From NCBI GenBank assembly GCA_963731265.1, contig CAVSUE010000002.1, positions 224,001-288,000 on the forward strand: a stretch of 64,000 nt of DNA, read 5' to 3'. The notes under the pieces were generated by a model. That model made no database searches, had not been told where the DNA came from, and was given only the letters and a program-made list of their open reading frames with translations. Positions 1-64,000 of the stretch are shown piece after piece (position 1 is the stretch's first letter; every line of letters begins with the position of its first letter). A program made the position numbers and the translations under genes. The DNA comes from an uncultured Verrucomicrobiae bacterium (lineage in GTDB: Bacteria; Chlamydiota; Chlamydiia; Chlamydiales; Rhabdochlamydiaceae).

Positions 1-340
1 CACTTATCCCTATCCTGGCGGCAATGTTTATGGAGGAACGAAAGCCTTTGTTCACCAGTTTTCATTGAATTTGCGAGCCGATTTGCTCGGCACTAAGGTT
101 CGGGTGAGCTGCGTCGAACCGGGACTCGTCGGAGGGACTGAGTTTTCCAACGTCCGTTTTCGTAGCGACAGCACACGTGCAGCCAAGGTTTATGAGAATA
201 CTGCGGCCTTGACGCCTGAAGATATCGCCGAAGTGATTTATTTCTGTCATTCCCTCCCTGCCCATGTGAATATCAACACCGTGGAAGTGATGCCGGTCTG
301 CCAATCCTCTGCGCCCATGGCTATTCATAAAACACCTTAG
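1..340 (+). CDS. SDR family oxidoreductase (YdfG-like), 5'-truncated by window edge
   Basis: C-terminal SDR features: YGGTKAFV upstream in frame, VRVSCVEPGLV, LTPEDIAE, PAHVNINTVEVMP. Confidence 0.85.
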   Translation, partial: TYPYPGGNVYGGTKAFVHQFSLNLRADLLGTKVRVSCVEPGLVGGTEFSNVRFRSDSTRAAKVYENTAALTPEDIAEVIYFCHSLPAHVNINTVEVMPVCQSSAPMAIHKTP

Positions 341-424
341 TTACTGTTTTAACTAATTTAGTCGCTTATTAGGCCGAGCATCTATTATAATCTTCACTTC
401 AAAAATTAATTTAAGGTGATTATT

Positions 425-2029
425 ATGAGTATAAGTGCCGTCACGAAAGTGGAAAGTCATTCTACACAATCCACTCCTCCAGAAAACCTCCCTCTTCCTG
501 ATGAAGTGTTGCCGATTGTTTTTTCTCATTTAAGTCGATTAAAAGACGCCCATTCCATTTTGTTGACAAATTGGCAATTTAATCGCTGTGTTTCCAATGA
601 CAACCTTTTATGGAAAGGTTTTGTAAGATCTCGTTTTCCCTATTCCTTCCAGGAATATGAAAATGCTCCGAATTTTAAAGACGTATTGCACTCCTTGAAA
701 AACAGAGATTGGAATATCAACGATTACAAATTCCGAACATGCACTTTGAACGGGCATACAAAAAAAGTCACTCGCGTAGATGTTCAAGGGGATAAGTTCG
801 CTTCCGCTTCTCTAGACGGCACCGTTATCATGTGGGAGCGAAATACCCGCAAAATATTGTTTAAATTGGATTTGAGGGATCATGGATCTTGCACCACACT
901 ACTCATGCAAGGCGATACGCTGTTTTGTGGTTCGGAAGACAGCACGATTACAACCTGGAATGCAAACACCGGAAAGAAAGAGCATAGTTGGAAAGGCCAT
1001 GAGGGAGCGGTCCTTTTTCTCGCTGTTCAAGGAGATAAGCTCATTTCCGTCGGGGACGAAGACATTCTTAAAGTCTGGGATCTCAAAGAAAATATGAGCT
1101 TCATCGATTCTGTCGAAGTGATGGGCTTCTTCCATTCTCTAGCCGTTCATGGAAATAAATTTTTTATCGGCTTAGAAAAAACGATACAAACCGGGGATCT
1201 AGATAATATGAAAAACCCGGGTTTTTTGGGTGTTGTCAACGGCCATGAAGGCGGTGTCTATGGTCTTGCCTCTCAAGGGGATCGTCTTTTTTCTTCCACA
1301 GGCTACGGGGCTGTCAAAGAGTGGATAATCAGCAAGATGAGATTCGTCCGGCATATCCAGGTGAAGCCTAACGGTGTTCTGGTGCCTCGGGCAGAGCCCT
1401 GTGCCCTCATTGTCAAGGATAATAAGATCTTTTTCGCCCTGGATGAGATCGCAGTTCTCGATCTCAAGAGCGGAATAACCCTGTATATGTTGAAAAGGGA
1501 ACAACCCACCACTTCTGCATGCATGCAAGATGGAATCCTCATTTCCGGTTCTCAGGATGGCACGATCACTATAAGAGACTTTAATTTTCCTTCTTTAACG
1601 AGTTATGACGCACATACACTCGAAAAAAATTTAGCTCTTCTTGATAAGATCACAGCAGAAGACGATTCCCTATCCAACGAGCTTCATCCTAATTTTCTCA
1701 AGCGTCTCCAACAGCTTAAGGGTAAATCCCTGTCTTTGAGCGAAGTAATCCTGCGTTTAAAAATAGAGGTCAGCCTGCATTTACTTCTAGACCGAATTCA
1801 TAGAGGCGATCCAAAAAAAATCTCTGAGCTTTTGGACCAGCCGTATTGGAATGAACTACTTTTGATCGAGGGCCAAACGGCGCCGCTATATAAAAATGTT
1901 AAGGAACTTTGCTCCGCGCAAGAAACGAAAAATTTGGGCAAAGATGGCCAAAAAGAACGGGCATTGGATTCTCTTAAGAAAAAAGAACAAGCCGTATTGA
2001 AATTTCTCCAACATCAAAAAAAATATTAG
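425..2029 (+). CDS. F-box + WD40 repeat protein (eukaryote-like candidate effector)
   Basis: N-terminal F-box LPDEVLPIVFSHL...LLWK; WD40 repeats GHTKKV...SASLDGTVIMW, GHEGAV...LKVWD, SGSQDGTITIRDF. Confidence 0.85.
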   Translation: MSISAVTKVESHSTQSTPPENLPLPDEVLPIVFSHLSRLKDAHSILLTNWQFNRCVSNDNLLWKGFVRSRFPYSFQEYENAPNFKDVLHSLKNRDWNINDYKFRTCTLNGHTKKVTRVDVQGDKFASASLDGTVIMWERNTRKILFKLDLRDHGSCTTLLMQGDTLFCGSEDSTITTWNANTGKKEHSWKGHEGAVLFLAVQGDKLISVGDEDILKVWDLKENMSFIDSVEVMGFFHSLAVHGNKFFIGLEKTIQTGDLDNMKNPGFLGVVNGHEGGVYGLASQGDRLFSSTGYGAVKEWIISKMRFVRHIQVKPNGVLVPRAEPCALIVKDNKIFFALDEIAVLDLKSGITLYMLKREQPTTSACMQDGILISGSQDGTITIRDFNFPSLTSYDAHTLEKNLALLDKITAEDDSLSNELHPNFLKRLQQLKGKSLSLSEVILRLKIEVSLHLLLDRIHRGDPKKISELLDQPYWNELLLIEGQTAPLYKNVKELCSAQETKNLGKDGQKERALDSLKKKEQAVLKFLQHQKKY

Positions 2030-2031
2030 AG

Positions 2032-2133
2032 TTATACCTGACTCGGCGATAAACTTGGATTTTCTGCGAACACGCAGTCAGACGGAAAAAGGCGGGAGCA
2101 GAAAATCCAAGTTTATCGCCGAGTCAGGTATAA
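2032..2133. repeat. Palindromic miniature element with perfect 36-bp arms
   Basis: 2032-2067 TTATACCTGACTCGGCGATAAACTTGGATTTTCTGC is the exact reverse complement of 2098-2133; 30-nt spacer. Confidence 0.95.
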
Positions 2134-2213
2134 GCCTTTCCTCTTTTTTTCTTGATTGAACCTGAAGAATATGTCAACCTTGTGGAAATGGTCTTTTTTC
2201 GAGGTTGCGCACA

Positions 2214-3863
2214 ATGGTTGAAGGGTATGAGGAATTTACCGAAAGTCAAATAAAAATTTTACAGCGCTACGTCACCCACACGTCCAGTAATATCTTCGTT
2301 CTTCGCAATCTTCCCGAAGTGATTAAGGGCGCGCTTTTTTCCCGTTATTCTCGGTCGAGCCTAGGGCTGAGATCGCTGCTTCTAAAAGATTTTATCCTCA
2401 ATGAAGAGACGGCCTTCAATGCGATCGCAGGCGCTGTTCATGCGGGGGAGCAGTCGGAGCATGAGCTCGAAGACCAGATCGTGGCGATTAAAAAAGCGCA
2501 AAATTTCTATGACCGCATCCTGGACGGTTACGGCGATGATTCGATCGGGGAGCTTGGCGGAGCGCATTTGGCCCTGGAAAATGTGTCGATGATCGCTGCC
2601 AATATGGTAGAGGACTGCCGCATCGGCGGATCTCCTTTGGAAAAATCGACCCGCTACATTTATTTTGATCAAAAAGTGAATGGGGAATATCTGTTCTTCC
2701 GCGAGCCCATTTTAATGGCTTCAGCGTTTCGAGAGCCCTATCTCAAAACATGCAACTTTCTTTTTGAAACCTATTCCGCGCTCATTCCTCCCCTCACAGA
2801 ACTCATGGAGAAAAAATTCCCCAAAGAACACGATGTCTCCAAAGTCGCCTATACGGCTGCTTTGCGCGCAAAAGTCCTCGACTGCTTAAGAGGGTTGCTG
2901 CCCGCCAGCGCTTTGACAAATATGGGAATGTATGGAAATGGGCGGTTCTTCGAGAGTTTGATCCAGAAACTCAATTGCCATAATCTCGCCGAAATGCAAG
3001 ACATCGGAAGAAAGTCGTTTCAGGAACTGTCCAAAGTCGTCCCTTCTTTTATCCGCCGCGGCGATCCAGCGCATAAACATCAGCGCACTTTTGCGCAATT
3101 CCGCGAACAGATGAGCAATGACCTCAAAGTGCTCGCGGACCGGCATACTTCTTCGATTGCCAAGATGCAAAATCCCGGCGTGCGATTAATCCAATATGAT
3201 CCCGAAAGCACGGCGAAGGTCGCAGCCGCGCTTCTTTTTGAGCAATGCAATGCGGGTTTGCATGAATTGCAAGAATACTGCCGCACCCTTCCCGAAGAAG
3301 AACTTAACCGAATTCTCGATTCAGCTTCCAATTTTAGAGAGAACCGTAGGCATAAATCCCCGCGAGCACTCGAACATGCTGTCTTCACGTTCGAAATCGT
3401 GGCCGATTTCGGGAATTTCCGCGATCTCCACCGCCACCGCATGCTCACGCAAGACAGACAGTTGCTCTCTTGCGATTTCGGCTACTTTACGCCCCATGAA
3501 ATCGTAGGCACGGATATGGAAAAACAGTATCGCGATGCGATGGATGAGGCGAAAAAAACCTACGAATCGATCGCCGAGGAGCTTCCTGAAGAAGCCCAAT
3601 ATATCGTGCCAATGGCATACAACATGCACTGGTATTTTCATGTGAATTTGCGCTCATTGCAGTGGCTCTGCGAGTTGCGCTCTTCTCCTGCAGGACATCC
3701 GAACTACCGCTTCATCGCGCAAGAATTGGCCAAACAAGTTTCCAAGGCCTGCCCCAATTTCGAGCGCTTTTTCAAATTCGTCGATTACGAAGGGTATGAA
3801 CTCGGAAGGCTTGGGCAGGAAATCCGCACCATCGAAAAACGGATGTCAAAGGCTTCCTCATGA
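2214..3863 (+). CDS. thyX: FAD-dependent thymidylate synthase, chlamydial tandem-domain type
   Basis: Motifs YGDDSIGELGG, EKSTRY, RDLHRHR, ELRS; ~550 aa double-domain form; GAGG RBS at 2201. Confidence 0.9.
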   Translation: MVEGYEEFTESQIKILQRYVTHTSSNIFVLRNLPEVIKGALFSRYSRSSLGLRSLLLKDFILNEETAFNAIAGAVHAGEQSEHELEDQIVAIKKAQNFYDRILDGYGDDSIGELGGAHLALENVSMIAANMVEDCRIGGSPLEKSTRYIYFDQKVNGEYLFFREPILMASAFREPYLKTCNFLFETYSALIPPLTELMEKKFPKEHDVSKVAYTAALRAKVLDCLRGLLPASALTNMGMYGNGRFFESLIQKLNCHNLAEMQDIGRKSFQELSKVVPSFIRRGDPAHKHQRTFAQFREQMSNDLKVLADRHTSSIAKMQNPGVRLIQYDPESTAKVAAALLFEQCNAGLHELQEYCRTLPEEELNRILDSASNFRENRRHKSPRALEHAVFTFEIVADFGNFRDLHRHRMLTQDRQLLSCDFGYFTPHEIVGTDMEKQYRDAMDEAKKTYESIAEELPEEAQYIVPMAYNMHWYFHVNLRSLQWLCELRSSPAGHPNYRFIAQELAKQVSKACPNFERFFKFVDYEGYELGRLGQEIRTIEKRMSKASS

Positions 3864-5272
3864 ATGAAAAACAGGGAAGCATGATCGGCGGAATGCTGCT
3901 GATTGCAGGAAGCTGCATCGGCGCCGGAATGCTCGGCCTTCCTATTGTCACCGGCCTATCGGGTTTTCTTCCTTCTTTGACGATGTTTTTCTGCGCATGG
4001 CTTTTCATGACATCCACGGCACTGCTGCTGGTCGAGGCCAATGGATGGCATTCACGCCAGGTCAACCTTTTGACGATGACAGGACAAACTCTTGGAAAAT
4101 GGGGAAAAGGGGTTTGCTGGATTACCTACCTGTTTTTGTTTTATGCTTTGCTTGTCGCTTATATTTCAGGTATCGGCGGTCTCTGTAACACATTTTTTCA
4201 TGTCAGCCTTAACGCTTCCTTTCCTGTTTGGCTCGGCAGTTTGATCTTCGTCATTCTCTTCGGATGGGTCGTCTACCTCGGAACGAGAAAAGTCGATCTG
4301 TTTAATCGAGGATTGATGATGGGGAAGATCATTTTTTTTATTCTCCTCGTTTTCATAGGCGCTGCTTATATCAATCCCCAACTCCTTTCACGCTCCGATC
4401 CCATTTATGCTCCTTCGGCGCTGCCTCTTTTAGTGATTGCGTTTGGTTTCCACAACATGATTCCCAGTCTGACCGCCTATCTCAAAGGAGATTTGAAAAA
4501 AGTGAGACTTACCATCATCGGCGGGAGCTTGATGGCGTTTGTCATTTATCTCGTTTGGGAGATCCTCGTCCTAGGGATTGTTCCCTTTAGTGGACCTACT
4601 GGCCTAGTTGCCAGTTTGAAAAATGACCGGGAAGCCTCCCAGTCGCTCTCTTTGATATTGAGGTCGCCTTCTGTACGCATTTTTTCTCAAGGCTTGGCCT
4701 TTTTTGCGATTTTGACTTCATTCCTGGCCCAGGCTCTGAGCCTTGTCCACTTTTTGGCTGATGGACTGAAAATTAAATATAAAGAGCCAGTTGCAAAACT
4801 CCACGTCAGCGGAAAATCGAAGATTTTGGCGACTTCTGGCCAGAACCTGCATGCAGGTTCGGCCGGCGGCGGCGAAGACATACTTGAGAAAGGAGCAGAG
4901 CCGCCGCTGGGGCAAAGGGCGCCAAAAGGGCGATTTTCTGCGGCGAAGAGTTTTGCCACTGGCTCTAATAAACAGGAAAACCTGTGGCTGTGCGCCCTTG
5001 CCCTTCTGCCCCCGCTTGTTCTCTCACTGATTTATCCACAGCTCTTCTTCAAAGCGCTGAATTTTGCGGGCGGCGTGTGCGCGGTCATTCTCTTTGGTGT
5101 TCTACCCGTTGCGATGGTTTGGATCGGCCGCTACCGGAAAGCTCCCCCCACCACTTATCGCATGTCCGGCGGCAAGCCTGCCCTCGTGCTTATTTTGTGT
5201 TTTGCCCTTTTTATCTTGTTCTTGCAACTCTCGACCATGATGGGAGCAAGTTTTATCCCTAAATTTCCTTGA
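3860..5272 (+). CDS. tyrP: Aromatic amino acid (Tyr/Trp) permease, HAAAP family, with an in-frame palindromic insertion
   Basis: GGMLLIAGSCIGAGMLGLP, AFGFHNMIPSL, AILTSFL motifs; hydrophilic ~62-aa insert at about aa 308-369. Confidence 0.88.
   Translation: MNEKQGSMIGGMLLIAGSCIGAGMLGLPIVTGLSGFLPSLTMFFCAWLFMTSTALLLVEANGWHSRQVNLLTMTGQTLGKWGKGVCWITYLFLFYALLVAYISGIGGLCNTFFHVSLNASFPVWLGSLIFVILFGWVVYLGTRKVDLFNRGLMMGKIIFFILLVFIGAAYINPQLLSRSDPIYAPSALPLLVIAFGFHNMIPSLTAYLKGDLKKVRLTIIGGSLMAFVIYLVWEILVLGIVPFSGPTGLVASLKNDREASQSLSLILRSPSVRIFSQGLAFFAILTSFLAQALSLVHFLADGLKIKYKEPVAKLHVSGKSKILATSGQNLHAGSAGGGEDILEKGAEPPLGQRAPKGRFSAAKSFATGSNKQENLWLCALALLPPLVLSLIYPQLFFKALNFAGGVCAVILFGVLPVAMVWIGRYRKAPPTTYRMSGGKPALVLILCFALFILFLQLSTMMGASFIPKFP
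4783..4966. mobile_element. Palindromic element inserted in frame within tyrP
   Basis: Terminal inverted repeats AGAGCCAGTTGCAAAACTC (4783-4801) / GAGTTTTGCCACTGGCTCT (4948-4966), 18/19 match; internal perfect palindrome 4843-4860. Confidence 0.88.
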
Positions 5273-5276
5273 TAAC

Positions 5277-7268
5277 ATGTTTCATCTGAAAACGGAATTT
5301 ACTCCCCGTGGAGACCAGCCTCAAGCCATCGAACGGCTTGTTACCGGCCTGCAATCGGGAAAGAAATCGCAAGTGCTTCTCGGCGTGACAGGCTCTGGCA
5401 AGACCTTCACCATGGCTAACATCATTCATCAGTTGCAACGTCCCTCTCTGATCATCGCTCACAATAAAACATTGGCCGCACAGCTGTATCAGGAATTCAA
5501 GTCGTTCTTCCCCGACAACGCCGTGGAATACTTTGTTTCCTATTACGATTATTATCAGCCCGAAGCTTACATTGCCCGGACCGATACATATATTGAAAAA
5601 GATCTTGCGATCAATGATCAAATCGACAGAATGCGCCTTAGCGCGACCCGCTCTTTGATCGAAAGAAGCGATGTGATTATCGTCTCTTCTGTTTCATGCA
5701 TTTATGGCTTAGGTCTTCCCGAATATTATGCGCAAATGCTGCTCACTTTCAAAGTGAAAGAGAAACGGCGCCGCGACGATGCGCTGATGCATCTCGTTGA
5801 AATGCACTACAAACGGAACGATTTCGATCTGATGCGCTCGACATTTCGTGCTCGCGGCGATGTTCTCGAGATCATGCCCGCCTACGAAGAAGACCTCGCC
5901 TACCGCATCGAATTCTTTGGTGACGAGATCGACCGCATCAGCGAAATCGACCCATTAACCGGAAAAGTGCGCCAGCGATTGGAGCAGGTAACGATCTATC
6001 CCGGTTCCCACCATGTCACGCCCGAGTCCGTGAGGCTGACCGCCATCCAGACGATCAAAGAAGAGATGAAAGAGCGCGTCGCCTTCTATGAAAAAGAAAA
6101 ACGTTATGTCGAAATGCAGCGACTCCATCAACGCACGGTCTACGATGTCGAAATGATGAAGGAAATCGGTTTTTGCAAAGGGATTGAAAACTATTCGCGC
6201 CATTTTAGCCGCCGCAATGCGGGCGATCCGCCCCCCTGCCTTCTCGATTATTTTCCTCAAGATTTTCTGCTTTTCATCGATGAGTCGCACCAAACTTTGC
6301 CGCAACTTCACGCGATGTACAATGGCGACCGCGCGCGGAAAGAATCTCTTGTCGAGTTTGGGTTCCGGTTGCCTTCCGCTTTTGATAACCGCCCCTTGAA
6401 ATTTGAAGAGATTTACCGCCGCATCCACCAGGCCATTTACGTGTCCGCAACGCCAAGCGCCTGGGAAATCCAGGAAGCCCACGGCGATGTCGTCCAGCAG
6501 ATCATTCGCCCAACAGGGCTCCTCGACCCGCAGATCGAAGTCAAACCCGCCACAGCTCAAGTGGACGACTGCCTCGAGCAAATCCGGCTCGAAACGGGAA
6601 AAGGCGGTCGCGTACTCGTGACAACTCTCACTAAAAAACTCTCGGAAGATCTGAGCAAATACCTCACAGAAATCGGCGTCAAATCAAAGTACTTGCATTC
6701 CGATATCGACACCTTGGAACGCGTGCAAATCATCAATGACTTGCGCCGCGGCCTTTTCGACGTCCTCGTCGGTATTAATCTGCTCCGCGAAGGACTCGAT
6801 ATCCCCGAAGTCTCGCTCGTTTGTATCCTCGACGCAGACAAGGAAGGGTTTTTACGCAGCGAGACAGCATTGATCCAAACCTGCGGGCGCGCATCGCGCA
6901 ATCTCCACGGCCGTGTCATCATGTACGCTGATACCATCACCAAATCGATCCAAAAAACTCTCGACATCACACGCGAGCGGCGCATTCTCCAGCAGCAATA
7001 CAATCAGGAGCACAATATCACCCCCTACACCGTACGCCGCGGCCTGATTCAAGACCTCGCCGAAACCTTTGGGGAGGTTGCCCAAACCCTTCAAGAGGAA
7101 GAAGAGTCTCCCTCACGTCTTTCTGGAGATGAAGTGGAAGAAAAGATCAAAGAATACGAGATTGAAATGCGCCGCGCTGCCAAAGAATTGCGTTTTGAAG
7201 ATGCCGCCCATTTCCGCGATCAGTTGAAACATTATGAGAAGCTGCGTATCCTCGAAGATAATCTATGA
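5277..7268 (+). CDS. uvrB: Excinuclease ABC subunit B
   Basis: GVTGSGKT Walker A, YYDYYQPEAY hairpin, DESH, C-terminal UVR domain (LRFEDAAHFRD). Confidence 0.98.
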   Translation: MFHLKTEFTPRGDQPQAIERLVTGLQSGKKSQVLLGVTGSGKTFTMANIIHQLQRPSLIIAHNKTLAAQLYQEFKSFFPDNAVEYFVSYYDYYQPEAYIARTDTYIEKDLAINDQIDRMRLSATRSLIERSDVIIVSSVSCIYGLGLPEYYAQMLLTFKVKEKRRRDDALMHLVEMHYKRNDFDLMRSTFRARGDVLEIMPAYEEDLAYRIEFFGDEIDRISEIDPLTGKVRQRLEQVTIYPGSHHVTPESVRLTAIQTIKEEMKERVAFYEKEKRYVEMQRLHQRTVYDVEMMKEIGFCKGIENYSRHFSRRNAGDPPPCLLDYFPQDFLLFIDESHQTLPQLHAMYNGDRARKESLVEFGFRLPSAFDNRPLKFEEIYRRIHQAIYVSATPSAWEIQEAHGDVVQQIIRPTGLLDPQIEVKPATAQVDDCLEQIRLETGKGGRVLVTTLTKKLSEDLSKYLTEIGVKSKYLHSDIDTLERVQIINDLRRGLFDVLVGINLLREGLDIPEVSLVCILDADKEGFLRSETALIQTCGRASRNLHGRVIMYADTITKSIQKTLDITRERRILQQQYNQEHNITPYTVRRGLIQDLAETFGEVAQTLQEEEESPSRLSGDEVEEKIKEYEIEMRRAAKELRFEDAAHFRDQLKHYEKLRILEDNL

Positions 7269-8683
7269 CCCCAGCTATCCAAGTAAAAGTATCAGAAAAT
7301 CGCTTTCTTACCCTTCTTATTTCACTTGTCTTCATCCTTCTTCCTTTTCAAAGACGGTTTCATGGCTGTTTCGATTCCTGGTCGAGAAGAATTCCCCTGC
7401 CCGATTTTCCCCTTCCCGATTTTTTTTCTAAAAAAATTCATCTTTTTATCACAGATCCGCTGATTCTCCTCTTAACCTTCGTGCTTTTCTTTCGCTATAA
7501 AGTTTCAGCTCGCTCCTTTTTTTGGGAAGGGCCCTCTAAATACCTCACTCTTCTATTTTTTACCGCCTTGATCTCGCTCTATTTTTCCATCACGAACCAT
7601 TACGCCCTCCAGTATTTACGGCTGCTCCAATTCTCTTTTGTCTTTTTGTTTTTTAACGCTCTGTGCCAAGCGGGAAAAAAAATGAACTTTGTTCAACTTG
7701 TTCCCGTCTTGGCTTGGCTCCTTGTGGCTCTTTCCTGTCTACAAGCTGCAGTAGGGATCTACCAATATTTCACGCAGCATTCCGCAGGCCTTCATTTTTT
7801 AGGGGAAATCGATGTCCGCCATTTCCCTTTTCACAATCCGGGCAGGCACCGTTGGCTCTTTGACACCATGCTGCCGCAAGAGGAACTATTTCGCGCTACC
7901 GGCACCTTCTCCAATCCCAACATCCTGGGCGGATTTCTCTTCTGCTCGGTTTTCGCCTCTTTTTATCTGTTCATGAAGCAAGAAAAAACGCTCCCCAAGA
8001 TCGCCTTGACCTCTATCGTGTTTTTGCAAATCTTTGCCCTTTATACGGCTTTTTCCCGCTCTGCCCTTTTAGCCTTGATTTTCGCCATTCTCCTTTGGGG
8101 CTTTTTACAAATAAAAGCTAATTCATTTCGAAAATTGATGTTCCTTGCCTCTTCCCTTCTCCTCTTTGGGATTATTTGCATAGCTCTATTCTATTCCCAG
8201 CTCACCGCCCGCGGCGGGATTATCAATTACAACGCCGTGACCACCTATGCCGACTCCGAACGTGTCCAATACCTTAAAATGGCTATAGACATGATCAAAG
8301 AACATCCCCTTCTTGGGATAGGATTCAATAATTTTCAACTTTATGAAAATCCCATTCAGCCTGGCTACCCGGGACACATTTTCTTCTCGAAGGTCCATAA
8401 CATCTACCTCCTCATCGCTTCGGAAATAGGCCTCATTGGCGGCGCGCTCTTTTTGCTTTTCATCCTCGCCATCTTGAAAAAATCCTGGGGCAGTCTTTCT
8501 CAAGGCGGACATCTTCAGGAAAAAATCTTCTTATTCTCCGTGTTTTGCGGACTTCTGTTCATCGGCGCCTGCGACTTTTATTTGTTACATACCCCGCATG
8601 GAAGGATCCTATTCTTTGGCTTTGCAGCTCTGCTTTATTCCATCATGGAAAGAGAAAATCTGCTTTGCAAAAATAACGATTGA
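7265..8683 (+). CDS. O-antigen ligase (WaaL/Wzy_C) family membrane protein
   Basis: Multi-TM; RATGTFSNPNILGG, AFSRSA, HPLLGIGFNNF, VHNIYL...SEIGLIG. Confidence 0.85.
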   Translation: MTPAIQVKVSENRFLTLLISLVFILLPFQRRFHGCFDSWSRRIPLPDFPLPDFFSKKIHLFITDPLILLLTFVLFFRYKVSARSFFWEGPSKYLTLLFFTALISLYFSITNHYALQYLRLLQFSFVFLFFNALCQAGKKMNFVQLVPVLAWLLVALSCLQAAVGIYQYFTQHSAGLHFLGEIDVRHFPFHNPGRHRWLFDTMLPQEELFRATGTFSNPNILGGFLFCSVFASFYLFMKQEKTLPKIALTSIVFLQIFALYTAFSRSALLALIFAILLWGFLQIKANSFRKLMFLASSLLLFGIICIALFYSQLTARGGIINYNAVTTYADSERVQYLKMAIDMIKEHPLLGIGFNNFQLYENPIQPGYPGHIFFSKVHNIYLLIASEIGLIGGALFLLFILAILKKSWGSLSQGGHLQEKIFLFSVFCGLLFIGACDFYLLHTPHGRILFFGFAALLYSIMERENLLCKNND

Positions 8684-8726
8684 AAATATCTTTGATTTTT
8701 TTGCACCTTTGCCAAAGGTCTCCACT

Positions 8727-9619
8727 ATGTTAAATCGAATTCTTAGAATCCTTGGTGTTATTTCGCTCTTTTTTTCCTTCTATTCCCCTGCGCTTAGCCA
8801 AGCGAAAGAAGCTTCGACTTACCCCCAGCACATCAAACAAAAAAAACCTGCACAGAGAGAAATTCCTCCGCAATCAGCAGCACAGGGTTTTCCTGAAACC
8901 GTTAGGCCTACCTCTTTTTCCGATCCCCTGGTTGACTATTATTTGAAAAACAAGATCATTCTTTGCGTGGGACCAGCATTACGTCGGTACGAGATGTTAA
9001 AACAAACAACCGAATTTGATTTAAAGCTCATTCCTTTCAAAAAATATTCATCACAACTAATGAACCAATAATTGTTGGAATTAAATTTAATCAAGGGAAA
9101 GTGATCCCGAGTAGATGTTATTTAATTCCAGATAGAGGGAAACAGGTAGACTGTACTAATTGCATTATTTCAACTCTAAGGCATGCTGTTAATGATCCTG
9201 AAGTATTAGACGATGATATTATTCTTTTCAAGCATGAAAGCTTGTACATTAATGATATGGATTTGCTTTGTAGAGTGATAGATAAAATAGTCAATGAAGG
9301 TTACGATATGGTGAACAGAAGGCCAGTGCCCGCATGCGGTGGCGTAGTGACGTGTACAGATGCTTTCTTCGTTAAAGTCTCCGCAATCCGAAAGATCATG
9401 GAAAATTATGCCGATATCACAGAATTCCCGCCCGGTCTATGGACTTGTGAGCTCTATTTTCATCATAGCATTGTTAAAGATATCCCAGAAGTTTACAGCC
9501 TTTTTTACTGTCATAACAATGGAGGACCGACTGAATTAGGGTTTTACCATTATCCCACTGGCCCAGACCCCTTCTGGGACAGAGGAAATTATAATGAGCT
9601 TTTTAGCGCGACAAATTAA
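8727..9619 (+). pseudogene. Probable single exported glycosyltransferase-like gene split by a frameshift (ORFs 8727-9071 and 9101-9619)
   Basis: Adding one A to the A6 run at 9039-9044 joins both ORFs (...IPFKK-IFITTNEPIIVGIKFNQGKVIPSRC...); first part has a signal peptide. Confidence 0.55.
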
Positions 9620-9699
9620 CCTGAGCCAATTTTGAAACCCCATAGCGGATTATCAACAGTTCCTGTACAATGATTTATTTTTATTAAGGAGAGAAAGTC

Positions 9700-10755
9700 G
9701 TGAAAAAAGCTCTTATTACGGGGATCACCGGTCAAGACGGCTCTTACTTGGCAGAATTGCTCTTAGAAAAAGGGTATCGCGTTCACGGCCTTGTGCGGCG
9801 TTCCTCGAGCATGAACTTGCACCGCATCCAGCATCTTATCGACTCCTCGGACGCAATTTCTTTGCATGAAGGAGACCTCGCCGATTCCTCTTCTTTAGAA
9901 CGGCTTGTCGATGAAATACAACCTGAAGAGATTTATAACTTGGCTGCTATGAGCCATGTGAGGGTCTCTTTCGAGATCCCAGAATACACAGCGAACGTCG
10001 ACGGGATCGGCGTGTTAAGACTTTTGGACGCCATGCGAAAAAATTGCCCCCAAGCACGCTTTTATCAAGCATCGACCTCAGAGCTCTACGGCAAGGTCCA
10101 ACAAATCCCTCAATGTGAAACAACGCCTTTTTATCCGCGGTCCCCTTATGGAGTCGCGAAGCTCTTTGCGTATTGGACGGTCGTCAACTACCGCGAAGCC
10201 TACGGTCTTTATGCCTGCAACGGCATTCTGTTCAACCACGAAAGTCCGCGACGAGGAGAAACTTTTGTCTCAAAGAAAATCACCTTAGCTGCTGCTAGAA
10301 TTGCAGCCGGATTACAAGATAAACTCGTTCTCGGTAACCTCGATGCTAAACGGGATTGGGGATATGCAAAAGATTTCGTCGAAGGCATGTGGCTGATGCT
10401 GCAGCAAGAAAAGCCGGAAGATTTCGTCCTTGCCACCGGAGAAACAACCTCAGTGCGCGAGTTTGTTCGGCTGGCATTTGAAGAAGTGGGGATAGAAATC
10501 GAGTGGTCGGGTCAAGACGTCCAAGAAAAAGGACACGAAAAAGGATCCGGCCGTCTCATCGTCGAAGTCTCTCCAGAGTTTTTTAGACCTTCCGAAGTCG
10601 ATCTCCTGATCGGCGATCCAAGCAGAGCCAAGAAAATGCTTGGTTGGTCCTCGAAAACATCCCTTAAGGAACTCGTCCAAGTCATGATGCAACATGATTT
10701 GGCCCAAATGCGCGGGCCGGCGCGAGAGTTTTCTCATGGAACCCTCTGTCAATAA
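9700..10755 (+). CDS. gmd: GDP-mannose 4,6-dehydratase
   Basis: [55 protein letters not shown]. Confidence 0.97.
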
Positions 10756-11866
10756 AACCGCTCTCGTTTACGATTGGCTCGTGACGATCGGGGGAGGCGA
10801 AAAAACTCTTGAAGCGATCTATGAGCGCTTCCCCGTCCCCATCTTTACTCTTGTGCATCATCGCAAGGCGATGGCGCAAACGGCTTTGGCACAAGCGGAG
10901 GTGCGCTCTTCCTTTTTGCAAAAAATCCCCTTCTCTACGTCTTGTTACCGCTATCTCCTCCCTTTTTTCCCTTCTGCGATTGAGCAATTCGACTTAAAGG
11001 ATTACGATCTGATCCTCTCGACCTCGCATGCTGTGGCCAAAGGCGTTCTTACTCATTCAGGACAGCTCCATCTTTGCTATTGTCTCACCCCAATGCGTTA
11101 TGCATGGGACTTAAGCCACCAATACTTACAAGCTCTAGGCCCCTTGCAAAAAACCCTTGCCCGCATCGCCCTGCACCGGATGCGGAATTGGGACATTGCC
11201 TCTTTGAATCGCGTCGATCATTTCGCAGCGATCTCGCATTACATCGCAAGGCGCATTAAGAAAATTTATGGCAGAGATTCCGAAGTCATTTACCCTCCCG
11301 TCGACACAGATAAAATCCCCTTCCAGGAAGCCAAAGAGGATTTCTATTTGACCGTCTCTCGGCTTGTGCCTTACAAAAAAATCGATCTCATTGTGGAGGC
11401 CTTCTCCCAGATACCCCATAAAAGACTCGTCGTGATCGGCGAAGGGCCTGAGATGAACAAAATCAAACAGAAAGCGGGAAAAAATATTGAGATCTTAGGA
11501 CATCAAAGCGATCAGGTGGTCCGCGATTATATGAAAAAAGCTAGAGGGTTTCTATTTGCAGCGGAAGAAGATTTTGGGATCGTCGTGGTTGAAGCGCAAG
11601 CGGCGGGCACTCCCGTTATTGCCTATGGTCAGGGCGCAGCCCTGGAAACCGTCATCGAAAAGAAAACAGGCCTTTTTTTTGATGCGCAAACGGTCGAAAG
11701 TTTGTTAAAAACATTGAGTCAATTCGAGCAACACAACTTCGATCCATCCGCCATCCGACAACACGCTCAAAGCTTCAATAAATTGCGTTTCCAAAGAGAA
11801 TTTCAGGATTTTGTCACACGTAAATTAAGGGATTTTCATGAAAATCATCATTCTTGCAGGCGGTAG
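10736..11866 (+). CDS. Glycosyltransferase family 4 (WbaZ-like mannosyltransferase)
   Basis: [44 protein letters not shown]. Confidence 0.9.
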
Positions 11867-13241
11867 CGGAACTCGGCTTTGGCCTTATTCCAGAAACTGC
11901 TTTCCCAAACAATTTTTGCATTTTGGCGATCAACGCTCCCTTTTACAGAAGACGATTGAACGGTTCAACGGCTATTGTCCTCTCTCCGATCTATTGATTG
12001 TCACCAATCACGCTTACTTTCATCTCGTTAAGTCACAAGTCCGGGAAATTGCTCCGGAATTAGAAAAACAGATCTTAGTCGAACCCGAGCGAAGAAATAC
12101 TGCGCCTGCGATCGCTTTAGCGATCGCCTATCTCCAAAAGGAAAAAGGGCTGTCGCCAGAGGAATCCGTTCTCGTTTGTTCCTCCGATCATCTCATTTCT
12201 CCTCCTGAAAAATTCTTGGAAGCTGTCACCAATGGGGAAAATTTCGCGAAAAAAGGTGTCCATGTGATTTTTGGGGTCCGTCCGCATAAGCCTGAGACCG
12301 GTTATGGTTATATTAAAACAGGTAACTCCCTTTCCGATGAAATATCTGAGGTAGAACAATTCGTCGAAAAGCCAAATCTCGAATTGGCTCAAAAGTATCT
12401 CCTCGACGGCCATTATCTTTGGAATTCCGGGATTTTCCTTTTTCAGCTGAAAACGCTTCTTGAGGAGATGCAGCAATACTCTCCCCTTATCTTTGAAAAA
12501 ATGCAAAATTATGACCTATGCCTGGCTGATTTCGCAGAATTGCCCGATATCTCCATCGATTATGCTCTCATGGAAAAATCGAAAAAGACAGTCGTTATTC
12601 CTTTGGAAACGACCTGGTCCGATGTCGGATCGTGGGACAGTGTTTACGAGCTTCTTGAAAAAGATGAAAATCAAAACGTGAAAATCGGCAACATTCTCGA
12701 TATAGACACCCAGAATTGTCTGATCATGGGGGGCAAGCGCTTGATCTCGACAATCGGCCTCAATGATCTGCTCGTTATAGAGACCGAAGACGCGCTTTTC
12801 ATTGGAAAAAAAGGGGAATCCCAGCGGGTAAAAAATCTTGTCGAAGAGCTCAAGAAAAGAAATGCGAAGGAACCGTTCGAAAATTTAACTTCTCACCGTC
12901 CGTGGGGTAAATTTACCGTGTTGGAAGAAGGGAACCGATATAAAATCAAACGGATCGTCGTCGACCCCGGAGAGAGGTTAAGCCTGCAGATGCATTATCA
13001 TCGCAGCGAACACTGGGTCGTGGTCAAAGGTACTGCAAAAGTCACGATTGGCGAAAAGGAACTCCTGGTCCATGAGAATGAGAGCGTCTTCGTTCCCAAG
13101 TCTGAAGTCCACAGATTGGAGAATCCAGGAAAAATCGCTTTAGAGCTTATCGAAGTCCAAGTGGGTGAATACGTTGGGGAAGAGGATATCGTCCGTTTTG
13201 AGGACATTTATGGGCGTCACCAGGCAATAGTGAATAAATAG
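11838..13241 (+). CDS. manC: Mannose-1-phosphate guanylyltransferase/mannose-6-phosphate isomerase
   Basis: [32 protein letters not shown], cupin HRPWG...SLQMHYHRSEHW. Confidence 0.96.
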   Translation: MKIIILAGGSGTRLWPYSRNCFPKQFLHFGDQRSLLQKTIERFNGYCPLSDLLIVTNHAYFHLVKSQVREIAPELEKQILVEPERRNTAPAIALAIAYLQKEKGLSPEESVLVCSSDHLISPPEKFLEAVTNGENFAKKGVHVIFGVRPHKPETGYGYIKTGNSLSDEISEVEQFVEKPNLELAQKYLLDGHYLWNSGIFLFQLKTLLEEMQQYSPLIFEKMQNYDLCLADFAELPDISIDYALMEKSKKTVVIPLETTWSDVGSWDSVYELLEKDENQNVKIGNILDIDTQNCLIMGGKRLISTIGLNDLLVIETEDALFIGKKGESQRVKNLVEELKKRNAKEPFENLTSHRPWGKFTVLEEGNRYKIKRIVVDPGERLSLQMHYHRSEHWVVVKGTAKVTIGEKELLVHENESVFVPKSEVHRLENPGKIALELIEVQVGEYVGEEDIVRFEDIYGRHQAIVNK

Positions 13242-13242
13242 T

Positions 13243-14607
13243 GTGACAAAGATAGAACTTTTCCAGGGCGCGCTATGCTTTACTCCTGTTTGGGGTATTG
13301 TCGATCTGCTTCTCATCTTTCATTTCTTTTTTTGTTGGTACCGGTCTGCTAAAAGAACGCAATGGAAGATAGATTTATGGTATTTAACTCTTTTTGTGGC
13401 TTTTTTTCCTTCGCTTCTTCTTCTTTATCCATTTAATGGATCTATTTATAATGTTTTATCGATTTTTGAATTCAAAGACAAAGTTATTCCTTATATTGAC
13501 ATGGCATTTTTCATTAGTTTGATGGGATATTTATCAGTATGGATTGGCCGGTACTTGTATGATTATACGCGAGGTAAATTTCCTTTTATCGTCATATTTC
13601 ATCTCACCCGACCGGCATGTCAGGCTTTAGAAAACAACATTAAGAGCAACAGAGCTTATCTTTTTGTTGTTCTAATGTCGATGCTGTTTGGTTCTGTTAT
13701 TGTTGCTTTCCAATTCAAAGAGGGGTATTTTTTTAATGCCAGGGGATATTTCTTAAAAGAGCCTTTTTTAAGGCCTCTTTTTAATTTAACAATTTCTATT
13801 TTCTCGGTTGCGTTTCCTTTTCTAGCCCTCCGTTATATCCAGTTCAAGGAAAAGAAATGTCTGAAATTTATCGTAGTTTTGCTAGTTTTTACCATTTTTT
13901 TCGGCGTTCGCGCTCTAGGGCTTAGTGGCCTCCTTTTTCTCATTACATATTCCATCTATTATCGTTCTGGACAGTTTAGTTTTTTTAAACTTATTGCCAT
14001 ATTTCTTTCTTTGTCGTTTGTTGCTGTCGCTCTAGGGGTTTTGAGAGAAAATGAGTTTAATTTATCGCAACTTTTGACTTTATATCTTGCTAAAATTTTT
14101 TATGGGAACAATTTTTCAGATACTCGTGATTTTGCGTGGATATTAGCCTATTGGGATGGAGAGTATTTATGGGGCAAAACGTATTTGGCTGCTTTGATTT
14201 CTTTCATTCCCCGCGTTTTTAGCTCTATTCGAGGAGAATGGGGCATTTCCATGTATACAAATGAGCTGATGGGTTTTGATTCCGATATCATGCCTGGCTT
14301 AAGACCAGGAATGTTTGGCGAGGCCTTCTTGAATTTTGGGTATGCTGGAGTCATTTTTTTCGGTCTACTCTTTGGTTTTGCTTTGAGATTCAGTGATTTA
14401 AAAATCAAAGAACATGTCAAAAAATCCAAAGACATTATCAAAGGTTATTCGCACCTGTTTGTATTTACAATTTTATGCCATTTGAGTGTTTCCGCAGGAA
14501 TGTGGTCTTTCTATGCGTTTCTATTTATAAATTTTGCAATGGTTTTAGTCCGCGGAAAAGTAAAGAAAACAAAAGCTCTAAAACGGGAAGAAAAATTTGC
14601 AAATTAG
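13243..14607 (+). CDS. wzy: O-antigen/oligosaccharide repeat polymerase (Wzy-like)
   Basis: AT-rich, ~10 TM; YGNNFSDTRDFAW, GLRPGMFGEAFLNFG typical of repeat-unit polymerases. Confidence 0.7.
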   Translation: MTKIELFQGALCFTPVWGIVDLLLIFHFFFCWYRSAKRTQWKIDLWYLTLFVAFFPSLLLLYPFNGSIYNVLSIFEFKDKVIPYIDMAFFISLMGYLSVWIGRYLYDYTRGKFPFIVIFHLTRPACQALENNIKSNRAYLFVVLMSMLFGSVIVAFQFKEGYFFNARGYFLKEPFLRPLFNLTISIFSVAFPFLALRYIQFKEKKCLKFIVVLLVFTIFFGVRALGLSGLLFLITYSIYYRSGQFSFFKLIAIFLSLSFVAVALGVLRENEFNLSQLLTLYLAKIFYGNNFSDTRDFAWILAYWDGEYLWGKTYLAALISFIPRVFSSIRGEWGISMYTNELMGFDSDIMPGLRPGMFGEAFLNFGYAGVIFFGLLFGFALRFSDLKIKEHVKKSKDIIKGYSHLFVFTILCHLSVSAGMWSFYAFLFINFAMVLVRGKVKKTKALKREEKFAN

Positions 14608-15007
14608 TCGATTGCATTTTAGAAGAAATCGCAACCGTTTACCTCAACCAAGGATATGTCTGATTTATTCGCGTTCCGAAGTTGGCTGTTCCTCGCTGGG
14701 GCGGATCTTGTCACTTTTTTGAGTCGCGGGTAAATACTACAAACACATGCTTCGCGATTTGCTCGTTTCCCTAAGGAAAATGAGCACACCTGGAATGCCT
14801 CACTCAACTTTTGACTTGCGGAAAATACGTGACGGTGTAAAATTCCTTATCAACCATGAATTTAGTGTTTTACGCCACTTTCAAATCATAAAAAATTTCA
14901 GGGATGTTTTATTAGTTCCATACCCTAATTAGCACATTCTTTACTTTTGGAAAGCAATCCGTGTCAATCCTTTGTCTTTACAATCCTAACAAGCTCATAG
15001 GCCCTGC

Positions 15008-15970
15008 ATGAATTCCATCTGCAATCTCAAAATTTTTTTTCTAAGTGTTTTAGTCATACTTTCGAGTACATTTTCCCTCCACGGGAAAATTCTTTTTTTA
15101 ACATTTCACTATAACCAGCCAGAACTAATTCTTTTGCAAAATCAAGCGTTTAAAGCATTTATTCAAGATGACTATGAAATGATCGTCTTCAATGACGCAG
15201 CAACGGATGAAATGGGACAACAAATCCAATTGGCCTGCGAAAAGGCAGGGGTTCGTTGTGTGCGATATGAACAACAGTGGCATGAGACGGATCCACTTAA
15301 CACACGAGTCCGTAATTGGCTGTCCAATCCTTCCATTTCTTTTCGCGATCTGCCGGATATTCCTGGTAACATGCTGGCAAATGGCAGCATTAGGCATTGC
15401 CACATTATTCAGTATGCTCTCGACAATTTTGGATACCGGCACGATGACATTGTTGTCATCTTAGATGGAGACCTTCTCCCGATTCGGCCTATTTCTGTAA
15501 GGGCCTTATTAAATAATGCAGTTATCGCAAGTTCCTATAGAGGTAACTTTCTTTATTTCTGGGTCACATTTATAGCGATGGACATGCCAAAATTGCCCGA
15601 TAAGGGAGACCTGCATTTCTCCGTAGATGTGATCAATAATGTGCTACACGATTCAGGTGCGCACAGTTATCATTACTTACAGCGCCACCCCGCATTACCA
15701 AAAAAAATTTTTCAAGCCTTGGAAAGCCATATCGTAGGAAATAGGAGTGCTGCAAAGTTGAAAGCAAAGTACCGGCTTGCTGATTCAGAGTGCCAGCTCA
15801 TCAAAAAAATCGTTGATTCAAATCATCAAATCGATTTCCAAGTAGACAAACACTTCCTCCATCTTCGCGCTAGTAGAAGTGATGAGGTTATGCGTACTAA
15901 ATTACCCATAGTCAAAGAATTTGTTTTAAAGCGGATTGCGAATTATCAAAAAAACGGCGTCATCGAATAG
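15008..15970 (+). CDS. Exported hypothetical protein, possible GT-A fold glycosyltransferase
   Basis: Signal peptide, then TFHYNQPELI, IVFNDA and ILDGD (DxD) motifs. Confidence 0.55.
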   Translation: MNSICNLKIFFLSVLVILSSTFSLHGKILFLTFHYNQPELILLQNQAFKAFIQDDYEMIVFNDAATDEMGQQIQLACEKAGVRCVRYEQQWHETDPLNTRVRNWLSNPSISFRDLPDIPGNMLANGSIRHCHIIQYALDNFGYRHDDIVVILDGDLLPIRPISVRALLNNAVIASSYRGNFLYFWVTFIAMDMPKLPDKGDLHFSVDVINNVLHDSGAHSYHYLQRHPALPKKIFQALESHIVGNRSAAKLKAKYRLADSECQLIKKIVDSNHQIDFQVDKHFLHLRASRSDEVMRTKLPIVKEFVLKRIANYQKNGVIE

Positions 15971-16027
15971 CATTTACTCCTTACAGTTAAAAAGAGTATT
16001 CCGTGAAATTCCTCAAAGGTCTGAAAA

Positions 16028-16981
16028 GTGGATACTGAGCCATTCCCGTTATCTAAAATTATTCTTCCAGGTGGGGCCGGCCTCGTGGGACATAATCTTG
16101 TTGCCCATTTGAAACGCAACGGGTGTAAAAATTTGGTCGTACTGGATAAACACCGTTCTAATCTGGAAACTTTAAAACAGCTGCACTCGGATATTAGCGT
16201 GGAATATGCAGACTTGGCAATAGATGGCTCCTGGAAGCGGCATTTTGAGAATGCGGGAACTGTTGTCATGCTCCAGGCACAGATCGGTGGGCCGACGCTA
16301 GAACCCTTCATTAGAAACAATATCGATTCTACCCGACGGATTTTGGATGCCATCGAGCATTATAAAGTGCCTTATACAGTGCACATTAGCTCATCTGTCG
16401 TTGCATCTGTTGCAGACGATCATTATACCCGTACCAAACGAGAACAAGAAAAAGTTGTGTTGGAAAGTGGCATCCCTTGCGTTGTACTAAGGCCCACGCT
16501 GATGTTTGGCTGGTTCGACCGCAAGCATTTGGGTTGGCTATCACGTTTTATGCATAGGACCCCCATTTTTCCAATTCCAGGGCACGGGCGCTATATGCGC
16601 CAGCCGTTATATACCGGGGATTTTTGTAAAATCATCATGCGCTGCATGCAAGATAGAATTCAAGGGAAGGTATTTAACATTTCCGGGCTCGATAGAATTG
16701 ATTATATAGATTTGATTCGATTGATTAAAAAGTGTATTGATTCCAATTGCTTGATTGTCAAAATTCCTTATCACTTTTTCTATGGTTTGCTAAAAACATG
16801 GGCTCTATTCGATTCCAATCCTCCCTTTACAGCAGATCAATTGAAGGCGTTAACTGCAGGCGATGAGTTTGAAAGAACCGACTGGCCAACTCTTTTTAAT
16901 ATCAAAGCGACGCCTCTACCAGAAGCCATCCATGAAACTTTTAATGATCCCATTTACAGCAAAGTAGCTTTAGAATTTTAG
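16028..16981 (+). CDS. NAD-dependent epimerase/dehydratase (extended SDR)
   Basis: PGGAGLVG Rossmann motif, HISSS, YTRTK. Confidence 0.85.
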   Translation: MDTEPFPLSKIILPGGAGLVGHNLVAHLKRNGCKNLVVLDKHRSNLETLKQLHSDISVEYADLAIDGSWKRHFENAGTVVMLQAQIGGPTLEPFIRNNIDSTRRILDAIEHYKVPYTVHISSSVVASVADDHYTRTKREQEKVVLESGIPCVVLRPTLMFGWFDRKHLGWLSRFMHRTPIFPIPGHGRYMRQPLYTGDFCKIIMRCMQDRIQGKVFNISGLDRIDYIDLIRLIKKCIDSNCLIVKIPYHFFYGLLKTWALFDSNPPFTADQLKALTAGDEFERTDWPTLFNIKATPLPEAIHETFNDPIYSKVALEF

Positions 16982-16982
16982 A

Positions 16983-18287
16983 ATGAAAAAGAATCCCCAC
17001 CCAGTGTGTGTTCTAGGAGCCGGACCCATGGGGCTGGCTGTCGCCTATCAATTAATCAAAGAAGGATGCAAGCCCATCCTCTTCGAAGCTGACGATCGGG
17101 TAGGAGGGATGACAGCGGCTTTTGATTTTGGAGGTCTGAGCATAGAACGGTATTACCACTTCCATTGCGTTTCCGATAAAGCCTTTTTGGAAATCTTGGA
17201 CGAGCTTGGTCTCGCGGATAAAATGCGTTGGACTGAAACTAAAATGGGCTATTTCTACGAGCGCCAAGTCCACCCCTGGGGAAACCCCCTCGCACTTCTT
17301 AAGTTTCGCGGGCTCAATCTACTGTCAAAATTCAGGTATGGTCTGCACGTGTTCTGTTCCACTAAGCGTAATAATTGGAAGGGATTGGACGCAAAAGAGG
17401 CCTCAAGTTGGATCAAAAGCTGGATTGGCGATGAAGCCTATGAAATTCTGTGGCGTCGGCTCTTTGATTATAAATTCTATGAGTATGCCAATCAGCTTTC
17501 TGCCGCCTGGATCTGGAGCCGAATCCGTAGGACGGGCCGTTCCCGCTATGATCTCTTCCGCGAAAAATTAGGCCACCTTGAGGGAGGATCGGAGGTTCTT
17601 TTACAAGCCTTGAAAAGCTTTATCGAATCACAGGGTGGTGAAATTCGGCTGAAGCAGCCCATTTCCCGAGTTGTTATTGAAAATAACGCAGTCAAAGGCG
17701 TTGAATCAGGAGGAAAATTTGAAAAGTTTTCAAAAGTGGTGAGTACCGTGCCTTTGCCCTACCTGCCTCAATTGATGCCAGATTTGTCGGCCAGCATCCT
17801 GAATGCTTATCGTTCTGTAAAAAATATCGCCGTTGTCTGCGTGATCGCAAAACTGAAACGAAAGGTGACGGAAAATTTTTGGCTGAATGTCAATGATCCC
17901 GAAATGGATATCCCCGGGCTTGTTGAATACACCAACTTGAGGCCATTATCGGAGCATATTGTTTATGTTCCCTTTTACATGCCAGGCGAGCATCCCAAGT
18001 TTCTGGAACCCAATCAGAACTTTTTAGATAAAGTGCAGCGGTATTTGCGCATCATTAATCCAGAGCTGCAAAGCGAAGATTTCATTGAAATGCGAGCCAG
18101 TCGCTATCGTTATGCGCAGCCGATTTGCATGCCAGGGCATTTAAAAAGCTTGCCTCCCGCTAAATTGCCCACAGAGGGTTTATGGGCTGCCGACACTTCC
18201 TACTACTACCCTGAAGACCGCGGCATTTCTGAAAGCATTGAGTTTGGAAGGAAATTGGCAAAAGAGGTTGCCAATAGTCATGTTTAG
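16983..18287 (+). CDS. FAD/NAD(P)-dependent oxidoreductase (amine oxidase/protoporphyrinogen oxidase-like, glycan-cluster type)
   Basis: VLGAGPMGLAVA, EADDRVGGM, ERYYHFH, YYPEDRGISES. Confidence 0.85.
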   Translation: MKKNPHPVCVLGAGPMGLAVAYQLIKEGCKPILFEADDRVGGMTAAFDFGGLSIERYYHFHCVSDKAFLEILDELGLADKMRWTETKMGYFYERQVHPWGNPLALLKFRGLNLLSKFRYGLHVFCSTKRNNWKGLDAKEASSWIKSWIGDEAYEILWRRLFDYKFYEYANQLSAAWIWSRIRRTGRSRYDLFREKLGHLEGGSEVLLQALKSFIESQGGEIRLKQPISRVVIENNAVKGVESGGKFEKFSKVVSTVPLPYLPQLMPDLSASILNAYRSVKNIAVVCVIAKLKRKVTENFWLNVNDPEMDIPGLVEYTNLRPLSEHIVYVPFYMPGEHPKFLEPNQNFLDKVQRYLRIINPELQSEDFIEMRASRYRYAQPICMPGHLKSLPPAKLPTEGLWAADTSYYYPEDRGISESIEFGRKLAKEVANSHV

Positions 18288-18681
18288 AAATTTTCTTTCC
18301 AAACAATTTATCCTGTTTCTTTTCACAGGCGGAATCGCCGCCACAGTCAACTTTGGCAGCAGGATCCTTTACAGCTCATGGGTGAACTACTCTGCGGCCA
18401 TTGTATTCGCCTACCTGACAGGCATGACCACGGCATTTATCCTCGCAAGAGTGTTTGTATTTAGAGAAGGCCAACAAAACATGACGCGTTCCGCTTGGAT
18501 TTTTTCGTTGGTCAATCTGGTTGCAGTCGCGCAAACGTGTGGTATCAGTCTCTTATTGGCCCATTATTTGCTGCCATGGCTAGGGATGAAACAGTTTGTC
18601 CACGAAATCGCGCACGCAGTAGGCATTGTCATACCCGTGTTTACAAGTTATGTGGGCCATAAGCGGTGGTCTTTTCGATGA
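18280..18681 (+). CDS. GtrA family polyprenyl-phosphosugar translocase
   Basis: 133 aa, 4 TM; QFILFLFTGGIAATVN, LARVFVF, GHKRWSF. Confidence 0.85.
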   Translation: MFRNFLSKQFILFLFTGGIAATVNFGSRILYSSWVNYSAAIVFAYLTGMTTAFILARVFVFREGQQNMTRSAWIFSLVNLVAVAQTCGISLLLAHYLLPWLGMKQFVHEIAHAVGIVIPVFTSYVGHKRWSFR

Positions 18682-18732
18682 TCAACCGATATGCCATTTT
18701 TGATCCCCACATAGCCTGAACAGTACTGAGCC

Positions 18733-20211
18733 TCATTCTTGATAATACCAAAAAGACGCCCTACTACGAACGTTGAGGTGATTATCGACAGCAAATTGAT
18801 CGACTGCGCGTTTTATTGATAATGTAGGTCCATCTAGATAGTCATCTCCACAAAGAATGCCGTGTCCTTTCACTAAAGGAAACCAGGCTGCGATATCCGA
18901 ATACACTGAGTCATAATCATGGCTTGCATCGAGATAGATTAAATCAGGTGAGAAATTTACTAGAAATTTGCTCCCATCTAAACTGCTCATCCTCAAAGGG
19001 ACAATCTTATGTGTTAAACGGGCATGGATCACGTTGGATAAAAATTGTTCGTAGAGATAGGGCAATTTAGGATGCCATCCTGGTTGACCTGGTTGCTGTT
19101 CCGCAGATCCAAGCCAGTGATCGATGGCGTACAATATCCCTCCTTTTTGTAAAAGCGAGGCGATATGTCTTGTCGACAACCCAAACCAACAACCCACTTC
19201 AACCACTACCTTAGGGTTATACTTCTTGAAAAATTCTTCCAGGATTTCAGCATGTCGATACCATCCGTGAGGATCAAAAGGAAGAAGATCAATGTTATTG
19301 TACGGCTCAGGTAAAAGAGTGCCGGTATCAATAAGCCCAAGTTCTCTGAAATAGGGAATATGATCACGAACAAATTGAGGATATGTTTCATCAATCTCAA
19401 CAAGTTTCAACGCTTCAATATCTTCGAGGATTCTTTGAGGCTGTTTGAAAGGCTCATTATCGAGCTCAGAATGAGAAAAACTCTCTAATTTTTTCCTTAC
19501 TTGATGGAGCCCGCCCATATAGGTAAAATGCCATCCAGCATCATGGATAGCGCTTTCGTCGCACTTTCTTTCTATGCGGACTGCATTTGGCGATCTTGTT
19601 TTCACGTAAGCATATTTTGCAGCAACAGAACCATGCCAATTGGTCACACTACCACGACGGTGCCCATATCGATTGAGAAAATAGGTGTATATGGTTTGAT
19701 TGCAAGCGATGGATTGTGATCGATTCTCGAGAAGAGGAGCAATAAGTTCTGGGAGCTTTGAAGCGCGTACGATTTCATCGAGATCCTCGATGATGACAAT
19801 GTCGTTATCATCACATCCCGTTAATCCCTTTAGAATTTGATTTCGTTGGTAAGCTTCCCGTTGCCAAGGATCGTTCGTTTCCAAATGTTCTGCTACAACA
19901 ATATGGATGATTTTATCTAGAAATTGACTGAATTTTTGTTTGTTTTCTTCAAACAGTAGTGGTTTAGGATTTCCTCTAAAAGTTTCTGTGGATTCAACAA
20001 GGACAAAATGATCTACATGGTTATAGAGTTCATTCAACTTAATTTCTAAAATCTCCAGTTCATTAAAAAAAAGAAAACAGTCGTAAATTTTTGGGACCTT
20101 ATCACTTGCAGATATCTGAAAAACACAACAAAAAGCAATGGTGAGTAATAGAGAGAATTTGTGGAAGAAAAATACCCATTTCAGTCGCGGTTTTATTTTG
20201 TACATGGTCAA
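18733..20211 (-). CDS. GT17-like glycosyltransferase fused to class I SAM methyltransferase
   Basis: N-half KIYDCFLFFNELEIL, VESTETFRG, WQREAYQRN, GWHFTY; C-half VEVGCWFGLS, DLIYLDASHDY, GILCGDDY. Confidence 0.85.
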   Translation of the reverse strand: MTMYKIKPRLKWVFFFHKFSLLLTIAFCCVFQISASDKVPKIYDCFLFFNELEILEIKLNELYNHVDHFVLVESTETFRGNPKPLLFEENKQKFSQFLDKIIHIVVAEHLETNDPWQREAYQRNQILKGLTGCDDNDIVIIEDLDEIVRASKLPELIAPLLENRSQSIACNQTIYTYFLNRYGHRRGSVTNWHGSVAAKYAYVKTRSPNAVRIERKCDESAIHDAGWHFTYMGGLHQVRKKLESFSHSELDNEPFKQPQRILEDIEALKLVEIDETYPQFVRDHIPYFRELGLIDTGTLLPEPYNNIDLLPFDPHGWYRHAEILEEFFKKYNPKVVVEVGCWFGLSTRHIASLLQKGGILYAIDHWLGSAEQQPGQPGWHPKLPYLYEQFLSNVIHARLTHKIVPLRMSSLDGSKFLVNFSPDLIYLDASHDYDSVYSDIAAWFPLVKGHGILCGDDYLDGPTLSIKRAVDQFAVDNHLNVRSRASFWYYQE

Positions 20212-20234
20212 TTCCTTTAATTATATTGCCTTGT

Positions 20235-20271
20235 GAACCTATCCCAGTAAAAAGTTTCAATCGATTTTTGG
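20235..20271. repeat. Solo left end of GAACCTATCCC-family element
   Basis: 32/37 identical to 60458-60494. Confidence 0.7.
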
Positions 20272-20404
20272 ACGTCTCCTTGCCAAAACCCCACCCTTTT
20301 AGTTCATTGCGGTAAAACATGCCAAATCTTTTCATCAGAAGACCCTAGACGTTGCATATGATCCTTTCGTAATATTCCTGATCTTTAGAATAATCTGTTT
20401 TTAT

Positions 20405-22141
20405 TTACGTCTTAATGTGATGTGAGGGTTCAACAACAAATTGGCAATCGGGATCTATTCCACGAAAAATGAGCTGTTTGTCTCCGTATTCTGACAATAG
20501 ATAACCCGCAAAACCGGCATACTGCGCTTCATCAGAGATGGTTTTTTTAAGATCAGATCTTTTTTTGCCTGTTAAAGCATATCCCACAATTTTATTTTCC
20601 TGATCAACAATGCGGATAAGGGGGGGTACCTTTTGTGCTTCAAGTTCGTAAATCCAGCCTTTGACTCTTACAAAGGAAGAATTGCCTTCGATCGATTCTA
20701 TTTCGTCCAATAAGCCTAGAGCTCTTTTTTCCGAAAAAGAAGGGGATATTTGACCAATCGATTGCCCTACTTCTTTAAATGGGGAAGAGCCAAAAATGCC
20801 AAGGCTATTTTGAATGGCAAATTTGGAAAGGCTTAAAGCCCTATCTACTCCTCCATAGACACAAGGAATCTGCTTTTGATCTTTGATTTGCATTTGGAGG
20901 GCGAGGGCAGAAAGTTTTTGTTCAAAAACACTTCCGGCGGCTGAAATTAACGCGCGTTCTTGCCATGGCAAGAGCATCCATAGTGTTAAAACCAGGATCG
21001 GCGCTACTTTATATTCGGACCGTAGATTTAATGTGTAAAGAATGAATAAAGCCGACCATGCCATTAATGCAGGGGTCATGTATCGGGAAGTAACAGAAGA
21101 AGAAATTCCGAGCCTGCCTCCTGCAGTAGCAATAACGGTTAGAAGAATATAGAAAATAAACGCCAGCAAAATCCATTGCAATGAAGAAGAGTTTTTGTTT
21201 TTAAAGTTCTTGTACATCCAATAAATGGAGCTTCCTAAGATGAATACTCCAGCAAATTCTCCAACTGGCTGGCTTCCACCTGTTAAATAATAGAAAGGTC
21301 CGCCTAAATAGAGAAAGAAATATTCCAGAAATTCTAGAGGATGATGAAAAATACTATCCAACGGTGAAGCGTGGTAGCCAATCGACCTATAGTCGTAAAA
21401 ATATAAAAAGAGAACCACGCAGGATAGGACAGATAAGCAAATGGTTTTCTTTTTATTTAATTTTAAAACTACGCTCAAGACGATCATAAGCGGCAAAGTT
21501 AATACCCCGTTGACCATTGTCCCTGCAGAACATGTACCGACAATGCAGGAAATTAGAAAAAATTTAATGTCCTTTTCATTTAGAGAGGATTGGTATAGAT
21601 TATAAAAGGCGATCAGGGGGAGGAGAAACACAAGAAAAAATTGGCTTTGAAACCCCCAAATGAGATTCTCCATTTGGATCCACGAAAATGAAAAAGCTAA
21701 AATGAAAAATGAATAGCAAATGAGCAATTGATTTTTTTTTCCTTTAAACCCTGCTTTTAATATCAGAAAGAAAATACCTGCAATGCATGTAGCTAGAATG
21801 TAGTTGATAAATATTAAAATAACACCTGATCCTTTAAATGCCGTAAGGTCCAGCCAAAACAGCAATCTACTTAAAAGAATGCGATGTTCATTATGTTGTG
21901 CCCACCAAACGGATAAGCCCCCATCTTGCACTTGTCTGTAAAATTCTATGTATCCGTCCCACATATCCCCTAGAGGGACAGAAACATAGTTTTCCATTCC
22001 TCCTCTTATAGCCATGTAAATGAAAGTAATCGCAAGAATAAAGAGAAGAATGCTCGAAAAAGTCAGATCGAGTTGAAGTTTTTTCAGGATGGACCTGTTT
22101 TTTCGATTTTGTAAAGCTTTAAGAGATATGTGGAATGCCAA
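20405..22141 (-). CDS. Polytopic membrane protein, probable GT-C glycosyltransferase
   Basis: VPLGDMWD in first loop, WWAQHNEHR, ENLIWGFQ, ~12 TM and a C-terminal soluble domain; start uncertain. Confidence 0.6.
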   Translation of the reverse strand: MAFHISLKALQNRKNRSILKKLQLDLTFSSILLFILAITFIYMAIRGGMENYVSVPLGDMWDGYIEFYRQVQDGGLSVWWAQHNEHRILLSRLLFWLDLTAFKGSGVILIFINYILATCIAGIFFLILKAGFKGKKNQLLICYSFFILAFSFSWIQMENLIWGFQSQFFLVFLLPLIAFYNLYQSSLNEKDIKFFLISCIVGTCSAGTMVNGVLTLPLMIVLSVVLKLNKKKTICLSVLSCVVLFLYFYDYRSIGYHASPLDSIFHHPLEFLEYFFLYLGGPFYYLTGGSQPVGEFAGVFILGSSIYWMYKNFKNKNSSSLQWILLAFIFYILLTVIATAGGRLGISSSVTSRYMTPALMAWSALFILYTLNLRSEYKVAPILVLTLWMLLPWQERALISAAGSVFEQKLSALALQMQIKDQKQIPCVYGGVDRALSLSKFAIQNSLGIFGSSPFKEVGQSIGQISPSFSEKRALGLLDEIESIEGNSSFVRVKGWIYELEAQKVPPLIRIVDQENKIVGYALTGKKRSDLKKTISDEAQYAGFAGYLLSEYGDKQLIFRGIDPDCQFVVEPSHHIKT

Positions 22142-23982
22142 AACTTAGAATCTCCTTTTAGTTTAATGAAATACACAATTTTTTTGTTTTTTTCTTGTGC
22201 AAAGAGAAAAAAGTCATCCGTATTCTCGATCAAAGGAGAGAGGAGAAACTTTGTCTTCCCCATAGTAGAAATAAATCGAAAATATTTTTTCGTTCCATCG
22301 GGTAATATTACGCTGATCGAAAGTTCTGAAGGTCTAAAAAAAAATGAAGCAATCTTTCCCAAGAAGGTTTGTTCGATATGTATTTCTGCGTATAGATCAC
22401 CTTCTGTCTCAGGTAATTCGACCTCCTTGTTTAAAGTGTTCTTTTTATGATAAATTTTATGTTCAACATGATTTTGATTGTTGGTTTTTTTCTTTCTAAA
22501 ATTAATGTATTCATTCTCGAATGAACGAATATCATAATTTTGGAGTATGGTTGGCCAACTTAGCCCTTCTTCTAGCGCTTGTAATCGAGTGTCGAGGGCT
22601 TCAATTCGGAACAATATATTATCGGGAGCGTTTTTACTTCGTAAGAACATTTCGTTTATTTTGATGAGTTCAGGGGAATAAGCGGTGAAGCTTTGAAAAA
22701 CAGGGCGGAACGAAAATGTATTTTCTGAAGAGAGAAGATAGGATTGTTGGAAAGAATAAATGTCAGTAGATCCATTTAATTTTGGAATGGGGAAGCATTT
22801 GTGAATGTTGCTTAATCTATTTTCGAATTTCTTCTTCAATTTGTTTCGGGAGGAGGTGCGAATTTTCACTCCTTCGTAAAGGTTTGAATAAGTATTAAAT
22901 ATATTGTTGATTATCGTTGTTGTTTGAGTTTTAAAATGGACATTGTCTATCCGGCCCCAAGTTACGATCGAGAAAAAAATTGCGATGGTTAACATCGATT
23001 TATTAAGGTCTAAAGTCATCAACAGGATTGTAGCCATGATGAGGAAAGGGATTGCTCCAGAGGTATGGCCACCATCATGGCGGACAAATCCTGTTTTGAA
23101 TGCAACGAATAGAAAACAAAAAATAAAAAAAGTGAGAGAAAGTTTATTAAGGATTCGGTTGTTTTTTGCTGAGATTGCGCAGCACAAAATCAAAAGTGAA
23201 GCAATGAGGTACAATAAAATTTCATAAGGATCTCCCTTCATGGCCATCGCTTCTGCATAATTCAAGGCGATGCGTGACATATTCAAAAAATAAGAAAATA
23301 GCGCAAAAAACGGCTGTCCTGAAAGGATCCAAAAAAAACAGCAGGATAGAAGGGTGGCAAAAGGCGCAGCATAGGCCAGGGCTTTTTGTTTGACTTGCCA
23401 CAACAGAATGAAAGCGAATAGGACGGTGACAGCGCAAAGAGGAAGAAAGGAGCTTTTAATGAGCAATAACAGACCAAGGGGAGCGAAAAATAAGGGCAGG
23501 ATTTTGTGCAGCGTGCCTTTAAGATTTATTTTATCCGGATGGTCCTTAGGCAAGGTGAAGCGATAAACGCACAATCCCAGGATGAAGGGATACGAACTGA
23601 AAAGCGGATCGGGAAGAAAAAGAAATCCTGCAATAAAAAAAGCATAGATCAAGGGCAATTTCATTTTTGTTTTTTTGAAAAACAAAAAAAGCAGCGAAGC
23701 ATAGCAAATACTTAAGAATAAACTACCGCCTATCATTAGCTTGTCCACACCCGGATGGTAGGTTTTACTGTAGATCGATGCATAGGGGCCGAAGCTAAAG
23801 ATAATATCCTTTCCAAATACCCAGTTTCGCGATACGGCTTCGTTTAATGTGAATGCCCAGGAGGGATCAAGTCCTGTCATAGGCATTTTGGGCTTGAGCG
23901 GAACAAAAACGGCGATAGAAGTTAAGAAAAGGAATGCTCCAATCAGAAATCTTTGGACATTTTGAAAAGAAATGGCGTTCAT
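22084..23982 (-). CDS. Polytopic membrane protein, probable GT-C glycosyltransferase
   Basis: GLDPSW...FGKDIIFSFGPY, FKTGFVRHDGGH, many TM then a soluble domain; AT-rich; start MNAISF at 23982. Confidence 0.6.
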   Translation of the reverse strand: MNAISFQNVQRFLIGAFLFLTSIAVFVPLKPKMPMTGLDPSWAFTLNEAVSRNWVFGKDIIFSFGPYASIYSKTYHPGVDKLMIGGSLFLSICYASLLFLFFKKTKMKLPLIYAFFIAGFLFLPDPLFSSYPFILGLCVYRFTLPKDHPDKINLKGTLHKILPLFFAPLGLLLLIKSSFLPLCAVTVLFAFILLWQVKQKALAYAAPFATLLSCCFFWILSGQPFFALFSYFLNMSRIALNYAEAMAMKGDPYEILLYLIASLLILCCAISAKNNRILNKLSLTFFIFCFLFVAFKTGFVRHDGGHTSGAIPFLIMATILLMTLDLNKSMLTIAIFFSIVTWGRIDNVHFKTQTTTIINNIFNTYSNLYEGVKIRTSSRNKLKKKFENRLSNIHKCFPIPKLNGSTDIYSFQQSYLLSSENTFSFRPVFQSFTAYSPELIKINEMFLRSKNAPDNILFRIEALDTRLQALEEGLSWPTILQNYDIRSFENEYINFRKKKTNNQNHVEHKIYHKKNTLNKEVELPETEGDLYAEIHIEQTFLGKIASFFFRPSELSISVILPDGTKKYFRFISTMGKTKFLLSPLIENTDDFFLFAQEKNKKIVYFIKLKGDSKFWHSTYLLKLYKIEKTGPS

Positions 23983-24176
23983 GAACCTATCCCAGAATTC
24001 GAAAATTTTTTCACAGATTTTAATGCCGCTTTGCAGCATTTAGCTGCAATCTTCCAGTGGATGATTGCAGGTCGCGTCAGAGCCATAAAGCTCCTGAGGG
24101 GACTGTATTCCGAAGAAGCAGCATTAAAAGGGGAGGAAAAAGACTCAAAAAGCATGCTTTTCCAATTCTGGGGTTC
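23983..24176. mobile_element. Palindromic element (GAACCTATCCC family), 194 bp, flanked by AT on both sides
   Basis: Left GAACCTATCCCAGAATTCGAAAA vs right TTTTCCAATTCTGGGGTTC; internal TTTTAATGCCGCTT / AAGCAGCATTAAAA. Confidence 0.8.
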
Positions 24177-24924
24177 ATACCTTGAGCTTTTTAAAGACGG
24201 AGTTCGGAATACTTTTTACAATAAAAATCAAACCGGCCCAGAAGCAGGGGGTGTAAAGCGTATTTTTTTTACGCTTAATGGCTTGCACGATGTCCTTGGC
24301 GACTTTTTCCGGTGTGGCGACCAGCATTTTCGGTAAGGGAAGGCCTTGGGTCATTGGGGTATCGACAAAACCGGGTTTGATTGTCAGGACATGTACGTTG
24401 GAATGGAATAATCTTGCTCGAAGACCTTCGCAGAAGGTGGAAACGGCGGCTTTTGCTGTTCCGTAAAGGTAGTTGGAATAGCGGCCGCGCTCTCCTGCGA
24501 CAGAGGAAATGACTGCGATTGTGCCTGAGCGCTGCTTTTCCATTCTGTTGGCCAGTAGGGTGAGCAAGGAAATCACACTCAGCCCATTGCTTGAAAATTC
24601 CGTTAAGGCCAAATCGACATTTTCTTCACATTTTTTCTGATTCGGTAATGAACCGTGAGCGATGAGGGCGATATCGATCTGCTTTAAGAAGCCGTAACAG
24701 GCATCGAACATCCTGGAATGTTCGGAAAGTTGATTCAGATCGAGAGGGTGAATTTTTGTTTGGGCTGAACTTCTTGAGGATAGGTCATTGGCGATCTGTT
24801 TGAGTTTTTCTGGATTGCGGCCGACGAGAAAAAACTGGGCATTTTGATTTGCCCAATGGCGTGCGCAGGCCATGGCGATGGCGGAAGTGGCGCCGATAAT
24901 GAGGATCTTGGGGCTATTTTTCAT
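24175..24924 (-). CDS. SDR oxidoreductase, DprE2-like
   Basis: ILIIGATSAIA, SSVAGERGR, YGTAK, KPGFVDTPMT; coupled to the DprE1-like gene. Confidence 0.85.
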   Translation of the reverse strand: MKNSPKILIIGATSAIAMACARHWANQNAQFFLVGRNPEKLKQIANDLSSRSSAQTKIHPLDLNQLSEHSRMFDACYGFLKQIDIALIAHGSLPNQKKCEENVDLALTEFSSNGLSVISLLTLLANRMEKQRSGTIAVISSVAGERGRYSNYLYGTAKAAVSTFCEGLRARLFHSNVHVLTIKPGFVDTPMTQGLPLPKMLVATPEKVAKDIVQAIKRKKNTLYTPCFWAGLIFIVKSIPNSVFKKLKV

Positions 24925-26230
24925 GAGTGACTCGTTTCCAAAAGTGAGAGCATAGAACGGGATCTCGTAAAGTTTCAACTTGTTTCCACATGGGGAAAAA
25001 TTCTTGAAAATCTTCAGCTGACATATGGGCATCTTTAGCTGGGTACAACCTTCCTTTGGCCTCGCGGACAATTGCGTCCAGACGAGGGAACAAATTGCGA
25101 TTTAACTTTTCAGACTGAGGAAAATCTAGTGCGAGGGTAATTCCAGGAAAGGGGAAGGAAAGCAGTCCTGGGGAAGGAACGTCTCCAAAGCGTTTCAAAA
25201 CGGCGAGAAACGATCCGCTTTTTGCGGATGCGATGACATCGAGCATCTCGCCTATGGCAGATTCAGCGAAGGAATGAGGGATCACGCATTGGTATTGCTG
25301 AAAACCGCGGGGTCCGTAAATACGGTTCCAATACAGAATGCGGTCCAGAGGAAAGAAAAAAGGTTCGTAGCTGATCGTCGTTTGTTGATGGGAGGATTTG
25401 TGCGCGTAATAGTAGATGGTATTGAACAGTCGCAGTGTCATGCTGTTGATTGTGGAGAGAGGGGGTGTGAACGGCACGCGGATTTTTTTAGCGTCGTCTG
25501 TGTTCAAAGATCCATTTTTTGCATGGTTCCCTGCAATATAAACCCCGCGGCCGGAGGATTTTCCTCTTGCGAGGCAATCGATCCATGACACTGTATATTC
25601 ATATTGATGATCGAGTTGCGAAGAGAGGGAAAAAAATTCATTTAGGGAGTTAAAACGGACGTGCAGGGAGTCGATGAGGGAGGATTGGATGGGGATGAGC
25701 TGTAATTCCAGCCAATCAATGATGCCTGTTAGTCCAAGGCCGCCGATGGTGGCGGCAAAGAGATCGTTGTTTTCTTGGCGAGAGCAGATCAGATGAGGTC
25801 GATCAGAGCGCATGAGCCCGAATTTGGGGACGTGGAGTCCAAATGTCCCTCGCCGATGATGATTTTTTCCGTGGATGTCATTGGCGAGCGCTCCGCCTAG
25901 TGTGACGAATTTTGTTCCGGGGACAACGGGAAGAAACCAGCCCCGGGGAATGGATATCGCGAGCAGTTCTTCCAAAGTCATTCCTGCTTCAGCGGTGATG
26001 ACCCCTTTTTTCCAGTCCGCAGCAATAAAACGGTTCAGGGAACGTGTAGGAAGGACTTGGTCGCTCGTGGCTAAACAGCTGTCGCCATAGCTGCGCCCAT
26101 TGCCAAAAGGGAGAGTTGTCCTCTGGTTTTTCTTAAAATCGGACAATAAATTTTGCATTTCGGAACGCCAAAAACAGGAGTGAGGCGTTTGGGGAAAAGA
26201 AGGATAAAGACCCCACGACAGGATTTTCAT
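24914..26230 (-). CDS. FAD-binding oxidoreductase, DprE1-like
   Basis: GNGRSYGD, VPGTKFVTLGGALANDIHGKNHH, YGPRGFQQYQ, GRLYPAKD. Confidence 0.9.
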   Translation of the reverse strand: MKILSWGLYPSFPQTPHSCFWRSEMQNLLSDFKKNQRTTLPFGNGRSYGDSCLATSDQVLPTRSLNRFIAADWKKGVITAEAGMTLEELLAISIPRGWFLPVVPGTKFVTLGGALANDIHGKNHHRRGTFGLHVPKFGLMRSDRPHLICSRQENNDLFAATIGGLGLTGIIDWLELQLIPIQSSLIDSLHVRFNSLNEFFSLSSQLDHQYEYTVSWIDCLARGKSSGRGVYIAGNHAKNGSLNTDDAKKIRVPFTPPLSTINSMTLRLFNTIYYYAHKSSHQQTTISYEPFFFPLDRILYWNRIYGPRGFQQYQCVIPHSFAESAIGEMLDVIASAKSGSFLAVLKRFGDVPSPGLLSFPFPGITLALDFPQSEKLNRNLFPRLDAIVREAKGRLYPAKDAHMSAEDFQEFFPMWKQVETLRDPVLCSHFWKRVTHEK

Positions 26231-27654
26231 GCTGCTAACCAAAATATGGCGCCAAATAGGAATGCAACGAGGAGGCTAATGCGGTCTTTCATGGCAAAAA
26301 CGATGGGGTCGTCATGCATTTGACCGCGATGGGTGAGAAGCCAAGTGCGGCTGATCCAGTAAAGAACTAAAGGGCAGGCAAGCCATATCCATTTGGGGTG
26401 CTCATAAAGGCTTGCAATCGATTGATCTTGGATATAGAGAGCCAAAACCATCACAGAAAGGTATCCAGAGGCGGATCCTAAAGAAGCGACGATCTCAAGG
26501 TCGCCAGGGCAATAGCCACGGCCGCGGGTTTTTTCCAATTTGTCGTTATGTTGGGCATCGCGGAGCAGTTCTGCATACCGTTTGACGAAAGCCAGGCTTA
26601 AAAAAATGAACATGGAAAAGGCGAGCATCCAAAAAGTCAAAGTCAATCCGCATGCATATATCCCTGCGATGATGCGGAGCGTATAGAGCATGGCCAGTGC
26701 GATGACATCTGCAGCCATTCTTCGTTTGAAAACGAAAGAATAGAGGAGGGTCAAGGCAAAATAAAAGCCTAGCGCCGCTGAAAATTTCCAAGGCAATTGG
26801 GATGACGCTCCGAAAAAAGCCAAAGAGACAAGAAGAAAAAAAGCGAACAGCCCTGATTGAAGGGAGAGCTGTCCAGAAGCGAAAGGACGAAGGCGTTTGG
26901 TAGGATGATGACGGTCATCGGACAGATCGAGCAAATCGTTCAAAAGATAGACGCTAGATGCGCAAATGCCGAATAAAAAAAATGCTAAAAGGGAGTTCAA
27001 TAGCATGTTGGGGTTTGCAAACTGATGGCTGGCTAGAAGAGGAGCAAAGATGAGGGCATTTTTTAGCCATTGGTGAAGGCGGAGAGCTTTTGTCCAGGTT
27101 CTCCACCGATTTGAATTTGTCAGGAAAGTCCGTTCGATATTCCCATGAGCTTGAGCTTTTTTTTGCACCCCCCGTTCAGGATCAACAAGATACCCTTTCT
27201 TAGCTGCGGACAATACGGGGATATCATCTTGAGAGTTTCCAGCATAATCAAAACCGTGCGGGCCAAATTCGTTGACAAGCCTGTCTCGTTTAGCAGTGGC
27301 GGAGAGATTGATTTTACCCTCGGTTGCCAATACACGATCGAACAAGTTTAAGTGGGAAGCGATCTTTTCGGCATAAATTTTGTGGCTTGCTGTCGCAAGG
27401 ATGATCTCGCGCCCTTTTGATTTTTCTTCCTCGATGAATGCAAGAAGTTGTTCGTTATAGGGAAGATTGGCGACGTCGATGTCGATGGAGTTGGCGAGCT
27501 GTTCTTTAAGGTAAGCTTTGCCGGAAGCTAGCCATTTTAATGGCAGGAAAAAACGGCTAGGGTGAGATCGCAGAAAAGCAATGCCGGACTCTAATAACAA
27601 ATCTGTTTTTAGAAGAGTACCGTCCAAATCGATCACCAGGGGAGGAAGATTCAA
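26227..27654 (-). CDS. HAD domain + UbiA prenyltransferase fusion (polyprenyl-phosphate phosphoribosyltransferase-like)
   Basis: VIDLDGTL (HAD motif I), LRLHQWLKN, NDLLDLSDDRHHPTKRLRPFASG, KRYAE, MHDDP; TTG start. Confidence 0.88.
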   Translation of the reverse strand: MNLPPLVIDLDGTLLKTDLLLESGIAFLRSHPSRFFLPLKWLASGKAYLKEQLANSIDIDVANLPYNEQLLAFIEEEKSKGREIILATASHKIYAEKIASHLNLFDRVLATEGKINLSATAKRDRLVNEFGPHGFDYAGNSQDDIPVLSAAKKGYLVDPERGVQKKAQAHGNIERTFLTNSNRWRTWTKALRLHQWLKNALIFAPLLASHQFANPNMLLNSLLAFFLFGICASSVYLLNDLLDLSDDRHHPTKRLRPFASGQLSLQSGLFAFFLLVSLAFFGASSQLPWKFSAALGFYFALTLLYSFVFKRRMAADVIALAMLYTLRIIAGIYACGLTLTFWMLAFSMFIFLSLAFVKRYAELLRDAQHNDKLEKTRGRGYCPGDLEIVASLGSASGYLSVMVLALYIQDQSIASLYEHPKWIWLACPLVLYWISRTWLLTHRGQMHDDPIVFAMKDRISLLVAFLFGAIFWLAA

Positions 27655-27671
27655 GTGATCACCATACCGAC

Positions 27672-28382
27672 TTAACTTGTTACTCGTTTCAGGATTGTAA
27701 ACCCATGGTTGTTGAAAGATCGGTCGTATAAAGCCCATTCAGGATGGCGGAGTAAAAAATCTTCAACTGCTGGCCAAAGACCTCGTTTTACCCGATTGTA
27801 TTCTGAAGGGTATTCGCTGAAATTTCCCCGATAAGAGTCCTCATCTCTGGTCCCCCAAGGGGCGCTTGTGTCATGCATCGCGATATATTTGCTAATTTTC
27901 GGGGAAAATTTTTCTAACTCATAAGTCAGATGACAATAGGTATGTAAGGTATCGATAAAAAGCAATTCCGCCGGTTCGATATCGATGTTCATGTCATTGG
28001 CTTGACAGAATGTAAATGAGATCCCGTGGTTTTCTGCCAATTTTTTTGCTGAGGTCAATATGTCTAGGGGAGGCACATTGATATCTATGCCAACATACGA
28101 ACAAGAGGGTGACGGATTTTCGGACAATCCTTTGAGAATTCCCCAACTGGACACCATGGTCCTCATTCCCATTTCGACAACAGATGAACATTCTTTAGCA
28201 AGAAAGCGCAAAATAATTACATGCTCATTGATATCGGAAGGCGTTGTGCGGGCATTTTGATAATGCTGGTTTAATTCAATCTGTGATGGAGAAGAATGCG
28301 TGTTTCCAATCGCTGAACTGAAGGTAAAAAGGCAAAAGGCGAGAAAGTAAAGTTTTCTGAATATTCCCTTCTCCAATTTCAT
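27672..28382 (-). CDS. Class I SAM methyltransferase (Methyltransf_24-like) with signal-like N-terminus
   Basis: SDINEH, VVEMG, LLFIDTLHTY, IAMHDT, NNHGFTILKR. Confidence 0.75.
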   Translation of the reverse strand: MKLEKGIFRKLYFLAFCLFTFSSAIGNTHSSPSQIELNQHYQNARTTPSDINEHVIILRFLAKECSSVVEMGMRTMVSSWGILKGLSENPSPSCSYVGIDINVPPLDILTSAKKLAENHGISFTFCQANDMNIDIEPAELLFIDTLHTYCHLTYELEKFSPKISKYIAMHDTSAPWGTRDEDSYRGNFSEYPSEYNRVKRGLWPAVEDFLLRHPEWALYDRSFNNHGFTILKRVTS

Positions 28383-28417
28383 ATCAACTCCTTAAGTGTT
28401 TTTCAATCGTTCCCTAA

Positions 28418-28587
28418 GAGGATGTCTACAAAGTGAGGTTCTGTCGATTTTTCGGTTCTTTTGAGCCGCTTTTCGATTCTTTTTGCGGGGGTTGTATCAA
28501 CTTGCGTATACTACTCCCGCAAAAAGAATCGAAAAGCGGCCAAAATAATCCAAAAACTCGACGAACCCTCACTTTGTAGACATCCTC
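28418..28587. mobile_element. Long palindromic element flanked by TAA direct repeats
   Basis: Perfect 22-bp arms 28417-28438 / 28567-28588 and perfect 25-bp inner arms 28465-28489 / 28516-28540; TAA at 28415-17 and 28588-90. Confidence 0.92.
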
Positions 28588-31169
28588 TAACTCATATGTT
28601 TGCCGAGCAATCCAGCTAGTTTCATCATATCGACAGGTTTTTTACCCAAGACTTTGGCGAGGTTGGCATCTGGGACGATCAGTCGTTTATTTTTTGGGTC
28701 CTGAAGATCGTGCTTTTTAATGTATTCCCAGATTTTCTTGGTCACTTCGGTTCGCGCGAGCTCTTTTGCTCCGACGATTTCTTCGAGTTCCTTAGAAAGT
28801 TTCAAAGAAGTCTGCTTTCTGGGAGCAGCGGCTTTCTTTTTCTGTTTGCCTGCGGTTTTTTTCTCTGCGGGGGCGGTTTCTTTTTTAGACCCAAATTTCC
28901 CTTTTCTTGCCTTTTTGATATAGGGCGTTTTAGGATGGTCTGGATATTTTTCCGTGAGATCGTCGAGATTATTGACAATCACATTGCAGTCGGGGAAATT
29001 CGAGCAAGAGAAAAAGGGCTTTCCGAATCGGGAACGCCGTTGGACCATCTTGCCGTCACAGCCCAGGGCTGGACAGGTAGGCATATCTTTTGCGGGCATT
29101 TCGTCTTTTTTTGGGATATTGACGATTCCGCGGCACTCGGGGTAGCGCGTGCATCCGAGAAAAGGGCCGAATCTTCCGAATCGCATTTTCATGGGGCTGT
29201 CACATTTGGGACAGTGCTGGTCCCAATTAAATGTCGGATCGTAGTCTTCCTTATTGAAGGTAAGGGCTTCTAAAGGAGCGGTGAATTTGCAATTGGGATA
29301 ATCAGAGCATCCATAGAAATATTTTTTTCGCGACCAGATTTTTTGGAGATTATGGCCGGATTCAGGGCATTTGATTTCCGTTTCGATGCGAGGGACAAAA
29401 GCTTCCTTCTCGGCAGTGAGTACGAAAGGAATAAATTTATCCCAAAAGTCGCGGACCAATGTTTTCCATTCGATTTGGTTTTCAGCAATATGTTCAAGTT
29501 CGTCTTCCATGGCAGCGGTGAAGCCGACGTTCATGATCATGCCAAAACTGTCTTCAAGCATCTTGGCAATGACAGTGCCAAGTTCTGTGGGCTTAAGCGT
29601 TCCTTTTTCTTTGGTCGTATAATCGCGGCTTTGGATCTTATTCATGATCGTCGCGTAGGTAGAAGGACGACCGATGCCTGATTTTTCGAGTTCTTTAACG
29701 AGAGAGGCTTCGGTAAACCGCGGAGGGGGGCGAGTGAATGCCTGTTGGGATTGAACTTCAAAAAGAAGAAGAGGTTGTCCTTCGAGCAAAGCGGGAAGAA
29801 TTTTTTCTTGATCTTCTTTTTCTTTTTCCTCGCCATTCCCCTTGTCTTGTTTCTCTTCGTAGGCTGCAAGGAATCCAGAAAATTTGATCGTAGATCCTGT
29901 TGCGCGCATCATAATGTCTTTATCGGTGACAATGTCGCAAGAGACAGTATCGTAAATGGCCGGGTTCATTTGGCAAGCGAGAAAGCGGCGCCAGATAAGA
30001 ACGTATAATTTATGTTGATCAACGCTCAGATAAGACTTGAGTTTATCGGGGCTGTGCTGGAGGCTGGTCGGCCGGATCGCTTCGTGGGCGTCCTGGGCGG
30101 CCTTTTTGGTCGAATACTGACGAGGTTCGTTGGGGAGATATTCTTTACCGTAAGTTTTTTCGATGTATTGGCGGGCTGCATCGATTGCTTCGGGGGCCAC
30201 ACGGACCGAGTCGGTACGCATATATGTGATCAAGCCCTCTGTCCCATCATTACCTAAATCGATGCCCTCATAGAGACCCTGGGCAATGTTCATTGTTCGC
30301 GAGGCGGAAAATCCATAATGGCGGTGAGCTTCTTGCTGAAGCGTTGATGTGATGAAGGGAGCAACAGGATTCCGTTTTTTCTCCCTTTTTTCTACGGATT
30401 CGACTTTGTATGTGGCGTTCTGCAATTTTTCCACGATGCCTTTTGCGGTGTTTTCATCGGGAATGGTGAATGTATCCTTACCAGGAACGGGCTCTTTTTC
30501 TATCCGTTTTCCTTCTACAGAATAGAGAAATGCAGTGAAAGGATTTTGATTTTTTTTCGTTTGCAGAGTGGATTGAATGTTCCAATATTCAATGGGCACA
30601 AAAGCTTCGATTTCTTTTTCTCGGTCGACCACCAACTTGAGGGCGACGGATTGCACGCGGCCTGCGGAGAGCCCCCCGTCCCGTGCTCCTTGGACCCTGC
30701 GAGTGAGGATGGGAGAAATTTTGTAGCCGACGATCCGGTCGAGTAGCCGACGCGCTTGCTGGGCATCGACTAAGGCTTGATCGATATTCCGTGGATGCTT
30801 TAACGCTTCCAACACCGCTTCTTTGGTGATCGAGTTGAAGGTGACGCGCTGGAACTTCGTGCCTTTTGGAAGAATAGAGGCGATATGCCAGGCAATGGCT
30901 TCGCCCTCGCGATCGGGGTCAGGAGCAAGATAGACGACATCTGCATGCTTGGCAGATTTTTTCAACCGGTCGATCACTTCTTTTTTGTCTGGGAGAATGG
31001 CATAGGCGGGCTCAAAATTGTGCTCGACATCGATCCCGAACCCTTTTTGGGGGAGATCCCGGACGTGACCGAGAGAAGATTCAAAGATGTAGTTGGGACC
31101 CAAAAACTTTTTTAAGGTTTTGATTTTCGCTGGGGATTCGACGATAATGAGGGCTTTACCCATTGACAA
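28587..31169 (-). CDS. topA: DNA topoisomerase I with zinc ribbons and C-terminal SWIB domain
   Basis: IVESPAK, DPDREGE, SAGRVQS, ITYMRTDS; C-terminal RTEVTKKIWEYIKKHDLQDPKNKRLI. Confidence 0.97.
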   Translation of the reverse strand: MSMGKALIIVESPAKIKTLKKFLGPNYIFESSLGHVRDLPQKGFGIDVEHNFEPAYAILPDKKEVIDRLKKSAKHADVVYLAPDPDREGEAIAWHIASILPKGTKFQRVTFNSITKEAVLEALKHPRNIDQALVDAQQARRLLDRIVGYKISPILTRRVQGARDGGLSAGRVQSVALKLVVDREKEIEAFVPIEYWNIQSTLQTKKNQNPFTAFLYSVEGKRIEKEPVPGKDTFTIPDENTAKGIVEKLQNATYKVESVEKREKKRNPVAPFITSTLQQEAHRHYGFSASRTMNIAQGLYEGIDLGNDGTEGLITYMRTDSVRVAPEAIDAARQYIEKTYGKEYLPNEPRQYSTKKAAQDAHEAIRPTSLQHSPDKLKSYLSVDQHKLYVLIWRRFLACQMNPAIYDTVSCDIVTDKDIMMRATGSTIKFSGFLAAYEEKQDKGNGEEKEKEDQEKILPALLEGQPLLLFEVQSQQAFTRPPPRFTEASLVKELEKSGIGRPSTYATIMNKIQSRDYTTKEKGTLKPTELGTVIAKMLEDSFGMIMNVGFTAAMEDELEHIAENQIEWKTLVRDFWDKFIPFVLTAEKEAFVPRIETEIKCPESGHNLQKIWSRKKYFYGCSDYPNCKFTAPLEALTFNKEDYDPTFNWDQHCPKCDSPMKMRFGRFGPFLGCTRYPECRGIVNIPKKDEMPAKDMPTCPALGCDGKMVQRRSRFGKPFFSCSNFPDCNVIVNNLDDLTEKYPDHPKTPYIKKARKGKFGSKKETAPAEKKTAGKQKKKAAAPRKQTSLKLSKELEEIVGAKELARTEVTKKIWEYIKKHDLQDPKNKRLIVPDANLAKVLGKKPVDMMKLAGLLGKHMS

Positions 31170-31353
31170 TTCCTTTTATCCTTTAGGGAGTACCTGAAGG
31201 AAATGATAAAATACAAGCCACAAAAGTGGCAAACAGGCGAGATTAGTGCGAATACGATCGAAAATCAAGAGATTTTTTATTTTTACCAAAAAAACGGAAA
31301 ATTCAATTTCCATGAAAAATGCTTATAACCTATTCTTAGTAAGGAAAAATAAA

Positions 31354-32145
31354 ATGACTTCAACGCGTAAAGCTTTTCAAGATTTGAAGAATGCAGCCCG
31401 CCAACATAGAGTTTGGATGCATCTGGGCTGGGTTGAAGTGAAGCAGCGCTATAGGCGCTCTGTGATCGGCCCCTGGTGGATAAGCCTGAGCATGCTGATC
31501 TTCATCTTGATGATGGGGATTGTTTTCAGTCGGCTTTTTCGTCAGCCTTTAGAAGAATATATCCCTTTTTTTACTGCCGGATTTCTGTTTTGGAGTTTTA
31601 TTTCCAGCAGTGTTGTGGAATCGGCGGATACTTTCAAGGGGAATGAAGGGTTTATAAAGCAGATCAAACTTCCGTACAGTCTATATGTTTTTAAACACCT
31701 CGTGAGGCAGATCATCTGTTTCCTGCATAACTTGGTGGTTTATGTTCTCGTGTGCTTATTTTTTAAGTTAAATCCAGGTTTCACCGCTTTGTTGGCCATC
31801 CCGGGTTTTTTGCTGTTTGCGCTCAATGTTTTCTGGATATGCTTTCTTGTCTCGATGGTTTGCGCCCGTTACCGAGACATGGTGCCAATTATTACGAGCT
31901 GCGTTCAAATTGCTTTTTTTGTGACGCCCATTTCTTGGATGCCCCGATTGTTGGATCAAAATCCTTCCATTTTGAAATATAATCCATTGGTCTATCTATT
32001 AGACATCGTTCGTTCTCCTCTTCTAGGGACATTTCCCTCTGCGATTAGTTGGACTGTCGATCTCGGGATGGCACTGTGCGGCTGTATGATCAGCTTTATT
32101 GTATTTTCAGCCGTGCGCTCGCGGATCGTTTTTTGGGTGGATTAA
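31354..32145 (+). CDS. wzm: Polysaccharide ABC exporter permease
   Basis: VKQRYRRSVIGPWW, ARYRD, FFVTPISW, YNPL. Confidence 0.88.
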   Translation: MTSTRKAFQDLKNAARQHRVWMHLGWVEVKQRYRRSVIGPWWISLSMLIFILMMGIVFSRLFRQPLEEYIPFFTAGFLFWSFISSSVVESADTFKGNEGFIKQIKLPYSLYVFKHLVRQIICFLHNLVVYVLVCLFFKLNPGFTALLAIPGFLLFALNVFWICFLVSMVCARYRDMVPIITSCVQIAFFVTPISWMPRLLDQNPSILKYNPLVYLLDIVRSPLLGTFPSAISWTVDLGMALCGCMISFIVFSAVRSRIVFWVD

Positions 32146-32152
32146 CTTACTT

Positions 32153-32887
32153 ATGGCATGTATCGAAGTTGAAAATGTTTCCTTAACTTACCCTGTCTAT
32201 GGCCAGAATGCGCGTTCATTTAAATCGACGCTCATCAACAAAGCTACCGGCGGGCGCCTGGGGACAAGCAGCGGCAACGTGATTGTCGAGGCGCTTAAAG
32301 ATGTGAGCTTTAAGCTTGAAAAAGGGGATCGTTTAGCGATTATCGGCCACAATGGCGCCGGTAAATCTACTCTTCTCAAAGTCCTTGCAAAAATTTATGA
32401 GCCGACGAAAGGGACGGTTCATATCCATGGGATGACGAACTGTCTGTTCGACATCATGATGGGGATGGACCTGGAGCTGAATGGGTATGAAAATATTTTC
32501 TTGCGCGGCATTATCCTCGGACTATCCAAGGCGGAAATCCGAAAAATTATTCCCAAAGTAGAAGATTTCTCCGAGTTGGGAGATTTTATGAAGATGCCCA
32601 TTAAATCGTATTCTTCTGGGATGAAAGTGCGCCTTGCTTTTGGCATTATTACGAATGTATATTCCGAAATTTTATTGATCGACGAAGTTGTAAACGTAGG
32701 CGATGCAAAGTTTATAGAAAAAGCAAAAGTCCAAATGAGAAGCTTAGTGCATCAGTCGGAATTTCTAGTCCTCTCCTCACACGATGTCCATGTTATTAGA
32801 GAGTTTTGCAATAAGGCCTTGTGGTTGGAAAAAGGGGTTGTGAAGCACCTGGGCACAGTAGACGAAGTGTTGAAGCTCTATATGTAA
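32153..32887 (+). CDS. wzt: Polysaccharide ABC exporter ATPase (no C-terminal carbohydrate-binding domain)
   Basis: GHNGAGKST, YSSGMKVRLAF, LLIDE..VGD. Confidence 0.9.
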   Translation: MACIEVENVSLTYPVYGQNARSFKSTLINKATGGRLGTSSGNVIVEALKDVSFKLEKGDRLAIIGHNGAGKSTLLKVLAKIYEPTKGTVHIHGMTNCLFDIMMGMDLELNGYENIFLRGIILGLSKAEIRKIIPKVEDFSELGDFMKMPIKSYSSGMKVRLAFGIITNVYSEILLIDEVVNVGDAKFIEKAKVQMRSLVHQSEFLVLSSHDVHVIREFCNKALWLEKGVVKHLGTVDEVLKLYM

Positions 32888-32888
32888 A

Positions 32889-34919
32889 TTACTCGATTTC
32901 TTCTTTGGAGATTTTTTTCCGGCAGTCTCGGACAACTCGTAAGGCCACTTTCTTGACAACGCCTTTGATGCCGTATTGTTCCATGACGACCCCTGCTTTC
33001 ACAAAATTGCGGCCGACGGAGTGCATCAGAGAGGCCATTCGTTTTTGGTATTGATTTGAACGTTGGGCTTTGGTTGAAGGCACACAAGAAGGGTTCGTTT
33101 GCAATTTTTCCAAATCTTTGCGCAAGGCGATCATGCTATGGCGCCAAGTATAACGGGAAAGGACGCTTTGCCTGGCCAACTTGCCCATTGCACTCATTTC
33201 CTTGGCATTTAAAGCGATTGCTTGCTGCATTTTTACAGACAAATCTGCGAGGTTCGGCTCCCACCATTCTCCAACATCTGTAAAGCCTTTATCACTGTAG
33301 TCGGCTTTAATGGGTGTTCCTTCAAAGTGCAGGCAATTGCCATCTTTAATGAATTCTTTTGCGGCTCCGTAATTGGGGACGACGCACACCTTCCCGCAAG
33401 CCATTGCCTCCAAAATCGGATAACCAAACCCTTCGCTGCGGGAATTCAAAAGAAAGAGATCGCAAGAACGGTATAATGTGGCCATATCGGCATGGCTAAC
33501 AAACTCTACGAACGCAGGCTGCAGCAACGCGATTTGCTTATCCCAGTTGATGGAGACGATAAAATTGCCGAGTCTGAAAGCGAATTGACAGTCCATTCTG
33601 AGCTGCGCAAGTTCAATCCCCTTTCCATACATCACTAAAAAGACACCGGGATGGGAGGAACGGATCAGATTCCACATGGCAAATGTGACGTCGAGTCCTT
33701 TGCGAAATTGGTTTTGAAACACGCAAAGAATCGATTTAGCCCAAGGAAAAGCCAATTTTTCCCCCCAAGGATGAAATAAATCGGTCTCAACTCCAAACGG
33801 CAATACGGATACATTTTTAAAACCCGAATTTTCGAAAACTTCTTTGTTCCATTGCGAGGGAACGAAGGTGTGTTTAAATTTTTTCGCTTCTGCCATCCAT
33901 GAGGAAGGGAGCTTAGTTGTTTCCCAAACGGACAATAAATAGTCCGTGTTGACAAGATGCGGGTGGGCGATGCTGGAAAGAGTGGATGCAGCGGGAGAAG
34001 AGGTGATCAACCCGTATTTTGTTAAGTACTTCCATAAAAATTCATTTGTCGTGCTCCAGGAACTGGCGATGCCCCGCGGGATAAAAGGGAAGCGTACGTG
34101 AAAACGGAGGAAGTCTGCAGCGAAATAATTTTTGTTGCGCTTGATGAGCTTCGTTTTATTATATAACTTTTGTTTGTCGAAAGTGGAGCCTACAAAGTGT
34201 CGGATCAAGGCGGTTTGATCATAAGCGCAGCGGTAGCCCGCAAGTTGGCACCGGTAACAAAAGTCAGCGTCTTCATGATAAAATTCATATTTCTCACTCA
34301 GGAATCCGACTTCCCGAAAAACACTGCTTTTAATGAGAACGCAGGTAAACTCGCAAAAATCTGCTTCTAGCAATTCGGGACGCGCTTGCTCTATATCGTA
34401 TTCTTGAGCTTCTTGTAAATGGAGGGATGGTTTGAATTGGTATTTAACTAATAAAGAGTTTTGTTGATTTGTCTCGTAGTCATGGGAAAAATCAAGCTTT
34501 GTTAAATCCCATTTCGTTCTCTGGACGTCGTGGAGAACTTCATTGTCGCCAAGGGTAATCTGCCGAGGGGCCAGCACCCCAAGGTTGGTTTCCTCTTCTG
34601 CTCGCGCTAAGAGCTGAGTGGCAACCGAAGTTTTAAATTCAATATCGTTGTTAAGGATGAGAATGTATTCGGCATTCCGATCCAGAGCCTCTTTGATCCC
34701 TCGGTTAACCGCTTCCACAAAAGTGGCTCGTGTATGCATCTGAATGCAGCCGTATCCCAATTCTCGGCATTTTTGTTCCGTCCCATCCCGGCTGCCTTGA
34801 TCGATGATGAAGATCTGTTCCTTGGGGAGGTCGATGGTGGGAAGAAGGCGGTCTAATAGATGCCAGCCTTCAATGCTGGGAATGATGGCGAGACATTTTT
34901 CGGAAGAAGAAAAAGCCAT
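32889..34919 (-). CDS. Bifunctional glycosyltransferase GT2 + GT4
   Basis: IIDQGSRDGT, ILNND, YHEDADFC; C-half RKGLD, SEGFGYPILEAMACG. Confidence 0.85.
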   Translation of the reverse strand: MAFSSSEKCLAIIPSIEGWHLLDRLLPTIDLPKEQIFIIDQGSRDGTEQKCRELGYGCIQMHTRATFVEAVNRGIKEALDRNAEYILILNNDIEFKTSVATQLLARAEEETNLGVLAPRQITLGDNEVLHDVQRTKWDLTKLDFSHDYETNQQNSLLVKYQFKPSLHLQEAQEYDIEQARPELLEADFCEFTCVLIKSSVFREVGFLSEKYEFYHEDADFCYRCQLAGYRCAYDQTALIRHFVGSTFDKQKLYNKTKLIKRNKNYFAADFLRFHVRFPFIPRGIASSWSTTNEFLWKYLTKYGLITSSPAASTLSSIAHPHLVNTDYLLSVWETTKLPSSWMAEAKKFKHTFVPSQWNKEVFENSGFKNVSVLPFGVETDLFHPWGEKLAFPWAKSILCVFQNQFRKGLDVTFAMWNLIRSSHPGVFLVMYGKGIELAQLRMDCQFAFRLGNFIVSINWDKQIALLQPAFVEFVSHADMATLYRSCDLFLLNSRSEGFGYPILEAMACGKVCVVPNYGAAKEFIKDGNCLHFEGTPIKADYSDKGFTDVGEWWEPNLADLSVKMQQAIALNAKEMSAMGKLARQSVLSRYTWRHSMIALRKDLEKLQTNPSCVPSTKAQRSNQYQKRMASLMHSVGRNFVKAGVVMEQYGIKGVVKKVALRVVRDCRKKISKEEIE

Positions 34920-35014
34920 ATTAATTCACAAAAAACATTAAGAATAGCTTCCTACGGCCATCCTGTCAATAAAACTTGTCTTATTGGTGGCCATTTGCCA
35001 ACATGGACTGATTT

Positions 35015-35142
35015 ATCTCGACTTTGCAACTTTTCGGGGCCAAAGGCCTCGAAATATTTGCTCTCGGCCGTTCGACCATCGGTCGAACGGCCGAGAGCAA
35101 ATAGGCGAGGAAGGCGGGCCCAAAAAGTTGCAAAGTCGAGAT
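35015..35142. mobile_element. 128-bp palindromic element (CTCGACTTTGCAAC family)
   Basis: Perfect 20-bp terminal arms and perfect 23-bp inner hairpin (35055-35077 / 35081-35103); homologous to 62092-62275. Confidence 0.93.
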
Positions 35143-35144
35143 TT

Positions 35145-36113
35145 ATGACAATTACGACAATTATTCCGACTTATAGACGGCCTGAGCGGTTAAGAAAAGC
35201 GATTAAAAGCGTTTTAAATCAAACTTATTCTGATTTTCAAGTTTGTATCTACGACGATGCTTCCGGAGATGCGACAAAGGATGTCGTTTCAGAATTTGCG
35301 TCGGATAGCCGGGTCAAATATGATTGCCATCCGCAAAATATAGGCTCCTTTGAAAATTTTCAGTTCGCATTATCGAGGGTGGAAACCCCTTTTTTTTCCT
35401 TTCTTTCCGATGATGATTTTTTACTTCCCGAATTTTATGAAACAGCTTTACGAGGTTTTGAAAAATTTCCTGCTGCGGCTTTTTCTATGGGTGCGGTGAT
35501 CGATGTGGATGATAAGGGAAGGTACATCGATATCGTTTTGTCTAAATGGCCCGATCAAGAATATTTTTCTCCCCCTGAAGGGCTTTTAGAAATGATCGGC
35601 AAGTATTCCAATTGGACCGGGATCCTTTTTCGGAGGGAAGTGATTGAGAAGATAGGCGTTTTGGACCTTAGAGTTAAGGCGATCGACGTCGACTATCTTT
35701 TTCGCGCCGCTGCGCATCTGCCCTTTACGCTCACAAAAAAGCCTGTTGCGGTATTCGTTCAGCATCCCCAGTCCTGTTCCGGATCAATGGGGTTGAGCCT
35801 TATTTGGCCGGGATGGCAAATCATGGGCGACAAACTCCGGGAAGACGAGGGTCTTTCTTTGAGCGTGAAAAAAGAAATCGAGGCGAGACTCCAAAAAGAC
35901 CTTGAGGGGTTGCTCATCATGAACCTGGTGCGATCTTTGGCGGCTAACAAAACTCAGGAGGCGGAAGCGATCCTGGCAGTTATGGATAGGCAAATGGGAA
36001 AGGCGTGGAAGAAGAAATTCTACGCGATGGTGTTCCTGGGGTATAAAATTTTTCCTCTATCGTCTGTTTTAATTCTAGGCCTTATGAAGCTAAGGCGATT
36101 ATGTCGTCGTTAG
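35145..36113 (+). CDS. Glycosyltransferase family 2
   Basis: IIPTYRRP, YDDASGD, FLSDDD; ATG 2 nt after the element. Confidence 0.88.
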   Translation: MTITTIIPTYRRPERLRKAIKSVLNQTYSDFQVCIYDDASGDATKDVVSEFASDSRVKYDCHPQNIGSFENFQFALSRVETPFFSFLSDDDFLLPEFYETALRGFEKFPAAAFSMGAVIDVDDKGRYIDIVLSKWPDQEYFSPPEGLLEMIGKYSNWTGILFRREVIEKIGVLDLRVKAIDVDYLFRAAAHLPFTLTKKPVAVFVQHPQSCSGSMGLSLIWPGWQIMGDKLREDEGLSLSVKKEIEARLQKDLEGLLIMNLVRSLAANKTQEAEAILAVMDRQMGKAWKKKFYAMVFLGYKIFPLSSVLILGLMKLRRLCRR

Positions 36114-37615
36114 CCAAGAGCTTCGCAGCCAGTTTCATAGGCAAAATCTGGACAGCATCGATGTCCCTGGTTTTTTTGCCTTATTATATTCAATGGATCG
36201 GGTTCGAAGCCTATGGGCTTGTCGGAGTTTATGCGGCTCTTCTAGCTCTCTTTAGCGTGTTGGACCTTGGGTTGGGGTCCTCTATGATTAGAGAAATGGC
36301 GAGAATTGGCCCGACCGATCCCCCTGAAGAGGTCCGTAATCTGACACGGAGCCTGGAGTTTATTTACTGGGCGGTGGCCATTTTCATTGGAACGACTCTC
36401 TTTTTTGCCGCTCCCTACATCTCAAGGCATTGGATTCAGCCCAAGACGTTCTCCCATGAAACTGTTAAACAATCCATTTATTTGATCGGACTCGCTTTAG
36501 CCTTTTTGTGGCCTTCTTCTTTATATGCAGGAGGGCTCATCGGTCTTCAGAGGCAAGTGTTGTTGAATAAGATTATCGTCATAGTAGCGACGATAAGAGG
36601 GGTGGGGATGCTGGTCATCCTCGCCTTTATCTCACCGACTATTCAGGCTTTTTTGCTTTGGCAAATTTTCATTAATTTTCTTCAAACAGCTCTCACAGCA
36701 TTTTTTTTATGGAAAAACATTCCGCATAGCTTAATTGCTCCCAAATTTGACAAGTCGATTATTGCCCGAGTGAAAAAATATGCAGCCGGGATTGCAGGAG
36801 TCACTGTGATTGGAGTGCTCTTTTCACACGTAGATAAAATTGTTTTGAGCAGGGTGTTGCCCTTGGAAGCATTTGGTTATTATGCTCTTGCGGTAACAGT
36901 TGCAAGCTCTCTGTTTCATATTACTGGTCCCATTTATTCCGTTTGCTTTCCTCGATTCAGTCAGTTAATCGCGATAAATGATTTTAAAAGCTTAAGTCAT
37001 GTTTATCATTTTGGATGTCAATTGATGTCTGCCTTTGTTATTCCCTCTTCCCTTTTTATTATTCTGTTTTCCCAGGAACTTCTCTTTTTGTGGACTCAAA
37101 GTCTAGAGACAGTGAATAATACAAATGTTTTGGTGAAATTGTTGGTGGCAGGAACAATGCTTAATGCCTTATTGTATCTGCCGACAGCTTTGCAATATGC
37201 TTTTGGGTGGACAAACCTGACACTCTGTTTGAATCTCGTCAGTTTTTTAATCATGGTGCCATTGGTATGCTTGAGTGCTAATTATTTTGGAGCCAAAGGC
37301 GCAGCCTGGTCTTGGGGATTGATCAATGCGTTGTTGTTATTTGTGACGATGCAACTCATGCATCGACGGATGATTAAGAATGATAAGTGGGTTTGGTATG
37401 TTAAAGACGTCGGGTTGCCTTTTATTGCTTCCTTATCCGTCCTGACCGTTGGAAGATTCATGATTGTTGGTCATGGGAATGCTGTTTTGACGATTGTGCA
37501 ACTTCTCGCAATATTTTTAACCTCTTTGGCGGCTGCTTTTTTTGCGTCATCGCATGTGCGGCATTGGATAAGAGGATTTTTGCAAACCTCCTCCCATGGG
37601 GCCTTCGACAAGTGA
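36101..37615 (+). CDS. wzx: Oligosaccharide flippase
   Basis: ~13 TM; GFEAYGLVG, LDLGLG, DKIVLS, FGYYALA, FPRFSQ. Confidence 0.85.
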   Translation: MSSLAKSFAASFIGKIWTASMSLVFLPYYIQWIGFEAYGLVGVYAALLALFSVLDLGLGSSMIREMARIGPTDPPEEVRNLTRSLEFIYWAVAIFIGTTLFFAAPYISRHWIQPKTFSHETVKQSIYLIGLALAFLWPSSLYAGGLIGLQRQVLLNKIIVIVATIRGVGMLVILAFISPTIQAFLLWQIFINFLQTALTAFFLWKNIPHSLIAPKFDKSIIARVKKYAAGIAGVTVIGVLFSHVDKIVLSRVLPLEAFGYYALAVTVASSLFHITGPIYSVCFPRFSQLIAINDFKSLSHVYHFGCQLMSAFVIPSSLFIILFSQELLFLWTQSLETVNNTNVLVKLLVAGTMLNALLYLPTALQYAFGWTNLTLCLNLVSFLIMVPLVCLSANYFGAKGAAWSWGLINALLLFVTMQLMHRRMIKNDKWVWYVKDVGLPFIASLSVLTVGRFMIVGHGNAVLTIVQLLAIFLTSLAAAFFASSHVRHWIRGFLQTSSHGAFDK

Positions 37616-37616
37616 A

Positions 37617-37707
37617 CCCAGGCCTTAAGGCCTGGGATTGAGGTGGGCCGAGCTTCTTACTCGGCGGAACATTGTTTTTGAAAATACCCGGCCCTTAAGG
37701 GCCGGGT
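37617..37707. repeat. Pair of GC-rich perfect palindromes (REP/IS605-end-like)
   Basis: CCCAGGCCTTAAGGCCTGGG (37617-37636) and ACCCGGCCCTTAAGGGCCGGGT (37686-37707). Confidence 0.85.
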
Positions 37708-37723
37708 TTCCGCCGGAGGACGG

Positions 37724-38956
37724 ATGAAAATTGCAGTCATCGATCACATCGGAAATCCTGGCGGGGGATCCCGTGTGGCGCGGTCCCTGCTCCCTGCCTT
37801 GAAGAGAGTCAGGCCCGAAATCGATATCACTTTTTTTGGAAATCCCCATAGCATCAAACGGGAGCAGCTCGATCGGATGGCTGCTCAAGCCGGCTTTAAC
37901 ATCTATCCTCTTGCTTCGGCAAAACTCGCCGGCAGAGATGTGTTCAACATTCGTGGAAGCCGTCATGTGATCAACTTGTTTCAAAGAAAATTAGCGCGCT
38001 TTTTATCTCCTTTGTCCTTCTATTTGTCAGGAGCGGTGCATAAAGAGCTCGAAAAGGTTGTCAAAAATTACGATCTGGCGTTTTTCATTTGGCCCTTTCA
38101 TTTGAAATGTCCCGAGCTGAAATGTCCCATGGCCGGGATCTTTCACGATTTTAATTTTAAGTATTTTTTTTCCGGCCAGACGATGGCCCCATGGGTCTTG
38201 GAATTCCTAAATCGAGAAATGCCCCAATGGCTTTCTAAAGCAATGCCCATCGTTTCGACAGAATTCATGAGAGGGGAATTGGAAAAATTTTATCCCTCCT
38301 GCAGCGGCAAAACAAAAGTTGTTCCTGTCGCGCCAACAATCGGCGCGGATGATTCTGATAAGGAAACAGCGGCCCGTCTCATTACGGATCGTTTCCGCAT
38401 TGAAAAAGAGTACATTCTGTGTCCAACGAATATTAGCGGTCATAAAAATATCGGGGTCCTCCTTTCTGCTTTTGCTATTCTGAAACGGAAACATGATTTG
38501 CTCCTAGTGTTTACCGGGCCGGGCACCGAGATTATCAATGGCCGAGCTTGTGAAATCGGATTGGAGATGGGCAGCGAACCTCAGGATGTGATCGGGTTAG
38601 GCTATGTCGCCAATGAAGAGATGGATGCGCTCATCCAATGCGCTGCTGCGGTGGTGAATTCGTCTCTCTATGAAGGCGGGAATATCCCCGGTTTCGATGC
38701 CTGGGAAAAAGGGATCCCCGTCGCGATGTCGAATATTCCTCCCTTCCTCGAGCATATGGAAGTGCATCGCGTCCATGCAGAAATATTTGATCCGAGATCT
38801 CCGGAAGATATTGCTGAAAAGATCGGCCGCTTGTTATCAAATATTCCCGAGACCAAACTCAAAGCGCTGGAATCGCAGCAAAATATACGTCATTTTACCT
38901 GGGAAAGATCTGCGGAAGGTTATTTGAAAATTTTCGATGAAATGATTCAAACTTGA
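37724..38956 (+). CDS. Glycosyltransferase family 4
   Basis: NPGGGSRV, HKNIGVLL, SLYEGGNIPGFDAW..GIPV; GGAGG RBS. Confidence 0.85.
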   Translation: MKIAVIDHIGNPGGGSRVARSLLPALKRVRPEIDITFFGNPHSIKREQLDRMAAQAGFNIYPLASAKLAGRDVFNIRGSRHVINLFQRKLARFLSPLSFYLSGAVHKELEKVVKNYDLAFFIWPFHLKCPELKCPMAGIFHDFNFKYFFSGQTMAPWVLEFLNREMPQWLSKAMPIVSTEFMRGELEKFYPSCSGKTKVVPVAPTIGADDSDKETAARLITDRFRIEKEYILCPTNISGHKNIGVLLSAFAILKRKHDLLLVFTGPGTEIINGRACEIGLEMGSEPQDVIGLGYVANEEMDALIQCAAAVVNSSLYEGGNIPGFDAWEKGIPVAMSNIPPFLEHMEVHRVHAEIFDPRSPEDIAEKIGRLLSNIPETKLKALESQQNIRHFTWERSAEGYLKIFDEMIQT

Positions 38957-38959
38957 GGA

Positions 38960-39985
38960 GTGATGGGAAGATTTTTAACTCTATTTTTATTCATTCCGAT
39001 ATTTCTTTTGGGGGGTGGCTTTGACGAACATATCGCTAAAGATGAAGAATCCCTGCAACATATCCGGACGCCTGAGGACAGGAGGTTAATGGGATTTTAT
39101 TCTGCCTTGTTCGACATGGCGGAAAAGAGAAACAACCCAGCGGGAGAGATTCCGAAGACGCTGCATTTTATTTGGTTGGGGCCGAGGCCATTTCCAGAAA
39201 AATCCACGGCATCTGTGAAGGAATGGATCGATCTTCATCCCGGTTGGAAGATCAAATTTTGGACTGATCTTGGTGCGTATGTTCCCGATGATCGGATGGA
39301 GGTGCATTCCTTCGATCAATTTCCTTTGCAGGAGCTTAAGGAGTGCTATCACAAGAGCGACAATTTTGGAGAGCGGTCGCAGCTTTTGCGCTACGCCGTT
39401 TTGCTCGAGGAGGGAGGCATCTACATCGATCACGATATGTGCTGTTTAAAGCCGCTCGCCGTTTTGCAGCAAAGTTATGACTTTTTTTGCGGGATGGATC
39501 TGATCGGACAGACGGTGTTGAGCTCTTCATTGAATCCTTCTCCTCACCTCCTCGCATCAACGCCTCAGCATCCCATTCTAAAAGCGGGAAAAAAATGGCT
39601 CATGGGTCAATGGGACTCTTTGGAAAATCAATATCCCGGTTCAGATCCCTCTTCCGTTCATAACCGCGTGCAGCACCGCGGCTTTAAAGCGCTCGGCGTG
39701 GGGATCAAAGAGGCGCACAATCGCTTGGGCCGCAGGGATGCCGTTTTTCCTCCTGATTTTTTCAGCCTTTCCGAAAGGAAGAGCGCGGTGTATGCAGTGC
39801 ACCGGCATCAGGGGACCTGGTACAAGGCTGACCCCTCTCGTGAAGAAAAGCGATTGTTCAAGAATGTTAAAAAGGAATCTTCCCATACTTTTGTTCTCGG
39901 ACTTTCCTTAGCTGCTGTGAATGTGGGAATGGCGGCTTTTTTGCTTTACCCTCTTTTGCGCAAGAAAAAAGGTAATAAATCATGA
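38960..39985 (+). CDS. GT32-like (DXD sugar-binding) glycosyltransferase, signal peptide + C-terminal TM
   Basis: IPKTLHFIWLG, RYAVLLEEGGIYIDHD. Confidence 0.8.
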   Translation: MMGRFLTLFLFIPIFLLGGGFDEHIAKDEESLQHIRTPEDRRLMGFYSALFDMAEKRNNPAGEIPKTLHFIWLGPRPFPEKSTASVKEWIDLHPGWKIKFWTDLGAYVPDDRMEVHSFDQFPLQELKECYHKSDNFGERSQLLRYAVLLEEGGIYIDHDMCCLKPLAVLQQSYDFFCGMDLIGQTVLSSSLNPSPHLLASTPQHPILKAGKKWLMGQWDSLENQYPGSDPSSVHNRVQHRGFKALGVGIKEAHNRLGRRDAVFPPDFFSLSERKSAVYAVHRHQGTWYKADPSREEKRLFKNVKKESSHTFVLGLSLAAVNVGMAAFLLYPLLRKKKGNKS

Positions 39986-40971
39986 GATGGTTTTTCATAT
40001 TTCTTATTTTCGCCGGCCATGCGTTTGCGAAACAAAACCCAATAGATGAACACGAGTTTGAGATGTTGATGGGAGGAGAGGCTTCGGATTCGAATTATAC
40101 CTCAACGGCCAAGGACTTCGAATTGTTGGAGCAATCGAAGGCTCTTTTTCAAAAACATAAAATGGCGCAGTATCTGCAAAAGGGAGGTTATAAAATTCCT
40201 CCGGTTGTGCATTTCATCTGGCTGGGGCCTCGCGCTTTTCCTCCGGAATCTGTGGAAAATGTTCGTTCGTGGATCGCGACACATCCTGCGTGGACAGTCA
40301 AATTTTGGACAGACAGAGACCGGGATCCTCCTTGTGAAGGAATGGAAAAAAATCTTGTCAAAAATTTTGCCTTTATCAAATTGGGAAGATGCTTCGAGCT
40401 TTCTCAAAATTGGGAAGTAAAATCCGATTTGCTCAGCTATGAAATTTTATTTCAGCAAGGCGGGCTGTACGTTGACCATGATGCGGAATGCCTGAGGTCG
40501 TTCAACAGCATGCACCACGGCTATGATTTTTTCTGCGCATTGGAATCTCCGCATGAGCCGGTTGCGGGCAGAGGTGTGACATGCGGCAATGGAGTATTGG
40601 GTTCCCGGCCTCGTCATCCAGTGATGGCTAAAGTGATCGATTTAATTGTGGAACGGTGGGATATTGCTTATTCTCCCCCGGAAGCGATGCTGCAGCCCTC
40701 TTACATCGCCATGACGGAGGCTGTCGAAAAAGCCATTGATAGCGAAGGCAACACCGATATCATCTTCCCAGCGGCTTATTTCTTCGCCAAATCCGGAATG
40801 CCTCCCCTTTATACACGACAATTCTTTGGAATAAACAAGGCGGATAGGAAAGAACATTCACTGGGCAAAATCAGAAAGAAAAATCGGAGTATTTTATTCG
40901 TGCTTGCAGGCCTTGTGATTTTGAATGGATCTATTTTAGGCGTTAGATTCTATAAGAGGAAAAAAACATGA
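39982..40971 (+). CDS. GT32-like glycosyltransferase paralog 2
   Basis: IPPVVHFIWLG, YEILFQQGGLYVDHD. Confidence 0.8.
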   Translation: MRWFFIFLIFAGHAFAKQNPIDEHEFEMLMGGEASDSNYTSTAKDFELLEQSKALFQKHKMAQYLQKGGYKIPPVVHFIWLGPRAFPPESVENVRSWIATHPAWTVKFWTDRDRDPPCEGMEKNLVKNFAFIKLGRCFELSQNWEVKSDLLSYEILFQQGGLYVDHDAECLRSFNSMHHGYDFFCALESPHEPVAGRGVTCGNGVLGSRPRHPVMAKVIDLIVERWDIAYSPPEAMLQPSYIAMTEAVEKAIDSEGNTDIIFPAAYFFAKSGMPPLYTRQFFGINKADRKEHSLGKIRKKNRSILFVLAGLVILNGSILGVRFYKRKKT

Positions 40972-42044
40972 CCAAGTGCTGGCTGATCTTACTTATTGCC
41001 TGCTTGTGTTCGAGCGGTTGCCAAAAAAAGAAAGAAATTGCGCATCCCACTTCCGATGACTTTGAAAGTCTGTCGGGTAAAAATCTGCCGACCTGGGAAT
41101 ATGTGCAAACCAAAGAAGATTTCGAGCATTTGCATCTCTATCAACGACTCTATGAATTGAAAAAAGGGTTAGTCAGAGCGACGGAAGAGGGAATGGCACG
41201 CGTTCCCAAAGTTGTCCATTTTATTTGGATTGGGCCGCGTCAATTTCCTCGGGAGTCTGTACAAAATGTTCGGACTTGGATGGCAAAACATCCGGATTGG
41301 ACGTTTTGTTTTTGGACGGATAGACAAAGGCCGCTCCCTTGCCCCGGGATGCAGCTGCGCATGATCCAGGATGTGGAATTTTTAAAACTTAAAAACTGCT
41401 TCGCAAAATCGGACAATTACGCCGAAAAATCGGATCTGCTGCGTTATGAGATTTTGTACCGCGAGGGAGGCATTTACGTCGATCACGATGTCAAATGTTT
41501 CAAAGCCTTTGATCAGTTGAGTGAGGCGTATGACTTTTTTTGCGGGATCGATATGCCTCACACAAGCTGCCTTCCCACCTGCATTCATCCGACAAATAAT
41601 TTAATTGGGATCAAGCCCGGCCATCCGATTTTATTGCGCTGCATGGAAATGCTCGCAGACAAGTGGGACCAGGTGGAACAAGACTATCCGGGGACGGACC
41701 GCGACTCAATGCTCACCCGAGTTCTGCATCGAACCTTTTGGCTTTTCGGCGAGGCGATCAAGCAAATGGTAAACCAAGGTGGCAATCGCGATATTGTCTT
41801 CCCCGCCTATTATTTTGACGCCCCGAAAGATGAGCTGGCGATCTATGCGCGGCATCTCTACGCCGGGGTTTGGCATGATAAAGAATCCCCTTTCGAGAAA
41901 ATGGTGAGACAGAGGCTGATGATTCTCAGTAAAAAAAGTAATAAAATGCTTCTTTTTTTCGGTGTGACTTCTATGCTTAATCTATTGGGGTTAATTATTC
42001 TTTTTGTTACTCTCAGAAGAGTAATTGCGAAGGCTAGATCTTGA
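40968..42044 (+). CDS. GT32-like glycosyltransferase paralog 3 (possible lipoprotein)
   Basis: VPKVVHFIWIG, SDLLRYEILYREGGIYVDHD; lipobox-like SSGC. Confidence 0.8.
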   Translation: MTKCWLILLIACLCSSGCQKKKEIAHPTSDDFESLSGKNLPTWEYVQTKEDFEHLHLYQRLYELKKGLVRATEEGMARVPKVVHFIWIGPRQFPRESVQNVRTWMAKHPDWTFCFWTDRQRPLPCPGMQLRMIQDVEFLKLKNCFAKSDNYAEKSDLLRYEILYREGGIYVDHDVKCFKAFDQLSEAYDFFCGIDMPHTSCLPTCIHPTNNLIGIKPGHPILLRCMEMLADKWDQVEQDYPGTDRDSMLTRVLHRTFWLFGEAIKQMVNQGGNRDIVFPAYYFDAPKDELAIYARHLYAGVWHDKESPFEKMVRQRLMILSKKSNKMLLFFGVTSMLNLLGLIILFVTLRRVIAKARS

Positions 42045-42847
42045 ATGAAGAGTTAATAAAATTAAGTGAACAGGGATTATTCCCTGGTCCTCATGAACCT
42101 GACGAGCTTTTTTTTCTAAGAAGCCGAGCGGAGAAAAAGGCTCATTTTTGTCCTGCGGCTTTCGAAATTACAAAAAAACTTTTTCATTCCGTGCCGGACT
42201 GGGTAGAAATTCGGTATGGCCATCAAGGCCTGCGGCCCTGGGAAGGGGCAGCGGCCTGGATAGAAGAAGGCGGTCAGGCAGCGTCGGTGTCGATACAGAT
42301 TAAAAACAACCGCTTTACCCGTTTATATCCTCTTGAAGAAACTATTGCCCATGAAATGGTCCATGCGATGCGGGTAGCATTTGAAGAACCCCGTTTTGAA
42401 GAAATTTTGGCCTTTCTCACTTCCAAAAATCCCTTGCGCCGCTATTTCGGCCCTCTTTTTTCCCGTGCACGAGAATCTCTAGGATTTATTTTAGTGATGG
42501 CTGTTTCTTGGCTATGCTGCCTATCGGAGATGTTTTTCGATATTTCTCTGGGAGCAAACTATTTGTTATGGTCGCCAGTGGCCGTTTTGGGTCTAGGATT
42601 GGTCCGATTGGTACGTTCACAAAGGATATTTTCCTGCGTCTTGAAACAATTGGAAAAAATAGTAGCCGGCCATACTCTTGCTGTTGCTCTCCGTCTCACC
42701 GACAGAGAAATCGAATACTTTGCCAAGTGTTCTCCAAGCGAGATCCTTTCTTTCGCTGCAAAGGAGAAAGAAAAAAGCTTGCGTTGGCGACAACTATATT
42801 GTGCTTTCTTCCCACTTTCTGCGATTGGCAGCAGGGGCGATCTTTAA
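42041..42847 (+). CDS. Hypothetical membrane protein with HExxH motif
   Basis: AHEMVHAMR...FEE; two TM segments. Confidence 0.6.
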   Translation: MNEELIKLSEQGLFPGPHEPDELFFLRSRAEKKAHFCPAAFEITKKLFHSVPDWVEIRYGHQGLRPWEGAAAWIEEGGQAASVSIQIKNNRFTRLYPLEETIAHEMVHAMRVAFEEPRFEEILAFLTSKNPLRRYFGPLFSRARESLGFILVMAVSWLCCLSEMFFDISLGANYLLWSPVAVLGLGLVRLVRSQRIFSCVLKQLEKIVAGHTLAVALRLTDREIEYFAKCSPSEILSFAAKEKEKSLRWRQLYCAFFPLSAIGSRGDL

Positions 42848-44164
42848 AGCGTTGCGGTATTTTGAGACTGTGCGTCTTGCACAGGGGATCCCTAAGGATT
42901 GGAATTGACGGGCGATCTCGTCATCGGAAAGAGGGTTGATCTTGTCTTCATTTTCAATGGTTCGGGCGAGCATTTTCCGTACATTGTGCTTAGAGATCTT
43001 TCTGCCGTTGGGGGTATGAATCGCCTGACTGAAGAAGGTTTTCATGGGAAAAAGCCCCTGAGGGCAGGCGGCATACTTGTTGGAAATCGCGCGGGTGATT
43101 GTCGATTCATGCAGACTGAGTTCGGTCGCCGCTTCTTGAATTGTCATCGACGCAAAGCCTACTTTTTCTCCTTCAAAGAAATCGATTTGCCGTTTAAGAA
43201 CAAACTCTCCTATCCGACGCAGTGTTTCATTGCGCCGTTTGATAATCTTTCCTAGCCAACGTCCGCTAACCAGATGGCGCCTAATGTACGAAGCCTCCTC
43301 ATTTTGCAATGAGGCATCTTTAAGCGCCTGCTGATAAATGGGAACGACTTGAAAGCGCGGGAGCAAAGTAGTGTTGATCTCGATGTGCCATTTTCCTTCC
43401 AGGCACACAAAATGCAAGTCGGGGATAAGAGGTGCGGCTGAAGAGTTGAAAAATTGATATCCTGGATATAAATCGAGCGGCGCGATTTCTCTTTTAATCA
43501 CCCTGAGCAGGTGAGGCATGGGGATCTTAAGCTTTTGCGCAATACGCGGCAATCGATTGTGGACCAGATCATCGAATGCATGTGCGATGATGGCGGCTGC
43601 TTTACCGCCGCCTTTCCCCTTTATCTTGAGTTGCAGCAAAAGGCATTCCTGAAGATTTCTAGCGGCGATTCCTGGGGGATCGAAGGATTGGATTTGCAAG
43701 AGGACGTTTTGTTTGATTTCCAAAGGGATGGAGGGCTCGATCTCGGAGAGCGCCGTTTCTAAAAAGCCTTTTTCATTGAGATTGCCGATGATCAATTCTG
43801 CCAGCCGCGCCTTTTCTGGATCTGCGATGGCCAAGGAGATTTGTCTTGTCAGATACTCATAAAGGGAAATTGGGGCCGTTAGTAGGTTTTCTTGATGGGT
43901 CCTCCGCCTTTGGTCCATCAATTCTAGAGATCTATTGCGCAGGGGCTTTCGCTCGAAATCATCCAGGTTTACTTTCTGCTCCTCTTGAGCGAAGTCGATT
44001 TCCAAAATGGGATTGGCTTCGATTTCCATTTTCAGCCATTCGGACAATTCCAATACAGGAAGTTGGAGGACATGAAAAGCTTGCCTCATCGCTAAATTTA
44101 TCAATAACTGTTGTTGTTGTTTTAATGAAGCTTGATTTTCTTGTATTAACGACAAGGGACACAT
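42794..44164 (-). CDS. rpoN: RNA polymerase sigma-54 factor
   Basis: Gln-rich region I, FDPPGIAARNLQECL, LHESTITRA, RpoN box ARRTVSKYR. Confidence 0.95.
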   Translation of the reverse strand: MCPLSLIQENQASLKQQQQLLINLAMRQAFHVLQLPVLELSEWLKMEIEANPILEIDFAQEEQKVNLDDFERKPLRNRSLELMDQRRRTHQENLLTAPISLYEYLTRQISLAIADPEKARLAELIIGNLNEKGFLETALSEIEPSIPLEIKQNVLLQIQSFDPPGIAARNLQECLLLQLKIKGKGGGKAAAIIAHAFDDLVHNRLPRIAQKLKIPMPHLLRVIKREIAPLDLYPGYQFFNSSAAPLIPDLHFVCLEGKWHIEINTTLLPRFQVVPIYQQALKDASLQNEEASYIRRHLVSGRWLGKIIKRRNETLRRIGEFVLKRQIDFFEGEKVGFASMTIQEAATELSLHESTITRAISNKYAACPQGLFPMKTFFSQAIHTPNGRKISKHNVRKMLARTIENEDKINPLSDDEIARQFQSLGIPCARRTVSKYRNALKIAPAANRRKWEESTI

Positions 44165-44251
44165 AATGTATTTCTCTTTATTTTCATGAATACATTTAAT
44201 AATCAATTTTGTCTATTCGCGTTTTAGTTAAAACAAAATGTAAAGCTGCTT

Positions 44252-44282
44252 TATACCCAAATTTTGAGTCAACTTGGGTATA
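44252..44282. repeat. Minimal hairpin with TATACCC...GGGTATA ends
   Basis: TATACCCAA (44252-60) / TTGGGTATA (44274-82). Confidence 0.5.
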
Positions 44283-44318
44283 CAGCAATTAAAGCATTGA
44301 ATATCCTTGTGAACACTT

Positions 44319-45314
44319 ATGAAACGTTATGCAGTATTCAGCTGTTTGGGGCTTGGCGACGGATTGATCGCTTTGGTGCTTTCTAATAATCTTCATCTTA
44401 ACGGCGGGGAGGTGACCACCTTTCATCCCTTCCTAGGCCAGCTTCAACCGTGGTTTCCCCATCTCTCTTTGCGGAAATTTCCTGTCCCGGAAGAAATGGA
44501 TTCCTTGTTGTCTTGTTACGACCGCTTCTTCATCATTTTGGAAAAGTCGCCATGGATGCAAGCCATTTTAGCCCATTGCCAACAGCATTATCCTGAGAGA
44601 ACAACCGTTCTTAATCCCATCGCGACCGCAAACCGCGACTACCCTTTTTGGGAACAGGGGCGTTTTGATGGCACTCGCTCTTTTGTGGAAAATCTCTATA
44701 CCTTCTGCAAAGACGTTCTTAAGTTTACTGTCGTCACAAAGTCCAACGGGATCGTCATTCCGGACGGAATCAAGCCGCGAAAATTTGAAAAAAGGGTCAT
44801 TATTCATCCCACAAGTTCAAGGGAGGGAAAGAATTGGCCTCGGGAAAAATATATCCAACTTGCCCTGGAACTTCAGCGAAGAGATTTTTCCCCTTCCTTG
44901 ATATTGACGCCGGAAGAACGTAGGAATTGGGATGTCGAGAAACTCGATGCGCCTTTATTTTCGACTCAGATGGAAATGGCCGCGTTTGTTTCCGAATCGG
45001 GATACATGATCGGCAATGACTCGGGAATAGGGCATCTCGCCTCTTGCTTTGGATTGCTGACAATCACAATTTGCCGGAGCGAACAGAACGCAAGATTCTG
45101 GCGCCCGGGTTGGTCATTAGGCAAAGTGATCGCTCCTTCCCCATGGATTCCCAACCTGAAAGGATTGCGGCTAAGAGACCGGTATTGGAAAAAGTGGATC
45201 TCCGTGCGCAATGTGATGGATCAATTTAATCATCTTGTGGAGGCCAGGGCACATTCACGTTTTTCACGATTTGAGCAAGGTAGCTTCCATTCCGACTCAT
45301 CGTCTTACCCGTGA
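44319..45314 (+). CDS. Glycosyltransferase family 9 (heptosyltransferase-like)
   Basis: GLGDGLI, IIHPTS..KNWP, IGNDSGIGHLA. Confidence 0.85.
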   Translation: MKRYAVFSCLGLGDGLIALVLSNNLHLNGGEVTTFHPFLGQLQPWFPHLSLRKFPVPEEMDSLLSCYDRFFIILEKSPWMQAILAHCQQHYPERTTVLNPIATANRDYPFWEQGRFDGTRSFVENLYTFCKDVLKFTVVTKSNGIVIPDGIKPRKFEKRVIIHPTSSREGKNWPREKYIQLALELQRRDFSPSLILTPEERRNWDVEKLDAPLFSTQMEMAAFVSESGYMIGNDSGIGHLASCFGLLTITICRSEQNARFWRPGWSLGKVIAPSPWIPNLKGLRLRDRYWKKWISVRNVMDQFNHLVEARAHSRFSRFEQGSFHSDSSSYP

Positions 45315-46758
45315 AGGCCTGCGTGGTCGATGTTCCGGCGGAATTGGTCACCGTCAATGTGACGGGGTATGTTCCTGGGGTTCCAAACTCATGCGTCACA
45401 AAAGGACTCGTTGTTGTCACAGGAGAACTTTCAAAAAGCCAGGTATAGGTTGTGATCTCTCCCATGGGAGTAATCGACGAAGATGCATCGAAATTGTAAG
45501 TTAAAAATCCATCAGCGCTCGTCGCTTGAAAATTAGCAATAGGAGATTGGTCGGGTGTGATCACAATCCCCGAAAGGAAGGGATCGATGGGTTCTGTTGT
45601 TACAACCTCAAAGGTCATTAAATCGATGATTGTCATTGTTCCATCTGTCGCATTGGAGACATATCCCATCTTTCCATCCGGGGCAACAGCTATCGACACG
45701 GGTCCGTTTCCAACAGGAATGGTCGTATGTGGATCATGACACACTCTGAGTACGCTGACAGTATTGTCTTCAAAATTAGCGACATAGGCTTCGCTTCCAT
45801 TGGGATTAACAGCGAGGGCGGAAGGTTGACGGCCTACGGGAAATTTATTCAAAATGATATTATAACTAGTTTCCAGGACGTAGCAGTGGTCATGTGTAGT
45901 CACGTAAAGGTAATTGCCCGAGGGGTCTACGCCCAGAGCATAAGGGTTATCCATAGGAATCGAAGTGGTGACATGGTTTAGCTTCAAATCGACAACGGAG
46001 ATGCGATGGTTATTTTCATGTGTAATGTAAGCTTTGAGGCCGTCCGGGGTGATTGCCAATTGAGATGCGTTGTAAGGCAAAGTGAGCTCAAAGGCGATTG
46101 TATTGTTATTGAGATTGATTTCGGATAACTTGTTGCCGTAAATGACATATCCGCTTTTGCCGGAAGGACTAATGGCGATGTCCATGATCTGATTTGCATA
46201 AGGGATTTCAGCGATCATCAGGTTTTTAGGGATATCTACGACGATGAGACTATAGTCTGAGGTGCCATACGCGTTAGCAACGTAAAGCCTCGAATTAGTG
46301 GGATAAATTGCCAAATTGTAAGTGGAACCGTTTAAGGGAATGTTTGGAGGGGGCGAAATCCCTTGAGAAAGACTGTAAGGAATAATGGCACCGCCCATAT
46401 TGGCAGCGATCCGGCTAAAATAAGCTAACGAGCCTCCCCCAGTGAAAACATATTTGTTTTGATAAGAAATGTAGGATGTTGTTTGTCCATTACTGACTTT
46501 CACGTGCACAAGTCCCGCTGGTCCTATAGGAATAGGCGCTTTTGCGACTAGTGAAGTATCCGAAATGATTTGGAAATGGGGCGATTTTACGCTTCCAAAT
46601 AAAACCTCTGCGACCGTGGTAAAGCCAGTTCCGCTCAGTGTTACGGACCCTGCATCGTCAATCCCTCCCGTGGAGGGCGTGACTGAAGTCACAGTCAATG
46701 CCCCGAAAACAGAAGAAAGAATCAGGATAAAAGTCGCTGTTAGGATATTTTTTTTCAC
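45226..46758 (-). CDS. Exported IPT/TIG + YVTN beta-propeller + PKD domain protein
   Basis: Signal peptide; VTSVTPSTG (IPT); AYVANFEDNTVSV, IPVGNGP repeats; FDASSS...TYTW...HEFGTPGTYPVTLTVTN (PKD). Confidence 0.85.
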   Translation of the reverse strand: MKKNILTATFILILSSVFGALTVTSVTPSTGGIDDAGSVTLSGTGFTTVAEVLFGSVKSPHFQIISDTSLVAKAPIPIGPAGLVHVKVSNGQTTSYISYQNKYVFTGGGSLAYFSRIAANMGGAIIPYSLSQGISPPPNIPLNGSTYNLAIYPTNSRLYVANAYGTSDYSLIVVDIPKNLMIAEIPYANQIMDIAISPSGKSGYVIYGNKLSEINLNNNTIAFELTLPYNASQLAITPDGLKAYITHENNHRISVVDLKLNHVTTSIPMDNPYALGVDPSGNYLYVTTHDHCYVLETSYNIILNKFPVGRQPSALAVNPNGSEAYVANFEDNTVSVLRVCHDPHTTIPVGNGPVSIAVAPDGKMGYVSNATDGTMTIIDLMTFEVVTTEPIDPFLSGIVITPDQSPIANFQATSADGFLTYNFDASSSITPMGEITTYTWLFESSPVTTTSPFVTHEFGTPGTYPVTLTVTNSAGTSTTQAFTGKTMSRNGSYLAQIVKNVNVPWPPQDD

Positions 46759-46760
46759 AC

Positions 46761-48866
46761 CTACTCCTTTGTTAACCGTGCAAATTTAGCAACGAGGGAC
46801 CGCATCGTGTTCGCTTTAGGGAAAAAGACATCATAGGTCAGCCCTAAGGAGGTGCGGTAGCTTTTTCGGACGACCCCTGTTCCAAAATCGCGATGGGAGA
46901 CTGCATCTCCCGGCTCGAAAGTTTCCTCTTCCTGATCGTATTCGATATTATCCCGCTGTGAAACCTTGAGAGCCTGCGATTGAAAAAAATGTTCGGGGAT
47001 TTCTTTGAGAAAGCGACTTGGCCGCATCATCCGCGGTATTCCCCATAAGTAACGGAATCGGGATGCCGAGAGAAATAAATATTCCTTGGCGCGCGTCATG
47101 CCGACATAGCAAAGACGGCGTTCTTCTTCCAACGACTCCTGACTTTCCATGGCATTGACATGAGGAAAGAGCTCTTCTTCCATCCCGACAAGAAAGACAC
47201 CGGCAAATTCGAGTCCTTTGCTGTTGTGCAAAGTCATCATGCGCACATGCGCTCCGGACGGATCTTTCTCATCGGCGCTGGATTTCAACGTCAACTCTTC
47301 TAAAAATGCGGCCAGGGAAGGATGTTCCACTTCTTCCGCCCATTCTGCAGCCTTGGAAACGAGCTCTTCAATATTGCCGCGCCTTTCTTCGTAAGTTTCA
47401 GGATCATCGCGCAAGTACTCGAGATACCGTGAACGCTCCAACGCCTCCGCAATGAGCTCATGCAAGGGGCGTCCCTGTTTGGCCATTTCTCTTAAGCCGG
47501 AGACGATGCGAACATACTCTTTGAGCCCTTCATGTTGTTTTTGCGATAGTTTAAAATTAACCCGCCCTTCTGCAATTTCCTGGCATGCATCAAAAATATT
47601 CGTTTGTAGGCCTTGGGCAAAATCACGGAGCTTATCTAGGGTGGCTTCTCCTAATCCCCGCTTGGGGAGGTTGATCGTGCGTACAAAAGCAAGATAGTCC
47701 GTGCCGGATTGGACGATGCGGAGCCAGGCTAGAACGTCCTTGATCTCGCGCCTCTGATAGAAAGACAGCCCTCCGACGATGACATAAGGGATGCGTTCTT
47801 TAAGAAGATGGTCTTCAAAGATGCGCGACTGGAAGTTGGTGCGGTAAAAGATCGCACAATCGTTAAATGAGACGCCTTTGTCACGGTGGAGTTTGTAAAG
47901 CTGCCCGACCACAAAGTCCGCTTCCCCATGATCGTTCTCGGCGATATAAAGTCCGATCTTTTGTCCTTCGCCGCGGTCGCTCCACAGATTCTTTTCGTAG
48001 CGGCTTGCATTTTTCTTGATTAGCGCGTTTGCCGCTTCCAAAATGTTGCTGCGGCTGCGGTAGTTTTGCTCAAGGGCAATCACCTTGGCCCCGGGAAAAT
48101 CCTGCTCGAAGTTCAAAATATTATGAATGTTAGCCCCTCTCCACGAATAAATCGATTGATCGGGGTCTCCGACGGCGAAGACATTTTTATGCTGTTCCGC
48201 CAGCAGCTTCGTGATCGTGTATTGGGCGGCATTCGTATCCTGATACTCATCGATCAGGATGAAAGACCACCGTTTTTGGTACTGTTCGAGAATTTCAGGG
48301 TTTTTCTGGAAAAGCTTCACAGTTAAGAAGAGTAGATCATCGAAATCGAGGGCGTTATATTCCTTCAATTTCTTTTGATAGAGCTCGTAGACCTCTTGGA
48401 AAGCTTTTTCCTCTTTGGAAAGCTGATACGGTTCGACGAGCGCATTTTTCGCCTGGGAGATCTGAGAGCGGAAACTTCTGAGGTCTCCTTTTTCCTCTTT
48501 CATTTGTAACGCTGCAAAACACTCTTTGAGCACTTTTTCACTATCTTCGTCGTCATAAATGACGAAGTCTCGGGAATAGGTCAATGCCGTTATCGATTCC
48601 CGCAATATCCGCGCGCACAGGCTGTGAAAAGTGCAGGTCAAGACAGATCGATGCGTCAGGTGCAAAATCCGGTGGCGCATCTCCGCAGAGGCCTTATTGG
48701 TAAAAGTGACTGCTAAAATTTCTGTGGAAGGTACTCCCAATTTCAATAAATGAGCGACCCGAAAAGTGACAATCCGCGTCTTGCCAGACCCTGCTCCCGC
48801 AAGGACGAGAAGCGGCCCTTCGACGTGATCGACTGCGACTTGCTGTTGAGGATTAAGTGTTTCCAT
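46761..48866 (-). CDS. uvrD: ATP-dependent DNA helicase UvrD/PcrA
   Basis: AGAGSGKT, IDEYQDTN, VGDPDQSIY, QNYRS, TLHNSKGLEF, EERRLCYVGMTRA. Confidence 0.96.
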   Translation of the reverse strand: METLNPQQQVAVDHVEGPLLVLAGAGSGKTRIVTFRVAHLLKLGVPSTEILAVTFTNKASAEMRHRILHLTHRSVLTCTFHSLCARILRESITALTYSRDFVIYDDEDSEKVLKECFAALQMKEEKGDLRSFRSQISQAKNALVEPYQLSKEEKAFQEVYELYQKKLKEYNALDFDDLLFLTVKLFQKNPEILEQYQKRWSFILIDEYQDTNAAQYTITKLLAEQHKNVFAVGDPDQSIYSWRGANIHNILNFEQDFPGAKVIALEQNYRSRSNILEAANALIKKNASRYEKNLWSDRGEGQKIGLYIAENDHGEADFVVGQLYKLHRDKGVSFNDCAIFYRTNFQSRIFEDHLLKERIPYVIVGGLSFYQRREIKDVLAWLRIVQSGTDYLAFVRTINLPKRGLGEATLDKLRDFAQGLQTNIFDACQEIAEGRVNFKLSQKQHEGLKEYVRIVSGLREMAKQGRPLHELIAEALERSRYLEYLRDDPETYEERRGNIEELVSKAAEWAEEVEHPSLAAFLEELTLKSSADEKDPSGAHVRMMTLHNSKGLEFAGVFLVGMEEELFPHVNAMESQESLEEERRLCYVGMTRAKEYLFLSASRFRYLWGIPRMMRPSRFLKEIPEHFFQSQALKVSQRDNIEYDQEEETFEPGDAVSHRDFGTGVVRKSYRTSLGLTYDVFFPKANTMRSLVAKFARLTKE

Positions 48867-49167
48867 AGGTCAGGTGTAAAAATTCCACCCATCATAAAGC
48901 TTTTGAATTTTTATACACAGAGGGATTCAAAATTTGGCCAAGGACAATGTCGGCGCTTCAGATTTGCTGAAGGCGCAGCCGATGAACATTAATCGAAAGA
49001 TCAGAGGGATTTTTTAGTTTTCTTGTTTGACTTTCTTCGTTTGAGACAGAGCAGAATGATTTGGACGACGGATGTGGCGATCATATGTGGATGAGTTTCC
49101 TTGTTCATGGAGATAATCCGGACGTTACATAAAAAGTATGATTTTTAAAAATAATATTTTACGCAAA

Positions 49168-52100
49168 TTATACGAGAGGCTTGCGGTGTTCGCCCTCTCG
49201 CGTGCCTAGATTGCCGTAGCGGTGGTAGTCGATGCTGAAAATGATTTCGCGTAAAAACCGGTGCAATTCAAACCGGCCGTTGGATAGCACTGGAGCGCAG
49301 TCTAGAAAGGCAGCGGATTCGCTCGATGCAAGAATGAGTTCTTTTGAAGGTTCGCTGATCAGCCGTACGCGGCGAAATTCCCCCTTTTTAATTCTGTCGA
49401 CAAACTGTGTTTCGCTCTCTTCGGAAAAGTGAAATGAGGAAAAATGCTGCCGAAGGTGATCGTGGACTTTCATAACCGTATTGTCCTTGCTCCAGCTGAC
49501 ATGCAGCTGCGACCCACAGCTCAAGGCAGCGGCCAGGACCCTTAAAATGTCGAGAGGACTGTCTTTTTCCTGGATTCTGAAACAGACTTTTTTGTGGGGA
49601 CGATAACGGAGGATATTATCTTGGCCGATAATTTTGGAAGGGTCGTGGTCCTGGGCAAAATGCTTGGCCCAGTGGGCATAGCTGGCCGCGCTGGCGTACC
49701 AGATGCCCAATTCCTCTGTAGACATCGGGTATTTTTGAAGGATCGACGCTAATTTGTTGACCCCTTCGCTTAAAGCTTCCTTTTCTTGCGGCGGAGCGAT
49801 TTCTCGAGGATGAGCAAATTGCATGACATAATTGGGTCCCCCCGCTTTTGCTCCGTTGCCGAAGCTGCTCCCCTTTGTTCCCCCGAAAGGCTGGCGCCGG
49901 ACAATTGCGCCGGTAACGCCGCGATTGATGTAGCAATTTCCGGCTTCGATTTTTTCCATCCAGATTTTCTTTTCTCTTTCGTCCAAGCTTTGAAGTCCCG
50001 AAGTGAGTCCATAAGGCGTGCCATTAGCGATTTCGATCGCATGGCTCAAGCTTTTTGCGCGCATCACGGCTAGAATGGGGCCGAACAATTCAGTCGTATG
50101 CATGAAGCTTCCTTCTTTCACACCGATTTTGACTCCCGGACTCCATTGATTAGGATTTTTTGGGTCGCGTTTGGGTTCGACCAGCCACGATTCGCCATTT
50201 TCCAGTTTTAAAAAGCCGCGGAGAAGTGCGTCATGTGGCTCACGGATAAGAGGGGTGACTTTAGACGAACATTCCCAGCAAGCACCGACTTTGATGCTTT
50301 CTACCGCATCTTTGAGCTGTTGAAGGAAATGGGGATCATCATACACCTCCTCTTCGAGGACGAGCAAACTGCAGGCGCTGCACTTCTGACCGCTGTGGCC
50401 GAAGGCAGAAGCAACGGTGTCTTTGATTGCCAAATCGCGATCGGCGAGCGCCGTGACAATGATTGCATTTTTTCCTCCCGTTTCTGCGTAGAGGTCGAGG
50501 CCGGGCCTGATGCGCATGAATAATTTTGCCGTCGAAGTAGCTCCCGTTAAAATGATGCAATCGACCCGCTGATCGGCGATGAGTTTTGAACCGACTGGCT
50601 CGTCCGGGCAATTGATGAATTGGAGGACTTCTTTCGGGATTCCCGCTTCCCAAAGTACTTTGACGAGCTCCCAGCCCGTCAAAACTGCTTCGGGCGCGGG
50701 TTTGAATAGCACGCAATTGCCCGCTGCCAAGGCAGCTAGGATTCCTCCTGCGGGTATGGAGACGGGAAAATTCCAGGGAGGCGTGACTAAGACAGTGCCT
50801 TTCGGCGTCCATTCGATATCCTTGCAGGCGTGCATCTTTTTTATGCTGCGCAAATAGTATTCGGCAAAATCGATCGCTTCCGAAACTTCCGTATCGCCTT
50901 CGAGAATCGCTTTGCCTCCGTCGGCCATCATCACTCCGATCAAATCATCGCGCCTTTCCCGCATTTTTTGCGCGGCCTTCGAAAGAAGTTTGCAACGTTC
51001 TTCAACGCTCGTTCTGCTCCATTTCGCTTCCTGTTCTTTAGCGCACACGAGCGCTGCGTCGACCTGATCCCAGTCCGCCAAAGAATAGCGGTACAATACA
51101 TTGTGGGGGCTGGCGGGGTCCACGCCCGTTTCTTCCATGGGGGTTTGGATTTCTTTGCCGGCGATGACCAGCGGAATTTTATCTAATTTGACGGTTGACC
51201 ATTTTTGGATGATTTTTTGGGCCCAATCCCGATTTTGCTGGAGGGAGAAATCGGTGTCGGCCTCGTTTTCAAAAGGAGCTGAAAGAGGAAGATGCACAGG
51301 CGGCTTGTTTCTGTCTTGAACCCGTCGAGATGTGGTATAGACTGTATTCATCTCTCGACATGCATTGGCGAACAGAAGGACTTGTTCTTCCCATTCAGTA
51401 GTGCCGGGCTTTAGGCCGAATGTGACACGTAAAAAATTGTCGGGGCCGGTATTTTCATCCAGCCTCCGGATCAAATAAGCAATGGCGCTCTGAAAATCTT
51501 CTTTGGTAGCGACAGGGCAATAAAGCAGGATCTCCCTTGTCAATTTTTGGACGACGCGGCGGATATGATCGGCCATTCCCTCTAACATCTCGAAAGTGAT
51601 CTCATGCTCTACTTCATTTTCGATGCGGATGAGCATGGCATAAGCGATATCGAAAAGATTATGGCTGGCGACGCCGAGGTGTACAGCTCGGGCGTGAGCT
51701 TTCTCACAACCGTAAGTGACCATCTTTTTATAGTTGGCGTCGACATCGGATTTCATTCGGTACGGAGCTTGCGGCCAATCGCGGACGCTCGCCTCAAATT
51801 GCTCCATCGCCAGATTAGCCCCTTTGACAATACGGATTTTGATCGGGGCGCCGCCTTTTTTCACTCGCTCCATGGCCCATTCGGTCAGTTCTTTTTGGAT
51901 GTCATGGGAATCGGGCAGATAAGCTTGCAAAACGATACCGGCAGAATATCCGAGAAACTCGGGCTCGTCTAAAACGTTCATGAAGAGCTCTTTGGTCAAG
52001 CCTAGATCGCGGTATTCTTCCATGTCTAGATTGACGAACTTGGGGACTTTTGTTCCGTCAGCGCGTGTGAATGTGTGCTTCATTGCCGTGCGGTAAAGCT

Positions 52101-52788
52101 CGCGAAGTTTTTCGCTCAATTGCTCAAGGGTTTTTTCCCAGCCCAAAAGATGGATTTGGCTGTAAATTGTCGAGATTTTGACCGAAACATACTCGATCTC
52201 TTCCCCGCTCAAATCTTTCAGATAGACGTCCAGGCGCTTTTTTGCTTCGGCCTCCCCAAGGATCGCTTCTCCCAGATGGTTGATGTTCAGCCTCACGCCT
52301 TCCCTTCGCCTTTTTGCCATATGTTTTTTCAACGCTTCCTTCTCGCCGGGAAGAATGACGCGGGCTGTTGCTTTTCGCAAAGTAAAGGTTGTCAGGGGGA
52401 CTAGCACCCAGGAAAAGGGTCGTCCGAGAAGTTGGAATGCACCCAGGGAAAACCGTTTCGACCAACCCAGGTATTTCGGAATTCCCAATTGGTTGACAAG
52501 ATAAACAAGCTGATCTGCGACCCGCGCAGAGCGATGGCTGCGAAAACATTGGTCGGTCATGCTCGTGGTAAAGACCTTGCCAATCGGGTCGCGCATCATC
52601 CGAGAAAGTTCGTTTTGAATTCTCTTTTCGGACCAAGTCATCGTACGATTGGCCTCGTTCAGCATAAGAGCCGCAAGCTCAATCGCCAGTTTTTCACGCT
52701 GTTCAAGAGTTAAGGATTTTCCACGATGCGAGGAGAGGATTTGCATCGCTTCTTTAAGATAGCGAGAACCGGGCTCAGTGGTTGTCAT
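49168..52788 (-). CDS. putA: Bifunctional proline dehydrogenase / P5C dehydrogenase
   Basis: NLDMEEY, RIVKGAN, YLIRRLDEN; ALDH motifs PWNFP, AETGGKN, GQKCSA, ELFGP. Confidence 0.93.
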   Translation of the reverse strand: MTTTEPGSRYLKEAMQILSSHRGKSLTLEQREKLAIELAALMLNEANRTMTWSEKRIQNELSRMMRDPIGKVFTTSMTDQCFRSHRSARVADQLVYLVNQLGIPKYLGWSKRFSLGAFQLLGRPFSWVLVPLTTFTLRKATARVILPGEKEALKKHMAKRRREGVRLNINHLGEAILGEAEAKKRLDVYLKDLSGEEIEYVSVKISTIYSQIHLLGWEKTLEQLSEKLRELYRTAMKHTFTRADGTKVPKFVNLDMEEYRDLGLTKELFMNVLDEPEFLGYSAGIVLQAYLPDSHDIQKELTEWAMERVKKGGAPIKIRIVKGANLAMEQFEASVRDWPQAPYRMKSDVDANYKKMVTYGCEKAHARAVHLGVASHNLFDIAYAMLIRIENEVEHEITFEMLEGMADHIRRVVQKLTREILLYCPVATKEDFQSAIAYLIRRLDENTGPDNFLRVTFGLKPGTTEWEEQVLLFANACREMNTVYTTSRRVQDRNKPPVHLPLSAPFENEADTDFSLQQNRDWAQKIIQKWSTVKLDKIPLVIAGKEIQTPMEETGVDPASPHNVLYRYSLADWDQVDAALVCAKEQEAKWSRTSVEERCKLLSKAAQKMRERRDDLIGVMMADGGKAILEGDTEVSEAIDFAEYYLRSIKKMHACKDIEWTPKGTVLVTPPWNFPVSIPAGGILAALAAGNCVLFKPAPEAVLTGWELVKVLWEAGIPKEVLQFINCPDEPVGSKLIADQRVDCIILTGATSTAKLFMRIRPGLDLYAETGGKNAIIVTALADRDLAIKDTVASAFGHSGQKCSACSLLVLEEEVYDDPHFLQQLKDAVESIKVGACWECSSKVTPLIREPHDALLRGFLKLENGESWLVEPKRDPKNPNQWSPGVKIGVKEGSFMHTTELFGPILAVMRAKSLSHAIEIANGTPYGLTSGLQSLDEREKKIWMEKIEAGNCYINRGVTGAIVRRQPFGGTKGSSFGNGAKAGGPNYVMQFAHPREIAPPQEKEALSEGVNKLASILQKYPMSTEELGIWYASAASYAHWAKHFAQDHDPSKIIGQDNILRYRPHKKVCFRIQEKDSPLDILRVLAAALSCGSQLHVSWSKDNTVMKVHDHLRQHFSSFHFSEESETQFVDRIKKGEFRRVRLISEPSKELILASSESAAFLDCAPVLSNGRFELHRFLREIIFSIDYHRYGNLGTREGEHRKPLV

Positions 52789-52892
52789 GTAGGACTCCTT
52801 TAAATTCTATCACTAACACAGACCCACAAATAAATTCTTTAATTTTTGATTATTTAAGAATAGGTGATAATAGTAGGTCTTTAGGGGGTAGA

Positions 52893-54119
52893 ATGTTTCT
52901 TCGAGCTGCAATTTTTATCATCTGTATTCATTTCTATGCATATTCTGCCAGTGTGCAACTCGGCGTCGACGTTTTTTTTCAGGATGGGATGGTCGATGCA
53001 CTTAAAGGAAAACGGGTTGGCCTCATCACAAATCATACCGGCGTCGACAGCGCGATGCGTTCGACCATCGATCTTTTTTTAGAGAAGGCTCCTGGAGTTA
53101 AACTGGCCGCTCTCTTCGCCCCGGAACATGGCCTGAATGGGCAAGCTTATGCCTTTGAAGAAGTCGAAGAGGGCAAAGGGCCGGCAGGAATCCCCGTCTA
53201 CAGCTTGCATGGCCGGACGAGAAAGCCGACAGAGCACATGCTTGAGGGCCTCGATGTGCTTGTTTTCGACATCCAGGATATTGGATGCCGCTCTTATACC
53301 TACACGACGACGCTTTGCTACGTCATGGAGGAAGCTGCCAAACGGAATATCCCGGTGATGGTCCTTGACCGCCCCAATCCGATCAATGGGCTCATTGTCG
53401 ACGGCCCGATGCTGCAAAAAAAATGGCGGTCTTACATCGGTTATTTGAATGTCCCGTATTGCCATGGAATGACGATCGGAGAGCTCGCGCGTTTTTTTAA
53501 TGAAAAATACCAGATCGGTTGCAAGCTGAAAGTGATTGCGATGAAAGGGTGGAAACGGTCGATGACCTTTGCGGATACGGGACTCACCTGGATTCCGACA
53601 AGCCCCTACATCCCCGAATCGGACACCCCGCAATATTATGCTTCAACAGGGCTGCTCGGAGAATTGTCTCTTGTGAACATTGGGATCGGCTACACACTCC
53701 CGTTCAAGGTTGTCGGGGCGCCCTGGATCAAAGCCAAACAATTGTCCGACAAGCTCAACGAGCAAAAATTGCCGGGAGTGCATTTTCTCCCGTTTCACTA
53801 CCGCCCCTTCTACGGCGCCTATAAAGCAAAAGATTGCCAGGGGATCATGATCATCGTGACCGATGCCAAATCGTACCGCCCTGTGAGCACCCAATACATG
53901 ATCTTAGGCATTTTAAAAAATCTTTACCCCAAGCAAGTTCTAGCCAAATTGAATGAGCTCGCGGCGTCAAAAAAAGATTTGTTCTGCAAAGCAAATGGCA
54001 ACGATGAGATGTTCACTTTGCTCCGCGAAGAGAAATACGTCGCTTGGAAGCTCATCCTCTACGAAAAAGAAGAAAGAGAACAATTCCTTCAAGAGCGAAG
54101 GAAATATCTTCTGTATTAG
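52893..54119 (+). CDS. ybbC: DUF1343 / YbbC (NamZ-like exo-beta-N-acetylmuramidase)
   Basis: GLITNHTG, FAPEHG, FDIQDIGCRSYTY, LDRPNP, HGMTIGELA, WIPTSP. Confidence 0.9.
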   Translation: MFLRAAIFIICIHFYAYSASVQLGVDVFFQDGMVDALKGKRVGLITNHTGVDSAMRSTIDLFLEKAPGVKLAALFAPEHGLNGQAYAFEEVEEGKGPAGIPVYSLHGRTRKPTEHMLEGLDVLVFDIQDIGCRSYTYTTTLCYVMEEAAKRNIPVMVLDRPNPINGLIVDGPMLQKKWRSYIGYLNVPYCHGMTIGELARFFNEKYQIGCKLKVIAMKGWKRSMTFADTGLTWIPTSPYIPESDTPQYYASTGLLGELSLVNIGIGYTLPFKVVGAPWIKAKQLSDKLNEQKLPGVHFLPFHYRPFYGAYKAKDCQGIMIIVTDAKSYRPVSTQYMILGILKNLYPKQVLAKLNELAASKKDLFCKANGNDEMFTLLREEKYVAWKLILYEKEEREQFLQERRKYLLY

Positions 54120-54231
54120 GTTTTTTTAATTCAGAGAATCTTCACAATAGCCATGTCACCCGGCATGTCTATTGTCGATCTCTTTGAGGCTTAAGAAAAA
54201 AATAATCTTTATTGCTATTCCTTTTTTTGAA

Positions 54232-54258
54232 TTAGCACTTGATAAATTCTTTTGCTAA
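54232..54258 (+). promoter_or_regulatory. CIRCE-like HrcA operator
   Basis: TTAGCACTT-N9-TTTTGCTAA (TAGCA-N15-TGCTAA) upstream of groES. Confidence 0.75.
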
Positions 54259-54275
54259 AACGCGTCTTTCCCTCC

Positions 54276-54304
54276 TTGACTTAAAAAACAATTCTGCATA
54301 CGAT
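54276..54304 (+). promoter_or_regulatory. Sigma66/sigma70-type promoter of groESL
   Basis: TTGACT-17 nt-TACGAT. Confidence 0.7.
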
Positions 54305-54342
54305 TTCACTCATATAGAATCATTCCAAAGGAGTTTTTTGCC

Positions 54343-54645
54343 ATGTCTGCAACACAACAAATTAAGCCGCTCGGCAACCGTGTCTTAGTCAAACGTTCAG
54401 AAACGAAGATGACTAGAGGGGGGATTTTACTCCCTGAAACGGCTCAAGAAAAACCCCGTCAGGGTGAAGTCGTCGCCATTGGACCCGGTAAAATCGACGA
54501 CAAGGGAAATTTAAAAAAAGTCAACGTTAGCGTGGGAGATCTCGTTCTCTTTTCCTCCTATGCGGGAACAGAAGTGAAAACCGAAGATGAGCAGGCGGAT
54601 TTCCTCATCATGTCGGAAGAAGATATTCTTGGCGTCCTCGTTTAA
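54343..54645 (+). CDS. groES: Co-chaperonin GroES
   Basis: IKPLGNRVLV, GGILLPETAQEKP, SEEDILGV. Confidence 0.97.
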   Translation: MSATQQIKPLGNRVLVKRSETKMTRGGILLPETAQEKPRQGEVVAIGPGKIDDKGNLKKVNVSVGDLVLFSSYAGTEVKTEDEQADFLIMSEEDILGVLV

Positions 54646-54654
54646 AAAAAATAA

Positions 54655-56346
<1,692 letters not shown>

Positions 56347-56354
56347 GACGTTAC

Positions 56355-56430
56355 TCAAGAGGGCTGATCAAACACAAATGCCGACCAGCCCTTTTCTTCC
56401 TTTTCTTCCCTGAAAATCAGCCCAACTTTG
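56355..56430 (-). pseudogene. Remnant duplicate of the prmA-like 3' end (overlaps likely groEL terminator hairpin)
   Basis: Translates ...EEKEEKGWSAFVFDQPS* vs intact ...KEKEEEGWSAFVLEQ*; 56371-56405 is 31/35 identical to 58241-58275. Confidence 0.75.
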
Positions 56431-56449
56431 AACAAGTTTAAAGAGGTGC

Positions 56450-56534
56450 AACAGGATGGGCAGGTCGGGGAAGCCCCGAACCCCGTTTTTTATCCTGGGT
56501 TGTTCGGCTTCCGAACAACCCTGTTCATCCTGTT
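56450..56534. repeat. Branched palindromic element
   Basis: AACAGGATGGGCAGG / CCTGTTCATCCTGTT ends with inner hairpins TCGGGG-AAG-CCCCGA and GGGTTGTTCGG-CTT-CCGAACAACCC. Confidence 0.75.
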
Positions 56535-56608
56535 ATTTTTCTTTCTTGACTTTGCAGGTGCCTTGAGGTATCAGGGCCAAAAGTTAACTTTTATTTTCTT
56601 GGCTATAA

Positions 56609-58192
56609 ATGAAGCGTTTTGTTTTCCAATTTGTGATTGTCATTGCTTCAATTTTCTGTAATGTAGCTTTGGAATCTTCCCATACAATCTGTCTGAATAT
56701 GATCGTTAAGGACGAGGCACCCGTTATCGAGCGTTGCCTTGCTTCAGTGAAACATTTGATCGACTATTGGGTCATCGTCGATACTGGATCAACAGACTGT
56801 ACCCAGGAGATCATCAAAAAATTTCTCAGCGATATCCCCGGTGAGTTGCATGAGAGACCTTGGGTCCATTTTGCCTACAATCGCAATGAGGCCATGCAAC
56901 TGGCAAAAGACAAAGGGGATTATCTTTTATTCATCGATGCCGATGAAAGGCTGGTCTTCACCAGTGATTTAGAAAAAGAAAAGCTGGACATGGACTGTTA
57001 TCTCTGTTTTGTACGAGTGTACGATAGTGAATATAAAGGAACATATCTGCAGGGGCAACGCGTTTTATTAGCCAACAATCATTTGAATTGGGCATGGAAA
57101 GGTGTCATGCATGAAAATTTAGACTCATCCGAGGCTAAAAAACAACAGCTGCTTAAAAATGTGATTAATTTTGCCGATTCTAAAGAAGGGCATCGATCTC
57201 AGGATCCTTTAAAAGCATTGAAAGATGCCGAGGTATTAGAAAAAGCTCTTCAAGAAGATCCAAATAACTGTCGCAATCTCTTTTTCCTTGCCCAAAGTTA
57301 TGAATCCGCAAGATCCTATTCGCTGGCATTGCAAAACTACCAGAAGAGAGCTTCCATGGACGGGAGTGAACAAGAGGTGTTTTGGTCCCTGTTTCGCATC
57401 GGTCAAATCCAAGAGGAGATGCAGATCGACCCAGAAACCGTTATCGAAAGTTATTGCAGGGCCTTTAAAAATCGCCCTTCCAGGTTGGAACCGCTGTATT
57501 ATATGGCCCTCCAATACATGAAAATGGGAAATGCCGTTGCATCCTATGTTCTTTTAAAGTCGGGACTTTCTTTCAAGCCTTGTGAAGATAAAGTTGTCCA
57601 TGAAACTTGGATTTACGATTACGGCCTGTTTCTTGAATTCGCAAAATCTGCAGATGCTGTTGGTAGTTACGACGAATCGTGCGAGACTTGGAAAAAACTG
57701 CGTATGCGATCCGATATGCCTTTCGAGGTTCAACAGCAAGGCAAAACGCAATTTTCCGTTGCAGCAAAATCCAAAGCTCAATCTCAATTTGCACCTCTTG
57801 CTAACACTGCATCAGCAAAGCTAATAGAAAAGCATTGTGCAGATTTTAAAGCCTGTCCAACGCACGCTTCTCCCCTTTATCATCTTGCAGAGTATTATGC
57901 AAAAAATCAAAATCTGGTTTTGGCCTACGCACATGCAAAGGCGGGCGCTTTGATTTCCGTTCCTAAAACAGTCTTGCCAAAAGAGCAGTGGATCTACGAA
58001 TATGGCCTATTAAACCAATGGGGAAATTTCGCTTTTGCGCTTCAAAAATTCTCCGAATCAATTGAAGCGTTTGAGCGTCTGCTGTTAAAACAAAATGTCC
58101 CCAGAGAAATCCGTATGAATGCCATAAGAAAAATCCAGCAAGGCAAAAAGTTAATAGCCGATCTGAACAGGTTTGAACTTCCCAGCTTTTAA
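56609..58192 (+). CDS. GT2 glycosyltransferase + TPR repeats, signal-like N-terminus
   Basis: ICLNMIVKDEA, IVDTGSTD, FAYNRN, FIDADE, WKGVMHE; FFLAQSY and PSRLEPLY TPR segments. Confidence 0.87.
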   Translation: MKRFVFQFVIVIASIFCNVALESSHTICLNMIVKDEAPVIERCLASVKHLIDYWVIVDTGSTDCTQEIIKKFLSDIPGELHERPWVHFAYNRNEAMQLAKDKGDYLLFIDADERLVFTSDLEKEKLDMDCYLCFVRVYDSEYKGTYLQGQRVLLANNHLNWAWKGVMHENLDSSEAKKQQLLKNVINFADSKEGHRSQDPLKALKDAEVLEKALQEDPNNCRNLFFLAQSYESARSYSLALQNYQKRASMDGSEQEVFWSLFRIGQIQEEMQIDPETVIESYCRAFKNRPSRLEPLYYMALQYMKMGNAVASYVLLKSGLSFKPCEDKVVHETWIYDYGLFLEFAKSADAVGSYDESCETWKKLRMRSDMPFEVQQQGKTQFSVAAKSKAQSQFAPLANTASAKLIEKHCADFKACPTHASPLYHLAEYYAKNQNLVLAYAHAKAGALISVPKTVLPKEQWIYEYGLLNQWGNFAFALQKFSESIEAFERLLLKQNVPREIRMNAIRKIQQGKKLIADLNRFELPSF

Positions 58193-58230
58193 ATTTTAAG
58201 CGAACCAGCTCAAAAAGACATCCTCTAAGT

Positions 58231-58818
58231 TTACTGTTCCAAAACAAATGCCGACCAACCCTCTTCTTCTTTTTCCTTTTTCAAGCTCCAACCCCAATTC
58301 TTCACCATGTTAAGATAACGCTCTTTTTGGGACGTTAAAATGCCCGCGGAGATGACTTGGCATTTAAGATCGTGGAGCTGGGGGAGAGATTCCCAGGCTG
58401 TTTCCTGTTCAGACTCGATCATGTTCATCAAGATGATGCAGGGTTCTTTTTTTATCCAATGGGAGTCGAATTTTATAGAAAAGCGGGTTTTGTCCTGAAC
58501 TTTGTTCAGAGCGGCATTTTCTTTAGAATGACGAAGGGCTTCTTCGTCGATGTCGATGCCGTAAGCTTTTTGGGCACCTAGCAATACAGCGGCAATTGAA
58601 AGGATCCCGCTACCGCAGCCAATGTCGATGACGACGTTATCTTTAATCCTATCAGCCATCAAGCTGATGACCAGTCGGGTAGTGGGGTGGGAGAAATCGC
58701 CGAACCCGCCGCCCGGTTTAAGGCATAGAACAGGGCCTCCCAGATCGATATGGGCCAACCCGTCATAGAATTCAGGAGAAAAATTTCTCCACTGCTCTTC
58801 CCAATCAATTTCAGTCAT
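58231..58818 (-). CDS. prmA: Ribosomal protein L11 methyltransferase-like (short PrmA)
   Basis: DWEEQW, PGGGFGDFSHPTTRL, IDIGCGSGILSIAA, EGWSA. Confidence 0.8.
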   Translation of the reverse strand: MTEIDWEEQWRNFSPEFYDGLAHIDLGGPVLCLKPGGGFGDFSHPTTRLVISLMADRIKDNVVIDIGCGSGILSIAAVLLGAQKAYGIDIDEEALRHSKENAALNKVQDKTRFSIKFDSHWIKKEPCIILMNMIESEQETAWESLPQLHDLKCQVISAGILTSQKERYLNMVKNWGWSLKKEKEEEGWSAFVLEQ

Positions 58819-60455
58819 TATTTGCCTTTCCAGAATGCGGGAACGAGAAGGACGAGCAGAATGAAAAATTCAAGGCGTCCTAAAGCCATCCAAATGATGG
58901 AAACCATCTTTGAAAAATTGGAAAGAAAGGCGCAACTTTCCGTGGGCCCGGCGGCAAAAAAAGAAAGGCCGTTGTTATTGACCATGGATGCAATCAGTCC
59001 TAATGCGGTTGGCATATCCACCCCGTCGATCACCATAAGAAAAGTTCCAAGGACCGTACTTGTGATCAAAATCGCAAAAAAAACTAAGACGGTAATGGCT
59101 ATTTTGTCGGAAATCTCCCGCTTGCCGATTTTAAGGCAGCGCACGGCATCGGGGCGGAAAATGGATTCGATCTTATGTTTGATGACCCGAAATAAAATGA
59201 GATGGCGGATCATTTTTATACCGCCCGCTGTCGATCCGGACATGCCTCCGAAGAACATCAACATTAAAAGCAGGACAAGTGTGGGTGTCGGCCATAACTC
59301 GTAGTCGCCAACGGCAAATCCTGTCGAAGTCTGAGCGGAAACGGCCTGGAAAGCTCCATACCGAATGGCTTCTGCGAAAGAAAAGATCCCGTTTTGTGAA
59401 GTGAGGAGGATCTTGGGGGTATGAAAAAGAAAAATAACCATCAGGACCGCGCCGAAGAACAGTGTCAGAAGGAAGGCAAAAAACTCGGGCTCATAAATGC
59501 GATAAATTTTTCCGCGGATGCAATGGAAATAGAAAGTAAAATTGATGCTTCCCAGAATCATAAAGATCAAGACGATCGTTTCTGTGCTCAGGGAATGATA
59601 GGCTGCAAGCCCCTCGTTTCGAATTGTAAAGCCGCCGGTGGAAATTGTAGAAAAGGAAAGGTTCAAAGCATCGAAAAAACCCATCGAAGAATTTGTGACC
59701 ATCAGGAGAAAAATCTGCAGCACTGTCAGGCCTAAATAAATCCTCCATAATAGACTCGCTGTTTCTTTGATCCGGGGCGTCATCGCCTCTTTCGTGGGTC
59801 CGGGCACTTCCGCCTCGAATAAAAAGCGTCCGCCCATCGAAAGGGCAGGCAAAATTGTAATGAATAAAACGACGATCCCCATGCCTCCAATCCATTGCAG
59901 GAAACTCCGCCAAAATAACAAAGCTCTTCCCACTGCCTCCACTCCAGTCTTCACAATTTTTCCACTTGGGTCGCGCAAAGGGGCGATTGTTCCATAGAAA
60001 CGATACACAGTTTCACGCTTGCTTAGATTTTGCAGCTGGATCGGGATTTCTTGACCTGTTTCCGGGTCGAAAGATTTAGCGTGCATGATTGTGGACCCCG
60101 TCGTCGTTAAACCTGACATCGCTTCAAAATAAGCGTCGACAGGGTTCTCGAGAGTCTTAGAAAAAATAAAAGGAAGCGATGAAACTGCGGGTGTTAACAC
60201 CCAGATAAGAGCGACGATCAAAATACTTTCCCGGCGATGAAAATGCCCCGTCGCGTGTTTGCCGAAATACAGGCAGATAGAAGCGAGACTGAGGCTGACT
60301 CCTATTGTCGCAGCAAAACCGATCGTAACATGCGGCGTAAGGGCCGGCTTCCAAAAAAATTCATCAAATATAGCCAGGCCAAAAGGAATAATAAGAATCA
60401 GCAAGAAATAGGTGAAGTAGCGTCCTAAAAATCTGCTGATTTCGCGAAAAAGCAT
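58818..60455 (-). CDS. trkH: Trk potassium uptake membrane protein
   Basis: FEAMSGLTTTG, WIGGMGI, STISTGGF, TSTGF, GSTAGGIK, GRLE. Confidence 0.93.
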   Translation of the reverse strand: MLFREISRFLGRYFTYFLLILIIPFGLAIFDEFFWKPALTPHVTIGFAATIGVSLSLASICLYFGKHATGHFHRRESILIVALIWVLTPAVSSLPFIFSKTLENPVDAYFEAMSGLTTTGSTIMHAKSFDPETGQEIPIQLQNLSKRETVYRFYGTIAPLRDPSGKIVKTGVEAVGRALLFWRSFLQWIGGMGIVVLFITILPALSMGGRFLFEAEVPGPTKEAMTPRIKETASLLWRIYLGLTVLQIFLLMVTNSSMGFFDALNLSFSTISTGGFTIRNEGLAAYHSLSTETIVLIFMILGSINFTFYFHCIRGKIYRIYEPEFFAFLLTLFFGAVLMVIFLFHTPKILLTSQNGIFSFAEAIRYGAFQAVSAQTSTGFAVGDYELWPTPTLVLLLMLMFFGGMSGSTAGGIKMIRHLILFRVIKHKIESIFRPDAVRCLKIGKREISDKIAITVLVFFAILITSTVLGTFLMVIDGVDMPTALGLIASMVNNNGLSFFAAGPTESCAFLSNFSKMVSIIWMALGRLEFFILLVLLVPAFWKGK

Positions 60456-60457
60456 AT

Positions 60458-60499
60458 GAACCTATCCCCGTAAAAAATCTCACTCGATTTTCGGGGTTC
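60458..60499. repeat. Internally deleted 42-bp GAACCTATCCC-family element between trkA and trkH
   Basis: GAACCTATCCCCG...CGGGGTTC, same asymmetric ends as 23983-24176. Confidence 0.75.
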
Positions 60500-61863
60500 T
60501 AAAAGATTTTTTGGAGGTGGGAGGCGTGTTTGGGATGGCAAATCACGATCACGGTATCTCCTGGGGCCAAAATATTGGATCCTTTGGCAATCATGATCCT
60601 CCCGCGGTTTTCTATCAAGGCGATCAAAAAGTCCACGGGCAGATACTTTCCAAGGTCGGCTATGGGTATCCCGACGATCTCTGAATCGGAAGAGACTTTG
60701 ACCTCGATGATTTTTGTTTGATTGTGATAGAGGGAGGCCACAGAAATGACAGAATCTTCCTGAAGGATCGCATGGATCCGGTTGGCCACGCTGATTTTTT
60801 CCGAGACTGTGAAGAAGATCCCCAATCGGCGCAAAAGAGGAATATAACTTTCATCCGAAACGAGCGCGATCACTTCGCTGCAGCCGGACTGCTTGGCCAA
60901 GGCAGCGGCGAGAATATTCTTTTCATTTGAGTCTGTGCAGGCGACAAACGCGTCGGCAAGATGGACTTTCTCGGCCAAAAGAAAATTGAGATCGGTAGGA
61001 TCTTGATTGAGGATCGTCGCGCGGGGGAGATGTTCCGCGAGGAAACGGCACCGCTCTTCATCTTGCTCAATCACCCGCGCATGGATCCCTTCTTCATCTA
61101 AAATATGGCAAACTTGACAAGCGACCGGCGTTCCTCCGACGATCACAACGGAACGGATTTGTTTGGAAGGGATCTCAAATAAAGAATTAATCCCTGACAT
61201 CATTTTTGTTTCGCCGATCAAAGTCGCTTCGTCGCCGGGCATGAGATAATCGTGTCCGCGCGGAAAAATGACCCTTTCCGGTGCCATCTCTTCTCCATGG
61301 GTGGGCTTTCTCCGAATAAGGCCGATGAGCAGGTTTTCGGGTAATTTTAATTCCGACAGGCTGTATTTGCTCAAAGGGCTGTTCTCAGAGATAATGATGG
61401 AGCGCATTTGAACTGCTCCATGCGCAAAATTTTGCACAGCGACATTGCCGGGGTTTGTGATGCATTTGAACAGATCGTGCGCCAGAATCATCTCTGTCCC
61501 AATAAAATGATCGACAAAGAATAAACGGGCGAAATCCAATCGTGAGCGATGAAGAAAGGACTGTTGATGGACTTTTGCGACTGTCTTGGGGTAGCCTAAA
61601 TTTTTTGCGATTGCGCATGCGACGAAATTTGTCTCATCGTCGTTGCTCAGGGCCAAAAAAAGATGAGGCGATTGTTCGAGCAGATCTTCGAGTAGCTGCC
61701 AATCGGTCCCAGACCCCACTTTTGTCGCCACGTCGGCAGACCTCGAAAGCCGTTCCAATGATTTGGGGTCTTTGTCGATGACGATCACATTGTGCTCTTC
61801 CTTCGACAGGATTTGCGCAAGGTAAGCGCCGATTTCCCCAGCTCCTAAGATGACGATGTTCAT
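60499..61863 (-). CDS. trkA: Trk potassium uptake regulatory protein
   Basis: IVILGAGEIG; two RCK_N/RCK_C pairs. Confidence 0.93.
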   Translation of the reverse strand: MNIVILGAGEIGAYLAQILSKEEHNVIVIDKDPKSLERLSRSADVATKVGSGTDWQLLEDLLEQSPHLFLALSNDDETNFVACAIAKNLGYPKTVAKVHQQSFLHRSRLDFARLFFVDHFIGTEMILAHDLFKCITNPGNVAVQNFAHGAVQMRSIIISENSPLSKYSLSELKLPENLLIGLIRRKPTHGEEMAPERVIFPRGHDYLMPGDEATLIGETKMMSGINSLFEIPSKQIRSVVIVGGTPVACQVCHILDEEGIHARVIEQDEERCRFLAEHLPRATILNQDPTDLNFLLAEKVHLADAFVACTDSNEKNILAAALAKQSGCSEVIALVSDESYIPLLRRLGIFFTVSEKISVANRIHAILQEDSVISVASLYHNQTKIIEVKVSSDSEIVGIPIADLGKYLPVDFLIALIENRGRIMIAKGSNILAPGDTVIVICHPKHASHLQKIF

Positions 61864-62012
61864 AGAGGGATAACCGTTATGTTTTTAGCAGATTCTAGAG
61901 GGTTTATACATTTTTTTACAGGAAGGAGAAGGTCATTTTTTTGAATTTATTTTTTACTCTTGGTCTTTGCTTGATGTAAATAGGGTAAAATTAGATGATA
62001 GAGAGCTCTTTT

Positions 62013-62086
62013 GCACTGGTAGCTCAGCTGGATAGAGCACTCGGCTACGAACCGAGAGGTCAGAGGTTCGAATCCTCTCCGGTGCG
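62013..62086 (+). tRNA. tRNA-Arg (anticodon ACG), CCA not encoded
   Basis: GCACTGG/CCGGTGC acceptor stem, CTCGG-CTACGAA-CCGAG anticodon arm, GGTTCGAATCC T-arm. Confidence 0.97.
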
Positions 62087-62091
62087 CATTA

Positions 62092-62275
62092 ACCTCGACT
62101 TTGCAACTTTTTGGACCCGAAGGCCTCGAAATATTCGCGCTCGGTGGAGTTATTCAAAACAGGAAGGGGTTTTTTAAACCCTTCCTGTTTTGAATAACTC
62201 CCCGTTCCACCCTGGGTCGAACGGCGAGAGTAAATAGGCGAGGCAGGCGGTCCCAAAAAGTTGCAAAGTCGAGGT
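62092..62275. mobile_element. CTCGACTTTGCAAC-family element carrying a nested 56-bp palindrome (62146-62201)
   Basis: Perfect 23-bp terminal arms; TAA at 62090-92 and 62275-77; removing 62146-62201 leaves 128 bp colinear with 35015-35142. Confidence 0.93.
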
Positions 62276-62288
62276 AACACTCTAATCC

Positions 62289-62912
62289 ATGATTTTGGAA
62301 GTCTTTCCTTCGGGACCTTTAGAAACCAACGCCTACCTTCTTGCTTGCGAGGCTACGAAGCATGCTGCGATTATTGATGCGCCGATGGAGAGCGCTGAGG
62401 CCTTGCTGAAGCGCGCCACAGAGCTTTCTTTGCACATCGATATGATTCTGCTCACCCATTCCCATTGGGACCATATCGTCGACGTCCGCGAATTAATAGA
62501 AGCGTTAAAAGTTTCCGTCTACATTCATCCTGACGATGCAGCGAATTTAGAAAATCCCGGTTCGGACAAATTACCGCTTTTTTTCCCCTTGAAAGGAGTC
62601 AAACCGGACGGGTATTTCGCCGACGGACAGAAACTTATTGTGGGAAAGCTCGAGATTGCGGTGATGCACACTCCTGGCCATTCTCCAGGCGGCGTTTGTT
62701 TTTATCTGCCTGCTGAAAATGTGTTGATTTCAGGGGACACTTTGTTTCGAGGTACCATTGGGAATTTGAGTTTGCCGACGGCGCGCCCCGAGGCAATGTG
62801 GAAATCTTTGAAAAAATTAGCCGCGCTTCCCCCGGCGACAAAGGTATACCCGGGTCACGGAGGGCCGACGACAATCGGCGCTGAAAAGTGGATTGCCCAG
62901 GCACATGGTTAA
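62289..62912 (+). CDS. MBL-fold metallo-hydrolase (glyoxalase II-like)
   Basis: THSHWDH, HTPGHSPGG, SGDTLF, YPGHG. Confidence 0.92.
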   Translation: MILEVFPSGPLETNAYLLACEATKHAAIIDAPMESAEALLKRATELSLHIDMILLTHSHWDHIVDVRELIEALKVSVYIHPDDAANLENPGSDKLPLFFPLKGVKPDGYFADGQKLIVGKLEIAVMHTPGHSPGGVCFYLPAENVLISGDTLFRGTIGNLSLPTARPEAMWKSLKKLAALPPATKVYPGHGGPTTIGAEKWIAQAHG

Positions 62913-62932
62913 GTCATTCATTGGAGGACAGT

Positions 62933-63514
62933 ATGAACAGCTTAGTTGGAAAAAACGCCCCCGATTTCAAGGCTAAGGCCGTCGTTAAAGGGCAGATCGT
63001 CGATGATTTCTCGCTACAGGATTTTTTAGGCAGATATGTTCTTTTTTTCTTTTATCCGCTCGATTTCACCTTCGTGTGCCCGACGGAACTTCACGCCTTT
63101 CAGGAAAAACTAAAGGAATTCGAACAGCGCAACACGCAAATCATAGGATGTTCGATCGACAGCTGGTTTTCTCATCTTGCTTGGTTAAATACGCCTAGGA
63201 ACAAGGGCGGCATAGAGGGAGTGGAATATCCTCTTGTTTCCGACATCAACAAACAGATTGCCCGCCTATATCAGGTCCTCAACGAAGACGAGGGCATTGC
63301 CTATAGGGGCCTTTACCTGATCGACAAGCAGGGAACCGTCCGACATCAGCTTGTTAACGATCTTCCATTGGGACGTTCCGTCGATGAAGCTCTGCGGATG
63401 ATCGATGCGTTGATCTTTTTTGAAAATCATGGGGAAGTCTGTCCTGCAAATTGGAAAGCGGGGGCAAAAGGAATGAAGCCCACAGCTGAAGGCCTCGTTA
63501 AGTATTTTAGCTAG
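62933..63514 (+). CDS. ahpC: 2-Cys peroxiredoxin
   Basis: FYPLDFTFVCPTE, GEVCPANW; GGAGG RBS. Confidence 0.95.
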   Translation: MNSLVGKNAPDFKAKAVVKGQIVDDFSLQDFLGRYVLFFFYPLDFTFVCPTELHAFQEKLKEFEQRNTQIIGCSIDSWFSHLAWLNTPRNKGGIEGVEYPLVSDINKQIARLYQVLNEDEGIAYRGLYLIDKQGTVRHQLVNDLPLGRSVDEALRMIDALIFFENHGEVCPANWKAGAKGMKPTAEGLVKYFS

Positions 63515-63914
63515 CGGTCCCTGACTTGATGTGAGTGAGATAATCGTAGAGGTCTTTTTCCGTCGTGATCAAAAAGCTGCGGTAGAGAGAGCAAATGGGA
63601 TTGGTCGCATCGATAATTTCGGCGTCACCTACTCCCGGCATGCAGATTGCAGATAGATGGCGAAAAGCGTCTTTATTTTTCAAGAGATGGATCCCTCGCA
63701 TGTAGTCGGAAACGCTAAACCCCTCCTCTTTAACACGAAAAAAGATGAGTTCGCGCTCATACATCAGCGCTTGAACGGCATACAATATCCCTAAGCTCTC
63801 CTCCGGGGGGTTCCCAAAAGTCTCTGCCAGATGAGGTAGAGATTTGCAAAGCAGAGGAGTGCAAAACTCCCCTTTCTCAGCCTCGCCGAAGAGAAAAATC
63901 GTACGTGGTTGCAT
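63507..63914 (-). CDS. Conserved chlamydial-type hypothetical protein
   Basis: 135-aa ORF with AAGGA RBS; LFGEAEKG, FRVKEEGFS, DLYDYLT. Confidence 0.7.
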   Translation of the reverse strand: MQPRTIFLFGEAEKGEFCTPLLCKSLPHLAETFGNPPEESLGILYAVQALMYERELIFFRVKEEGFSVSDYMRGIHLLKNKDAFRHLSAICMPGVGDAEIIDATNPICSLYRSFLITTEKDLYDYLTHIKSGTAS

Positions 63915-64000
63915 GCGACTTCCTTTTTGGTGGTTTTTAACCTGTAATGCCTAACACTGCTTGTGAAGATAGTCGATCTGCTGCTCTTCGGGTGCCCGCC

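Follow-up and report, generated by a model that had tools for sequence, protein, structure and literature searches.

A palindromic element of 182 bp lies in frame within a tyrP-like gene of a Rhabdochlamydiaceae genome (G000), in the 64,000-nucleotide stretch of DNA analysed here (the window). We regard it as quite likely that this element is a chlamydial MITE whose ends are of the IS1182 type and which sits in frame within a loop of a permease that probably still works. It has probably added a floppy loop of 62 residues and left the gene unbroken, as related copies have in many other genes. A DDE transposase of the IS1182 type (ISUnCu17-like), acting in trans, would have moved the non-autonomous MITE into tyrP, at a TAAA target within lysine codons of the TM8–TM9 loop. 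Since 186 bp were added and entered in frame without a stop, tyrP would read through the element, and the permease would gain a disordered loop on its cytoplasmic side that is tolerated rather than useful.

The host gene and its empty site

The host gene (3860–5272, forward strand) encodes a tyrP-like aromatic amino acid permease (HAAAP, PF03222) of 470 residues with neither a stop nor a frameshift. Its open reading frame scored 318.8 bits against PF03222 (Trp/Tyr permease); going by the family name, tyrosine or tryptophan would be the substrate. A Thy1-domain gene lies on one side and uvrB on the other; the 552-aa protein encoded at 2205–3863 has two Thy1 stretches, and the last 4 bases of its frame overlap the tyrP start. 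Homologues of tyrP were found in all 41 genomes searched.

The preliminary description had seen a hydrophilic stretch (EPVAKL...FATGS) in TyrP and expected orthologues to show a gap of about 62 residues. The stretch is present between LADGLKIKYK and NKQENLWL, and the 62 residues are missing from 27 of the 27 homologues spanning the insertion site, so that the homologues do not share the segment. The alignment used the 28 best loci as rows, with L014 truncated and L018 omitted for its internal stops. At the insertion site the homologues read ...K(I/V)xYK-KQE or similar, and the DNA of genome G002 matches positions 1–391 and 568–1301 of the tyrP query contiguously. The G003 protein is 99% identical over 221 residues, its sequence stopping short of the site.

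The arithmetic of the proposed 186-bp removal holds (182 + 4), but the ancestral site is KYKKQE and not the IKYNKQEN that had been proposed. The N arises because the right duplicate has changed (TAAT instead of TAAA), and the homologues read ...YK-KQE. A duplication of 2–3 bp (TAA...TAA) was ruled out by the flanks of family members and the codons of the homologues. Contig pieces from four sequencing runs were short; none extended 31 letters into each flank of a junction, and none gave a joint across the element.

Ends, duplication and fold of the element

The element occupies 4784–4965 on the forward strand. It is preceded by the left target-site copy TAAA (4780–4783), which fits the family target T-W-W-A, and followed by the right copy TAAT (4966–4969), identical at three of four positions. 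The 182 bp and the 4-bp duplication make 186 bp, or 62 codons, so that the element plus its right duplicate encodes residues 309–370. The left terminal inverted repeat, GAGCCAGTTGCAAAACTC (4784–4801), is an IS1182/ISUnCu17-type end; the right one (4948–4965, reverse strand) matches it at 17 of 18 positions, with one private change at 4957. The 18/19 inverted repeats described earlier do exist at 4783–4966, but the family ends lie at 4784–4965. Because the family runs GAG...CTC over 182 bp with a 4-bp duplication, the A/T pair outside it is part of the target sequence.

Inside the ends, a conserved subterminal motif (4811–4829, consensus AAAATCGATGATTTT) pairs with its right counterpart AAAAGGGCGATTTT (4921–4939) around a conserved internal loop. 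The perfect 18-bp inner palindrome was confirmed at 4843–4860, where it forms a hairpin arm of a three-way junction. The second arm (4863–4911) is a GC-rich stem that contains covarying pairs and whose tip, ACA-TACT...AGTA-G, is conserved. The further pairing repeats were also recovered, namely GGAAAATCG at 4811, CGATTTTCT at 4931, GCGGCGGC at 4866 and GCCGCCGC at 4900. Folding of the stretch gave −103.4 kcal/mol (z = −9.6), which none of 200 shuffles equalled. Four of the six reading frames are open across it, in line with the early remark on largely open frames, but this is weak evidence alone (3000 shuffles: P = 0.086 for at least 4 open frames; P = 0.03 for at most 2 stops). Judged by its sequence, the tyrP copy can be classed as a MITE: it is short, has terminal inverted repeats and a target duplication, carries no transposase, and has dispersed copies with empty sites.

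The family across genomes

A BLASTn search for related copies, proposed with the first description, found them in G000 and in 10 of 18 congeners; the family is thus present in 11 of the 19 genomes of the genus. Its copies begin with GAG and end with CTC. Among 98 distinct copies, 40 are 182 bp long; an exact 4-bp duplication flanks 49, a 5-bp duplication flanks 3 (G008 loci L038, L049 and L057), and 36 have none by the exact test, many of them matching at three of four positions. The 46 exact duplications in the sister genome G001 give the target consensus T-W-W-A, with TAAA as the commonest joint (5 of 46). In the same genome the element ends matched 150 times in the forward and 142 times in the reverse orientation, against 2 and 0 for the controls.

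The exact left-end pattern occurs in 8 of 301 genomes of the order, spread over four families, and this patchy spread is as for a mobile element. A scan of GTDB genomes with the element end returned at least 129 stretches. The titles of the carriers are mostly Chlamydiae/Rhabdochlamydiaceae, with Ca. Rhabdochlamydia, Parachlamydiales and some Verrucomicrobia; Rickettsia is absent from the 80 carrier titles listed.

BLAST placed about 12 loci of the family in G000, of which only two are full 182-bp copies, both in genes, in the same frame and with similar peptides. The second full copy (G000:C1:421494-421675; L272 1495-1676) stands right behind the ATG of a fused E1 alpha/beta 2-oxoacid dehydrogenase. 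It adds about 62 N-terminal residues and has no recognisable duplication, and the G002 orthologue is without the segment. Composite copies (G000:C1:1551500-1551805, C1:1202915-1203040 and C1:1616290) have other hairpin modules nested within the family ends or stacked beside them, and the 248- and 257-bp variants contain a similar inner module.

Other repeats were also seen. Three further palindromic families occur in the window (2030–2135, 28417–28588, 35013–35142 and 62092–62275), with about 6, 39 and 45 loci genome-wide, in addition to a 117-bp family with 50 loci. The copy at 62092 contains a nested hairpin and follows a tRNA (62013–62086). That at 35013 ends just ahead of a glycosyltransferase-like start, and a longer open frame reads through it. 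No mid-gene copy of these other families was found in G000 by a census that needed 60 bp of open frame on each side and so misses near-start insertions. A 1.88-kb repeat, probably another insertion sequence, has about 8 copies in G000:C1 (for example 55193-57075 and 159562-161444), and three tandem paralogous frames about 1 kb apart at 38960–42044 of the window have repeats of 32–44 nt in common.

A candidate mover

Intact insertion sequences with the same ends were found at L073 and L135 (1602 bp; duplications AATC and AACC) and at L139 (1458 bp; TCGT). Each encodes a DUF772+DDE transposase of 376–378 aa (PF05598+PF01609) in one frame between the inverted repeats. Four intact copies, identical to one another, are present in genome G112 of the same bacterial family, and the first 17 bases of their ends (GAGGGAATTGCAAAACTA) are those of the G001 MITE ends; the two copies read (L243 and L266, about 1.57 kb) show 4-bp duplications, GAAA and TAGT. 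The same ends and a 4-bp duplication are found on an intact insertion sequence in G291, and L247 was likewise counted as an autonomous element.

Compared with plasmid proteins, the partner transposase matches IS1182-like ISUnCu17 at 44% and a Comamonas IS1182 transposase at 52%, and the plasmid IS1182/ISUnCu17 homologues have like ends and 4-bp duplications. The best NCBIfam model is IS1182 (NF033551), but the scores of 93.7 and 79.4 bits are far below its cut-off of 270; we therefore speak of an IS1182-type transposase from a short ISUnCu17-like clade. It has matches in 26 of 400 genomes of the phylum. The ISUnCu17-like insertion sequences and the MITE have in common the ends GAG-C/G-N-N-N-TTGCA-A/G-AA and the 4-bp duplication, whereas the interior of the MITE is free of transposase sequence, only the ends being shared. 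These common features suggest that the MITE was mobilised in trans by an IS1182-type transposase.

Deleted transposase remnants lie between such ends in G001 (L191 and L195). No cognate transposase was found in G000 (96% complete) by search with PF05598 or the L073 protein, and the tyrP copy is therefore probably stranded. The same ends also enclose unrelated hairpin interiors in the MITEs L074, L079, L066, L088, L084 and others (Syntrophus, Lentisphaera, Treponema and other records), and thus this clade of insertion sequences gives rise to MITEs repeatedly.

Effect on the permease

An AlphaFold2 model of TyrP built with 25 sequences (pTM 0.79) has the LeuT/APC fold (TM 0.70 to BasC); a PDB sequence search with the TyrP profile gave no match. 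A structure model had been suggested for locating the insert, and it bears out a loop: residues 308–370 lie between helices 270–303 and 375–391 and, with residues 1–3, are the only ones below pLDDT 50, the rest being mostly at 85–95. The helix count on the LeuT fold puts the insert, as a predicted disordered loop, between TM8 and TM9. The LeuT topology places this loop on the cytoplasmic side, and the native sequence is lysine-rich, both of which point to a cytoplasmic insert. A Pfam search of the insert peptide found no match.

The gene looks intact and constrained in its sequence, with no sign of relaxed selection. Against G002, dN was 0.084 and dS about 2, with 11 private residue changes in each, and against G003 there were 2 nonsynonymous and 46 synonymous differences over 221 codons, although these comparisons mostly cover the time before the undated insertion and the G003 part excludes the insertion site. 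Compared with a consensus built from 8 close copies, the insert itself shows 11 differences, and its right duplicate has changed, which indicates that time has passed since the insertion, yet no damage has followed.

The same insertion may instead have inactivated the permease, leaving a young pseudogene that is still open by chance while paralogues cover its function. We consider this improbable, though it is the best of the alternatives. There are at least three further tyrP paralogues in G000, so that losing tyrP would be cheap; the insertion is undated, and 62 residues encoded by a hairpin of −103 kcal/mol could stall translation or folding. However, the insert has accumulated its 11 differences and changed duplicate with neither a stop nor a shift, the private residue changes equal those of G002, and the site is a surface loop in the model. 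Coding copies in conserved housekeeping genes, described below, also stay in frame. A permease that is probably still working and would retain transport fits these observations better.

Coding copies and the frame filter

The census of G001 reduced 87 regions to 72 copies with paired ends; it leaves aside about 30 of some 100 listed left ends, for which no partner end was found, and beyond 1.57 Mb it takes ends from BLAST hits only. The rule for coding candidates was blind to the content and frame of the insert. It returned 16 candidates among the 72 copies, 15 of them open and in frame; the one that was shifted is a false positive upstream of the gene's own start. A 3n length was found in 15 of 15 coding copies, against 29 of the 57 others (Fisher P = 2e-4). 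Only 1–3 of the six frames are open per copy, and the product over the coding copies is 9e-7.

Five G001 inserts are internal, in a chorismate-binding enzyme, a SET-domain protein, an ABC ATPase, mutY and a pseudouridine synthase. Eight of the 15 stand at codons 1–12 of signal-peptide-like N-termini (reading by eye with a hydropathy check), codons that make up about 0.5% of the G000 total by a crude proxy. One of the remaining two lies near a tsaB-like start and the other in a dacB-like gene (L206) whose start is uncertain; two more copies change C-terminal tails only. Forty of 58 copies in other genomes had enough flank and yielded 10 coding candidates. Eight are open, including the G000 E1 copy and internal inserts in murD-like and sufS-like genes; the other 2 (L108 and L333) contain stops. 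Loci with short flanks include menD-like and ATP-ligase inserts, and the protein database gave three more fusions, one in the middle of an L-serine dehydratase gene and two N-terminal. Copies have thus been kept in frame in murD-like, mutY, rluA-like, tsaB-like and E1 dehydrogenase housekeeping genes.

Two genes were struck independently near the start in two genomes each, one for a MORN-repeat protein (L199 and L034) and one for a glycosyltransferase (L207 and L234). Read on the reverse strand, G001 copies such as L204 and L207 encode a hydrophobic run and then RRR, so that these inserts may place a membrane segment before the native leader. One explanation considered for the tolerance at N-termini, re-initiation at an in-frame TTG of the terminal repeat, is disfavoured, because all 7 G001 cases of that phase are in the stop-free orientation and 2 signal-peptide cases use a phase without that TTG.

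The frame filter indicates that the inserts are translated and not spliced, and translation of the tyrP insert would follow from this selection on other copies. The stems covary strongly: across 55 pairs, double-sided changes occur in 36 and 94% of cells are paired in a structure that was derived from the same alignment, a level reached by 0 of 500 shuffles and compared with 40–51% in slid controls. As a strand-specific bias, G-U exceeds A-C significantly by cells (46 to 19) but not by columns (23 to 15, P = 0.26); unpaired motifs are conserved across the family. The covariation shows that pairing is maintained, whatever the cause, and palindrome correction during replication could yield covarying stems. 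The covariation, the G-U excess and the conserved motifs would suit a functional RNA that excises itself from the message like an intron and restores the native protein. We find this very hard to credit, since neither frame nor stops would matter to a spliced element, and yet all 15 coding copies in G001 have a 3n length and lack stops; copies in genes also occur in both orientations, and Rfam returned one tRNA in the window and no match at the element.

Coding copies use at least four combinations of frame and strand, and different frames give unrelated peptides, which makes the peptide an unselected by-product. Domestication of the peptide as a selected new function of TyrP, a regulatory or binding loop, is equally far-fetched: the frame shared by the two full G000 copies is also that of the sufS-like, menD-like, ligase and P0002/P0004/P0005 fusions, but G001 fusions use other frames and strands, and the tyrP insert is disordered in the model, matches nothing in Pfam and was found in this one lineage only.

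Selection may have acted on the element itself to stay frame-neutral, as a "stealth" MITE whose length plus duplication is 3n and which is stop-free in several frames; we offer this tentatively and hold it rather doubtful. The length of 182 bp is kept among copies down to about 68% identity, and the lengths 137, 164, 167, 191, 200, 248 and 257 are likewise 3n after adding 4. Open frames average 2.4 in 53 copies and 1.2 in shuffles, and of 15 same-end MITEs from non-chlamydial records, counted by hand, only 3 have a 3n length. Against it, length classes of 180, 181, 183, 165, 166, 258 and 259 occur, the copies are not independent, and 28 of the 57 non-coding G001 copies are not 3n. If such selection did act, which we doubt to the same degree, frame neutrality would let the MITE colonise gene-dense chlamydial genomes via loops and signal-peptide n-regions.

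Discussion

The first description had inferred that a selfish repeat made de novo protein sequence in a still-intact gene. Empty sites, dispersed copies and a constrained gene support this, with the amendment that the peptide is a by-product whose translation is deduced from other copies. Peptide creation of the RPE type has so far been without a known mover; the passages of the review text that concern RPEs give the duplication as unknown and leave transposase links mostly unsought (PMC2229807). Here a candidate mover, the target and the arithmetic (182 + 4 = 62 codons) are visible, so that the path from selfish DNA to new protein sequence becomes testable. The in-frame palindrome habit is extended to chlamydiae, and the G001 census maps where proteins tolerate 60–90 foreign residues, in surface loops and above all in the first codons of exported proteins. 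Annotators should be aware that insert-bearing genes are prone to mis-start or pseudogene calls.

We found no literature report of a chlamydial in-frame insertion of the MITE or RPE type. The expansion of IS elements in chlamydiae is treated in two papers (PMC9723776 and PMC13229535), and neither palindrome nor MITE is named in the available parts of their own text. The main text of a MITE census of 183,232 genomes (PMC11602168) is without "chlamyd", and its supplements could hold the family. In-frame MITE fusions and IS1182-partnered MITEs are, however, already known elsewhere, as far as the sources below describe them.

The likeness to the RPEs of Rickettsia that was drawn at the outset holds for in-frame insertion in conserved genes, but the element is no RPE: it is a MITE whose ends are of the IS1182 type and whose target duplication is 4 bp. 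Both are short palindromic repeats of intracellular bacteria that enter conserved genes in frame and add about 50–60 residues. The coding share is 15 of the 72 analysed G001 copies, compared with 53 of the 526 RPE copies counted for R. bellii (PMC1458961). Table 1 of PMC2229807 lists RPEs at 105–146 bp and gives their target duplication as unknown, and PMC10969869 describes them as encoding a conserved peptide. In contrast, the chlamydial family has 182 bp, a 4-bp duplication, a matching IS1182-type transposase and several frames in use. We take it for a separate family on the published size, host and single peptide of RPEs.

The IS1182-derived MITEs described from the archaeon Methanosarcina acetivorans (160 and 169 bp, with ISMac2 partners; PMC3852290) are likewise non-autonomous, similar in size and paired with an IS1182 element, and one has a 4-bp direct repeat; in-frame fusions and long internal stems, as in the chlamydial family, are not mentioned in the sections of that paper that treat them. 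The enterobacterial ERIC/RU-1 and YPAL/RU-2 are stem-loop MITEs as well; their open frames are fused to genes, and some of the fusions are reported to form signal or membrane segments (PMC2229807, PMC2759123). According to the same accounts, these elements have TA-type ends, and the fusions described mostly lie at gene termini or in small hypothetical genes, outside conserved domains. The chlamydial family, unlike these, has inserts in the middle of domains of housekeeping enzymes.
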